A DNA stretch of 64,000 bases from Octopus vulgaris. Lineage: Eukaryota. The notes beneath the pieces were generated by a model. The model was not told the origin of the DNA. It saw only the letters and a list, made by a program, of their open reading frames with translations, and made no database searches. A program made the translations under genes and the position numbers. Location of the stretch: the NCBI GenBank assembly GCA_951406725.2, contig OX597817.1, positions 34,348,001-34,412,000 of the forward strand. The letters are read 5' to 3'. Positions 1 to 64,000 of the stretch are shown piece by piece; the first letter of the stretch is position 1; every line of letters starts with the position of its first letter.

Positions 1-329
1 AAAATTATTAGCAAATATTAAGCTGAATAAAGCATTAAATCTGATAACCAGTTCATATTTCTGTCTGTCAATGCCAATGCCAGCACCATCAAATTTTCTA
101 TAATTATCTTATTATTAAGTGTACTTTCTTAACTTAGTCCATTGGGTAGCTTCGTCTCCATATATGTTTTGTTTGTGTATTTATCTATCTGGCTAAATAT
201 CAATCTACCCGCTTAATTACAACTTTACTTAGACCCCCACCATTCACCCCATTCTCTCTTTCTGTCTTTCTCAGTTAGTGGTTCTTTTCTCTTATTAATT
301 ACCGGTGTCATTAAATATTCTGATCTTTA

Positions 330-1080
330 CAGTTTATGTCCTAAAGCAGTCATTTACCAATCTCTATCTGGCAGATCTTGGAGGTCAACACACATTTAGT
401 ACAGTGACCCAATACTGCTATTTTAAACCTTTCGCTACAAATCCATTGAATAGACAGACAAAAGATTTTGTTCTGTCTGATCAAGAAACCATTGAAATTA
501 CACCAAGTAGGAACCTAATTAAAATAAACTTATTTCCAACCACCAACTAATCCTCAGTAGGAAGCTATATTTAACAAAAGAACATGTAATTGGCCAGCAA
601 CTAAAATATAGCTTCCATTTCCTTGTAAGAATTTGGTTGATTGTGATATGCTTAGCAGACATTTGAATTAGTCTAGCATTTATGTTATAATTCTTATAGA
701 ATTCATCTACAATATAACTGAATGATGTTAACCTATTATCATCATAACTACCAGACAACCACCAAGAAAGCAAAGCATACTTTTAAGAATAATGTTATTT
801 GAAAGTCTTTCAAATGATGTTTTAACTTTCTGGTCCCTTGCTAAGAGGGTCTCTTATAACTTCGCAAAATCCTCCTACATACAACTCTACAGTCAAGATG
901 ACATTTTTATTAAAACCTCCATATTTTCTGACTAGATTTCTTTCCATTTCACACTGCAAATACTCAAAAAAATTTTTTCTGTTCTCCATTGGTCTCACCA
1001 CCACAAATGCCTGGTTGCAAAGACTGGAAACTGGGATCATTTCAGTTTAGTAAGGCAACCAGTCCTGATGATGTTTCTTC
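330..1080 (+). mobile_element. Highly degenerate CR1/Jockey-group LINE ORF2 fragment (APE end plus linker)
   Basis: Broken + frames give DLGGQHTFS..FATNP..LSDQETIEI (SDH-like APE motif) and NDVLTFWSLAKRVSYNFAKSS (FWxLAKxISNNF-type linker); many stops and frameshifts. Confidence 0.45.
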
Positions 1081-1094
1081 CATTATTTTCACTG

Positions 1095-1299
1095 AATAAA
1101 ATCTCTGGAGAAGGACATCATGCTCAGAATGGTCAGTGGCAAGAGAGGAAGAGGCCGACCAAGAACCCGCTGGCTTGACACCATCAAGAGTGATACCAGA
1201 ATGGACATAGTCAATCTGAAAGAAGTGGCCCAGGATAGAACTGACTGGAGGACATCAAGTAACCGAGAGTCAACTTCGACTGAGCGGATAGATAGATAG
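1095..1299 (+). mobile_element. 5'-truncated RTE-clade LINE 3' end with (GATA)n tail and 10-bp TSD
   Basis: Translates SLEKDIMLRMVSGKRGRGRPRTRWLDTIKSDTRMDIVNLKEVAQDRTDWR (RTE/BovB-type C-terminus); TSD attttcactg at 1085-1094 and 1300-1309. Confidence 0.85.
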
Positions 1300-1360
1300 A
1301 TTTTCACTGTACTTCAGAATTAGCTTAACCTTATATTTAGTCTTCCTTTTTCTACAGATA

Positions 1361-1549
1361 TACGAGGGAGCGCTGATGAGGATCAGTTAATTGTGATTTT
1401 ATTCAACATATACCCCTCTCAGATTCACACACTTATTGCAGTGGTCCTTCAGTTTTTCTAAGCACTATAAAAGAACTTGGAAGGTTGGACCCCCAACCAG
1501 GCCTTTCGGGACACCCTTAAGGCCAAGAACTTTTCAGCACCCCTTCATA
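1361..1549. mobile_element. Tc1/mariner-type MITE
   Basis: Imperfect TIRs tacgagggagcgctga / tcagcaccccttcata, TA-flanked, no ORF. Confidence 0.6.
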
Positions 1550-1799
1550 TATCCTTAATTATGAAAGCATTTTTTTTTTTGTATATTGATAATTTAGGTA
1601 TTCATTAGGAGAACTTTGAAACCTCAAGTCCTTTATTTTTATGTATTAATCAGGAAATGCTAAGAAGTCTTTTGGGGGTTATAGACTTAATTCTTTCTGA
1701 AACAGAAACAAAGCAAGCATTAAAATTTTGTAATAGTGTTTTGTTTTTTTTCCCAATTTGTTTTGGGTGTAAGCCTAAACAGTTGTCATCATCACCAAC

Positions 1800-2010
1800 A
1801 ACAACATCTTCATCATCATCATCATCATCATCACCATCATTGTTTAATGTCCATTTTTCATGCTGGTATGAGTTCGACAGCTTTAACCGGAACTGACAAG
1901 CCAGAGGACCGTACCAAGCTCTAATACCTGTTTTGGCATGCTTTCCACAGTTGGATGCCTTTCCTAATGCTAACCACTTTACAGAATGTACTGAGTGCTT
2001 TTTCTGTGGC
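1800..2010 (-). mobile_element. SINE family D ((GAT)n-tailed) 3' fragment
   Basis: (CAT)n followed by tttaatgtcc..catgctggtatg..ttggatgcctttcctaatgctaaccac, matching other D copies. Confidence 0.75.
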
Positions 2011-2172
2011 ATTGGTGAGATTACCAAGTACAAGTGAGAGTATTGTAGAAAAGGTGGTGAAGAGACGGGAGTAGGTGTCTTACTGAAGAAGAAATACATG
2101 ATTTCCCCAGCTGTAATATAGAAAAGTATGAAATACCATGACAAATGATTCCCTTCTCAATATTGTTAAGCT

Positions 2173-2408
2173 ATAGGGCAGTGAGCTGGCAGAATCATTA
2201 GCATGCTGGGCAAAATGCTTAGCAATATTTCATCTGCTGCTATGTTCTGTGTTCAAATTCCACTGAGGTCAACTTTGCCTTTCATCCTTTCAGGGGTCGA
2301 TTAAATAAGTACCAGTTATTCACTGGGATTGATGTAATTAACATAATCCCTTTGTCTGTCCTTGTTTGTCCCCTCTATGTTTAGCCCCTTGTGGGCAATA
2401 AAGAAATA
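2173..2408 (+). mobile_element. tRNA-derived SINE family B, full length, 14-bp TSD
   Basis: Head gtgagctggcagaatc..gttcaaattcc (A/B-box like), core gcctttcatccttt..gtcgattaaataagtacc, tail aaagaaata; TSD aatattgttaagct on both sides. Confidence 0.85.
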
Positions 2409-2477
2409 AATATTGTTAAGCTTATTCAAAGCACATTACTAAATTTGGCTGTAGGAATTGGAAAAAGTCGATATACT

Positions 2478-2880
2478 CTTACTCTTTACTCTTTTACTTG
2501 TTTCAGTCATTTGACTGCGGCCATGCTGGAGCACTGCCTTTAGTTGTGCAAATCGACCCTGGGACTTATTCTTTGTAAGCCCAGTATTTATTCTATCAGT
2601 CTCTTTTTGCCGAACCGCTAAGTGACAGGGACGTAAACACACCAGCATCGGTTGTCAAGCAATGCTAGGGGGACAAACACAGACACACAAACATACATAT
2701 ATATATATATATACATATACACGACAGGCTTCTTTCAGTTTCCGTCTACCAAATCCACTCACAAGGCATTGGTGGGCCCGAGGCTATAGCAGAAGACACT
2801 TGCCCAAGGTGTCACACAATGGGACTGAACCCGGAACCATGTGGTTGGTTAGCAAGCTACTTACCACACAGCCACTCCTG
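2478..2880 (-). mobile_element. tRNA-derived SINE family A, full length
   Basis: Reverse complement of caggagtggctgtgtggtaag..ccttgggcaagt (CORE-like motif)..internal (TA)n..gactgaaacaagtaaaagag tail. Confidence 0.85.
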
Positions 2881-3456
2881 TTGATAATCTATTCCCTTTT
2901 GGATTTTTTGTTAATATTTTCTATTATGGTTTAACAAATAAAATTTTTTCATATCCTTTTCTTCTGTTACCCTCCTCCACTCTCTATTAGTAATTATTTT
3001 GTCCATCTGCATTACTTTGTTGGTCATTTTATTGGAATCATTTCTTAAAAATAAATGTCAAATAGAAACAATTTATACCGTAAAGGAAATTAATCTTTTT
3101 ATTAAAACGATATTAAAAATGTTATTAATCTTTAATAAACAGTCCTTTATTTAGACCAATCCACAATGCAGAAACAATTTATTCCTTATATTTATTTTTC
3201 ATTATAGAAATTAAAACTCCTTTTAAGTCTGTCTGTCTTGTTCTCTCTTTTCTTTTCATGTTAAATTTCAGTTTAAATAAGATCAGATTTAGTTCCTTAC
3301 TGATGACTGTTAAGAAACCTTAGATCAACAATGACATGAGTTTATTTTGTTTGACATTCGTAATTTAAAATGAAAATATTTAGATCTTATATTTCAAATT
3401 AGGAGAAATTTCATAACTTGACAGATATTTGTTATTAACTCTTCAGTGTTTACAAA

Positions 3457-3493
<37 letters not shown>

Positions 3494-3871
3494 CTGAAGT
3501 TGTCTGTGTATGGCAGGTTTGGTAGCCTTCAACTAACACTATCTCCTCCAAGACCCTGCAGCGCAAGTTGACCAAAATTGAGAGTATGATAGAAGAAGGC
3601 TTGCTCTTCCTTCCATAGAAGAAAAAATTCAAATCAGACCATGTCAACACCAAAAATTATTTACATCAAAAAGGTGCTTTTTTTTCTATGAAAATCCCTA
3701 TTTTTTAATGATTTTTTTGACTGCTGTGTCACCATTTTTTGGTGTATTTCAACCAGAAAAATGTTCACTTAAAGAGAATAACAAGCTACATAATGCAAAA
3801 TTTTTACTTTTCAAACATTCCAATTCTAAAGGGTCAAAACAAACTCGAGCAACGCTAGGTGATACTGCTAG
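3457..3871 (+). mobile_element. Non-autonomous Helitron (copy 1)
   Basis: Starts TC(TA)n after A, ends CTAG before T, subterminal hairpin ctcgagcaacgctagg; near-identical copies at 13952 and 23284. Confidence 0.8.
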
Positions 3872-4784
3872 TTTAATGAGAAAATGAACTCCTGTTGAAG
3901 AGTAGATGGAATTTAGTGTAAAGTAAGGTTTTATCCTTCAAGTTAGCCATGCAGAAGGAACTTGGTTTCAGTACTCATTTGAAACTAATTCCTTCAGTCA
4001 GTACTAATTGGGAGTTGTCCATTTTTTGGGAACAGTGTATATGTATGTTGTAAATTGCATATTGAGAAATAAAATCTCTTAACCACATGCCTGGTAAAAT
4101 AAAATAAACTGATATTGTGTTTGAAAAGGATATAAAAATATATCCTAAGTGAAACAGAAGCTAATAATTTAAATATCAGCAATGAAATTACTTCAAATAT
4201 TAAGAATTTATAAGATAAATAATAATAATGATATTATTGTATACAGTGCTCAGGTGCACCATAAAATATCACAGAATATCTATGAAATTAAGGGGCTAGA
4301 TTACTGAATACATAGTCTTAAGTGATAATTTTCAACCTGCCATTATAATGTCTCAGCCTATTCTATATATTTCTTGTCCCAGCTTTCCTGAATAAAAACA
4401 GGCTTCCCTGTTTTTCATTGTTAAATTATTGCAAGCACCATTTTTACCACTACTGCTTAAAAATCTGTGAGGAAAAAAAATCATATCAGCTTTTGTATTT
4501 AATTTCAGCAAAGCAGACGGATGATATTTACCGTTTTCTTTCTTTTGTACCTATCTTCCAACAATAGTCACATTTTATCTATAATACAAATATTATGAAC
4601 TGTAGGTATGGATTAAAAATTCTAGTTATTAATACACAAACCTTTGCGGCCAGACTCTTTGCACTTCAGTAATAAGCATATTAAATATGGTTACAGTTTT
4701 TTGTATGAAAATATAAAGAGATAATACATGCACATACACTCACAGAGATCTGCAGCAGCATTTAATATCTACATTTGCCGATAT

Positions 4785-5330
4785 TGATGCCAGTGTTGCC
4801 TGACTGGCTCCCCATGCCAATGGCATGTAAAAAGCACCATCCAAACATGGTCAATACCAGTGCCCCTAAATGGCTCCCATGCAGGTGGCATGTTAAAAAG
4901 CACCATCCGAACGTGGTCAATACCAGTGCCCCCTAACTGGCTCCCATGCTGGTGGCATATTAAAAAGCACCATCCAAACATGGTTGATGCCAGTGCCGCC
5001 TGACTGGCTCCTATGCCAGTGGCATGTAAAAAGCACCATCCAAACATGGTCAATACCAGTGCCCCCTAACTGGTTCCCATGCTGGTGGCATGTTAAAAAG
5101 CACCATCCGAATGTGGTTGATGCTAGTGCTGCCTGACTGGCTCCTGTGCTGGTGGCACATAAAAAGCACCCACTACACTCTCAGAGTGGATGGTGTTAGG
5201 AAAGGCATCCAGCTGTAGAAACTTTGCCAGATCAAGATTGGAGTCTGGTGCAGCCTACTGGCTTGCCAGTCCTCAGTCAAAACCATCCAGCCCATGCCAG
5301 CATGGAAAGCAGACGTTAAACAATGATGAT
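4785..5330 (+). mobile_element. SINE family D with internal tandem array of six ~66-bp units and (GAT)n tail
   Basis: Six repeats of ccagtgcc..actggctcccatgc.ggtggcatgtaaaaagcacc, then the conserved D 3' end ..gcatggaaagcagacgttaaacaatgatgat. Confidence 0.85.
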
Positions 5331-5587
5331 TATAATTTTCCATGCTTGCACAAGTCAGGCAGATATTGTTGAGGTAGATTGCATACATTTGGATGCCCTT
5401 GCTGTTGCCAACCCTCACATGTTTCCTTGCAAGATAATATTTTCCCATAGCTAGACATGTTTTTCATGAAGAGCTAGAAACAAACACCCTTGCTTATATA
5501 ATGATGATGCTTATTTACAACTGTCATTTAATGTCTAGACAAGGGTACACACACACACACACACACTCATTGGGCTTCTTTCAGTTT

Positions 5588-5822
5588 CTTATTTCTTTAT
5601 TGCCCACAAGGGGCTAAACATAGAGGGGACAAACAAGGACAGACAAAGGGATTAAGTCGACTACATCGACCCCAGTGTATAACGGGTATTTAATTTTGTT
5701 GACTCTGAAAGGATGAAAGGCAAAGTCGACCTCGGCGGTATTTGAACTCAGAACATAACGGCAGACGAAATACCGCTAAGCATTTTATCCGGCGTGCTAA
5801 CATTTCTGCCAGCTCACCGCCT
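5588..5822 (-). mobile_element. SINE family B nested inside a family A fragment (~5545-5965)
   Basis: B consensus interrupts the A sequence at cagtttct, which recurs as aagtttct after the insertion. Confidence 0.8.
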
Positions 5823-6831
5823 CAAGTTTCTATCTACCAAATCCACTCTCAAGGCTTTTGTCTTCCTGGTATTATGATAGAAGACACTTGCCCAAGATGC
5901 TGTGCTGAAGGACTGAACCTAAGACCATATGATTGGAAATCAAGCTTCTCCACCCCACTGCCACACTTGTACCTAGATAGACATAGACAGACAGACACAT
6001 ACATACAGACAGAAGAACATGTAGAATCAATTGTTGAAACTGGTGATATGTGTGTTTGGTACCACCAAGTTGTCTTAGGGCAGTTTTAGTACATTTCACT
6101 CTTTTACATACATTCAGAGAGAGAGAGAAAGAATAAAACAATTATTTTCACCAATTTTACCAATAGATTTCTATTGTAAATAAATATTGTTTACCTTTAA
6201 ATTATTTATCAGGTATGAGGCTGAATGTGTTATCTCATTGCCCAACATACTTTTCTCTGAACAAAAGTCCACCCAAAGAATTCATGATGGAAAGCATAAA
6301 TTCTGTAACTGAAGAAATTATTTCTAGAACATTCAAACTTTGAATTAGCATAAATATATTTATCTTGTCATATAAGTGGAATAGAAATACAGAAAATTGT
6401 TTCCTTTGGCAGTTTTGCAATGAAAAAATTGTTCCACTACTAAAATAAATTGAAAAAAATGAACTCGTTTAAATTCTTCTATATTTTCTTATGCAAATAA
6501 CAATGTTTTAAATTGGCTTAGATTTATTACACAAACGTATACGCCCACACACACATGGTCTGTGGGTGAATTAGGTAGACAAAAACTTTAAGCTGAAGCT
6601 TGTTGTGTGTGTGTGTGTGTGTGTACAGTTATGTGTTTGTCTCTACCGTTAACAACTAGTGTCAGTTTGTTTACTTAATAAAAAACAACCAATAAAATAA
6701 AAGTGTCAGAACTTGAAATAAGTTCTAGGGTTGATTTAAGTAAATGGTAGCAGTGGAATTATTACTGAAACCAGTAAAAGAATGTGTGTGTGTGTGTGTG
6801 TACTTTATTATTAAAGGTGCAAAAATATCAC

Positions 6832-6885
6832 AAAAAACTGCTACTCAGAATTTCACATTCCTGTTCATCAGAGTAGCAGTTTTTT
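6832..6885 (-). ncRNA. Type I hammerhead ribozyme motif (Penelope-like repeat type) within an inverted repeat
   Basis: Minus strand CTGATGA-ACAggaaTGT-GAAA-ttctga-GTA-gcagtttttt; core intact, stem I register disturbed by an extra tact. Confidence 0.6.
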
Positions 6886-7253
6886 GTAATGATTTTGTGA
6901 TGTTTTTGCAGTTTTAGTAATAAAGCATATTACTCTACCTCTGGTATTCAAGTACTATTTTTTCCCACCTTGTTTCACATTTATGTGCTTACTCTGGTGT
7001 GTTTATATATATATACCTGGGACCTTGAAGACTGCTTTAATGCAAGGAAGTATACTAGTCCCTTAATATTCGATATTCAATATTTCATCTATTCACTAGG
7101 ACAATCAATGCTTCATTTCATTTTACTATATATACTATTTATACTGTATATTCTATATTCTACATTTGATATTATAAAGAATATAAACAAAACATAAAAA
7201 ACAGAGTTGGAAATCCTTTGAATAATATATATCCCTCTATACACATTCATACA

Positions 7254-7316
<63 letters not shown>

Positions 7317-7784
7317 TAAGAGGTGGTGGAGTGAGATTCAGTCCCCTGCTTAGCACCTTGGGCAAGTGTTTTCTACTATGGCCCAAGCTGACCAATGTCT
7401 TGTAGGTTTGGTAGACAGAAGCTGAAAGAAGTCCAGTGTGTGTGTGTGTGTGCACTCAATAGCCAATACACTCTATTAGGTGGTTGCTGTAGAAACCATA
7501 CCAAAACAGACAATTGGAGCCTGGTGCAGCTTACCAGCTCCTATCAAATTGGTCAACCTCATGCCAGCATGAAAAATGGACATTAAATGATGATGATGAT
7601 CTTCATCATTTACAGCCAACTGATATTGATCTATAGAGTGGATGACTGGTTCTCAACTGAGGTCTATATGACCATTGGGGGTCCATGTAAGATTTTGTTC
7701 TTAAAATTTATGATCCATAAATTGGTTACACTTCTACAATGCACAAAGTATTTTAACAATTCTTTATACAATTCCTAATGATAT

Positions 7785-7986
7785 TTACTCTTTTATTTGT
7801 TTCACTCATTTGACTGCGGCCATGCTGGAGCACCGCCTTTAGTCGAGCAAATCGACCCCAGGACTTATTCTTTGTAAGCCTAGTACTTATTCTATCGGTC
7901 TCTTTTGCTGAACTGCTAAGTTACAGGGACGTAAACACACCAGCATCGGATGTCAAGCAATGTTGGGGGGACAAACACAGACACAA

Positions 7987-8041
<55 letters not shown>

Positions 8042-8213
8042 TATACATATATGACGGACTTCTTTCAGTTTCCATCTACCAAATCCAATCACAAGGCTTT
8101 GGTCGGCCCGAGGCTATAGTAGAAGACACTTGCCCAAGGTGCCATGCAGTGGGACTGAACCCGGAACCATGTGGTTGGTAAGCAAGCTACTTACCACACA
8201 GCCACTCCTGCAC
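7785..8213 (-). mobile_element. SINE family A, full length
   Basis: Matches family A consensus with internal (CA)n(TA)n. Confidence 0.85.
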
Positions 8214-8223
8214 CTATTATTAG

Positions 8224-8258
8224 AAAAATATGGAACGCTTCATGAATTTACGTGTCAT
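8224..8258 (-). pseudogene. U6: U6 snRNA 3'-terminal fragment (retro-pseudogene)
   Basis: Minus strand ATGACACGTAAATTCATGAAGCGTTCCATATTTTT versus the conserved U6 3' end ATGACACGCAAATTCGTGAAGCGTTCCATATTTTT: 33/35 identical, ending at the U6 oligo-U. Confidence 0.85.
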
Positions 8259-8467
8259 TTAGTTATAAAAATATAATAGAATGTTTTAAACATTGAATAG
8301 TTATGAGGGTCCATTCAAGTAAAATAGGAGTTAAAGGGGTCCATAGATAAAAGAAATGGTTGAGAAACACTAAAGTAGATGAAAAAGAAAAGCATTTTTC
8401 AACTGTGTTTGTTGTAGTGAATGAACTGATGCATCATATCTCTTGTAGTAATGTAAGATCTTCATTT

Positions 8468-8853
8468 GGTTGCTGTTGTTGCTGTTGAGCGAACGGCCTT
8501 CGTCCCAGAGCTCGCAAGATGGGAGAAGTCCGAAACGTGGTCCTTTGGTATTCATAAGACCCGCAGAAGAGAAAGCAGGTCAACCCCCGACACCGAGAGC
8601 ATCGACGGATGGATGAATGTGCATCCAGGCTCAGCAGCAGCATAGGAAGTCGGGGACAAGAAACAGGAAGAAAGAGTGAGAGAAAGTTGGGGCGAAAGAG
8701 TACAACAGGGGTCGCCACCACCCCCTGCCGGAGCCTCGTGGAGCTTTAGGTGTTTTCGCTCAATAAACACACATAACGCCCAGTCTGGGAATCGAAACTG
8801 CGATCTTCCGACTGCGAGTCCACTGCCCTAACCATTGGTCCATTGCACCTCCA
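8468..8853 (-). mobile_element. tRNA-derived SINE family C, tail type 1 ((CAA/CAG)n end)
   Basis: Head tggaggtgcaatggaccaatggttagggc..gtttcgattcccagact; body gtgtttattgagcgaaaacacctaaagctccacgaggctccggcagggg; unique 3' tail. Confidence 0.8.
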
Positions 8854-9550
8854 CTGCTGCTGTTGTTGTTGTTGTTGTTAACCTGGGTCAGCCCTCATTG
8901 AGCAGATCTATGATCCAAGACATTCCAGTCATAACCATCTTGTATTTTTCCTAGGCCTGGGGAACCCAGTACCACATTATCCATATACTATAGCTTCGGG
9001 CCAAGATAATAGGCTGTGATTTGTGAGTATACAGCTGCTATTTCTTGTAGGTCGAGGGACTACATAGGGGCTCCCTCATTGGCTCATCTTTTGGCGATTG
9101 ATGTATGTTGTAGGATAAGTCTAACATGGAATGAACTTCTTTCATACTGACTAACACACACACACACAGCTGATAATCAGATGGATGATCTGAATTCAAT
9201 GACAAAATGATAAACACTTCTCATACATTATGAACTGTACTTACACATTGTATCTATTTATATAGGAGTGAATTGATATCATTGAGATTAAGATCTTTGA
9301 TCAAGATTGCAATGCTTTGCCTGTAATAGGATATAAACCATTGACCATTCAGTTGGTTGTCAGGCAGCTTATATATACTCATTAGCCTCAAGTAGATCTG
9401 GCATATTATATGATTATATGATGCAATGAATTTTTAGATGCATTTGGGGATGAAAAATATCTTATACATTAATAAATGAAGTGATCGTCGTCTTCTTCAA
9501 ATTAAATCTATTTTTATCTATCACGTTTCTTTCTTAGCTATTCTAGCCTT

Positions 9551-9554
<4 letters not shown>

Positions 9555-9606
<52 letters not shown>
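9555..9606 (+). repeat. (CT)n microsatellite
   Basis: About 25 perfect CT units. Confidence 0.95.
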
Positions 9607-9608
<2 letters not shown>

Positions 9609-9646
9609 CCCTGACCAATCTAATTCTCACTTTTCATCATGATACC

Positions 9647-9878
9647 TATTCCTTTACTACCCACAAGGGGCTAAACACAGAGGGGACAAACAAGGACAGA
9701 CAAACGGATTAAGTCAATTATATCGACCCAGTGCATAACTGGTCCTTAATTTATCGACCCCGAAAGGATGAAAGGCAAAGTCGACCTCGGCGGGATTTGA
9801 ACTCAGAACGTAGCGGCAGACGAAATACCGCTAAGCATTTCGCCCGGCGTGCTAACGTTTCTGCCAACTCGCCGCCTT
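9647..9878 (-). mobile_element. SINE family B, young, 8-bp TSD
   Basis: Near-consensus with CpGs retained; TSD atgatacc at 9639-9646 and 9879-9886. Confidence 0.85.
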
Positions 9879-9940
9879 ATGATACCCTGAGCCTTCCATT
9901 CCATTTCTTTCACATGGTATTTCATTTATAGAAATTTATA

Positions 9941-10172
9941 AGGCGGCGAGCTGGCAGAAACGTTAGCAGGCCAGGCAAAATGCTTAGCAGTATTTCGTCT
10001 GCCGTTACGTTCTGAGTTCAAATTCCGCCGAGGTCGACTCTGCCTTTCATCCTTTCGGGGTCGATTAAATAAGTACCAGTTACGCACTGGGGTCGATCTA
10101 ATCGACTTAATCTGTTTATCTGTCCTTGTTTGTCCTCTCTGTGTTTAGCCCCTTGTTGGTAGTAAAGAAATA
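9941..10172 (+). mobile_element. SINE family B, young, head-to-head with the previous copy
   Basis: Near-consensus; flanking duplication ggtatttcatttataga. Confidence 0.85.
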
Positions 10173-10197
10173 GGTATTTCATTTATAGATGTATGCA

Positions 10198-10238
<41 letters not shown>

Positions 10239-11014
10239 ATGTGCATATGTCTGTGTCATGACATAACTTAAATTTACATGATAGTATTCTGTGTCTGATA
10301 TTCTACCTGTTAATTTTTTTTCATTTGTGTGTAGGTGCGTATGCATATGTGTGTGTCTGTGTGTGTGTGTGTGTGTGCTTGAATGCACTTGCAAAAACAC
10401 AGACATTTATAAGAGAATTTTTTTTACTGTTCAAACTTTTTCTCTTAGCTCTAGATTGCAGCCAAAATCCCATGTGTTTGTATCTATTAAGGTGGAGTTG
10501 GAGATATATACTTGATTAATAGCATCTGCCTAGCCATTTCCTTCATAAGAGAATATATGTAGTGAATACTAGAACCCTTCAGTAAACCTACCAAAAATAA
10601 TGTTAAACAATGGCTTGTACACTAGTTTTCATTGGTCCAGCTGCTTTATTTTAGTGAGGGTGAGAACAAACCTATTCCTTTTCTCATAGAAAAAATAATT
10701 AAAATTCAACTGAAAAATCATATTAATTTTATTTCCTATTTATTTTGTAGTAAATACAAATCATTAAATTTCAGTTACGTATACATATTCCAGTCTAAAC
10801 TGGACTTCTTCAGTGTAATGTTGAATTTAGGACTGTGAATCCATTTTGTTTTCTTTTTGTCTCTCTCTCTCTCAAATTATCTTGTTGGTTTCTTTTGTTT
10901 TGTTCTTTTTTTTTCAATTTTTGTTTTTCATTTACCATCTGTCCCTGCATCCTCCTGAACACTTCTTTCCCTTCCCGCAATCTTTGTTGACATTTGTTTG
11001 TGTTAAGTGGTATT

Positions 11015-11350
11015 CCTTTATTCCGTATTTGTTTCAGTCATTTGGCTGTGGCCATGCTGGAGCACCACTTTTAGTTGAACAAATCAACCCCAGGACTTAT
11101 TCTTTGTAAGCTTAGTACTTATTCTATAAGTCTCTTATGCTGAACCACTAAGTTACGAGAACATAAACACTCCAACATCGGTTATCAATCGATGGTAGGG
11201 TAACAAATGCATACATACATATATATATATATATATATGAAGCTATAGTAGAAGACACTTACACAAGGTGCCATGCAGTGGGACTGAACCTGGATCCATG
11301 TGGTTTGGAAGCAAGCTTCTTACCACACAGCCTATATAGCCTGCGCCTAT
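11015..11350 (-). mobile_element. SINE family A (internally deleted)
   Basis: Family A tail and head present, middle shortened. Confidence 0.75.
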
Positions 11351-11369
11351 ATTTATAAATAAAATTCAA

Positions 11370-12165
11370 GTTAAAGGAAAGATGGAGATGAATTGTGCAA
11401 CAAAATGGTTCATATTCGGTTGATTAAAAATGTAATGGCAAGTACTTATTGACCTTTTTCTTTCCTTTAAAAATCGGCACGAACTTTCCGGACAACCCAA
11501 TACTACAGGAAAGGGAAATAACAAAATGCCAAATGCACAGAAGGAATAGGGATGTAAGTCAAATACTAGATGTAACAATTGATGCAGATTCTTTAGAATT
11601 AATGTCAAATATGTCACTCACATCATAAGCAGCTGACTAAAAATGTCATCACAATACTACTCACCTATGAAGCATGGTGTCATGACCAAAATAATGCAAT
11701 ATGTAGAAAGGGTAGTCCTGAAAATAAAAGTATAAGAACTTACAGTGATCTTGAAGATATACTCATCCATAATGTGAAAGAATATTGATGGAGTGTGTTC
11801 TTGTCAAAACCTCTGTAAAGTGTAAGCATAACAGGTCAGGCATAATGGTCTGGAATGGAGAAAGATTGTGTGCACAGAAATAGAAGTCAGTAAAAGTTCA
11901 GCTGACACTAATATGATATTAAAGGAAAAAGAAGAAAAGCAATATGATGCAAAACTAACGAGATGTTTGCAGTTATTCCACCCTGACTATAACTTTAGAT
12001 TTATACCTATAATTATTGTGGCACTGGGATATGTATTTAACTGTTTCAGCACCACTCTTAAGAAGCTGGGTTATACAAAACCGGAAGGGATTCAGCTATT
12101 TACAAAATTACAATTACAAGCTGGTAATGAAACTGTGAAAACATGTGAAATATGTAGTAGGGTGA
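11370..12165 (+). mobile_element. Degenerate RLE-type (R4/Dong-like) non-LTR retrotransposon 3' fragment
   Basis: Remnant VTHIISS zinc knuckle and RLE C-terminus IEVSKSSADTN..LQLFHPDYNFRFIPIIIVALGY; same family at 51400 and 62040. Confidence 0.7.
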
Positions 12166-12321
12166 TATGTGCACATATAGACTTAAAATAAATCTATATG
12201 TGTATATAACATTTATAAATGTGTATACAAATGTCGAATGACCCTAGCTGTAATATTTCATCTCAAAGGGACTTGTGTGTTAAAAGCTTAGGGATTTGTT
12301 CAGAGTGTCAGTGGCTCATGG

Positions 12322-12367
12322 CTCACCAGACATAGTGTTTCAACTTGATTTGACCTCTTCAGTGAGG
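12322..12367 (-). ncRNA. Degenerate hammerhead ribozyme motif
   Basis: Minus strand ctca-CTGAAGA-ggtcaaatcaagtt-GAAAC-actat-GTC-tggtgag; stem III and GUC intact, stem II weak. Confidence 0.4.
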
Positions 12368-12727
12368 AATAACCTGCACATTCTGAGCTAAACCCCCAAA
12401 TACTTATTCTGAGATGAGATAGAAATCTGTAAACAAAACATTTACTGATTTGTATGAAAGTTATCCAGGCTAGTATTAAATTAATGTATTCACTTGAAAC
12501 GGCCCAAAATAAACACCAGTATTTTTATCTGAGATAAGATATTAGAGCTCGTGCTGTTTCGCTTTTGTATGCACATTATAATATGTATACAAATGTGAAA
12601 CAGCACTTGGTGTAATATCTTGTCTCAAAGAAATGTCTTAGAGTGACATGTAGACATACAAATGTGTACATGTACACATCCATAAGTCAAAACATGCAGA
12701 TCCACACAAGCAATGATGTACGCGAAT

Positions 12728-13160
12728 ATCATCATCGTTTAGCGTCCGCTTTCCATGCTAGCATGGGTTGGACGGTTTTGACTGAGGGCTGGTGAACCAG
12801 ATGGCTGCACCAGGCTCCAATCTTGATCTGGCAGAGTTTCTACAGCTGGATGCCCTTCCTAACACCAACCATTCCAAGAGTGTAGTGGGTGCATTTTACG
12901 TGCCACCGGCACGGGGTCCAGTCCGGCGGTACTGGCAATGACCTTGCTCGAATCTTTTTACATGTGCCACCGGCACAGGTGCCAGTGAAGTGACTTGGTA
13001 ACGCTCACGCTCGAATGGTGCCCTTTTACGTGTCACGGGTACGGAAGCCAGTTGGCTGCTCTGGCAACAATCACGCTCGGATGGTGCTCTTGGCACCCTA
13101 CAAGCACATTGTGCCAGTAAGGTGATGCTGGTAACGATCATACTCGAACGGTGCCCTTGT
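12728..13160 (-). mobile_element. SINE family D with internal repeats
   Basis: catcatcgtttagcgtccgctttccatgctagcatggg.. followed by repeated cttttacgtgccaccggcac units. Confidence 0.85.
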
Positions 13161-13951
13161 ACATACATATGCAGATATGTATATGACTATTTAGTTGATG
13201 TCTAAATTCAAATGAAAGAGCCTTGTTTCTGAGTTAGAAGCTGGCTCTTTCTCTATTAGTGAGAAATTTCAAAATTGAAACAAAAACATGCATATACAAG
13301 AGAGAGAGAGATTATGACTGTCAATACGTTAAATTCATTTAGCCTGAAGTCACTTGAATATTTTATTGCTTTACAGAATTCTTATAGAATTTAAAGTGGA
13401 GTCAAATTTTCTTTTGCATAAAAATATTCTACTATCTTACAATGTTTCTTTCTTCTTTTTTTTTTTTTTTCTCGTTATATTAATATACCATATCAACATA
13501 ACATTGTTCAGATCAATATTATATTGATTGATTTTACCACTTGATCATTCAGTTCAAGTGAGATTTTTATTTTGGTTAATAATCTATGTCCTATTTGAAG
13601 ACAGCATTGACATTTCAGAAATCTTTTGTCTTTCTTTATTCCAACTCAGCTAAAGAGAATTTTAAAAGTTTTAAAAATATACATTTAAAAAATCTTATGA
13701 CAGCAGTTTTAGATGTTTTCCCAAATCAAAACACAGTAACAATAAGACATAAACATTTATTCATTCTATTGTAATGTATGTCATCATGTTAAAGTTCTAT
13801 CGACTTTCACTGTATAATAATCATAAAGTTCATTCAGTTGACAGCATATCTTTCAAATCAACATTCTCCCAGACTTTACTTCAAGAATGTATATTTCCTT
13901 TAGTATCACTAAAAATTCTTTGACTCTTCATTTCTTGAAATCTATAGTATA

Positions 13952-14335
13952 TCTATATATATATATATAAAGCTGAAGTTGTCTGTGTATGGCAGGTTTG
14001 GTAGCCTTCAACTAATACTATCTCCTCCGAGACCCTGTGACACAAGTTGACCAAAATTGAGAGTATGATAGAAGAAGGCTTGCTCTTCCTTCCATAGAAG
14101 AAAAAGTTCAAATCGGACCATGTTAACACCAAAAATTATTTACATCAAAAAGTTGCTTTTTTTTCTATGAAAATCCCTATTTTTTACGATTTTTTTACTG
14201 CTGTGTCATCAATTTTCGGTGTATTTCAACCAGAAAAATGTTCACTTAAAGCTACATAATGCAAAATTTCAAAAATTCCAATTCTAAAGGGTCGAAAAGA
14301 AAACAAACCCGAGCAACGCCGGGCAATATTGCTAG
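13952..14335 (+). mobile_element. Non-autonomous Helitron (copy 2)
   Basis: A|TC(TA)n start, hairpin cccgagcaacgccggg, ends CTAG|T. Confidence 0.8.
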
Positions 14336-14816
14336 TTCTTATTTAATATTACATCTGTTTGGCACAGTTCTTCTCATAACATACTGTACTCCTCTGTGAC
14401 ACTCACTCTATTTTTATTAATTTAGTTCATCAGATAACATCATTCGCTGAGAAATATTTCTACCCAAAACATTAGAATTTCCCTCTTCTTCATAGCATAC
14501 TAATTTGTTCCACTTTTGAACTATTTGTGCTCTCTAATTACCAGTGCAGACAATCATTAGATTTCTTGGATCTTACTGCCTTCTTTATCTATTTATTCCT
14601 TTGGTCTGATTAATAATTGTGATAATAGCAGTTATTATTGGGGAGTCATCATTAAACATAGTGATGAAACATGCTCATTAGTTAACAATTCCATTACAAT
14701 ATAACTAATTCACTATCACACATTATTAAGGACAAATCATGTAACTTTAGTTTGTGGATTTCATTTATTCGATGTTCATTTGTAAGATGGAACAGTTTTA
14801 AAGCAAGCTGTTGATT

Positions 14817-15372
14817 TAACCTGTTAACATTCAGATTGTTCTGTTACATGTAATGATTATTCATTCACGTTGTTTTGAATTTATCACACATCTTGTAGCT
14901 TTGAGATTTCAATGATGTGATCATTTATTTTTAAATGGTCATCTCATTTAAAAATATTATTACAGGGTTGAGGAGAGGCTGGATTTGGCTAGTTTGAACA
15001 TAAAATGGGTAGAATATTTGTTATTGTTCCTTCTCGAGCCACGCCTGGCTCATAAGGGCCGGTTTCCCGGTTCCCTTGGCATATAGGTTCCCCACCTGAA
15101 TGGGACGCCGGTCTATCGCAGGTGAGCTCCTAGATGCAGGAGGAAAGAGTGAGAGAAAGTTTAGGCAAAAGAGTCAGCAGAAGTTTGCCATTACCTTCTG
15201 CCGGAGCCGCGTGGAACTTAGGTGTTTCGCTCATAAATACACACATTGCCCAGTCTAAGATTCGAACCTGCGATCCCTTGACCGCGAGTCCGCTGCTCTA
15301 ACCACTAGGCCATATGCCTCCACATAGAATACTTGGACCAGATATGGTTGGTTTAAGTGGTAAAGGGCTAAG
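14817..15372. mobile_element. piggyBac-like MITE (degenerate) interrupted by a SINE C
   Basis: Homologous to the 28804-29024 element; ends ttaacc.. / ..aaagggctaa. Confidence 0.6.
15021..15324 (-). mobile_element. SINE family C, tail type 2, 11-bp TSD
   Basis: C head/body; tail ..gaccggcgtcccattcaggtggggaacc..gagaaggaacaataa; TSD tagaatatttg (15010-15020) / tagaatacttg (15325-15335). Confidence 0.8.
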
Positions 15373-15559
15373 TCACTTGAAAGGACAACTTATGAATCAA
15401 CCTGACTATCACCACAGCTAGTACCATGTTAAGTCAATGAGTGCAGCTCTACAATGTTTCTTGATCTCCTAAAATCAGCAGTCAAATTTTCCTCAAATCA
15501 CATGCTATCTATTTTATTAAAAGAAAAGCTACATTTGATGATGTAGTCATATGTATCCT

Positions 15560-15872
15560 CCGGTGGCATGTAAAAAGCACCATCCGAACATGACCGATGC
15601 CAGCTCCACCTTGACTGGCTTCCATACCGGTGGCACATAAAAAGCACCAACCGATCGTGGATGTTGCCAGCCTCCCCTGGCACCTGTACCGGTGGCACAT
15701 AAAAAGCACCCACTACACTCACAGAGTGGTTGGCGTTAGGAAGGGCATCCAGCTGTAGAAACATTGCCAGATGAGACTGGAGCCTGGTGCAGCCTCCTGG
15801 CTTCCCAGACCCCGGTCGAACCATCCAACCCATGCTAGCATGGAAAACGGACGTTAAATGATGATGATGATG
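15560..15872 (+). mobile_element. SINE family D
   Basis: Three ggtggca..aaaaagcacc units, then the D 3' end and (GAT)n. Confidence 0.85.
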
Positions 15873-16388
15873 TATGGACAAATCATGAAAGTGTCACTTT
15901 TGAATTGCTTTCAACCATAGGTCTGTTTGACCAGAGCTAAGCCGGGGCTAAACAACAACTGTAACCTTGCTGTCATCATTACTCTTGCCAGCATTGTTTT
16001 AATGTTTTCCTTTTTCATGCTTGCATGGCTCAGATAGAATTTGTTGAGATAAATTTTCTATTTTCTATACTCTTTCTCTCACCAACTCTCTTCTGTTTCC
16101 AAGTAAAATGATATTTTCCCTTGGCTGGATATGTTTGATTGGAAGGCTAGAAATGAATGACATCACTTGTATGGTAGTGATGCTTACTTACAATGTCAAG
16201 ACAAGGAGATACATATGCATGCACACACACACAGAGGCTTCTTTCAGTTTCCATCTACCAAATCCGTTATAGTAAAAGGCATTTACTGAAGGTGTTACTC
16301 TGTAGGGCTGAACTTGATGCTATGTACATTGGAAACGAACTTCTTAACCACACAACCAAGCCTGCACTGTGTGTGCATGGCAGGGCAG

Positions 16389-16486
16389 TGGATCAGAACA
16401 GCTTGATCCAAATTTCATGCTATTTAAAGTTTCAAAGCTTTGAAACTTTAAGTAGCATGGAATTTGAATCAAACTGTTCTGATCCA
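16389..16486. repeat. 98-bp spacerless palindrome (49-bp arms, 4 transition mismatches)
   Basis: tggatcagaacag..gtttcaaag|ctttgaaac..ctgttctgatcca. Confidence 0.9.
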
Positions 16487-17277
16487 TACATGTAACTTCC
16501 AGTAAATGTGTTGAGTGCTCTGCTTTAGTTTGTCCATTCATTTGTATATATATATGAAACGATCGTAGTGTTATATTAATATTTTTTTTTTTTAATAATT
16601 TTGTTATATATTTAAATAATATAAATTAAATAATCTTATGTATTGGCTTAAGTTTTTCATTGTATGATTTGCCTAATAGTGGTTTTATTTCTAATTTAAT
16701 ATAATATAATATTTTACTATAAAATTGGATTCAATCCTAAATCTGATTTTTCCCTGTAAGTTTGGATTTATTCCCTAATATTTATTATATATATATATAT
16801 ATATATATATAATTTCGATTCCTGGACCGGGAAATGCGTTGTGTTCTTGAGCAAAACACTTCATTTCATGTTGCTCCAATCCACTCAGCTGGCAAAAATG
16901 AGTAATGCTGCGATGGACTGGCGTCCCATCCAGCTTGGGAACACATACGCTATAGAAACCGGGAAAGTTGTGTTTTGCAAAATCACATCTTATTATAAAA
17001 TTGTTAAAATGGTTTCAAATTTTAGCACAAGGTCAGCAGCTTTTGGAGAGGGGCTAAGTCTGTTACATGGACCCCAACTGGTGCTTGTTTTAATCAACCC
17101 TAAAAAAATGAAAGGCAAAGTAATCTTGCTAGCATTTGAACTCAGAACATTAAGAATCAGAACAAATGTTGCAAAGGATTTTTTTTTACTGACGCTCTGA
17201 TGATTCTGTTTGCCACCTTAGAAAGGTGTAATGGTTAAATGCCTTTCTGACCAGCAGAAATAGTACCTTGTACTGAC

Positions 17278-17382
17278 CATGTGTATCCCATTTTTAGAAT
17301 AGGTACACTGTATACCATAAAGGCAACTAAAGGTGTTGATGACAGCAAGAGCACCCAGTCATAATGCACTTCTTCAGGAAAC
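17278..17382 (-). other. Candidate 105-nt symmetric (phase 2-2) exon on the minus strand
   Basis: Acceptor tatttgctttttcag|G, donor ATG|gtcagt, open frame FPEEVHYDWVLLLSSTPLVAFMVYSVPILKMGYT; no partner exons identified. Confidence 0.25.
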
Positions 17383-17399
17383 CTGAAAAAGCAAATATA

Positions 17400-17530
17400 A
17401 AATAATAATAATAATGATGGTGATGGTGGTGGTGGTGGTGGTGATGATGATGATGAGGAGGAGGAGGAGGAGGAGGAGGATAACAGTAGTAGTAGTGGTA
17501 ATGGCAATGAGAATGATGATGGTGGTGATG
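17400..17530 (+). repeat. Compound trinucleotide microsatellite (AAT/GAT/GGT/GAG/AGT)
   Basis: Successive triplet runs. Confidence 0.9.
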
Positions 17531-18471
17531 TAGAGTAAAAAATGGTGATTAAAAAAAAAGTTTCATTTTTGATCAGCAATTTAAAAGACTGAAATAATAT
17601 TAGAAAATAAAATTTAAATGAGACGGGGTGTAAAATACATTTCTCTGATACTCAACAGTGAATTTTTTTTTTTTTTCTTTGTTTCCACCGTATTGACCTG
17701 CCTATTGTTAGTGTGACTATTTAACCTTTGAGCATTAAATTCAGTCTGTCTTTCCCTTCACAGAATCTAATGAATATGATAGTTACTTTGTAATATGGTT
17801 ATTATATTGTTACCACTGACATAATGCCAAGCTTCATTTGTTTCTCACAACTTCATCTATCCTTCTATTCTGTTCACACATTTAAATTGGTAGTTAATTT
17901 CCGGAATCAATTACTGCAGTCACCATCCCCTGCTGGGTTGAAATAAACACCCCCGTGTTTCCTCTAATTTCAGATGCAAACATTCTTTCTCATGGAGATG
18001 GAATCATAGCCTTGATTCTACCATTCTTAAGTTACTGCACAAAATGTTTGGCTGGCAATTATACATCATAGTTAAAACTCAGTTTATTTATTTCCTTTCA
18101 ATTCCTTTTGTGTACGTGTGTGTGTGTGTGTGTATGTTTCCTTGTGCATTTTATCTTGTCTATTTTATTTTGTCTTTTATACAGCTTCCCAACACACTAT
18201 ATGTCACATGTGTTTCTATTAACTTGATGAAATCAGTCATATTTTTGTTTTGTTCGGGTTTTTTTATTGTTGTTTCTTTAATGTCCTCTTTTCTATGTTT
18301 GCATGGGTTGAACAAAGTTTTCTGGGGCAGGCTTTTTCAATGTCCAGACATGTTTCTGCAGAATATTGGAAACGAGTGACATTTATAACAATCATGCCAT
18401 GTCAAGATCAAGAGACACAATCATATCCATCCATCCATCAAGACACACACACACACACACATACACACATA

Positions 18472-18690
18472 TATTTCTTTACTACCCACAAGGGGCTAAA
18501 CACAGAGAAGACAAACAAGGACAGACAAATGGATTAAGTCGATTATATCGACCCCAGTGCGTAACTGGTACTTAGTTTATCGACCCTGAAAGGATGAAAG
18601 GCAAAGTTGACCTCGGCGGAATTTGAACTCAGAACGTAACGGCAGATGAAATACGGCTACTCATTTCACCCGGCGTGCTAACATTTCTGC
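18472..18690 (-). mobile_element. SINE family B inserted in a (CA)n tract
   Basis: B consensus flanked by CA repeats. Confidence 0.8.
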
Positions 18691-19504
18691 CACACACACT
18701 CATGCAACAAGATTCTTTCAGTTTCTGCCTACCAAATCCACTCAACAGGCTTTGCTTGATCCAGGGCTATAGTAGAAGACACTTGCCTAAAGTGCCATAC
18801 AGTTGGACTGAACCCCAAATCGTATGGTTTGGAAGCGAAATTCTTAACCACAACAACACCTGTGCCTATTACAGCCACACCTGCACCTCTTTCAGTCACA
18901 CCTGCACATATTACAGCTATACATCTGTCTATATTTTGTGTGTGCAAAATCATTGTGACAGGTAAAAATTTGTAATCCCACAAGTCCAATAACACAAACC
19001 TACTTTAAACATGTTTTGATTCATTAGTGAATTGAAATGTTTTTACTGCTATGCAATGAATCATTTCATTAGTGTTATAAATTGATAGAAAACTCAGAGT
19101 AAGATCAATCCACTTGGGTGTAATCAGTTGTTTACACACTATTCTATAAAACAAAAACAAAAGCCTTGTCCCTTGCTGAAAGTAAACATTATTGGAATTA
19201 TTAACTTTGATTAATTATGAAGTCTTCTTTGAGCAAAAAGTCAATATTTTAAAGATCTCTCTAGAGTTAAATTAAGATATTGTTTTAGAAATACATGTTT
19301 GAAGTTCAAGATTTAATGAGAATTTAAATGGATATCTTGAGTTAATTAATGTTTTCACAAAACATTGACAAAACCTCATGAGATTTGTACTTATTTCCAG
19401 TGTCTGTATCATTTTGGTTTATTATTATGTGAGAAAATTTGATTGTAGCATACTAAGTCAAAGGTCTTTAAGCTTTTCTACATCATGGAAGCTATAAAGA
19501 TGTT

Positions 19505-19889
19505 GTGGAGGCGCAATGGCCCAGTGGTTAGGGCGGCGAACTCGCAGTCGTAGGATCGCGGTTTCGATTCCCAGACTGGGTGTTATGAGTGTTTATTGAG
19601 CGAAAACACCTAAAGCTCCACGAGGCTCCGGCAGGGATGGTGGTGATCTTTGCTGTACTCTTTCACCACAACTTTCTCTCACCCTTACTTCCTGTTTCTG
19701 TTGTACCTGTATTTCAAAGGGCCGGCCTTGTCACTCTCAGTGTCATGCTGAATATCCCGAGAACTGCGTTAAGGGTACATGTGTCTGTGGAGTGCTCAGC
19801 CACTTACACGTTAATTTCACGAGCAGGCTGTTCCGTTGATCGGATCAACCGGAACCCTCGTTGTCGTAACCGACGGAGTGCTTCCATCC
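19505..19889 (+). mobile_element. SINE family C, tail type 3, 11-bp TSD
   Basis: C head gtggaggcgcaatggcccagtggttaggg; tail ..ctcgttgtcgtaaccgacggagtgcttccatcc; TSD ataaagatgtt at 19494-19504 and 19890-19900. Confidence 0.85.
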
Positions 19890-19944
19890 ATAAAGATGTT
19901 CCGGAACTTTGGTGAAGATGTAAACACTTAATGCTTGACAAATC

Positions 19945-20808
19945 TTTTATTCTTTTACTTGTTTCAGTCACTAGACTGTGGCCAAGCTGGGGCACTACTC
20001 TGAGATATTTAGTCAAACAAAGTGACCCCAGTAACTACTTTTTAGTCTCTTGCTGAACTACTAATTTATGGGGTTGTAAACAAACCAACACCAGATGTCA
20101 AGCAGTGGGGTGGGGACAAACACAAAGACACACACACATGCACGTGCTCACACACGCACACACACACACACATGTATATATATATATATATGTATGTATA
20201 AGGGTTTCCACACAGTTTGTCTACCAAATTCACTTGCAAGGCATCAATCAGCCCAGGGCTCTAGTAGAAGACACTTGCCCAAGTTGACATGGAATGGGAC
20301 TGAACCTGAAACCATGTGGTCGCAAAGCAAGCTTCTTAATCACACAACCATAGCAATAAAATTAATTTTTTTACTCATTAACGCGAGTATAAAGCATCAT
20401 AAATAATTACTCTTTTACTTGTTTTCAGTCATTTGACTGTGGCCATGCTGGAGCACCGCCTTTAGTCGAATCAAATCGACCCCAGAACTTATTCTTTGTA
20501 AGCCTAGTACTTATTCTATCGGTCTCTTTTGCCAAACCGCTAAGTTATATAGACATAAACACACCAGCATCGGTTGTCAAGCGATGTTGGGTGGGGTGGG
20601 GACAAACACAGATACACAACATATACACGCACATACATATATACATATATATATACGACAGGCTTCTTTCAGTTTCTGTCTACCAAATCCACTCACAAGG
20701 CCGAGGCTATAGTAGAAGACACTTGCCCAAGGTGCTACACAGTGGGACTGAACCTGGAACCATGTGGTTGGTAGCAAGCTACTTACCACACAGCCACTCC
20801 AGCGCCTA
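19945..20808 (-). mobile_element. Two adjacent SINE family A copies (~19945-20350 older, ~20408-20808 younger)
   Basis: Both match the A consensus. Confidence 0.8.
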
Positions 20809-21179
20809 TAATTTTTAAAAAAACCATAATTTCACTCCATTTAACTTTTTTGCTCAAAATTTTGTTGAACCCCAAGTTTTGATGGAAATCTATAGTTCTT
20901 CAAAAAAACTTTTGCTCTTGCCTGTGAAAGTGTTTCTTTCTTTTTGCTTAATTTGCTTTTCTGCCACTGATTATTATTGGTAAGCTGGCAGAATCATTAG
21001 CACACCAGACAGAATGCTTAGCAGTATTTCTGCCAAATTCTGCCATAGTTGATTTTGTCTTTCATTCTTTTGGGATCAGTAAAATAAACATCAGATGAAC
21101 ACTGGAGTGAATATAATTGACTTACACCCTCCCCCAAAATTATTGGCCTTGTGCCAAAATTTGAAACCAATTATTTTCT

Positions 21180-21990
21180 ATTTTTTATTTGTTTCAGTCA
21201 TTTGAGCACCGCTTTTAGTCAAACAGATCAACCCCAGGACTTATTCTTTGAAAGCCTAGTATTTATTTTATTGGTCACTTTTGCTGAACTGCTATGTTAT
21301 GGGGGATTTAAACACACCGACATCGGTTGTTGAGCAATGGTGGGGGGGACAAACACAGACACAAATATATACACAGATATATATATATATATATATCATC
21401 ATCATCATCATCATCATCACCGTTTAGCGTCCGCTTTCCATGCTGGCATGGGTTGGACGGTGCAACTGAGGTCTGGGAAGCCAGGAGGCTGCACCAGGCC
21501 CAGTCTGATCTGGCAATGTTTCTATGGCTGGATGCCCTTCCTAACGCCAACAACTCCATGAGTGTAGCGGGTGCTTTTTACGTACCACCGGCACAGGTGC
21601 CAGACGAGGCTGGCAAACGGCCAGTCGGATGGTGCTTTTTACGTGCCACCGGCACGGAGGCAAGGGGAGGCTGGCAACGGTCACGATCGGATGGTGCTTT
21701 TTACGTGCCACCAGCATGGAAGCCAGTTAGGGCGGCACTGGCAATGGCCACATTCGGATGGTTCTCTTATGCACTGGTATCACAGCTACAATTTCCATTC
21801 ATGTTGATCGATTTTGATTTTCACTTGCCTCAACAGGCTTCTTTCAGTTTCTGTCTACCAGATCCACTTACAAGGTTTTGGTCAGCCCAAGACTATAGTA
21901 GAAGACACTTGCCCAAGGTGCCGCACAATGGGATGAGAACCCAGAACCATGTGGTTGGTAAGCAAGCTACTTACCACACAGCCATGGGCA
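21180..21990 (-). mobile_element. SINE family A interrupted in its internal (TA)n by a family D copy (~21395-21830)
   Basis: A tail half, then (CAT)n plus D body, then the A head half resumes at acaggcttctttcag. Confidence 0.8.
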
Positions 21991-23283
21991 TAGCTGGAAA
22001 ATCTTTGCTCATAGATCTACTTTATAATGGCAAACCTGAAGTTAAACAGCATCAGCTGCATCTCAGAGAATATATAACATTTAAGGAGGACTGGTATTTT
22101 TTAGATCTTCCTATATTGAGATATCTGATGTTAAGTTTTGAATAGTTGCAGGTTACCGGATGGAGAGTTTAGGAATCCATGCAGATGCAACTCTGAGAGA
22201 TGATGAAAAAAAAGAAAATAAGTGAGGCAAAGGTCTGAGAAGGAGTGGCAGCATTAAATTTAAACATTTAGCAGAACAGAAACTGTTTTAATTAAGTTAG
22301 TGTTGACATACTTAATGAAGTATGCATAAAATATCTAATTAAAAATATTTATTTAGTGAAGAAAAGATAACATTAGTTTAATGACTAATATTATTTTAAT
22401 TATTTTGAAAAGTACAGCGGAGTGAGTATGTGTTTTAGTAATGTTAGAAGAGAGACAGAGGGTAGTGAGCTATCATTTGAGAGTGTGTTGTGGTTATTAT
22501 TACATCATCTTGTCAGTCAGCTTTGCACAAATAAGTCAATGGTAAAGAAGTAGCATATGGAAACAAAAAAAAAAAGCAAAAAAGAAAATCATTTGATTGT
22601 TTCTATAGCTGTGGTCATCCCACCTTTGTTACAAGTATATAGATGAGTTCAATGATATAGAATGAGCACCACCAATCACTGCAAATCTCATTCAGCTATT
22701 AAAAAAATAAAGAACACATTAGACAATATAGTTATTGTCATCATCATTGTCGTTTTATGTTTTCTTTTCCTGTTAGCATGGATTAGACAGTTGAACAGGA
22801 TTCAACAGGTTAGCGAACTGTGTCTCACTCTAATGTCCTAGTTTTGCTATGGTTTCTATGGCCATAATAACTCTTCCTAATGCCAACCTCTTTACAATGT
22901 ACTTGGTGGTGTTCTTTAGTGGCACCAGCACCATACAAGTTGGTTTCCTTTTGGCAAGGCTGAAAAAGTCCTGTTCGCCAGCCACTTGGCAGAATAGACA
23001 AGGTCCTTTTTCTTTTAACGCCAGCTCTAATGTGTTCCCCTTTGTAATTCACAAGAGTACTTCTCCTCCCCACAACACTCGAAAAGGAAAATAATTAAGA
23101 GGGTCATTGATAAAAAATGACAAGATGGTCATTGCTGGAATGTCTTCAGTTCTGCTCAATCAGAACTGGTTTGGGTGTAAACAGCAATTGAATATTTCCT
23201 CTATGTTGACTTTTACATTATTCAGCTAGAAACCTATTGGTTGCTATCAAATAACAAAATACAAGAACATTTTTAAAAATCTA

Positions 23284-23675
23284 CTACCAGTATTGCCCGG
23301 TGTTGCTTGGGTTTGTTTCGACCCTTTAGAATTGGAATTTTTGAGAAGTAAAAATTTTGCATTATGTAGCTTGTTATTCTCTTTAAGTGACATTTTTCTG
23401 GTTGAAATACACTGAGAAATGGCGACACGGCAGTCAAAAAATCGTAAAAAATAGGGATTTTCATAGAAAAAAGCACCTTTTTGATGTAAATAATTTTTGG
23501 TGTTAACATGGTCTGATTTGAATTTTTTCTTCTACAGAAGGAAGAGCAAGCCTTCTTCTACCATACTCTCAATTTTGGTCGACTTGCGCCGCAGGGCCTC
23601 GTAGGAGATAGTGTTAGTTGAAGGCTACCAAACCTGCCATATACAGACAACTTCAGCTTTATATATAGAGAGAGA
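23284..23675 (-). mobile_element. Non-autonomous Helitron (copy 3)
   Basis: Reverse complement of copies 1 and 2; TC start, hairpin, GTAG|T end. Confidence 0.8.
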
Positions 23676-23890
23676 TTTAAAGGCAAGGCCTATGATCCTT
23701 GATTGGATCTTTGAAACTAGTGGGAGGGAGGGCAGAAGGAATTCTTAAATCAAAGACCTGAGTTAAATACTTGTAAAGGGTAGACTTATCTAAAGACACT
23801 CATGGAGCTAGGTGGGTAGTGATGTTAAACTGGGTGAAGGGTTAAAGTTAAGTCTACCACCCAATATTTATTTAATTTTCTCTTGGTATA

Positions 23891-24397
23891 TACCGTGAAT
23901 CCTCAAGTATAGTCTACCCTTGAGTATAATACGCAGGGGATTTTTAGGGGACTGTATCTCTGAAAAACCTAAACCTTATGTATAATACACACCCCTTCTC
24001 TAACTTGAGTCAATGAGGTCTATATAACGTCCTTGGTTTGTAAAATTGTATGCGGTAATGTCTTTTATTATTATTGTATATATAACATAATGCAAACGTG
24101 TAGCTTTTTTGTGCATTTTGTTTGCAGAAAATAAAGAAATACTAGTAATAACAGTAATAACGTTTAATAAATGTTGCTCACTGCAAGTTATGGATGATTC
24201 TTTTATGATTTCATTGCTTTCAGGCTTACCGTAAGGTATTTTCGTGCCTGAATAAACATTGCCGGACAGCAAATCGAGACTCGGACATTGCTTAGAAAAT
24301 ATTTTTCATTTTTAACCTTGTATATAGTACGCACTAGGGATTTTGACCTTTAAATTTTGGGGGAAAAAATGCGGATTATACTCAAGGATTTACGGCA
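23891..24397. mobile_element. Tc1/pogo-type non-autonomous DNA transposon
   Basis: TIRs taccgtgaatcctcaagtatagtc / ggattatactcaaggatttacggca. Confidence 0.6.
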
Positions 24398-25614
24398 TTT
24401 TTGACTTGTTTACTTCTTGCAGAGTATGAAAAATATATTTGATAAATGTATGGGTGTGTGTTTTTAACAGGAAATAGCCCCATGGAAACATACAAAATTG
24501 AATAGGAGAGGTAACAGTGGTGAGATGGTTGAGTAGGTAAGACATTGGATTCCATAATCTTAGGTACTGAGTTCAAATCTGTTGCTGATATTGCATTGTT
24601 CTGTTTGGGGACAGAATAGTTTATTTTACATTTTTGTCACAGTTCAGGGGTAGGTAAATAGGCATTGATGACTAGCATTCTATCCAGGAGAGATTTATCT
24701 CTCATTTATTATACAGCATAAAACCAGAGTTAAGCAGAGGCTATTGTGCTTAGGAAGCATTTATTTTTTGTTTTTTTGTAAACTAGAAACAAAGAAGTAA
24801 ATTAATGTTTTTTGGATATCCTACCCAATTCACTGCTAGTGTATTTTCAGCTGCTGTGAAGAATAAACAGTAGGAAATTGTTTGAAGAGAGACTTCGTTG
24901 CTATGCTACAAAGTTAGGCAAATTGGCCTCAAAGATCCTTTGTTTGCTTGAAAAACAGAGCACTATTTGGAGAATAATGGAAATGGAAATTGAGGAAATG
25001 GGTGTTAATGATTAAGATAATTATCACCTCCTTCACTGCTTCCTCCATCAGACCATCCCTACCCTATCCCTCACCATCATCCTGGTCATCATTGTAATCA
25101 CTATCACCATCATCATCCATTTCTGTTCTTCACTTTTGTATTGGAATTGGTTGGGTGTGTCTGCTGCACAACTTCTCATTCATTGCATCTTTGAATCATG
25201 TATAATTTCAGTTTTGACCTAACTTTTCTAAAATCCTTGTTGTATCCACTGCATGGTAATTTTTATTACCGGGTTTTGGACCTTCTTCCAGCATACATCA
25301 TGTGCCTTGCCAATGTAAATTATCTCTCTCATGACCCAACAACTTCCAAATTGCTAATATCCTTTATATTATTTATCATCACCTCATGATATCTCTCTGT
25401 CACTCTAAGAATTTACTTTGATGAAACACCAGGCACTTTTATAAGAGTAGCTACAATGAAATCAGTTGGACTGACCTGAGTACTAATTTTATAAACCTTA
25501 AAGGAATAAAAAAACAAAATTTACCTCATCAGAATTTGAACTCGGCTTCATAAGGTTGCAAACTACAGTTGTAAAAGACTAGTTGTATTTTACATTCCCA
25601 GCTACCTATCCATT

Positions 25615-25858
25615 TCATCATCATCATCATCATCATCGTTTAACGTCCGTTTTCCGCGCTAGCACGGGTTGGACGGTTTCGACCGGGGTCTGGGGAGCTA
25701 GGGACTGCCCCAGGCTCCAGTCTAGTCTGGCAGTGTTTCTACAGCTGGATGCCCTTCCTAACGCCAACCACTCAGCGAGTGTAGTGGGTGTTTTTTACGT
25801 GCCACCTGCACAGGTGCCAGAAGGGTCTAGCATCGGCCACGTTCGGATGGTGCTTTTT
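25615..25858 (-). mobile_element. SINE family D (5'-truncated)
   Basis: (CAT)n plus D 3' consensus. Confidence 0.8.
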
Positions 25859-26112
25859 TGTGGGGGGGGTGCAGAAATATAGGGGAGCACCAGTGGGGAG
25901 GGATGGTTCAGAGAAATGATGACAGGTTCTAGGCAAGTAGAACGTAGGATATCAAGAGAGGGGTAATGCATGGTGAAATAGCGTATTGAAGAGGGGTTCG
26001 AAGAGTAGACACCTATAATGGTGGTGAGAGAAGCGACATCCGGTATAGATGGAGCAAAAATATAGAGATATCCGGTACTGGTGGTGGGGGGGGGGGGCAG
26101 GGCGGGTGCACC

Positions 26113-26490
26113 GCGAATACACGATAGTTGATTATAGTCGAGAAGAGAAATGGATAAATTAGTTAAAATAATTAGATAGATAGAGAAATTAGATAAAAAT
26201 ATTTAGATAGATAAGAAAGCATGTATGATCGATCGAGAAGTGAAAATAAATAAGCATTCAAACTTATCTGTGCTCGGGTGCTAGATGAATGAATGAGAGA
26301 GCAAATGTATGGGGCTGCCTTTTTAAGTAAAAATTGTCCGGAAGAGGAATTTTTGGACAAGGCGGAAGTGTATTAAAGGAACAGGCTTCAAGATGGCGAA
26401 TACACGATGGTTGATTATAGTCGAGAAGAGAAATGGATAAACTAGTTAAAATAATTAGATAGATAGAGAAATTAGATAAAAATATTTAGA
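26113..26490 (+). repeat. ~95-bp direct repeat pair (26113-26208, 26396-26490) around a CpG-containing segment with ETS- and YY1-like motifs
   Basis: gcgaatacacgat.gttgattatagtcgagaagagaaatggataaa.tagttaaaataattagatagatagagaaattagataaaaatatttagat occurs twice; ccggaag, gcggaagtg and caagatggcg lie between. Confidence 0.75.
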
Positions 26491-26504
26491 TGAATATAAT
26501 AATC

Positions 26505-27125
26505 TTTTCTACTCTAGGCACAAAGCCCAAAATTTGGGGGGAGGGGGCCAGTCGATTACATCAACCTCAGTGCGTAGCTGGTACTTAATTTATCGATCCT
26601 GAAAGGATGAAAGGCAAAGTCGACCTCAGCGGAATTCGAACTCAGAATGTAACAGCAGTTGAAATACTTATTTCTTTAATGCCCACAAGGGGCTACACAC
26701 AGAGGGGACAAAAAAGGACAGACAAACGGATTAAGTCAATTAGATCGACTCCAGTGCGTAACTGGTACTTATTTAATCGACCCCGAAAGGATGAAAGGCA
26801 AAGTCAACCTCGGCAGAATTTGAACTCAGAACGTAGCGGCAGACAAAATACCGCTGAGCATTTCGCCAGGCATGCTAACATTTCTGCCAGCTCGCCACCT
26901 TCTATATATAATAATATAACTAAGAAGGCAACAGAATTGTTGACATGCTGGACAAAATGCTGCTAAGCATTTTGTCTGTCCTTATGTTCTGAGTTCAAAT
27001 GCCACCAAGGTCAACTTTTCCTTTCATCCTTTCAGAATCAATAAAATAAGTATTAACTGAGTAGTGGGGGTTGACTTGGCCTCTTTCTTGAAGCTTCTGG
27101 CTTTGTGCCAAAATCTGAAACTGAT
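26505..27125. mobile_element. Cluster of family B SINEs (dimeric minus copy 26505-26900, older plus copy 26925-27125)
   Basis: Repeated gaaaggatgaaaggcaaagtc core in both orientations. Confidence 0.75.
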
Positions 27126-27452
27126 ATAACTTAGAAGGTCATTATTTAGAAGTAATGATGGCTGGCAACACAATAAGCTTTGAAAAGAAAATAATTTCCT
27201 GTATCATACACGTAGTATCAAAGTAGTCTAACACCTGATTCCAACATTTAATTACAGCTATTTTGTTTTAGACATTTTGCTAATGTCCTTCATTAAGATA
27301 TATTTATTATATAATGTTCATAAGACTGTTAGCAAAGAATGATTGTGATTTCACGATTTTATATTTTGTTTCTTTTTGTTTATTTCTTCTTTAGACGCGA
27401 GAAGTGGGCCCGTGATCGCCATCGACAGCATCAACGTGGAGGTCAGCTCAGA

Positions 27453-27600
27453 ATGGGAGCTGATGAAAGCAAAGCTGGTAGATATGACTTGATGGGAGCC
27501 AGTGCTGTTGTCGGGAACATGAGGAGGATGGCAGAACAAGCACAGCCATGGGCGCTGTTACATCAGTGCTCACTAGAACAGTGGAAATGTGGACATGCAG
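27453..27600 (+). CDS. First identified coding exon of a SOCS-box protein (exon 27395-27600; probable start MGADESK)
   Basis: Polypyrimidine acceptor tttcttctttag| before 27395; donor GCAG|gtaaca at 27600/27601; ATG at 27453 has A at -3 and G at +4; GC-rich versus flanks; phase-1 end matches the phase-1 start of exon 36457. The frame is also open back to the acceptor, so an upstream coding exon cannot be excluded. Confidence 0.72.
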
Positions 27601-28239
27601 GTAACAAGTAATTTAAATTTTAGAGAGAGAATCACAGAGTGTGTGTGTGTGTGTGGTGGGGTTATTATAAATGTCTTATAAATCTTGCAAAGATTTTAAA
27701 GGCTGGTATTTAGAGGATCAATCCAATATCTATGCCTGAATTGAGGTAGGTTGATAATCCATATGTACATCGAATTATAAGCAGCAAGTTTGAATTGCAA
27801 GACCCATTATTAGGTACTTCAGTACCATATTCATTTGACCAAATACCATAATCTCAAAAAATGGTAGCTGTAGCCATCACAAAAGGCCACATCTTTTACA
27901 CTACAGTGACCATTTGTATGATTTCTACAACCCTACATCAAATACCATTTGTCTTGTTTTTTGTTCTTGTGAACTTCTGTCAAGCATAAGAACCTCCCAA
28001 TAAACTTGCCCATCTATGTCTCATTAAACCAACAAGGGAACCTGTGCATGGTTGCTTGACCTGCTAGATACAGCAACAAATTTCTCTCAAATTATACTTT
28101 GCCATCTTTTAAAAAAAAAGACAAAGAAAACTGAAAGATGCATAGAAAAAAAGTAGCCTTAGATACACTCTGCCTGAAAATAAGGATGGTCACAGTTGGA
28201 GTGTCTTTGATCACAGGTCAGGTTAACAACTTGTCTTTG

Positions 28240-29250
28240 TTATCTAGGATTGATAGTTTCCTCTCAGACCGCTTCATTGCATGTATGTCAATGGTACCCT
28301 CCTCAACAACACATCCTATTATCTCTGTTCTTTTCCAGAGTTTTATTATGTTCCCCATACTCCTCCTTCTCTACATCACTTAACCAGTATTGCTAAACAA
28401 GCATAACATTATGAAGATGATATCACATTTGACTCCTTGATAACATTTTGGCACTTATCTCTCATCCAACTACAGTCTAGACAGACACTCTACACATATA
28501 CTCATATGTTCCAATGAGTATACAGCAATTATAAAAATCTTCCAATGAGCATACAGCAATGACATCCTTTAACAAAAATCTTCTATTTAGTATACAACAA
28601 TGACATCCTTTAACAAAATCAAAATAGTTACTACATATCACTTGGAAATACACTTACATTATCATACACTCCTTTTTTTCTCAACAACACATAAACTAGA
28701 ACTATCACCGTTGTCTTCATATTTGCTAGACAACTCAATGACTAATGACATCTCATTGTTGCCTTGTATTTATCACGGAATCAAAATTTCATCTCAAAGT
28801 TAACCCTTTAGTGTTCGCATTATTCTACCAAAATTAATGCTTTTTCATCCACATTGTTTTGAACTAATCATGCATTACCTTGTAGTTATGAGATTTTGAT
28901 GAGGTAACTGTTAATTTTTAAAACGATATTGTAGGGTTGGTGTGAGAGACCAGATCTGGCCAGTTTGAATATAAAACAGGCAGAACACTTTTGGCCGGAT
29001 ATGGCCGGTTTAAATGCTAAAGGGTTAAGGCTTCACTTTGTAACAGAAACTACTTCGTCTCTGAACAGCTGTTGTCTCTAAACCAGGGAAGATTTTACAC
29101 TTCACATTAAAGTGTCATTAACAAATTTGGGAGGAACCAGCTGTTACACACTTAAATATTTGTGACAACATCTAAAGCAACTCTTACATGTTGATTCTTT
29201 TCTAAGTTTCTTGTACCATTATTATTACTCTAACAGTCCTTCCACAGCAT
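28240..29250 (+). mobile_element. Degenerate CR1/Jockey-group LINE RT fragment interrupted by a MITE
   Basis: Remnants IDSFLSDR, FPILLLLYIT (SPxLFxLYIN-like), YEDD (YADD-like). Confidence 0.5.
28804..29024. mobile_element. piggyBac-like MITE with TTAA TSD
   Basis: TTAA|ccctttag ... ctaaaggg|TTAA; related copies at ~14817, ~29255 and ~33722. Confidence 0.8.
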
Positions 29251-29639
29251 CACTTGAATGTGATTGTTTATTTTTAGAATGTCATTGTAGGGTAGGTGTG
29301 AAAGGCCAGATCTGGCTGGTTTGAACATAAGACAGGGTAGAACATTTGGACCAGAGATGACTGTCTTAAATGCTAAATGGTTAAAGATTTTTTGCATATT
29401 TCTTACATTGAGTGACTTTTATAAAATATTACCAATTTTCATGTGTATGTCCATCATATCAATATAAAAATTTTGTAAATAAGAAAAAATTAGAAATTAA
29501 GAACATTTTATTGTTATATTTTGTGCATAGTTCAGAACATGAGTGAAATTTCATCTTAGAGTCTCTTCTTATATATGTTATCTATGTAGGGTACTGGAAT
29601 GGGGGTCTAGGAGTCAAGTGTGAGGAATTCTATTGAATC

Positions 29640-30031
29640 ACTCTTTTACTTGTTTCAGTCATTTGACTGTGGCCATGCTGGAGCACCGCCTTTAGTCGAG
29701 CAAATTGACCCCAGGACTTATTCTTTGTAAGCCTAGTACTTATTCTATCAGTCTCTTTTGCCGAACCACTAAATTACGGGAATGTAAACACACCACCATT
29801 GGTTGTCAAGCGATGTTGGGAGAGGGGGACAAACACAGACACACACACACATATATATACACATATACAACGAGCTTCTTTCAGTTTCCATCAGCCAAAT
29901 CCACTCACAAGGCTTTGGTCGGCCTGAGGTTACAGTAGAAGACACTTGCCCAAGGTGCCACGAAATGGGACTGAACCTAGAACTATGTGGTTGTTAAGCA
30001 AGCTACTTACCACACAGCCACTCCTACGCCT
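29640..30031 (-). mobile_element. SINE family A, full length (intronic)
   Basis: A consensus. Confidence 0.85.
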
Positions 30032-30177
30032 ATATTGAAAAGAATTCTTTTGATTTGAATAGCAAATTTATGTTCAGGATATGGCCAGCTCTGTGCTCTT
30101 GTATGTATTGTTTTGTGAAAGGAATTTTTTTTGTGTCAAAACATTTTATCTTTCTTTTTTATTCAGAAAATGGTCAG

Positions 30178-31024
30178 CTGCATGTATATATTGTGTTAAA
30201 TATATACTTGCATCATTGGGGGGGTCAAGAATTTTATTATAATTGATTGGCAAGTTCCTTTCTTATTGAGAATATGGTCAGTTGTGTGTATATATTGTGT
30301 TAAATGGATTTAAAGGCTGGTCAGCAATTTTATTGAAAGGGTTTGGAAGGAATTATTTTCTATTTGCTTTGTGGTGTGCATCTGTGTGTATGTGTGTGTG
30401 TGTGCACGCGCGCACTTTGTTTTTTGAGAATATGTTGTTTTGTATGTGTGTTTTTTTTATTGAAATGAATAGTAAAATTCTTTTCCATCTGTGTTTACAA
30501 CTAAGATATCTAGAAAGGCAAGTTCCTTGGGGTTAAAATCCATTGTGAATTGGATGTTGTTGCTTAGGTTGAGAAAATAGAAATGGACATATTCTATAAA
30601 CCCACAGACTCCAAGCAGTATCTTTTGTTCACATCATGTCACCGAAAAGACTAAGTGAATATGTACAATAGTATCAGGTCCATCTCAGCATGAAAAAACT
30701 GGATGAACTGAAGAACATACTTATCCAAAGAGCGTTTCTGCTCGGCAAAAACAGCATTTTATTGCTGCCAATAAAACAACAAATTCCCAAAAGACAAAAC
30801 AAAATATTCCCAAAAAACGAAACACACACACACAGCACAAAGAAGAAAATATTATTCCTTCCAAGCCCTTTCAATAAAATTGTTGACCAGCCTTAAAATG
30901 CATTTAACACAATATATATACACAGCTGACCACATTCTTAATAGAAAAGGAAGTTGTTGTTCAATTCAATAAACTTCTTGATCCCCCCGCCCCCGAAATC
31001 TGTTTAACACAATATATACATGCA
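30178..31024. repeat. Long imperfect inverted repeat / foldback element (arms ~30178-30480 and ~30750-31024)
   Basis: For example tatatattgtgttaaatggatttaaaggctggtcagcaattttattgaaagggtttggaaggaat versus attccttccaagccctttcaataaaattgttgaccagccttaaaatgcatttaacacaatatata. Confidence 0.8.
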
Positions 31025-31026
31025 CT

Positions 31027-31074
<48 letters not shown>

Positions 31075-31191
31075 ATATGTAATATATTGATAGAAATGGT
31101 AAGACAATAAAAGAATGAAAGAGACCTCGATATTATGCAAATAGAGGAATTTATCTGTAACTGTAATATATGACAATTATTCAGTAGCCAG

Positions 31192-31252
31192 GATAAAACT
31201 ATGAGTTTCGGATGTCAGGGTGGAAATCTATACCGCCATCTCTTCAGTTATC
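31192..31252 (-). ncRNA. Type I hammerhead ribozyme motif (left arm)
   Basis: Minus strand gataa-CTGAAGA-gatg..catc-c-GAAAC-tcata-GTT-ttatc. Confidence 0.65.
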
Positions 31253-31318
31253 TGGCCATCGGAAAAAATGCTATGAAAATGAAAAGGGTCATTTTCATAA
31301 CATTTTTTCCGATGGCCG

Positions 31319-31371
31319 GATAACTGATGAGATGGATTTCCACCCTAACATCCGAAACTTGGAGTTTTATC
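31319..31371 (+). ncRNA. Type I hammerhead ribozyme motif (right arm, sense to the host intron)
   Basis: gataa-CTGATGA(31324-31330)-gatg..catc-c-GAAAC(31354-31358)-ttgga-GTT-ttatc; stem I gataa/ttatc. Confidence 0.7.
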
Positions 31372-31794
31372 ATGGCTACCGAATAATTGTCACATTTACA
31401 GATATATATATATATATATACACACACACACCCTCTTAACAGTCTAACTTCTATTGGCTACCAAGCTCCTTCAAAGGCCTGCCAGACACCAAGGTGCCAC
31501 CAGCTACCTGTCCAGCTATGTGGTCTAATCCTCCCTTCTAATGCATCTGGTGTCATTGAAATACCAATCTCACTTGTGACCTACCTTGACCAATAGCACC
31601 CCATTTTCCACTAACCATCTTCAACAATCGGTAATCTGAGCTTGAATGAGCTACCTTTCAGTAAAAAGCCTGCAAAACTTTATGGTCACGTGGAACCAAA
31701 TCAAACTGTCTTAAATAATAACACACACACACATACATATATGTATATATATATATATATATCTATTTATCTATCAATCTATATATTTCAGTCT

Positions 31795-31836
<42 letters not shown>

Positions 31837-31949
31837 ATGTATGTATATATATATATATATACATTTTCAAAATGTAACTACATGTGGATCGTTGGTGATT
31901 TTTTTTCCCCCTCTGTTTTCGTTTTCTCTTGGTCTGTCCTCTGTCTCTT

Positions 31950-31984
31950 GTTTCTGAAGAAGTGCTATGCTTGAAATGTAAAAC
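31950..31984 (+). ncRNA. Minimal type I hammerhead motif (Penelope-like, partly decayed)
   Basis: gttt-CTGAAGA-agtgctatgctt-GAAAT-GTA-aaac; stem I gttt/aaac; the downstream ttccttccctgag tail recurs inverted at ~57865-57890. Confidence 0.55.
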
Positions 31985-32099
31985 TACTTTTCTTTCCTTC
32001 CCTGAGAATCTATAAATACTGTGCATGTACCATGTCATCACATTGTTGTTTTTTTCTTGTGTTTTTTCTTCATTTTTTTTAAATTATAAATATATATAT

Positions 32100-32490
32100 A
32101 GGCGCAGGAGTGGCTGTGTGGTAAGTAGCTTGCTTATCAACCATATGCTTCCGGGTTCAGTCCCACTGCATGGTATCTTGGGCAAGTGTCTTCTGCTATA
32201 GCCTCGGGCCGACCAAAGCCTTGTGAGTGGATTTGGTAGACGGAAACTGAAAGAAGCCTGTCGTATATATGTATATATATATGTGTGTCTGTGTTTGTCC
32301 CCCTAGCATTGCTTGACAACCGATGCTGGTGTGTTTATGCCCCGTCACTTAGCGGTTCGGCGAAAAGAGACTGATAGAATAAGTACTGGGCTTACAAAAG
32401 AATAAGTCCCGGGGTCGAGTTGCTCGATTAAAGGCGGTGCTCCAGCATGGCCGCAGTCAAATGACTGAAACAAGTAAAAGAGTAAAGAGT
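32100..32490 (+). mobile_element. SINE family A, young, full length (intronic, sense)
   Basis: ggcgcaggagtggctgtgtggtaag ... gactgaaacaagtaaaagagtaaagag; inserted in (TA)n. Confidence 0.9.
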
Positions 32491-32529
32491 ATATATATAT
32501 AAAATATGTGACAATTATTCGGTAGCCAT

Positions 32530-32590
32530 GATAAAACTCCGAGTTTCGGATGTCGGGGCAGAAATCCATGCCACCATCTCTTCAGTTATC
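32530..32590 (-). ncRNA. Type I hammerhead ribozyme motif, best-preserved copy
   Basis: Minus strand tggccggataa-CTGAAGA-gatggtGGCAtggatttcTGCCccgacatc-c-GAAAC-tcgga-GTT-ttatcatggcta. Confidence 0.72.
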
Positions 32591-32682
32591 CGGCCATTGG
32601 ATATTATATTTACAGATAAATTCCTCTATTTACATAATATCGAGGTCTTTTTCATTCTTTTGTTGTCTTATCATTTCTATCA

Positions 32683-32714
<32 letters not shown>

Positions 32715-33224
32715 GAGAGTTCCTAGAGATAAAATAATTCCTTATAAGAAACACACTTAATCTAATAAATATATCAAGCAGCTGCAGAAAGCCAGAGGGA
32801 TAACAGCACAGTGAATGAATGATATGAATGTAATTACATACAAGATGCATGACTGATTAAAGATTATGCATGTCTGCATAACGAACACACAAGGATCAAA
32901 CCACAAAATCAAGATGAACGAATTTATAAACAAACAAACCAAAAAAACAGAGAAGATATTTTATTCTCTTTTCTATTTTATTCCCTTTTGATGCCAACCT
33001 GCCTGAAACCAAAATTTTAATCTCATATTTAAATTAAAACCTTACATCAGAAAATTTTATGTAACAGTCTTTTTGTTTTGTGCCAAACGCTAACTTAATA
33101 ATGCAAAACTTGTTTTACTAAATCCCTCCAAATACTTGATTATTTTCAAAATTAATTTAAACAGCGGTTATGTATTTTATATGAAATGTGGTTATGAAAG
33201 GGTTAAAGATGCAGTATATTTATT

Positions 33225-33560
33225 TACTCTTTTACTTGTTTCAGTCATGTGACTGTGGCCATGCTGGAGCCTTTTAGTCAAGCAAATCGACCCCAGGACT
33301 TACTCTTTGTAAACCTCGTACTTATTCTATTGGACTCTTTTGCCGACCCACTAAGTTACGGGGACAAACACACACACATACATATATATATATATATGAC
33401 AGGCTTCTTTCAGTTTCCGTCTACCAAATCCATTCACAAGGCTTTGATCGGCTCGACACTATAGTAAAAGACATTTGCCCAAGGTGCCATGCAGTGGGAC
33501 TGAACCCGGAACCATGTGGCTCGTAAGCAAGCTACTTACCACACAGCCACTCCTACACCT
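33225..33560 (-). mobile_element. SINE family A
   Basis: A consensus with an internal deletion. Confidence 0.8.
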
Positions 33561-33721
33561 ATATAAAGATGTAGTGTCAAATTGTTCCTTTCAGTGTTAT
33601 TTTGTTTTAGCATATTCAGTTTATAATACAAAGGTCATAACAAAAAACATGGATCCTCTTTCTGTACACAGCCATTTTTCACCCTCCAAAAGAAGGGAAA
33701 AAAACTTTCTGTCTTGGTTGG

Positions 33722-33943
33722 CTCTTTAGCATTCAAACTGGCCATATCCTGCCAAAATATTCTACCTGTTTTATGTTCAAACTAACCAGATCCAGTCTCT
33801 CTAACCTACCCTACAATGTCATTTAAAAAAAATAAACTGACATGTCGTTCGATTCGCAAAGCTATGAGATAATGCATGATCAATTCAAAGCAATGTGAAT
33901 AAGCATTACATTTGACAGAGTAACCTGATTGCTAAAGGGTTAA
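33722..33943. mobile_element. piggyBac-like MITE (opposite orientation to the 28804 copy)
   Basis: ctctttagcattcaaactggccatatc ... gctaaagggttaa. Confidence 0.65.
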
Positions 33944-34817
33944 AACTAGAGAGAAAAAAACTTAGAAGTGATTCTCTCCCTTTAAGCACAGAACCCCCCC
34001 TCTCTCTCTCTCTCCCTCCCTCCCTCTCTCACTGCCATGATAGCAGTCTCCAGGAGAACAGAAAAACACCTTCCTTATATGTATATCATAGAATTAAAAT
34101 TCCAAGATAATGATTCCTTTGAAGTATGTGTTACTATAGTGTCAGTGGATGTGTGATGAGCAGATTAGGAATTCCAAAGGCATTCCTATAGGGTTATTGT
34201 GTTTGTTCTTATTACCATTTTGAAACTTTTATTATAATCACTTGTAGTGTTTTGTGACCTGACTTTTTTTGCTAATGCAACAGGGTAGGTTGAAGTGACA
34301 GGAAAATAGTGAATGAGAAATATTTTGATAACCGGTGTTATGAGAGCTGATATGATGATATAATTAATATACTGGAAGATTACTGATCTCAAGAGACTCA
34401 CAGATAACTGTGTGTGTTGATAAGAGGCCTGCTTATCAACTTAAGGCTTAATGATCTGTATCATGATACTCATAATACACTTTCTCTGGAAAAAAAAAAT
34501 CTCTTAACTTGACATGACCTGGTATGTTTAGTTGCAAATTAGGCTGTAGATGTTGCGGTTTGGCCTCAAGTTAGCTTCAAGTTAGTCACAAAATGATCAA
34601 AGACATTCCAGCCATAACCAGCCTTTCTTTGTTAAATTATAGTGTACAAGCCAATATAACCTTGCATTTTTCGTTGGATGTGATTTGAGGAAGATTTGAT
34701 GGGTGTTTCTAGCAGATTGCAGAAACATATAGATGTGCCCTCATTGGTCATTATAGCTATTGACCTATGATTAAAAGCATTTTGATCATAACCATCCTGT
34801 CTTTTGTGGGGTGTATA

Positions 34818-35202
34818 CACTCTTTTACTTGTTTCAGTCATTTGACTGTGATCATGCTGAAGCACCGTCTTTAGTCAAGCAAATCAACCCCAGGACTTAT
34901 TCTTCATAAGCCTAGTACTTATTCTATCGGTCTCTTTTGCCAAACTGCTAAGTTACGGGGATGTAAACACACCAGCATCGGTTGTCAAGCAATGTTAGGG
35001 GGACAAACACAGACACACAAACACACACACATATATACGACAGGCTTCTTTCAGTTTCCGTCTACCAAATCCACTCACAAAGCTTTGGTCGGCCTGAGGC
35101 TTTAGTAGAAGACACTTGCACAAGGTGCCACGCAGTGGGACTGAACCCGGAACCATGTGGTTGGTAAGCAAGCTACATACCACACAGCCACTCCTTGCAC
35201 CT
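34818..35202 (-). mobile_element. SINE family A, full length
   Basis: A consensus. Confidence 0.85.
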
Positions 35203-35877
35203 AATATGGTTACATTATCTGCTGTTCTACATACCCCATGGTGGTTAGGTATGATTTTTGGGAAATTTGGTTGCTATTTCTAGCAGATCAAGCAACAACA
35301 TAAAGGCTCCTGTTTTTTTTTTTATTAATTTATATTAATTAGCATAATATACTAAAGTTCACCTAAACTTAATGACGAGAGTTAGTGTTTTACTATCTCA
35401 CTCTCTTATGTAACTATAAATCTATTGGCACTCAAGCCACTTCCTGTGAGTTAAAAGACTGACCATTCACTGAGTCCACAGTGGCTCTCTCTATTAGACA
35501 CTGCCAGGACCATTGGAGTATGTTTGTGTAAAACAAAGGTTGGTTACTAAGAGATTAATGAAATGTGTGCAGAAGACAGGACTACACAAGTTTAAACGTG
35601 TGATTGTGAGAGAATAGAGTTTATTAAGCAAAAAGTAGATGAGATTTGAGGGTGATAGTCTCCCATAAAAATGGTAGATTGAGGGAGAGTTGGTAGGTGG
35701 TAGTTTGATCAGACCTTAGAATACTAAATGATTGAATACGAAATGATTGAAGGCTTCTTTGTGGTAGTAATTCAGTTATGTTGTTGTTGTTGTTTAGCCC
35801 ATGGTCAGGCACTGATTGAGCAGACCTACTATCAAGCTCATCATCATCATCATCACCACCACCACCATCATCATTAA

Positions 35878-36262
35878 GGTGGCAAACTGGCAGAACCATT
35901 AGCATGCCAGGTGAAATGCTTAGTGGTATTTCATCTGCCGTTACATTCTGAGTTCAAATTCTGCTGAGGTCAACTTTGCCTTTCATCCTTTCAGGGTCAA
36001 TTAAATAAGTACCAGTTATGCACTGGGGTCGATATAATCAACTTAATCCGTTTGTCTGTCCTTGTTTGTCCTCTCTGTGTTTAGCCTCTTGTGGGTAGTA
36101 AAGAAATAGGTATTTCATTCTCAGTTCAGATTCTGTCAAGGTTGGATTTGATTTTCGTCTTTTCAGGGTCAAGGAAATAAGTACCAGTCAATTACTGGGG
36201 TCAATGTAATCAGCTAGGCACCCTCCCACAAAATTTCAGGTCTTGTGCCAATAGTAGAAAGG
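35878..36262 (+). mobile_element. SINE family B, dimeric form
   Basis: B monomer followed by a second core copy with the ..caaaatttcaggtcttgtgcc tail. Confidence 0.8.
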
Positions 36263-36456
36263 TTTATTATTATTATTATTATTATTGCATGTCTTTTGTA
36301 TAGTGTTTCACATATTACATGTTTTTTCATTACATATTATGTGAAAGAAACATTTCTTTTTTCAGTTTCTCTTTTTATTGTATAATGAATTTTTGTTTTC
36401 CTTTGAAATATAATTTAAAGTTATTAATGGAAGTTTAATGTTTATGTCTATTTCAG

Positions 36457-37583
36457 AAGCCACTGGTTTTGGTGACTCCCTTCTAACATGTGATGGCTTG
36501 GTTTTTAAGGACTGTAGTCCCGCTTTCTGCACAAGTCGACAAGGGATCATTGATATAAACAAAAGTAACTCGTTTTTCAGTTTTCGACGCAGAAGCAAAT
36601 TTATCAAAATGGCAGAACATTTCGAGTACAACCATATTCCTGCCCAGTTGTCTTCGATTCAAAATTTCCATGTCAAAAGTGTATTATGTTACCATGACAA
36701 CTTAGTCATCCTTCATCTTGTACAGAATATGATGACTCAATTTGGAGTCATAGATTTGAGTATTAATAAATTTCTTGGACATTTCGGTAAACAGAATGTG
36801 GAATTTGTGAATGAAGCTTTATGGGGTGAACTGAGTTCTGACGACTCAACATGTTTGATAAAATTTCCAAATCTCCGTGGAGACAACAGCGCATCTGTCT
36901 TTCAGCTTTACAACATTAAAACCAAACAGCTGATTAGTGAAGTTAGTTTACCTTACAGTCACTCATTATTTGCATTTGATCCTAGATTTGGAAACCTCCG
37001 TCTTGCTGTAACCAGCTTCAGACGAGATGAAGATAACTCACTTAGTCTAGTTCGAACAGACATCTGGGAAACCGTGTCATTCAACACTCAAATTGATGTT
37101 TTCCGTGATATGCAGCGACTGAAATTGAAAAACCTGGTGTACTCAAAAGACGGCTTGCTGATATTTGCAATAATGATGACAGGTGGCTGTTTTTGTCGTG
37201 AGAAAAAAAGTCGCAAATATAATGCCCTTACAATGGCTGTTTACGTATTTGACGGAGATACTTCACAAACACTATATTGTATTCAGTATATTAGATTTAT
37301 ATGTGGTCTGCATTCATGTCCTGTTAATTTTATGCCTGTTTTTTCTAACTGTGGTGATCGCATGGCCCTGGTTCTTAATGTGCCAGATTCTTCGACAGAT
37401 CATATCCATGTTTACAAGCTTCCCAACAAAGGTAACCTTCAGAACCGTTGCCGTACAAGAATTTTACAATACTTTTCTCCAGAGATGATTCCTCGTCTGC
37501 CATTACCTCAAAAACTTTTGGACTATTTACAATTCAAACCAGAATATGTTCAGCCCCCACCTCTTGTGTGTTCCAGATCTTAA
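36457..37583 (+). CDS. Terminal coding exon of an uncharacterised beta-propeller-like / SOCS-box protein
   Basis: 1127-nt stop-free frame in non-repetitive sequence; acceptor tctatttcag|AA (phase 1); BC box NLQNRCRTRIL and Cul5 box LPLPQKLLDYL; WD40-like motifs (ELSSDDS, FAFDPR, LVYSKDG, VYVFD, PVFSNCG); stop TAA 37581-37583. Confidence 0.9.
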
Positions 37584-40125
37584 ATACTTTCGAATAACAA
37601 AACAGTACAGAAATTTAAAAAACAAAAAAAAAAAACAAGATGAATAGATGAGGAATGGAAATTCAAATGGAAGAAGATAAAAGAGACTTTTATAAATGTG
37701 CAAAAACACTCAAGGAACAATCATATTTTTTTTTAATTTCGAAAAATATTTACTTTGTATTCACAGATATATTTATGTGATGTGATGTAAATGATACATC
37801 CCTGATGAGGTATGGGATTTACCAATTATGTCTTAAGTACATGTGATATATATATGATCTATGAGATATTTTGAAATGATATATGGGATTTATCTGCATA
37901 CATGACACAACACCAACACAATATACATACATACATCGGATAAACCACACTGACACTACTACAAAGGATTTATCTAAATAGTATATCTAAATATACTTAG
38001 TAATATTCATGTGAAATACCAAATATGATGATGAATTTTAAAAACCTTGATATACGTTTGATAAGTGTGAAAATGTCTTTTCTGGTTAGTCTATTGATTT
38101 ATACTAAAAAAATATGATGTGGAAGATATTTTCATGATATATATATATATATATATATAAGAACGAATACACATGCATTTCTGCATGCACACACTCACAC
38201 AAAAACAGACACATACACACTTCTGAAGCATACATATTTATATGCATACATGCTTCAATAAATAAGTACATTGATGTATATATATATATAATAATATACC
38301 AACATACATAAACATAATACAATATCCAGATACTTATGCACACTTACATTAATACATATTTGCATGCATACGTACATACATAATTCTGTGAGAATCCATG
38401 GGATACACTTGAAATCTCGGTGAATGAAAATTAGATATGTCTATACAAACGTCATGTGCTTTGCTTTAAAGAAACTCCTTGGGTGCAAAATTTTTGCATG
38501 GAACCAATCAATGAATTTTAGCAAATAAATACAGGAAAGCAAATCAAAATTACTTTACTAAGTCAACCTAGTCCTCCTCCACAACCCCCAATCCCAAATT
38601 TAAATCTTCTCCTTAAAATTTGATTTATACCTATTTTCGTAGGGTTTTGGTGCTCATCCCTGTTTCGGTACAACCAAATTACTCAAGACAATGATATCGT
38701 TGTTATGCTACTTTAAGCCTTAACATTAATACACGCACACTTCAAAATTCTCTCTTTCTTCCCCCGCCCCCCACATACATACACATACACACCAAAGTCC
38801 AAATGTTAAAACCATAATGTTTTAATTTATTGGAAGTACCAGGTGAAGAAAGTTAATACATATCTGGTATATAAATCATATAAAAAAAAAGTACAAAACA
38901 AGCAACAATATTACTGAGTTTCAAAAAAATACTAAGTTATCAGGTGTTTAATGTATGTTTGTGTGGCAAGTGTGATATAAAACGGAGCACCACTCCTTTG
39001 TTCAGATAAATTTTCAGTAAATAGAAATAGGAGTTGTTGGTGTTATTCTAGTTTTCTTTGCCTTGTTTTAATTAAGGTCTTTGATTCAATTTCGGCATAT
39101 ACTTTCGACTAGTCTTTCAGTCTTCCCCTCACTGACCATAACCCTCTCAAGTCAAACATCATAATCTCTAGTATCATAACTCCATATTTTCTTAAAACAT
39201 TTAGAAGTCCTTAGGCAAAGCAGAAACTTGGTCTATACTATTTATTGAGTGTGAGCAAACCACAATATATATGCTTAACATTGGACCCTTAGATCTGTGA
39301 GGCCTCCAAGTAACCTACCCAGTATGCCCATGCTTTATGATGGCTCTACTTGTAGCACTTTTAGACATTATTGGTGGCATAACAGCTTAAACCCATTATA
39401 TTTTTCCTTCTATATTGTAATATTACAGAAAGAACAAAGTCCATAGTTTGAAGTCCTTCCTGGCAAAAAAATATTGGGTGATTATTTTTGTTGATTTACT
39501 TTTATTTTTATGATTAAAATAAATCAAGATATGGAGAAAAATTTTTTTTAAATTAATCCTTCTGTTTCATTGAAATTAATTTAAGTCATTAATTTATGTA
39601 TCACATATAAGTGTGATAGAATCAATTGCCCACATTAAAAAAAAATTTTTTTTGTTATCAGAGACAGCCATTAAGGAATAACCTTTTTTTATTGGTTTAA
39701 AAAATAGGAGATATTGATGCTTATGTTTCCTTTTTCTCAAAGATACTGTCTATTTCATTTTTTTTTTAAATTAATGTCGTAATATAAATTTTAAAAATTA
39801 GCTATAACTTGAAATCAAAACTTAGTTGCTATCACAACTTACAAAAAACTTAATTTCTACAATATGGTTCTAGTAGTTGATCAACTCTATACAAAAATGC
39901 AAACTTTCAAAAAGAAAGACATTCAAAATTCTACATTATAGTGAGGCAGATGGAAACAGGTGATACATCAATTAACATCTAACAATCAACAAGGTATTAT
40001 TGTTGCTACATCAAAGTAGAAAGCTGGTGAAACCAATGCCAGACAAGATGCTTAGCAGTGTTTCTTCCAGCTCTATACATCCTAAGGTCAAATTCTGCCA
40101 AGCTCAACTCTATCTTTCAACCTTT

Positions 40126-40286
40126 GACCCTTTTGTTACTGTATTTATTTTGAGATGCTTTGTGTTTCTGAACATAAATTGTGACTAAGGTTTGGTGGAA
40201 GATATTAATTCAAAACTTATGATAACAAGATATTTGTACTCAGAGCCAGAGCCAGTTTCAGCCGGGTTGGTAACAAAAGGGTTAAA
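40126..40286. mobile_element. piggyBac-like MITE inserted in an old SINE B
   Basis: acccttttgttac ... gtaacaaaagggttaa termini; SINE B halves on either side. Confidence 0.6.
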
Positions 40287-41712
40287 GGTTGATAAAATAA
40301 GTACCTGTCAAGTACTACGGAATAGTGTAATTGACTTGCCCCTCCTCTCAAAATTGCTGGCTTTGTGCCAAAATTAGAAAGAATTATTGTATAGATTTTT
40401 TTTACTTGCTTAAAACAATCAAAATATGCAAAAACAGTTGAGTTCATTCAAAACCTTTGTCTATAACAGACAACTCAAACATCTTAAAAATAGTACATGG
40501 TCAAGAAAAACTAAGATACATGTTTTGCTTCTAACTCAAACTGTTGCTTTGGAACATTTTGTGATGATAGTCACACACCAGTAAGTTATAAATATTCTTT
40601 TTAAAAGCAGCTAAAATGTAGCATTTTATAACTACTGATAATATTTTTAGCATTCTTTATAAAGTATATGTTTGAGTTGAAGGTTCTGGTGTACTGCATG
40701 CTTGATTGGAAGATTAATAAAATAATAAATCTGATTTACTCTTAATCAAGGTACTTAATTCTATACTCCATTATGTTCTACTGGCTGTTTCACGGTTGAC
40801 CGTTTTAGCTGTAGAAACAAACAACTGGTCAGACAAAAATCTAATAGTGTGGAAAATGAATGTAACACACCATTCTATATTTATCTCTCTCTTTCTCTCA
40901 TATACACACATATATATATATATATATGTGTAAAGCAACATTCTATAGTCATTTCTCTGTCTCTGTCTTTCTCTTATGTATATAAGCACCCTGCTCACAC
41001 TGTAAAGTGGTTGGCATTAGGAAGGGCATCAAGCTATAGAAACCAACCCAAATCAGGCTGGAACCTCGTGCAGCTTGCCAGCTCTGGTCAAACCATCCAA
41101 CCCATGCCATCATGGAAAATGGATGTCAAAGGATGATGATGATGCTGATGATATATGTATGTATGTATGTATATATTAAACTTTTATAAAAAGAGGTGTA
41201 ACAATAACTGAAGTTTGAGCCTGCTTGTCTGGTGAGGGTAGACAGGGTGAAACTTTGAGGGTCACTGTCACTCCTCTTTTTGTAAGAGTTCAATAAATAT
41301 GTATTCTACTAAAAAGTATTGAGTAATTCTTCAGCTTAATGTTAAATTGTTTTCATATATATAACTTGACATAAAAATCAATCATATATATATATATATA
41401 TATACAATTTTGTTTGTGTGTCAGATTTCAAGTTGGTAACTAATTTTATCAAGGAAACCTTTAATTTTTTTTATTTTGCTTAGTCTTAATGGTTTAAAAG
41501 CACCAGACTTGTGTTCAAGACTTGGCTCCAGGTTCAAGGATTTTAGTTGATCATTATTCCAGGATGGTAGTTATTTTACCAATCTCTTTTTCTTAAGTGG
41601 TTATCTTTTTTACATAAAGAGATACCCCCCACACACACACAGAGCAGGTTTTCACACAGTTTCCATCTCCCAAATTTTTCTCACAAGGTACTGTTCAACC
41701 TGAGGATACAGC

Positions 41713-41745
<33 letters not shown>

Positions 41746-42051
41746 GCCCAACATGCTGTAGAGTGGGATTGAAACAGGAACCATGTAGTTGTAAAGCAAA
41801 CTTGTTATCCCCTTCGCTATGCTTACTTCTTTAGTATCCTTTAGGAAAAGTAAGAATGTTACAATCTCCATTTCATCTCTCCTCTGAAATTACGGCTCTG
41901 ATTCACCCATTAATGAGTACTTTTGATTGGAAACAAAAGCAAGTATTTTTGTAAAGGATGTTTGCTTCTGTTTACTAGACTTAGTGAAATAAATAAATCT
42001 AAAGAATAATAATGTGTACATGTGTGTATGTCTGAAAATATGTGTTTATTC

Positions 42052-42268
42052 GGTGGCGAGCTGGCAGAAACATTAGCATGCTGGGCGAAATGCTTAGCGG
42101 TATTTCGTCTGCAGCTACATTCTAAATTCAAATTCTGCCACGGTCGACTTTGCCTTTCATCCTTTCGGGGTCGATTAAATAAGTACCAGTTACGCACTGG
42201 GGTCGATATAATCGACTTAATCCGTTTGTCCTCTCTGTGTTTAGCCCCTTGTGGGTAGTAAAGAAACA
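42052..42268 (+). mobile_element. SINE family B, 18-bp TSD
   Basis: TSD gaaaatatgtgtttattc at 42034-42051 and 42269-42286. Confidence 0.9.
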
Positions 42269-43559
42269 GAAAATATGTGTTTATTCATTTCATATATGAA
42301 AGTGTATATGTATATTACTGAATGTATGTACATAGTAATACACCTCTATAGGTTTATGGACTTCTTTCATTAGATGTATGCACCAAAGTGTAGGAATGTA
42401 TCTGTCTAATTATGTGTGCATGTGTATGCATATGTGGTCACGTGTATTTATTTGTGTATATATTTATGCATGCTTGAAAATATCCGTGGGTGTCTAAGTT
42501 GTATAAATGTATTTAATGAAAGAAAGGGGTCCTGTCCTTGAAACAGAAGAAAGGTAACAGGCTTTTGAATGAAACGCTATATTTATAAATAAACCACTAA
42601 TTTATTTACAGATGCCATTATATATGTACAATCACAAACATATAAACTAACAGCCCTGAGCCCTGACCCTAACTCTTCCTACTTTTCCCTCCTCCTCATA
42701 TTCACACACAAAAACGCACATTTATGTCTGTACCATTAATTTTCTATATACAAAACTACATTTTGTAAGGAAATACTCCAGTATATTACTGGTACCTGTT
42801 TTATCACTGTTGAGTGAATGGGTGAATTTAAAGGAAATCAACCCAGATAGGTTTTAATGATGATGTATGAAACATTGAAGGCTTTCTCTCTATAGTTCTC
42901 TTTAATGATGGTGTATGGAACACTGAAGGCTCTCTCTCTATAACTTATGTTTCAAGCTTCCATACTGCATAACATTGTGTGTGTGCGTGTAATCATTGCT
43001 TTTACCTATTCCTGTTCTCAGTTCTACACAGTGTATAAAGTAATGTGTTACTTGTTTCTCACATATCTAGGCTGGTTAGATTTAACTTTCAATTGCTGAC
43101 TTCTAAAAGACTTGGTGTGGACATATTGTGGTACCAGCACCAATATGCACACACACACACACACACACTTTGCTACTGTCCATGTTTTATTATGTATTCT
43201 TTCCCGGCTACTGAGCCCAATCACTATCAAAACCACAACCATCTCTCTGTTAGTGCAGGTGGAACATATGTATGCAGTCTTAATAGAGGTGGATTTAAAT
43301 GTGTGGAGCCCTGTCTCATCTTAATTACCTTCTGGTTGTTCTCCAAATTTGCTGCCACTGGCACCATGCTGACATCACTACTACTAGATGTTATGTCAAC
43401 TGGAACAGCTTGCAGGTTTGGGGCTGGAATGTTGCATTTCTTTTGAGACAGTGTTTAACTTTATTTTCACAACTTAGTCATAGGAGGAATGGTGTTTAAC
43501 CAATAATGAATTAGATCTCCTACCTAAGTTGGTCCTTGAAGAAGTATTTCTGTTGATGC

Positions 43560-44130
43560 TGCTGGCTGTCATTTGTCGGGTAATGTATTATACATGACCT
43601 TTCAAAGAATCATGATAGCATATCCAAAATATCACAACTGATTTTCAGCAATCATAATCTCAATACACTTGAATTGGTTCTGGAAAGAACTCCATTGTGA
43701 GATGATATTACAGAAATTGTTACATGGCATCACAAAAGTAATTCTGACAGAATTCCAATGTTGTTTCTGTAATAAAGAATATTACAGAAACAGCATCGTG
43801 AGCAAGACCAAGATCATTTCTTGACTTTTGTCAGTCTCTCCAAGACTTTTGACATCAATTTTTAGGAACTTTTTGTTTTGTTTTATCATTCCATTCAGAT
43901 TTGGATGGAAATTTAAATTGGTGAAAATCTTGCTACAATTAGTTGGTTATTTGTGGGCATACACCTGAACCATGCAGCGAATGTATTGGCATGAGGCTTG
44001 TTCTTCAACATCTACTGCCAATATGTCACCCATATCATCCACAAGGAGCTTTGGACAAAGACAAAGTTGCTCTTATTTCAGGCTAAATGGAAGCTTAATT
44101 AATATCAAAAGGCTTCAAAAAGCTACCTTG
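43560..44130 (+). mobile_element. Degenerate RTE-clade LINE reverse transcriptase fragment
   Basis: LQKQHREQDQDHFLTFVSLSKTFD (LQEKCREQ..FxDLxKAFD), LFFNIY, YFRLNGSLINIKRLQK (YRxDGxLFNLRRL). Confidence 0.7.
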
Positions 44131-46803
44131 CTCTTTTGGGGGTGAGTCTGTGTGTCTTTTAAGGCATATACTCTGGAACACTTGAAGTTTGTTTTCACCA
44201 TGATAACTGGAACCTATAAGAAGTTAAGTTGCATTGTCCTCACCATCAAAGCAGGTGTAGTTTGTCAGTGATGCTCCATTCTACATTTGACTTTGACAGT
44301 TTCCACCACTGACCAAATCATAACAATATTAATAAATATGTAAAATAAGTACTAAGACAGTATTGTCTCAAAGGACTGCCATATCAACTGGTATTTAGAA
44401 AAAAAGTTATTTGTTAATTTTCAAAAGCTATGACATTAGGTCTTCAAAAGCAAAAGTCTCCACGACCACTCTTAAGTTGCTGATTATATGGTTTGCATTC
44501 ATTATCACACATGTTAAAAGTCATGAACCCTGAATTACTTGCAGCTGCCACATCAAAATGGTTCATTAGTTCCATATATGGCAACTGGGACACATATTTG
44601 AAATCACCTGGCACATGCACACACACACACACACAAAACTGCTATAATTAGATTACTTGCTTATAAAAAACCCTTCCTTTAATAACACAGATTTTAATAG
44701 AATAGCAGATATTTTTTTGTGATTAGCAAAATTTTGTATGTGAGCTTGGAAAAAGATTATAAATTCATATAAGTGTGTGTGTTTGCATATGTAAATGAAA
44801 GAAGAGATGAAGTATTCATTACCAATTCATTCATATGCAGCTGAGGACTCTCGGTTCACCTGTCTGGGAAAGATAAGTAGCCTGTCTTTTGGGAATATAC
44901 TAGCATCATATCCACTTGAAGATTTATTTCACATCTGACCAAAACTGCTGTAGGATTTAAAGCTCAACACTGAATGTAACAGCTTTTGTAGTTTGTGATG
45001 GCATTTATCTTTTTATTATCATGAATAGTTGTTGCAACACACATGTTCCTAGCTATTGAGGCTATTTATAACAAACACATCCATTCACACACAGACACCA
45101 ATGCACATCTGTATTTTTTGCTTTGTGTAAAAGTATGGCAGAGAATATATTTCTAGGTAAATGTATGTATACTCATAATGTATATGCCTTTAATAATTTT
45201 TTTTTTTTTGCTTCTTGTGTTTTTCTGTACATAATGTGCATTAACACAAAACACGCATTTCTTACATAAAACCTATGTTTATATCTATGTATGTAGGAAT
45301 GTGTATGTGTATGTAAGTCTGCGTGTGAATGTGTAAATCTTAAGATGTCCCATAAACCCACCACCAGTTATAAGAGCATCACCAAAGGCTTTCTTTTCAA
45401 GTAATTCATTATGGGTGAGTCAGTTTATCATTGTCCATCTCCCTCAAAGCTATTGGCTAAAGCCCCCACCCCCTCCCCTGCCAAAAAAAAAAAAAGAGAA
45501 AAATGGAAAAATATACAGGCATTATGGCGTAACTGAAATCTGAGAACTCTAGCCAGGAATGATATCCATATCAGAAAAAAATAAAAGGGCTAATTGCAAG
45601 TTCCATGCAAACACACATGCACACATGTATTCTGATAACCAAATGAAAATATTATCAATTGATAATACTTTCAGACTGTCGTAGCAACAGCAGACTATGC
45701 CATTAATTTAATAACAATAGATTCTAAATGCTTATTCATGTATTAAGTTATATATTTTGAATGTTGAAATCTAATACACTGATTTGCAGTCTTCTTATGT
45801 GTTTCAATATTGGTTTATGACAGCTCACTCCACTTTATTTTTTATGATTTGTTCAAATTATATTTTTCCAAATGGTGGAGTTTCGTTAAACTGGTAGCAA
45901 TTCCAGTACAAAGTGTCCTAAATTCTTGCTTGTACCATCCGTAGTTTGCTGAGTCTGAGAAACAAGGTGTAAAGGTTGACAAAACTGGCCAATGCTTCCT
46001 TTTCTTTCTTTTCTTTTTTTTTTCTTCCTTTTTTTTTTCAAACTCAGAAAATAAAAAATAGATAAATAAACAAAAATAGAATAAAAATAAAATACAAAGA
46101 AAACAAAACATTCTCTCAACTTGATTTTCTGTTAAGTATCCTAAACTCTGATGAAATTGGAAAATAAAACAACAAAAAAAAACCCTCCAAAAAAAAAAAA
46201 AAAAAAAAAGAAAGAAAATCAATGCCTAATTCTTTTAGACAAAGATTAAACTGTCAAAACTTTTAATTAGCTAAATTATTTGTGTATGAAATGATATTCA
46301 CAGAAAATTAGTTGATGGAATAATTAGAGAATTTTCCCACTCACCCACCTTGAAACATTTGTAGAATAATGCAAGGAAAGACTTCCTGAAGTGAATTCTC
46401 GTAGCTTTTCTGCTCTTACCAAAATGTCTTTGCAGCATGATATGTAACTGTGCTAAAACAACAGCAAGTCACGTTAATTAACAAATTTCTTTATTCCCCC
46501 CACCCCCCCTGAAAAAAAAATGTTTGTCTTTCAATTCCATGATTTTATTTGCCCTCTGCTGATGTTTATTTTAGCAAGTAACTTGCTCAGGTAATAAAAA
46601 TGTGTTGACTGAAAAAAAACTAAGAAAATGAAGGATGAAGTAAAACATTTTCCCCCCAACCCTCAGATATCTGTATGAAAAGAGGAGGCAGAAATTATTT
46701 TTGTGTCAAATTTTTGTAGAAGTTGTAAAAATTAAAGTTGTTGAGAAACAAATAATAGTTTTTGTTGTTTTTTTCTGAACTAGACAAAAAAGTAAATTAA
46801 AAA

Positions 46804-47477
46804 AGGCGCAGGAGTGGCTATGTGGTAAGTAGCTTGCTTACCAACCACATGGTTCCGGGTTCAGTCCCACTGTGTGGCACCTTGGGCAAATGTCTTATGA
46901 GTGGATTTGGTAGACGGAAACTGAAAGAAGCCTGTCATATATATATATGTATATCACGTGATCGACCAGACCATCAGATGTTGTTACACATCGCTGGTCA
47001 CAATGCGTTCACATTGTTTTAGCCTTCGAATGACGCCATCCCGCTGGCTAAGCGAGCAGGCCAACAGAAGAAAGAGTGGTGAAAGAGTACAGCAGGGATC
47101 ACCACCCCCTGCCGGAGCCTCGTGGAGCTTTTAGGTGTTTTCGCTCAATAAACACTCACAACGCCCGGTCTGGGGATCAAAACCGCGATCCTGCGACCGC
47201 GAGTCCGCTGCCCTAACCACTAGGCCATTGCGCCTCCATATATGTATATATATATATTTATGTGTGTGTATATATTTGTGTGTCTGTGTTTGTCCCCCCA
47301 ACATCACTTGACAACCAATGCTGATGTGTTTACGTCCCTGTTACTTAGTGGTTCAGCAAAAGAGACCGATAGAATAAGTACTAGGCTTACAAAGAATAAG
47401 TCCCAGGGTCGATTTGCTCGACTAAAGGCAGTGCTCCAGCATGGCTGCAGTCACATGACTGAAACAAGTAAAAGAGA
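46804..47477 (+). mobile_element. SINE family A interrupted in its (TA)n by a SINE C
   Basis: A head 46804-46950; A tail 47240-47477. Confidence 0.85.
46953..47237 (-). mobile_element. SINE family C, tail type 4
   Basis: C head/body; tail ctgttggcctgctcgcttagccagc..gatggtctggtcgatcacgtgat; the same tail is at 57248-57399. Confidence 0.85.
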
Positions 47478-48239
47478 TTGAATACTTTTTCCATAATTTA
47501 TAAATCTCATCTTTATACTAGTGCCACTGCCATATAAAAAGCACCCTGTAAACTCTGAAAAGTGGTTGGCATTAAGAAAGGAACCCAGTTGTAGAAACCA
47601 TGCTAAGGCAGAAATTGGAGCTTCACACTCTCCTAGCTTGCTGGCTACAGTCAAACTGCCCAACAAATGCCAGAATGGAAAATGATGAGTATTCTTTGAC
47701 AATATATTTGCCCCAAATCAGCTTCGGATATTTCTGACTGTAGTAGTGGTTGTTGTTATGTGGCCCTGAGCCGCGCCTGATCAAGCAGACCTGTTATAGA
47801 ATGGCTTTCTAACTGTGACTCACTTATATTTTTGTACATCTGACATCATCATCTCATACATCCTTTCTTTATTCTCAAGATGGTAATATGTGATATGACT
47901 TTAGCTACTATTTCTAGCAGTTGAAGCAACTGAGCTGGGGGTTCCTTATTGTCTGTTATATTAGTGATCTTCATCTTACATTGTATCATCTCTTAGTGGA
48001 TTATTTATTTATTTATTATTTTATTTGGAAGATAAGAAATATTTTCATGTATTATGAAATTACAACCAAGTTCTTATATGAAGGTTGTTATGAAGATTGT
48101 CTTCTATCATCTATTATATTGCCTTAGAGGGAGTATATGGGCCTGTGCAGGAGTTACTATGCGATCACTTGATTATCCACACTAAAATTCCCTCATTCGG
48201 TTTTCTTAAAGCAGGAAGAAAACATTGGACAATGTGATC

Positions 48240-48658
48240 TTAGATATACAAAAAGATTATCAACCATCGTACAAACAATAACTCTGAGCATTTTTTCAAA
48301 CTCCACCCATCTAACACCCGTGGACATATTTACAAAGTCAGAAAACAGCACAGCTCCCATGACTTCAGGAAACATTTTTTCACGCTGAGAGTTGCTGAAG
48401 CATGGAACAAACTGCCGGCATCAGTTGTTAGTTGTCGGAGCACTGCAACCTTCAAAACTTCCATGCTTTCTGAGATTCGCCAACACTACACCTGATTTTC
48501 TCCCCTCCATACACACACAGGCATGTATCTGACTCATACATTGTTCACTTTCCAGACATTTTTACATTACTGCATGTACTTTATATGCACTTTCTGACAA
48601 GTTGTGATGCACCTGAGCACTGTATACAATAATTTCATTATATTTATATTATATTATT
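48240..48658 (+). mobile_element. CR1-clade LINE 3' end (ORF2 C-terminus, 3' UTR, (ATT)-rich tail)
   Basis: IYKKIINH..SNTRGHIYKVRKQHSSHDFRKHFFTLRVAEAWNKLPASVVSCRSTATFK; the tail also occurs inverted at ~4220-4260. Confidence 0.85.
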
Positions 48659-49036
48659 TGATGTTTACTGCTCGAATGCCTTTGATCATGTCCCTGATTG
48701 ATCTAGGCCAACTTGGAATTAAATGACAAAAACTCCAACAGCATAAGGACCAGACTGTTTCACTTCATCTGTAATATATTTGTTGTCATTGCTAAGCACC
48801 AGGTCAGCCCTGATTGAGCTGATCTATCATCAAAGCATTCTAGATATGACCATCCAGTTTTTTTAAAAAAGTGAATAGTTTTACATTATATAATGTATCC
48901 TTTCCTTAATTAAGGTGGTAGGGTGTGATTTGAAAGATATCTGGCTGCTATTTCCAACAGACATGCCCTGCTTCTGGTCATATGATGTGCAGTTGATTAA
49001 TTTAGATAATGCTTCAGGGTCCAGCATTAGTAGCAG

Positions 49037-49529
49037 TGGAGGCGCAATGGCCCAGTGGTTAGGACAGCCGAGTCGAGGTCATAAGGACGCGGTTTCGATT
49101 CCCAGACCGAGCATTGTTAGTGTTTATTGAGCAAAAGCACCTAAGCTCCACTTGGCACCGGTGAGGGGTGGGGTTGAACCCTGCTGTACTCTTTCACCAC
49201 AACTTTATCTCACATTTTCTTCCTACTTCTGCCACAAAGAGAGGAACCATGACGTAACACAGTATGGTGTGGTAAACTTTCAGACCCTAATCTAGATTGC
49301 AAATCCTCTGTACCCCAGGATGGTTCAGCTCTCCACTCGTCAAAAGCCACCGTTTACGGAATGAGGATAACAACGTAGCTTTTGCACCCGTGCAACCGCC
49401 AGTCTATTGTGTGTGGTGGGTGGATCTTCAAGTTTCCACACGCGTTCTTAGTAGCTTAGACTAAGCTCGAATCAGAGATTATTCTTTGTGGCTAATGGTG
49501 TGAGTCCTGATTGGAAGAAGAAGAAGAAG
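49037..49529 (+). mobile_element. SINE family C, tail type 5 ((GAA)n end)
   Basis: C head tggaggcgcaatggcccagtggttagg; long unique tail ending gattggaagaagaagaagaag. Confidence 0.8.
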
Positions 49530-50319
49530 CAGCAGCACAAATGGAATAGATTCTTACAGTCACTTGATAGTATGTATATGAAGCTGAGAATAATAATCCC
49601 AGAATAGTTTTTAAAAATGTTTCGAGGGCCTTCTTTTTTTTTGATTATAGTAACTTTGATTCAAATTTTTCTGACTAATGATAACCAGCCTCGCAAATAA
49701 AAAAATAAATAAAAAACTACTTAATTTTTCTTCTATACTGAACTATAGTGTTCAAGGGAGATAACTCTTTCATTAATATTGGATGAAAATATAAACAGCC
49801 GTTGTTTTGCACGGTATGCAGCAAGATCTGATTATTTTCGTATCCATTCTTAATACGTCCAGGAATGTTGGGACGCAAAAAATACTGATCGCTGTTGTTG
49901 TGTATGCCATTGGAAAATAGCTGTATTAAATCTTTTCTGAGTTTGACACTTCCTCGAGATAATGGTAGAGGCAGATTAAACAGTCTAAACACCAAAGTTT
50001 TGTAAATATTTATTTGTTTTGGTCATTTGACTGTGGTCATGCTGGGGCACCACCTTGAAGGATTTAGTTGAAATCGATCCAAGTTTTCATATTTATTTAA
50101 TTGTTCCCGTTTGTCGAACTGCTAATTTAACGAAGGTATAGACAACCCGCTACCGGTTGTCAAACGATTGGTGGGAGCAAAGACATAGGCGCGTGCACAG
50201 GCACACGCGCGCAAATGTGTACATACATTTATATTGCCCAAACTTCATCCATCCACACAGAACTTGCTAAACTGCAGCAATATTAAAACACATTAACATG
50301 TTGTTGAAAAGTGAAGGTG

Positions 50320-51040
50320 GACTGACCAAAACCTTGTAAGTAGATCTGGTAGACAGAAACTGAAAGAAGCCTGACATATATATATATATATATATATATC
50401 TGTGTATATATTTGTGTGTCAGTGTTTGTCCCCCCAACATCGCTTGACAACCGATGCTGGTGTGTTTACATCCCCATAACTTAGCGGTTCAGCAAAAGAG
50501 TCCGATAGAATAAGTACTAGGCTTACAAAGAATAAGTCCTGGGGTCGATTTGCTCGACGGATCTTTTCGGTTTGAACGGCAATTTTTCCTAGCGGTGTCA
50601 TGTGAAATTGTCACCCACAATTATGACCCTAGTATCGATCTATTACATTTCAATCTGTTTTAGGGTCAGGGTTAGGGGTGGGGGAAGGGTATCTTTTTTC
50701 TTCAGAAATGTAAATAAACCCAATCTGTTTCTTAAACGCGGGACATATTCATACGGTACATAATGTTTTCACCTTCAATAGACGTCATTGATTGGTTGAA
50801 ATTGCAGAAATTGAAGAAAAAAAGCAACAAATATCTTACAAACCATAGAATTTTCTCAATAAAGCCAAGAGAAAAAGATATTTTATAAACACATTCTACC
50901 AGTATAAGAAGTTTAAAAGTGTTTAGTTACGTGGAAATTGTTTTTAAAAACTGCCGTTCAAACCGAAAAGATCCTGCTCGACTAAAGGCGGTGCTCCAGC
51001 ATGGCCGCAGTCAAATGACTGAAACAAGTGAGAGAGAGAG
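50320..51040 (+). mobile_element. SINE family A interrupted by a DNA-transposon MITE
   Basis: A sequence resumes after the duplicated tgctcgac. Confidence 0.8.
50559..50974. mobile_element. Non-autonomous DNA transposon, ~28-bp TIRs, 8-bp TSD (Merlin-like GG..CC ends)
   Basis: tgctcgac|ggatcttttcggtttgaacggca ... tgccgttcaaaccgaaaagatcc|tgctcgac. Confidence 0.85.
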
Positions 51041-51399
51041 TAGAACAACTATATGCAACGCATCTGCAGAAAGCACTCTCTTCCTGATGACCTCCCATAC
51101 GACCCTAAAACAGCTAGACTAACATACCTCAAAGAAGATCCAGATGTGAAACACTCAGCATCCCCCAAAAGGCCATGCATGGGTATGTTTTCCTAACACT
51201 TGAAAAAGACAGTAATATTAGTTCCAAATTTTGGCACAAGGGCAGCAACGTCGGGGGATGGGATAAGTCGATTATATCGATCCCAGTGCTTGACTGATAA
51301 TTATGTTATCGATCCTGAAAGGATGAAAGGGAAAGTCGATCCCGGCGGAATTAAAAATCAGAATGTCCAGTCAAAGAAGACAATAATAGTGATATGAAG

Positions 51400-52065
51400 C
51401 GAAACATCTCTTGGACTCGTGACCACATCACATCACACTTCGAAAGCTATGCATTTACGATACAAGTACAGGAGATTGCTAGTAAGTACCTAATAAACAA
51501 GAGACTGAAAATGTAGACTATGTCATATTTTTGTAGCAGACATTACACATATGATTAGCAGCTGCCCAAACATGTCATCAAGATACCACTTCCCTATACG
51601 GCACGACGTTGTCGCAAAAACAATATACAAGGCCATTCGGGAAAAGACTGTCCTGAAATAAATACAGAGAATCTTCCTATTATTGAATACATACACAAAT
51701 ATCAACACAGGGAATATTCGTGAACATTCTCGTCAGAACATCTGTCAAATGTAAACATAACAGGATGGATATTGTTGTTTGGGGCAAGAGAAAGTATGTA
51801 CCATCATAGTGTTTAGCAGTCCTGCTGACGGTAATGAAAACAGAGAAAGAGGCTATGTACAACTGCTTCGAAACAGCCAGCTTCTATGTCTAGATTATAA
51901 ATTCACATGTAATCCAGTAACAACTGGTGCAGTTGGCTTCGTGGTGAGTAAATGCCTGAGTGGCAATCTAAATAAATTACAGTTTTTAGAACAGAAATCA
52001 ATCAACCAACTCGCACACGACAAAAACAAGCTGTAAGTGGAACTGTAAAAATATGATTTTTCCCA
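51400..52065 (+). mobile_element. Degenerate RLE-type (R4/Dong-like) retrotransposon 3' fragment
   Basis: TIQVQEI, KCRLC..DITHMISSC (CCHC knuckle), RHDVVAK, HNRMDIVV..CTII..SPAD, DYKFTCNPVTTGAVG. Confidence 0.8.
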
Positions 52066-54114
52066 AGTTTAAAATGCGACATCGTTTTTGCTATCTACAT
52101 TCCAACGATGGGTCTTTGGATCTTTGTTAGAAACTAACTGCTTCGTCAGAGGAAGAATTTAAATAATTACAAAGAGAAGAGAACACACGCACATACATAC
52201 ATGCCTGCATGCATACATAGGTACATACATACATACATACATACAATGTATGTATGCATGTATGAAAGACGTGGAGCTATGCTGAAAAGAACAAGAGTTA
52301 TCTAATCCACAGTCCATGGTCTGAGTAAGTGATAAAAAGTGTTATTTTCATTCAAATTAGAAATGAACACCATTCCTCCATGTGATCCGGCTTGAAAAAT
52401 TGTTGAGATATTAAGATGTTTTCTTGACATGAAACCAATGGTAGCCTTAATACACAAATAAAGAAATTTTATCCAACAATGCGGTGTTGAGCACTCATTC
52501 TCGTCTTTCAACATTTACGTGTGTGTGAGAGAGAGAGAGATTCTATCTTAAATGACATGATACGAACAAACATCAAAATACGGTAAAGGCAACAAAACAC
52601 TAACAATTTTAAAAAACGTGTCGTGTTCATCTAAAATTGTCATAGTTAAGTGCAAGGGAGGTAACTAAAATGGACGTCGACTTGTTTTAGACTATTATTT
52701 GAGGGAGACAACTTTTAAAAGGATCCCATCGTCTTGAATCATATCAAGGGACACAACTATGTCAGTAGCTAAGTCTTACATTTTACACTCGGATGATATT
52801 CTAAAAATTCTTGACATAAAAAAGTCGACGAAATGAAATATTAATTTGATTTGAATGAAAGAGAATAGTTTCAGAGGGTCTGTGAAGACTATAGGCATGC
52901 AGCTCCTTCCTCTAGATCAAATGAATGAATAAACACATTAGGAGACATGTGTTCCAATAATATGTAACATTTTTTTTCCTTTTTGTTTACTAAGCCATTA
53001 ATGAAGAAAAGAACAAATTAAATATGGCTAATAAAATAGTGAACGATGTAACTAAAGTTTAAGTTGATAAGATGATATCATAAAGAGTCAAAAACGAACT
53101 ATCGTTACCACTTCACCATTGTCTCCTGAACAATTGTACGTAATTTGAAAGGATAAATTCGTATTACATAAACACGCTATAGAATTTATAGTTGATTTGC
53201 TAGCTTTTAATATTAAGCTTTAATACTAAAATCAACTGTGCAAGCTTTAACAGGCTGAGGTGGGATGTAAGACACATGCTCTATTTCAACTAGTAACAGG
53301 CCAGGCAGATGTGAAATGCAAGTTCCAATTCAAAGTGTTCTCTAAGTATTTTAATAATCCTTGTTAAATAGATATGATATATGTATGGATTACTGCAAAA
53401 TACTTGCGTATAATTGTGTGTGATGTACTCACATATAATACAAATTACAGAACAAAATAATTCATAAAAAAAAGTAATACTTTATTAAAAGATCCGTACT
53501 TTGCTTCTAACAGAGTGTAGGCCCTCATCGAAATAGTAGAGCTACACTCCCTCCTGTCTCTGTTCTAGCCTGCTTGAAGAAGAAAATGAAATGCTAATCC
53601 ATTACACCCTCCTACGAAACATTAGATGTAGATGAAGCTAAGAAAATATGATTTGAGGATATATTTTTCACTTACCAATAGAAAGTTCGTTGCTGACTAG
53701 GAAGACGTTAGAAATTATAGTTATTAACATTGGATGCTCTGTAGGCCAAAAATTATAGAATTCAAAAGTACTCGTAGAAGCAATCTTGTGAAATAGGGTT
53801 TTTTTTCTTTTTGTTTTGTTTTCTTTCTTTTTTTACCACAGGTTGTAATAAAATACTTGTTAAGTATTTCAATTATGACAGTCTGTTACCAGTGCTTAAA
53901 ATAGAAAATAGACGACCAAATCACGATATTCCTTAGTTTATAATGAAATGAAATATGTGATCATACAGGTGATGGAACTTCGATCTAAAGACTACTAAAT
54001 CTAAGTTCATCTTAATGCGAGATAATTTGCAACATTAGCCTTCTTCATAGTTGATAATGAAATGTAAACCGCAACTGATATGGCGCCCCTCAAGTAGTAA
54101 CGAGTGAATGCATA

Positions 54115-55271
54115 TACGAGATGGTATCAAAAAGTTCCCGTACTAGTTATGTTTAATAAAAAAAAAATTATTTACCTAAGTTTTAGCATCATCTCATTCG
54201 AAATAGTCCCCTTGCTCAGCAATACACCGGTCCCAGCGTTCCTGTCACTTTTGGAATCCGCCCTGGAAGTCGTTTTCCGTGAGTTGAAGACCGTCTCCGG
54301 TCCGTTCTTAATCTCGACAACGGTGTTAGAACGGCGACCTTTGAGCTGGATATTCATCTTGGAGAAGAGATGGAAGTCTGAAGGTGCTAAATCTGGCGAA
54401 CAGGGCAGGTGCGGAAGCGACCATGATGTTTTTGATAAGAAACTCACGAGTGCTCGGTGACAGAGTGCATTGTCGTCGTGAAGAATCCAGACGTTAAGAT
54501 TGCCTGCGCAGACCCATACGACAGACCAACAACATCAGCAATGTCGTTGATTGTCCTCTGATAATCCTCATGCACAAGCTGATGAAAAGTAATATTCTTT
54601 ATGTTGCATGTCTCGTTTCTCTGTTTATTCCGTTGTTCGAAAAAGAAGTTCGTTTTCTATCTTTTTGTTTTTATGTTTTCGTTTCTCATTGTGTTCAATG
54701 TATTTTTTATGTCCTGTACCCATATATGCATGTATATATATATATATATATGTAGGTATGTACATATATGTATGTATATATGTATATGTAGGTATGTACA
54801 TATATGTACGTATATATGCATATATTGATATATTATGCATATTATATATATATATTCACACACACAGATACATTTTCTTCACATTTCAGGTGGTACGCTC
54901 GTGGCCGATCTTCCAGATCGCTCATCGTCTTCCAGGGATATTTTCCCGCTTTTTAAGCGCCCGTGCCACTTGAAACATTGCGTACGACCCATAGTCACGT
55001 CTCCGTAAGCTTGCAGACCTCCCAAATTTAACACAAAATTTCACATTGGCTCTTTGTTCCAACTTCCTGTCCATGACAAAAATCGCAAACTACAACATAC
55101 ACGTGATCACAAAAACACAAATTTCACAACTTGCAAAGCAAACACAACGATGTTGCTCGGTACACTGCTTCATGAAGCTCATTGCTAGTTCTCACTGCGC
55201 TCGCAACCATGTGCTGCCATCTGTTGGCACGCTACGGAACTAGTCCGGAAAGTTTTTGAAACCACCTTGTA
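54115..55271 (-). mobile_element. Decayed mariner element (internally deleted, with a nested insertion at ~54560-54870)
   Basis: TIRs tacgagatggtatcaaaaagttcccgtactagtt / aactagtccggaaagtttttgaaaccaccttgta; minus-strand remnants MDRKLEQRANVKFC (ATG at 55074), KWHGRLKSG..LEDDERSGR, WILHDDNA, SPDLAPSDFHLF. Confidence 0.9.
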
Positions 55272-55314
55272 TATAACATATCTGCAGAAATTGATCTGCA
55301 CAAATTCTTCTAAT

Positions 55315-56531
55315 TTGTGTTTCGTTCTTTCATCCTGTTGCAGCTGGACAAGGAAGACGCATTCTTGTCTGTCTCCTATCCAAGCTTGTTTCTTCGCGTT
55401 TGCCAACACAACCTCGTTTAGGCTTAGCGGCTCTTCGTGTTTGTTTTCACTGTCCTGTTTTTGTCACCAATTTTGACCCTCCGCAAAATCTCAGAAATCG
55501 TGTCGTCTCGATTTAGTTCACCACCAGAACTGCTAGATAATTATTTTGTGGCCGGGCAGTGGGGATTTCACGTAATAATATATAAAGGGAAGATCATATA
55601 TATAAGGACAAAATTCACGACTGACTATGGGAATGCACCGAGAAACTTCCCCTCCGATGCATAAGTCCAGACAAGGTTCTTTGTGAAAGACCAGCAGTTG
55701 CTAATGCATACCAAATACGGGTCAGAAAAACAGCCAACTGATGAAGGGTCGTTCTTTGTGTTGTTTGTCTTGTATTCCATTTGTTTCTTTCGTTGTTCGC
55801 AAAAAAGTTCATATTCCATGTGCTCGTACTTCGTATTTTTTGTTGTTTACGTTTTGTGACGTCCTGTGCCCACATACGCATATGTATATACGTATACATG
55901 TATGTACATATACGTATGTATATACACATATATATATATTATTTATATGATTATATGATTGAACGCGACGCATCCTTTTCCAGGTAAGTTTTATCTTAAT
56001 AATTCTGATGCGACTCTCTATTCTTGCTATTGCTCTTTCGTTTTTCTCTCTTCCTTTCTCTTCTCCCACAATTTTATCTTTTTACTCTTTCGTTTTCTCC
56101 CTTCCTTTCTCTTATTCTTTTACCTCATCTTCTTCCACTAGTCTATCCTTTTACTCTTTGTTTTCTCTCTTCCTTTCTTTTATTCTTTTATCTCCCCTTC
56201 TCTCTCTTTTTTCCTCTCTTATCCTATCTCTCAATCTTTTCCTCTCCCCTTCACAGTTCTCTGTCTGTTACTCTCTCTCTCTCTCCCTCACTCTTCCTCC
56301 TTTGCTCACGTGGCTCCCACGTAACTATCGGCCATTTTTCTTTCTTCTCCTAACTTGTGTTTCATTCTTTTATTCTGTTACAGCTGGACAAGGAAGACGT
56401 ACTCTCGTCTGTCTCCTGTCCAAGCTTGTTTTTTAAGCGTTTGCCACCACAATCTCGTTTAGGCTTAGCAGCTCTTCGTGTTTGTTTTCACTGTCCTGTT
56501 TTTGTCACCAATTTTGACACTCCGCAAAATC
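55315..56531 (+). repeat. ~175-bp direct repeats (55315-55490, 56355-56531) in a Penelope-like non-coding repeat with an intron-like segment at 55984-56383
   Basis: Both repeats read ttgtgtttc..ctgtt.cagctggacaaggaagacg..tttaggcttagc..ccgcaaaatc; CAG|GTAAGT donor, CCTAAC branch, pyrimidine tract and CAG acceptor. Confidence 0.6.
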
Positions 56532-56934
56532 CCAAATTTTACTTAATTTGCTTTGCAAGAGCAACTGTTTTATCGAAGACGTATCTTGTGAATTGCTTGT
56601 GTAATCAGCAATTAAAGATGTGATTTTCTCAATTCTTTTTCTTGTTGTCTTATACTCTGAATTTCTTGAAATTCTTCTAAACGATATCTGGATTTACTTG
56701 TCATATATGAAGAATTACCTTGGATGCTAATTCCACTTGGATTTATTGGCATCTGATTGCTTGGTATAAGTAAACAAATTCGTTTGACACTGAATGCTTT
56801 ATAGATATCTGCTTCGATTTATTAATCCATTTTACTTCTTATTGTATGTGTGTGTGTACACATTTATCTATCTATCTATATATACATTTGTTTATATCTA
56901 GCTAGCTAGCTATTGTAATATATATATATATATT

Positions 56935-57772
56935 ACGCTAAGTTACGGGGGTGTAAACACACCAACATCGACTGTCAGGTGATGGTGTGGTGACAAACAC
57001 AGACACACACACACACACACACATATGTATATGACGGGCTTCTTTCAGTTTCCGTTTACCAAATCCACTCACAAGGCTTTGATCAGCCCGAGGCTATCTA
57101 TAGTAGAAGACACTTGCCCATGATGCCACATAGAGGGACTGAACACGGAACCATGTGGTTGGTAAGCAAGCTACTTACCACACAGCCACTCCTGCGCCTA
57201 TTGATATACTTATAGAAAATTCATACCTTTTATATATATGTGTATATCACCATGACCGACCAGGCTATCAGATGTTGCTACACATCGCTGGTCACAATGC
57301 GCTTCGCATTGTTTTAGCCTTCAAATGATGCCACCCCGCTGGCTAAGCGAGCAGGCCAACAGAAGAAAGAGTGAGAGAAAGTTGTGGCGAAAGAGTACAT
57401 TTGGTTCATCTGGGAGACTAATTTTTTAATAAGGATTTCTTGGGTTTATAAGTATATATATTTTTATATACTCTTTACTCTTTCTTTTACTTGTTTCAGT
57501 CTGGAGCACCGCCTTTAGTCGAGCAAATCGACCCCAGGACTTATTCTTTATAAGCCTAGTACTTATTCTATCGGTCTCTCTTGCCGAACCGCTAAGTTAC
57601 AGGGATGTAAACACACCAGCATCGGTTGTCAAGCGATGTTGGGGGGGGGGGGCAGACACACAACATACATACATACATATATATAATATATATATATATA
57701 AAGTTAATCCAAACAAAAAAACACAAGCGATGTTGGGGTGGGGGAAGACACACAACATACATACATACATAC

Positions 57773-57806
<34 letters not shown>

Positions 57807-58055
57807 AAGTTAATCCAAACAAAAAAACACAACAATGCAAGGACGTGGAACAAATAAAGTATTATTGGACGCTCAGGGAAGAAGGAGGGTTATATATATA
57901 TATACATATATATGACAAGCTACTTTCAGTTTCCGTCTACTCACAAGGCTTTGGTCGGCCCAAGGCTATAGTAAAAGACACTTGCCCAAGGTGCCATGCA
58001 GTGGAACCATGTGGTTCGTAAGCAAGTTACTTACCACACAGCCACTCCTATGCCT
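56935..58055 (-). mobile_element. SINE cluster: A (56935-57200), truncated C tail type 4 (57248-57399), A with internal duplication (57470-58055)
   Basis: Match to the family consensus sequences seen elsewhere in the window. Confidence 0.8.
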
Positions 58056-59879
58056 ATGTTTAGTTTAGGTAAAAAAAAATTTTATAAAATATATTTCTAT
58101 TGCCTTCTAGTACTTGGGATCCTCCTTTGGGCAATTGTAGTAAGGAAACATGTTGAAACTGCTGTTTCCTCTTATATTCAGGAATTTAATCAGCAAAACT
58201 TTACCTAATTATTTTTGTGTGATGTGTTGTCTGTGGATTCTTGCACATTGGCAGAGGATATTGTTGGCTTTGCCCACATAATTCTCTTTGCAATTTAGGT
58301 AGGCTATGAGATTCTGTGCCTTACAATTCATATTTGTGTTTCTTTGGAAGGAGAATTTAGTTTTAAATTATATATGGGAACTAGTGTTCAAATATTTGAA
58401 GTTGTTTTTGTTGTTGCTACATATTCCATGTCTTTTATCCCCATAGTACTTCAAAAAGAATTCTGAATTTTCCTTTCAAGTAAATTTTCTTTCTTTTTTT
58501 TCTGTATTATTTCTCTTTTTTCTCTCTAACTAAGCCTCCAAAAACTCACAACATACATGCATGCATACATACATACATACATACACATACATACATGCTA
58601 TGAGACAACTTCTTTGAAGAAGTCACTTTGAAGTAATTCTTTTTCAAAGGCTCCTGACAAAAGTAAATTCTTTTTTTGCATCGGCCAAAGCTATGCTTCT
58701 CATCAAGCATGTAACAAACCTGGTGAATAACAGAGTGAGTCTTTTCACTCTTGTCTTCTGTTGCGCATACAAGAGTAACAGTACCAACATTAATACTTAC
58801 ATCATCCTTCTGATCAGAGTTAGTGACTCTCAGTGCTTAAGTTGTTTGGGAAAAAAGGAGCCAAAACAGATATAATTACTTGTGTATCCCTTCTTGCCAG
58901 TGCTCGTGTAATCCCAGTTTCTTCAGGCACAAGGGTTCACAACTCTGGTACCATTTGAAGTATGTTAAATTTTATTCACAGGAGAAGAGTTGTCTTTCGA
59001 ACAAAGAAAATGGCTTGACCAGAGATTGAAGGTAACAAATCTTGGTTATGACTCAATTAGTTGCTTATATTATGTTGATAGCAGAGAAACCGGGAAATAT
59101 TTTCTGTTTGAGACAGGAATAGAAATGAAACTGTCTGCTTAAATCCATGGTAAAGTCAACCTAGTTTTGCATTACTTGAAGCTGTTAGCCACTCTCCTAT
59201 TTTACAGCATTAATTGAGAGATCAGATATATTTGGAACAACAGCCTGTATACTGTTAGGTGTTCATTACTACAGATTTACTGACTCTGATTATTAGAGTT
59301 GATTACTTATGTTGGTGGTTATTAAACACTGTCAGCTAATGACTCCACAATCGGCATTACAGCATGAGGAATCACTGCACATCACAGTACAAAATGTAAC
59401 TGTATAGCAATAAGCAATATAGCAAGGGTTGGTTATCTTATTATAACCATTCACTCAATAACACTCCAATACTCCAACACAGAATTAATAATGAGACTAT
59501 TGCTCTCACAATTCGACCTCAACTGCTTACTGGCTTGTCTGTTTATAAAACTCGTCCAGTCCACTGACATTCATTGTGGGGGTGTCAGATCACTCCACAA
59601 CATGAAGACAACTGCATTTTGGTATGGCACTCTTCCTTGTAAACAACCAAGCATCACATGTCCTGTGTGAAAGGATAGTGGAGCAATGTATATGGTTACT
59701 AACTATTTGCATACGCGAAGACTACAAGTATCAGCAAAATCTAGAAACCTTGCTTCAGATTATTTCAAAATTGTTAAGTTGGAGTTGAACATACTTCAGT
59801 CTGACATAATTTGACTGTTCAACATCAATTGGCTGCCTACCTTACATACAGTTTCCAAGAGATCACTGGGCGCCTTTAC

Positions 59880-60720
59880 AGTGACTTTCATGCTCTCAGT
59901 ACAAGTACCACTCTAGAGGGTTACCTGATACCATATTTACAAATTTTTCTTCCACCCTAAATGGTGCACAAGTCTTCCTTAAAGGCAAACCTTGTTTTCT
60001 ATATTATTGGCTTCAACAACCTTCTGGTTCCAGTAGAACTAGATAACATTCACAAGACGGCAATCACAACATTCATCATCATCTTTTAACGCCTGCTTTC
60101 CATGCTAGCATGAGTTGGACGATTTGACTGAGGTCTGGCGAACCAGATGGCTGCACCAGACTCCAATCTGATCTGGTAGAGTTTCTACAGCCGGATGCCC
60201 TTCCTAATGCCAACCACTCCAAGAGTGTAGTTGGTGCTTTTACGTGCCACTGGCACGGAGGCCAGTCAGGCGGGACTGGCAACAACCTCGCTCGAATCTT
60301 TTTACACATGCCACCGGCACAGGTGCCAGTAAGGTGACGCTGGTAATGATCATGGTGCCTTTTACGTGCCACTGGCACAGAAGCCAGTTAGCCGCTCTGA
60401 TCTAAACTAACTTGTATGCATGCCTTTTGGCCATCATAACACCACAGAAACAATTCAGATGTCAAAGGCTGACATTGCCCGAGAGTTACCTTAATCTATA
60501 CCTATTTTGATAATTTACCTGAGATGAGCTAATCTGAGTAGAAACTGGAAACCTTCGCTGATTCTTCGGTCGACTGACTAGATACAACATTGTAATCAAT
60601 CCAGCTATGTGAATGTTTGGTGCTACATCACTGATGCTTCTTGTCCAGATTGTTGACAAAAAAGGAAACCTCTCACCGGAGGAGAAGTTAAAAACCATTC
60701 AAAAATTCTTATATATCTTG
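59880..60720 (+). mobile_element. Degenerate Gypsy/Ty3 LTR-retrotransposon RT fragment, interrupted by a SINE D (60073-60400, minus)
   Basis: Remnants TTLEGYLIPYLQ..SSTLNGAQVF (DRYPIP..GA.VFS), MPFG, RLTRYNIVINPA..FG..VDKKG..EKLKTIQKF. Confidence 0.65.
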
Positions 60721-61026
60721 TGTTTGCAAGAATTAAATAAATTCATAATGCATCTGCTTCTTCATGGTTGCAAAAGTGAGTGAGTACAAAACTTCAGGAA
60801 TCTGTTGTAAATGAGTCATGACTCACCAATGTTATGCAAACAGCTCACAAAAGAAAACTGTTAATAAAGCCAATTTCATAAACTCTGCTCTTAAAGTAAC
60901 TTTTATTCATACATAAAGAAGTGTGCACATTAAAACCTTAGCTTACAAAATGTTAGTTGGTTCTCTTTGTATTAGTTTTATCTTTAAAAATGTTAGCTTG
61001 ACTGTATAATAATAATAATAATAATA

Positions 61027-62190
61027 TGAGCCTACATTTGTGGATCATGGAATGCTTAGATCTGTTTGGAATTGCAAGAAATGAAACCTGTTTTCTGGAG
61101 AGAGGTATGATGGGATGGAAAAGGGAACTGACATCCTACGGAAAAAGCTTGGACATCCTGGCACTTAGGAAAATAAACCTGGTGTATTAGCTAAAGGGAA
61201 AATTCCAAACTATCAACCACCTCCTCTTCATAGATGATTTGAAACTGTATGGCAAAGATGAGACACAAGTGAGTTCCTTGGTGAACACAGTCCACTGTTT
61301 TAGTACTGATATTAGAAATGAATTTGGACTCAAGAAGTGCAGAGTAATCTATCTAAAAAGAGGCAAAGCACAGTCCCCAGTATGGATAGAATTACCAAGT
61401 AGAGACTTGATTAAGCAAATTGAAATGGAAGGATACAAATATCTGCGCACACTAGAGTTCAATGAAATAATGGAGAAGGAAATAAAAGTGCGACTGAGGA
61501 TGGAATATTTCCAAAGACTAAGATTGGTGCTGCATTCAAAACTGACCGTATGGAATAAAATCCAAACTGTTAATACCTGGGCAATATCATCACTTTGGTA
61601 TGGAGCTGGAATTATAAAATGGCAAAAGAAAGAACTGATTGAAATGGATACAAAGACAAGAAAAATGTTAACAGTACACAGAGCCTTCCACCCTAAAAGT
61701 GACACCAACAGGCTGTACTTGTCCAAAAGAAAGGATGGGAGAGGTTTGTTCTGTTGCCAGGATTGTATCAAAACAGAGGAAAACAGCTTAGGGTGGTATG
61801 TAAAAATACTCATGCCAAGAAGGCTGGTGTCATCAAAACTGAGAATTGTGTAACTAAACAAAAATTTAAAGAGGAAAAGACCACAAAATAAGAAACAGCA
61901 TAGAAAGGTAAAAAAAAAGTGTATGGACAGTTTGCAAGAGACATAAATTCCAAGACAGATATTGAAGACCGGTGGCTGTGGATGAGGGAAAGTGATCTGA
62001 AGAAAAAGAGTATATCTACAGACAATTGCTTCAAAAACTCCGGCTTCTATATCCAGACTATGAATTCAAATTCATGCCAATAATAATTGGAGCACTGGGT
62101 TTTTTTAGTAAATACTTAAAGGAGAATCTGGATAAACTAGGATTTTCATAAAGAGAAATTGACCGGCTAATTCGTACATTACAAGTGTAA
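61027..62190 (+). mobile_element. R4/Dong-like non-LTR retrotransposon fragment (RT domain plus RLE C-terminus, internal deletion)
   Basis: INHLLFIDDLKLYGKD..FSTDI..FGLKKC..YKYL..FHPKSDTNRLYLSKRKDGRGL; VYGQFAR..WLW; LYPDYEFKFMPIIIGALG; preceded by (TAA)n at 61007-61026. Confidence 0.85.
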
Positions 62191-62214
62191 TCGGTGACCA
62201 TCATATGATTCTTA

Positions 62215-62613
62215 GGTGGTGAGCTGGCAGAATGTTAGCAGGCCGGGCGAAATGCTTAGCGGTATTTTGTTTGTCTTTCCGTTCTGAGTTCAAATTCCAC
62301 CGAGGTTGACTTTGCCTTTCATCCTTTCAGGGTCGATAAATTAAGTACCAGTTACGCACTGGGGTTGATATAATCGACTTAATCCATTTGTTTGTCCTTG
62401 TTTGTCCTCTCTGTGTTTAGCCCTTTGTGGGTAGTAAAGAAATAGGTATTTTGTCTGTCTTTCCGTTCTGAGTTCAAATTCTGCCAAGGTCAACTTTGCC
62501 TTTCATCCTTTCAGGGTCAATAAATTAAGTACTAATTGCATACCGGGGTCAATCTAATTGACTATCGCCCTCCCCCAAAATTTCAGGCCTTGTGCCTACA
62601 GTGGAAAAAAAGA
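62215..62613 (+). mobile_element. SINE family B, dimeric, long TSD
   Basis: atcatatgattcttaggtgg duplicated at both ends. Confidence 0.85.
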
Positions 62614-62949
62614 ATCATATGATTCTTAGGTGGGACAGAGAGCCAGTGATAACAAAAACATCTTTGTCCCTATGAATGTCTCAAATATCTCAGGTTGAAA
62701 AATTCTAACCATTGACCTGAAACAGACAAAGCTTTGTAAGTGAAATTGGGACATCATATGGAGGCTCATTTAGATGGATTGTTCCTATTCTTGGAGTGAT
62801 AGACTCAATTTGTTGTCCAATTTCATGTCACCACTTGGTCATCGGTTGTCTAAAGTGCAGCTTATTGTGTTTCTAGTACTTGAGTTAATTATAAGGATAA
62901 TTTCCAACTACCAGTCTTGGGGGAAAAGTAATGAGTGGTCCTCTTCCTT

Positions 62950-63160
62950 GGTGCTGGTGCCACATAAAAATCACTGGTGATGGTGCAATGTAAAAAATAT
63001 CCAATACATTCTGTAAAGTGGTTGGCATTAGAAAAGACATCCAGCTGTTGAATCTAAACTAAAACATACTATGGGACCTGGTGTGGCTCCTGGTCTTGCC
63101 AGTTCCTTTCAAGCTGTCCAACCCATGCCAATATGGAAAATGGATGTTAAATGATGATGG
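62950..63160 (+). mobile_element. SINE family D (old)
   Basis: gtggttggcattag..ccatgccaatatggaaaatggatgttaaatgatgatg. Confidence 0.7.
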
Positions 63161-63697
63161 TGAAAGGATGAAAGGCAAAGTCAATGAATACCTTCAAGGT
63201 ATGGCAGTCAGAATATAAATGGTAGAGTATTGCCAAAGGTGTGTGTAGAGAGAGAAGAGGGTTGTTATAATTAGGATGATTATTAGAATTTTTGGTGATC
63301 ATTTTCCTTCTACTTTTATCAAAATTTAGAGCATATGGAGGCCTTACTTACAGTGAGAAATGCAGCCTAACCTCTCACTCTGTTATGGTGTTTGAATTTG
63401 GATACATTTTCATGAAGTGTTTCAGTTGGCAGATAACTTTGTGTAGTTGTTTCTCTCCTCTCCATGTTTAGTTTACAATTGGCTTCTCAGTGAGGAGTTC
63501 TTGCAGTCATTGACAAGTTATGTAGGTATTTTGCTGATGAGGGAAACTGATATAATTTTTTTTCTCTATAGTTTGTTCGTTTTATCAACTCTGAATCAAT
63601 CAGAGTTTATATAATATTTCCAGCATAAAAGAGGCTATGTACTTCTGGCTTTCATATTTGAAGAGTCATCAATATTGCCAACTGCGCTTGTCAATGA

Positions 63698-64000
63698 AGG
63701 CGGCAAGCTGGCAGAAACGTTAGCATGCCGGGCAAAATGCTTAGCAGTATTTCGTCTGCCGTTACGTTCTGAGTTCAAATTCCGCTGAGGTCGACTTTGC
63801 CTTTCATCCTTTCAGGTCGATTAAATAAGTAACAGTTACGCACTGGGGTTGATTAAATAAGTACCAGTTACACATTGGGGTATATTAAATAAGTACCAGT
63901 TATGCACTGGAGTCGATATAATCGACTTATTCTGTTTGTCTGTCCTTGGTTGTCTCCCTCTGTGTGTAGCCCCTTGTGGGCAGTAAAGAAATAAGAAATA
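63698..64000 (+). mobile_element. SINE family B with internal triplication of a ~32-bp unit
   Basis: ttaaataagta.cagtta..ca.tgg occurs three times. Confidence 0.85.

What the first reader, a model, noticed from the sequence alone, without database searches (positions are those of the whole stretch)
27395..37583. Uncharacterised N-myristoylated, beta-propeller-like SOCS-box protein: candidate membrane-anchored Cullin5 E3 receptor
Seen: splicing 27600 to 36457 is in phase (G|AA = Glu) and gives ~424 aa starting MGADESK, with WD40-like strand motifs, a Cys/His cluster (GGCFC..ICGLHSCP..FSNCG) and a C-terminal BC box plus LPLP Cul5 box, ending CSRS. The ORF track misses the N-terminus. Established: MGxxxS/K is the N-myristoylation consensus, and SOCS boxes with LPxP recruit Elongin B/C-Cul5-Rbx2. 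Inference: it lacks SH2, ankyrin, SPRY and canonical GH-WD repeats, so it does not look like SOCS1-7, ASB, SPSB or WSB, and may represent an undescribed invertebrate family that ubiquitinates membrane-associated targets, possibly with a zinc site.
Basis: partly seen in the sequence, partly recalled or inferred. Interest (0 to 1): 0.75.

Follow-up and report, generated by a model that had tools for sequence, protein, structure and literature searches.

The report
Lipid-tagged ubiquitin-ligase adaptor family in invertebrates
This octopus gene belongs to a large, unnamed protein family of molluscs, worms and their relatives; its product likely carries a fatty-acid anchor and is predicted to pick membrane-associated proteins for destruction, and two of the gene's three start exons add a leader that would hide that anchor.

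Summary
The gene is real. The 27600|36457 splice gives 424 aa, identical to an Octopus RefSeq isoform. Transcript-like contigs of four studies and a processed retrocopy support the junction. MG-x-[ED]-E-S-[KR]-type starts occur in 36 of 38 N-complete orthologues (molluscs, nemerteans, annelid, brachiopod, flatworms). Among 50%-identity family representatives, 40 of 56 N-complete ones start Met-Gly, against 29 of 881 internal Mets. The SOCS box matches the published CUL5-box consensus. AlphaFold (pLDDT 87) gives about five propeller blades, the last likely completed by an N-terminal strand, with no close solved relative. One correction: the MG exon is internal. Three upstream exons 58-289 kb away feed it, and two carry an in-frame AUG that would bury Gly2, so only some isoforms can be myristoylated. 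The C-terminal Cys/His cluster is conserved in orthologues but not across paralogues, and a second cluster was missed. Best reading: a likely myristoylated CRL5 substrate receptor of an undescribed family, distantly related to WD40-SOCS proteins. The concept is not new: human PCMTD1 is both myristoylated and a CRL5 receptor. No substrate is known.

The parts
27395..27600 (+). Internal exon carrying the Met-Gly start; acceptor AG 27393-27394, donor GT 27601-27602
   Evidence: Sequence; covered end to end by contigs and reads
27395..27452 (+). Stop-free in-frame leader (19 codons, basic). Coding in isoforms that start in upstream exons a or c, 5' UTR in the isoform from exon b
   Evidence: RefSeq isoforms X1/X2 versus X3
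27453..27473 (+). MGADESK, predicted N-myristoylation signal; AUG has A at -3 and G at +4
   Evidence: 36 of 38 N-complete orthologues keep the motif; context
27549..27584 (+). Residues 33-44, W-x10-W motif; strand 35-40 likely completes the last propeller blade
   Evidence: W33 in 69 of 81 and W44 in 81 of 93 occupied rows of the 132-row alignment; strand in the model; its role is inferred
27601..36456 (+). 8,856-base repeat-rich GT-AG intron; tandem CAG/AAG acceptor at its 3' end
   Evidence: gene model P0096 lacks Glu50, the RNA laid here uses the proximal AG
36457..38127 (+). Large last exon: coding to the stop at 37581-37583, then 3' UTR to at least 38127 (a second contig covers 38170-38600)
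36489..36620 (+).
   Evidence: 58/58, 58/58, 59/59 and 69/69 occupied rows of the orthologue alignment; metal binding is inferred
36576..36611 (+). Residues 90-101, basic/aromatic low-confidence loop; candidate second membrane-binding signal
   Evidence: At least 5 K/R in 66 of 66 orthologue rows that cover it; pLDDT under 50 at 82-95 and 98-100
36609..36668 (+). Residues 101-120, two helices; the most conserved block in orthologues, candidate substrate-contact element
   Evidence: Mean identity to the Octopus residue 0.90, against 0.45-0.67 for the blades
36669..37418 (+). Residues 121-370, predicted beta-propeller: four full four-stranded blades plus a fifth
   Evidence: Secondary structure of the model; fold matches Z 12.7-15.6, rmsd mostly 4-5 A
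37188..37319 (+). C294, C296, C332, H335, C337: C-terminal candidate zinc site in neighbouring loops
   Evidence: 67-69 of 69 orthologue rows; only 12-21 rows of the 53-row mixed alignment
37431..37535 (+). SOCS box: BC box (L377, C381, R382, I385) and CUL5 box (I394-xx-LPLP-xx-L-xx-YL)
   Evidence: consensus from PMC13061254

Best explanation
The gene encodes a 424-aa protein with a conserved Met-Gly start, a predicted five-blade propeller and a CUL5-type SOCS box, and it likely acts as a myristoylated substrate receptor that would bring an Elongin B/C-Cul5-Rbx2 ligase to membrane-associated targets. Steps: (1) Shown: three alternative upstream exons splice to the MG exon and then to the large exon. 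(2) Inferred: the form from exon b, and probably leaky scanning past the weak AUG of exon c, starts at Met-Gly; Met is removed and NMT myristoylates Gly2. The forms starting in exon a or c keep Gly internal and would stay unmodified. (3) Inferred: myristate plus the basic loop 90-101 holds the protein on a cytosolic membrane face. (4) Predicted: the propeller top, with the Cys/His loops and helices 101-120, binds the substrate. (5) Inferred from established SOCS-box biology: the BC box binds Elongin C and LPLP binds Cul5, leading to ubiquitination and turnover of the target.
For: Gene structure. Motif: 36 of 38 N-complete orthologues, with Ser6 in 35 of 36 and Lys/Arg7 in 35 of 36, while residues 8-30 average only 0.40 identity. 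40 of 56 N-complete 50%-cluster representatives start MG, spread over many clades; control 29 of 881 internal Mets are followed by Gly. Ser6/Lys7 mark myristoylated N-termini (PMC12775124; PMC7048800). The SOCS box fits the CUL5-box consensus; 92 of the 123 rows with a BC-box-like motif, out of 132, fit it in full, and the family profile's best PDB hit is the SOCS4 SOCS box (E=2.4e-7). Fold: pLDDT 86.9, pTM 0.87; the top fold matches are propeller-containing chains. Precedent: FBXO27, FBXL7, PCMTD1.
Against: No biochemical evidence at all, and no substrate. Two of three first exons give N-extended forms, and their shares are unknown (only 13 raw reads were laid). Positions 4 and 5 are both acidic: my six-term look-up in one myristoylome table found site-identified substrates with acid at position 4 (PPP3R1, LOH12CR1) but none with acid at both. 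Glu5 is kept in 35 of 36 orthologues, more than NMT is known to need, so the motif may serve another partner. The Octopus SOCS box scores just under Pfam's cut-off. 11 of 56 N-complete representatives had no MG near the start by my rule. PCMTD1 is listed as cytoplasmic despite its myristate, so myristate need not mean membrane.
Confidence: 0.68

Rival explanations
1. It is a CRL5 receptor, but in cephalopods the main product is the N-extended, unmyristoylated form (soluble or nuclear through its basic leader and basic loop), and the MG form is minor.
For: Two of three first exons have in-frame AUGs. The retrocopy derives from the exon c transcript. The leader core KWARDRHR is kept in frame in Argonauta and in two unnamed sequences 87-90% identical to the Octopus protein. 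If exon b is as long as assumed, an out-of-frame 92-codon uORF overlaps the MG start.
Against: The exon c AUG has a weak context (TAG-AUG-A) while the MG AUG has a strong one. The leaders are not conserved between classes, and 29 of 36 orthologue representatives begin at MG. Selection keeps Gly2/Ser6/Lys7 in cephalopods too.
Confidence: 0.15
2. The protein is myristoylated, but the lipid is held inside the protein or by a partner (a myristoyl-switch or trafficking signal), so the ligase works largely off-membrane.
For: Unusually strict E4/E5 conservation; residues 11-60 pack confidently in the model (pLDDT 78-96 per block); residues 1-30 have net charge 0; PCMTD1 is listed as cytoplasmic.
Against: A conserved basic/aromatic loop is present, and several paralogues add Cys or basic residues next to Gly2, the usual second membrane signals (recalled).
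Confidence: 0.1
3. The SOCS box binds Elongin B/C only for stability or pairs with another cullin, and the protein is a scaffold or inhibitor rather than a degrading E3 receptor.
For: SOCS1 has an incomplete Cul5 box and no detected Cul5 binding (PMC4812663), so the box alone is not proof. The Pfam score is marginal.
Against: The full CUL5-box consensus is present here, and L397 and P400 are invariant in 69 orthologue rows.
Confidence: 0.07

Closest known systems
WSB1/WSB2 (WD40 + SOCS box CRL5 receptors)
   Same: Propeller followed directly by a C-terminal SOCS box, similar length (WSB2 cluster 421 aa)
   Different: No Pfam WD40 hit at E up to 1 in the window protein or 10 homologues; about five predicted blades; MG motif and Cys/His clusters; Atlas feature score to the WSB2 cluster only 0.76. 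That WSBs lack a myristoylation start is recalled.
TULP4 (WD40, SOCS, large disordered regions)
   Same: Propeller plus SOCS box, CUL5 receptor
   Different: This protein ends about 15 residues after the SOCS box; it lacks TULP4's long C-terminal part (tubby domain recalled).
PCMTD1 (human)
   Same: High-confidence CRL5 receptor (PMC13061254 supplement) with a site-identified N-myristoyl peptide (PMC4200515 supplement)
   Different: Methyltransferase-like substrate domain, not a propeller; no sequence link was found or tested.
FBXO27 and FBXL7 (SCF receptors)
   Same: N-myristoylated cullin substrate receptors; FBXO27 reaches damaged lysosomes through its myristate
   Different: F-box/CUL1 system with glycan-binding or LRR domains (domain types recalled).
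Uncharacterised hemichordate/echinoderm WD40-SOCS proteins (Saccoglossus P0306, Ptychodera P0323, Glandiceps P0324, Amphiura P0317)
   Same: Homologous over residues 120-412 (hhalign 99.4%, E=2.9e-21), sharing SPD and FDPR motifs; the three hemichordate proteins start MGN
   Different: They keep weak Pfam WD40 hits and appear by eye to have extra N-terminal blades; they form their own long-branch clade and are also unnamed.

Membership tests
SOCS-box / CRL5 substrate receptor | C-terminal BC box (L-x3-C-R-x2-I type) | tested here: met
   L377 124/126, C381 120/126, R382 125/126, I385 109/126 occupied rows; helix 377-388 in the model
SOCS-box / CRL5 substrate receptor | CUL5 box phi-xx-LP-phi-P-xx-phi-xx-Y/F-L | tested here: met
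   Residues 394-407 fit the consensus in PMC13061254; 92 of 123 BC-box rows fit in full
SOCS-box / CRL5 substrate receptor | Pfam PF07525 above the curated cut-off | tested here: inconclusive
   Octopus 22.3 bits against 23.5; 7 of 9 non-Octopus homologues pass; 29 of 31 wider members pass
SOCS-box / CRL5 substrate receptor | Binds Elongin B/C and Cul5 and ubiquitinates a substrate | not testable with these tools
   Needs co-IP and an in vitro assay; no complex was predicted
NMT substrate | Gly2, small residue at 3, Ser6, basic residue at 7 | tested here: met
   MGADESK; conservation; rules
NMT substrate | Gly is the N-terminal residue after Met removal | tested here: inconclusive
   True for the exon b transcript (in-frame stop 18 codons upstream, no in-frame AUG after it); not for starts in exons a and c
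NMT substrate | Myristate attached in cells | not testable with these tools
   Needs metabolic labelling or mass spectrometry
WSB1/WSB2 | Recognisable tandem WD40 repeats before the SOCS box | tested here: not met
   No PF00400 or ANAPC4_WD40 hit in 11 proteins at E up to 1, whereas the WSB2 cluster has PF00400 in 100% of members
WSB1/WSB2 | Groups with WSB sequences in a tree | not tested
   No WSB sequence came back from any search, so none was in the tree
TULP4 | Long C-terminal region after the SOCS box | tested here: not met
   Stop codon 15 residues after residue 409
SOCS1-7/CISH, ASB, SPSB | SH2, ankyrin or SPRY domain | tested here: not met
   No such Pfam hit; the model is a propeller
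Canonical seven-bladed WD40 propeller | Seven four-stranded blades | tested here: inconclusive
Zinc-binding site | Four Cys/His ligands meeting in space | not testable with these tools
   Only conservation and loop topology were available; no distances

The most novel reading that the evidence does not exclude
A large, ancient, undescribed class of lipid-anchored CRL5 receptors in which two blades of a WD40 propeller were replaced by a metal-binding helical subdomain. In cephalopods, choice among promoters spread over about 230 kb would act as a myristoylation switch that sends the same ligase to membranes or away from them.
Probability: 0.25. Interest if true: 0.72.

Novelty: new variant of a known kind. 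Interest (0 to 1): 0.5.

Why it matters
It would add a whole family of ubiquitin-ligase receptors to spiralian biology: at least 279 clusters at 50% identity, three intact genes in this genome, and one orthologue group reaching 50-64% identity from octopus to bivalves, annelids and brachiopods and present in schistosomes. None has a Pfam model beyond the SOCS box, and my searches found no functional paper. Such conservation points to a conserved substrate. The family offers a tractable test of lipid-directed cullin ligases, of an atypical propeller, and of promoter-controlled lipidation. The schistosome proteins are misleadingly annotated as 'cement precursor protein'.

Tried and rejected
PDB sequence search with the single protein found nothing useful (1 hit, E=0.82); with alignment A1, 2 weak hits. 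The first AlphaFold run on 69 close orthologues left residues 1-120 poorly predicted (pLDDT 72.4); it was superseded by the 132-row run. Foldseek's DCAF1/WDR61 top hits have TM 0.2-0.3 and rmsd over 11 A and are treated as generic propeller matches. No five-bladed propeller was recognisable by title among the 50 rows listed, which neither excludes nor supports that fold. The word-index search with the mixed alignment mostly returned orthologues again, and the hemichordate query gave 4 hits, no WSB and no vertebrate. Most paralogue representatives are unnamed (names for 3 and 2 of 10 asked), and 129 of 279 hits were not listed, so the taxonomic range is a lower bound. The Atlas nematode cluster (0.90) could not be checked; the unnamed-only Atlas search gave only bacterial rows under 0.8. 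No indexed holder was on record as RNA. The maximum-likelihood tree did not finish; FastTree was used, with five long branches flagged. The search of this genome with P0306 found only the two known loci. Pfam did not confirm the transposon-like ORFs. Earlier-findings searches returned nothing. No complex prediction was run: SOCS box-Elongin C is a textbook pair, so a pass would say little. A>G and T>C differences in the intron lie in repeats and come from cross-mapping contigs; they were not read as editing.
Full report
Observation. Splicing 27453-27600 to 36457-37583 gives 424 codons and one terminal stop. The product is identical to P0092, annotated as uncharacterised isoform X3 of Octopus LOC106883075/LOC115210808, so the window is from Octopus. 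In 4 of 4 runs from four studies one contig covers 27390/27395-27597 and continues at 36454-38127, the three-base offset being the shared CAG. These runs are guessed, not recorded, to be RNA, but the contigs skip the intron. Three raw RNA reads of run X23, a related organism, also continue into 36457. A broken copy on G000:C11 has the two exons abutting at exactly this junction, preceded by one upstream exon, so it is a processed retrocopy and independent evidence of the splices.

The MG exon is internal. All four contigs carry 222 or more further bases 5' of 27395. Loose ends led to three upstream exons, each ending in a GT donor. Exon a ends at G000:C4:34086370 and has two in-frame AUGs giving 451 or 448 aa; its support here is 4 reads of X23 that may be copies of one molecule, a contig of X8 that starts at the same place, and RefSeq X1. 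Exon b ends at 34136889 and has an in-frame stop 18 codons upstream with no in-frame AUG after it, so it gives the MG start (contig of X5). Exon c ends at 34317882 and has an in-frame AUG in a weak context giving 449 aa (contig of X1, RefSeq X2, the retrocopy). The 5' extents of a and b were assumed from contig lengths, so their uORF lists are provisional. Isoform shares could not be measured: only 7 and 6 raw reads were laid.

Orthologues. phmmer with the large exon gave 91 proteins of 1,320 candidates, from bivalves, gastropods, a chiton, nemerteans, annelids, Lingula and schistosomes, most at 48-63% identity. Of the 38 that reach the N-terminal motif, 36 have an MG-x-[EDQ]-[ES]-[SN]-[KRS] start, 29 at residue 1. 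The two misses are P0002, whose cluster mates do start MGAEESK, and a Nucella gene model. The next 23 residues average 0.40 identity, and the predicted leaders differ between classes, so selection is on the motif itself.

Wider family. A profile search found 279 clusters at 50% identity with E up to 0.001, of which 150 were listed. Of the 150, 56 were N-complete by my rule (profile match starting at position 40 or earlier): 40 start MG, 5 have an MG shortly inside, 11 have none by that rule. Among all 46 MG-starting rows, 33 have Ser/Thr6 and 27 Lys/Arg7. About a quarter of these rows are orthologues of the window gene and not independent. As a control, 29 of 881 internal Mets are followed by Gly, 3 with Ser/Thr at position 6. 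The FastTree tree of 72 chosen rows puts the window gene in a 22-row orthologue clade (SH-like 99) and shows MG starts in many other clades; deep branches are weak. This genome has two further intact members, at C7:4.08 Mb and C4:171.3 Mb, the latter starting Met-Gly-Ser-Cys; they were 2 of 30 SOCS-box loci scanned. Named paralogues come from Ridgeia, Lamellibrachia, Liolophura and Lingula. Hemichordate and brittle-star proteins are homologous over the last blades and the SOCS box and keep weak WD40 hits, which links the family to WD40-SOCS proteins. No named vertebrate or arthropod member appeared, but most rows are unnamed.

Structure. With 132 rows AlphaFold2 reached pLDDT 86.9 and pTM 0.87. 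Residues 41-120 hold a helix, a three-Cys stretch, a low-confidence basic loop and two highly conserved helices. Structural searches return WD40-type propellers with a flat ranking (Z 15.6 down to 12.7 over 50 rows, rmsd mostly 4-5 A) and Foldseek query TM at most 0.35. Because model residues 31-375 align across the first propeller of ELP1 (residues 4-377), I infer that 41-120 stands where two blades would be. C294/C296 lie in a b-c loop and C332/H335/C337 in the next d-a loop; such loops form the top, ligand-binding face of WD propellers (recalled), so a shared zinc site is plausible. C348 is in an a-b turn on the other face. C61, C69, C74 and H104 are invariant in orthologues and may form a second site. 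Both clusters are largely orthologue-specific.

SOCS box. The BC-box residues are near invariant, and residues 394-407 fit the CUL5-box consensus quoted in PMC13061254 (passages). The Octopus Pfam score is 1.2 bits under the cut-off. That molluscs have Elongin B/C, Cul5 and Rbx2 is recalled, not checked.

Mechanism. Shown: gene structure, isoform frames, motif conservation, SOCS-box consensus. Predicted: the fold. Inferred: myristoylation of the MG form, membrane binding helped by the basic loop, CRL5 assembly and substrate turnover. I give this 0.68. Doubts are the doubly acidic positions 4-5, unknown isoform shares and the lack of any substrate. [quoted passage not shown]

Comparison and novelty. 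It works like WSB1/2 in layout and like FBXO27 in targeting, but fails the WSB, TULP4, SOCS, ASB and SPSB membership features I could test. A myristoylated CRL5 receptor is not new: PCMTD1 has a site-identified myristoyl peptide (PMC4200515, supplement rows only) and is a high-confidence CRL5 receptor (PMC13061254 supplement rows). Other papers seen as passages only: PMC4812663, PMC12775124, PMC7048800, PMC12285598, PMC10357820, PMC4550359. A PCMTD1-cullin paper recalled from memory was not held. Searches for the family in print: six gene ids, 0 papers; SOCS box + WD40 + lophotrochozoa + expansion, 0; SOCS box/myristoylation/propeller/mollusc, 1 unrelated review listed; schistosome name and id, 1 paper; invertebrate SOCS/Elongin terms, 4 listings on other genes; two searches listed none on it, judged from titles and abstract starts. 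The library lacks most subscription papers, and gene ids in supplementary tables were not searched.

Verdict. A real, well-conserved, undescribed family; a new domain combination within a known kind of ligase receptor. Interest 0.5.

Noticed in passing
G000:C11:7637921-7638958 (L002, minus strand): Processed retrocopy of this gene (exon c + MG exon + first 632 bases of the large exon, 93-94% identical), with stops inside; a broken copy.
   Followed up: yes
G000:C4:171.30 Mb (L049) and G000:C7:4.08 Mb (L004/L050): Two paralogues; the C4 one is a single 431-codon open frame starting Met-Gly-Ser-Cys, a candidate for dual acylation. The 5' end of the C7 gene was not traced.
   Followed up: partly
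window 36454-36459: Tandem CAG/AAG acceptor; a public gene model (P0096) lacks Glu50, while the RNA laid here keeps it.
   Followed up: partly
window 37584-38600: 3' UTR runs to at least 38127, and a second contig continues from 38170 past 38600 across a TA repeat, so the UTR may exceed 1 kb.
   Followed up: no
P0006, P0009, P0012, P0019 clusters (gastropods): Gastropod orthologues also have many annotated 5' isoforms with short basic leaders before MG; the bivalve RefSeq models listed start at MG.
   Followed up: partly
ESM Atlas hit 3: An unnamed 381-aa cluster of 58 members, mostly nematode, scores 0.90 by features; a possible ecdysozoan branch, unverified.
   Followed up: no
P0082-P0091, P0171-P0174, P0318-P0321: Fluke orthologues are longer (534-855 aa) and some are annotated 'cement precursor protein 3B', likely a mis-annotation.
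   Followed up: partly
window 61191-61853 (+) and 54172-54534 (-): ORFs that look by recalled motifs like LINE reverse-transcriptase and mariner transposase remnants; Pfam gave no such hit at E up to 0.01.
   Followed up: partly
window 28724-36343: Several intronic stretches draw very deep cross-mapping of contigs, consistent with high-copy transcribed interspersed repeats.
   Followed up: no
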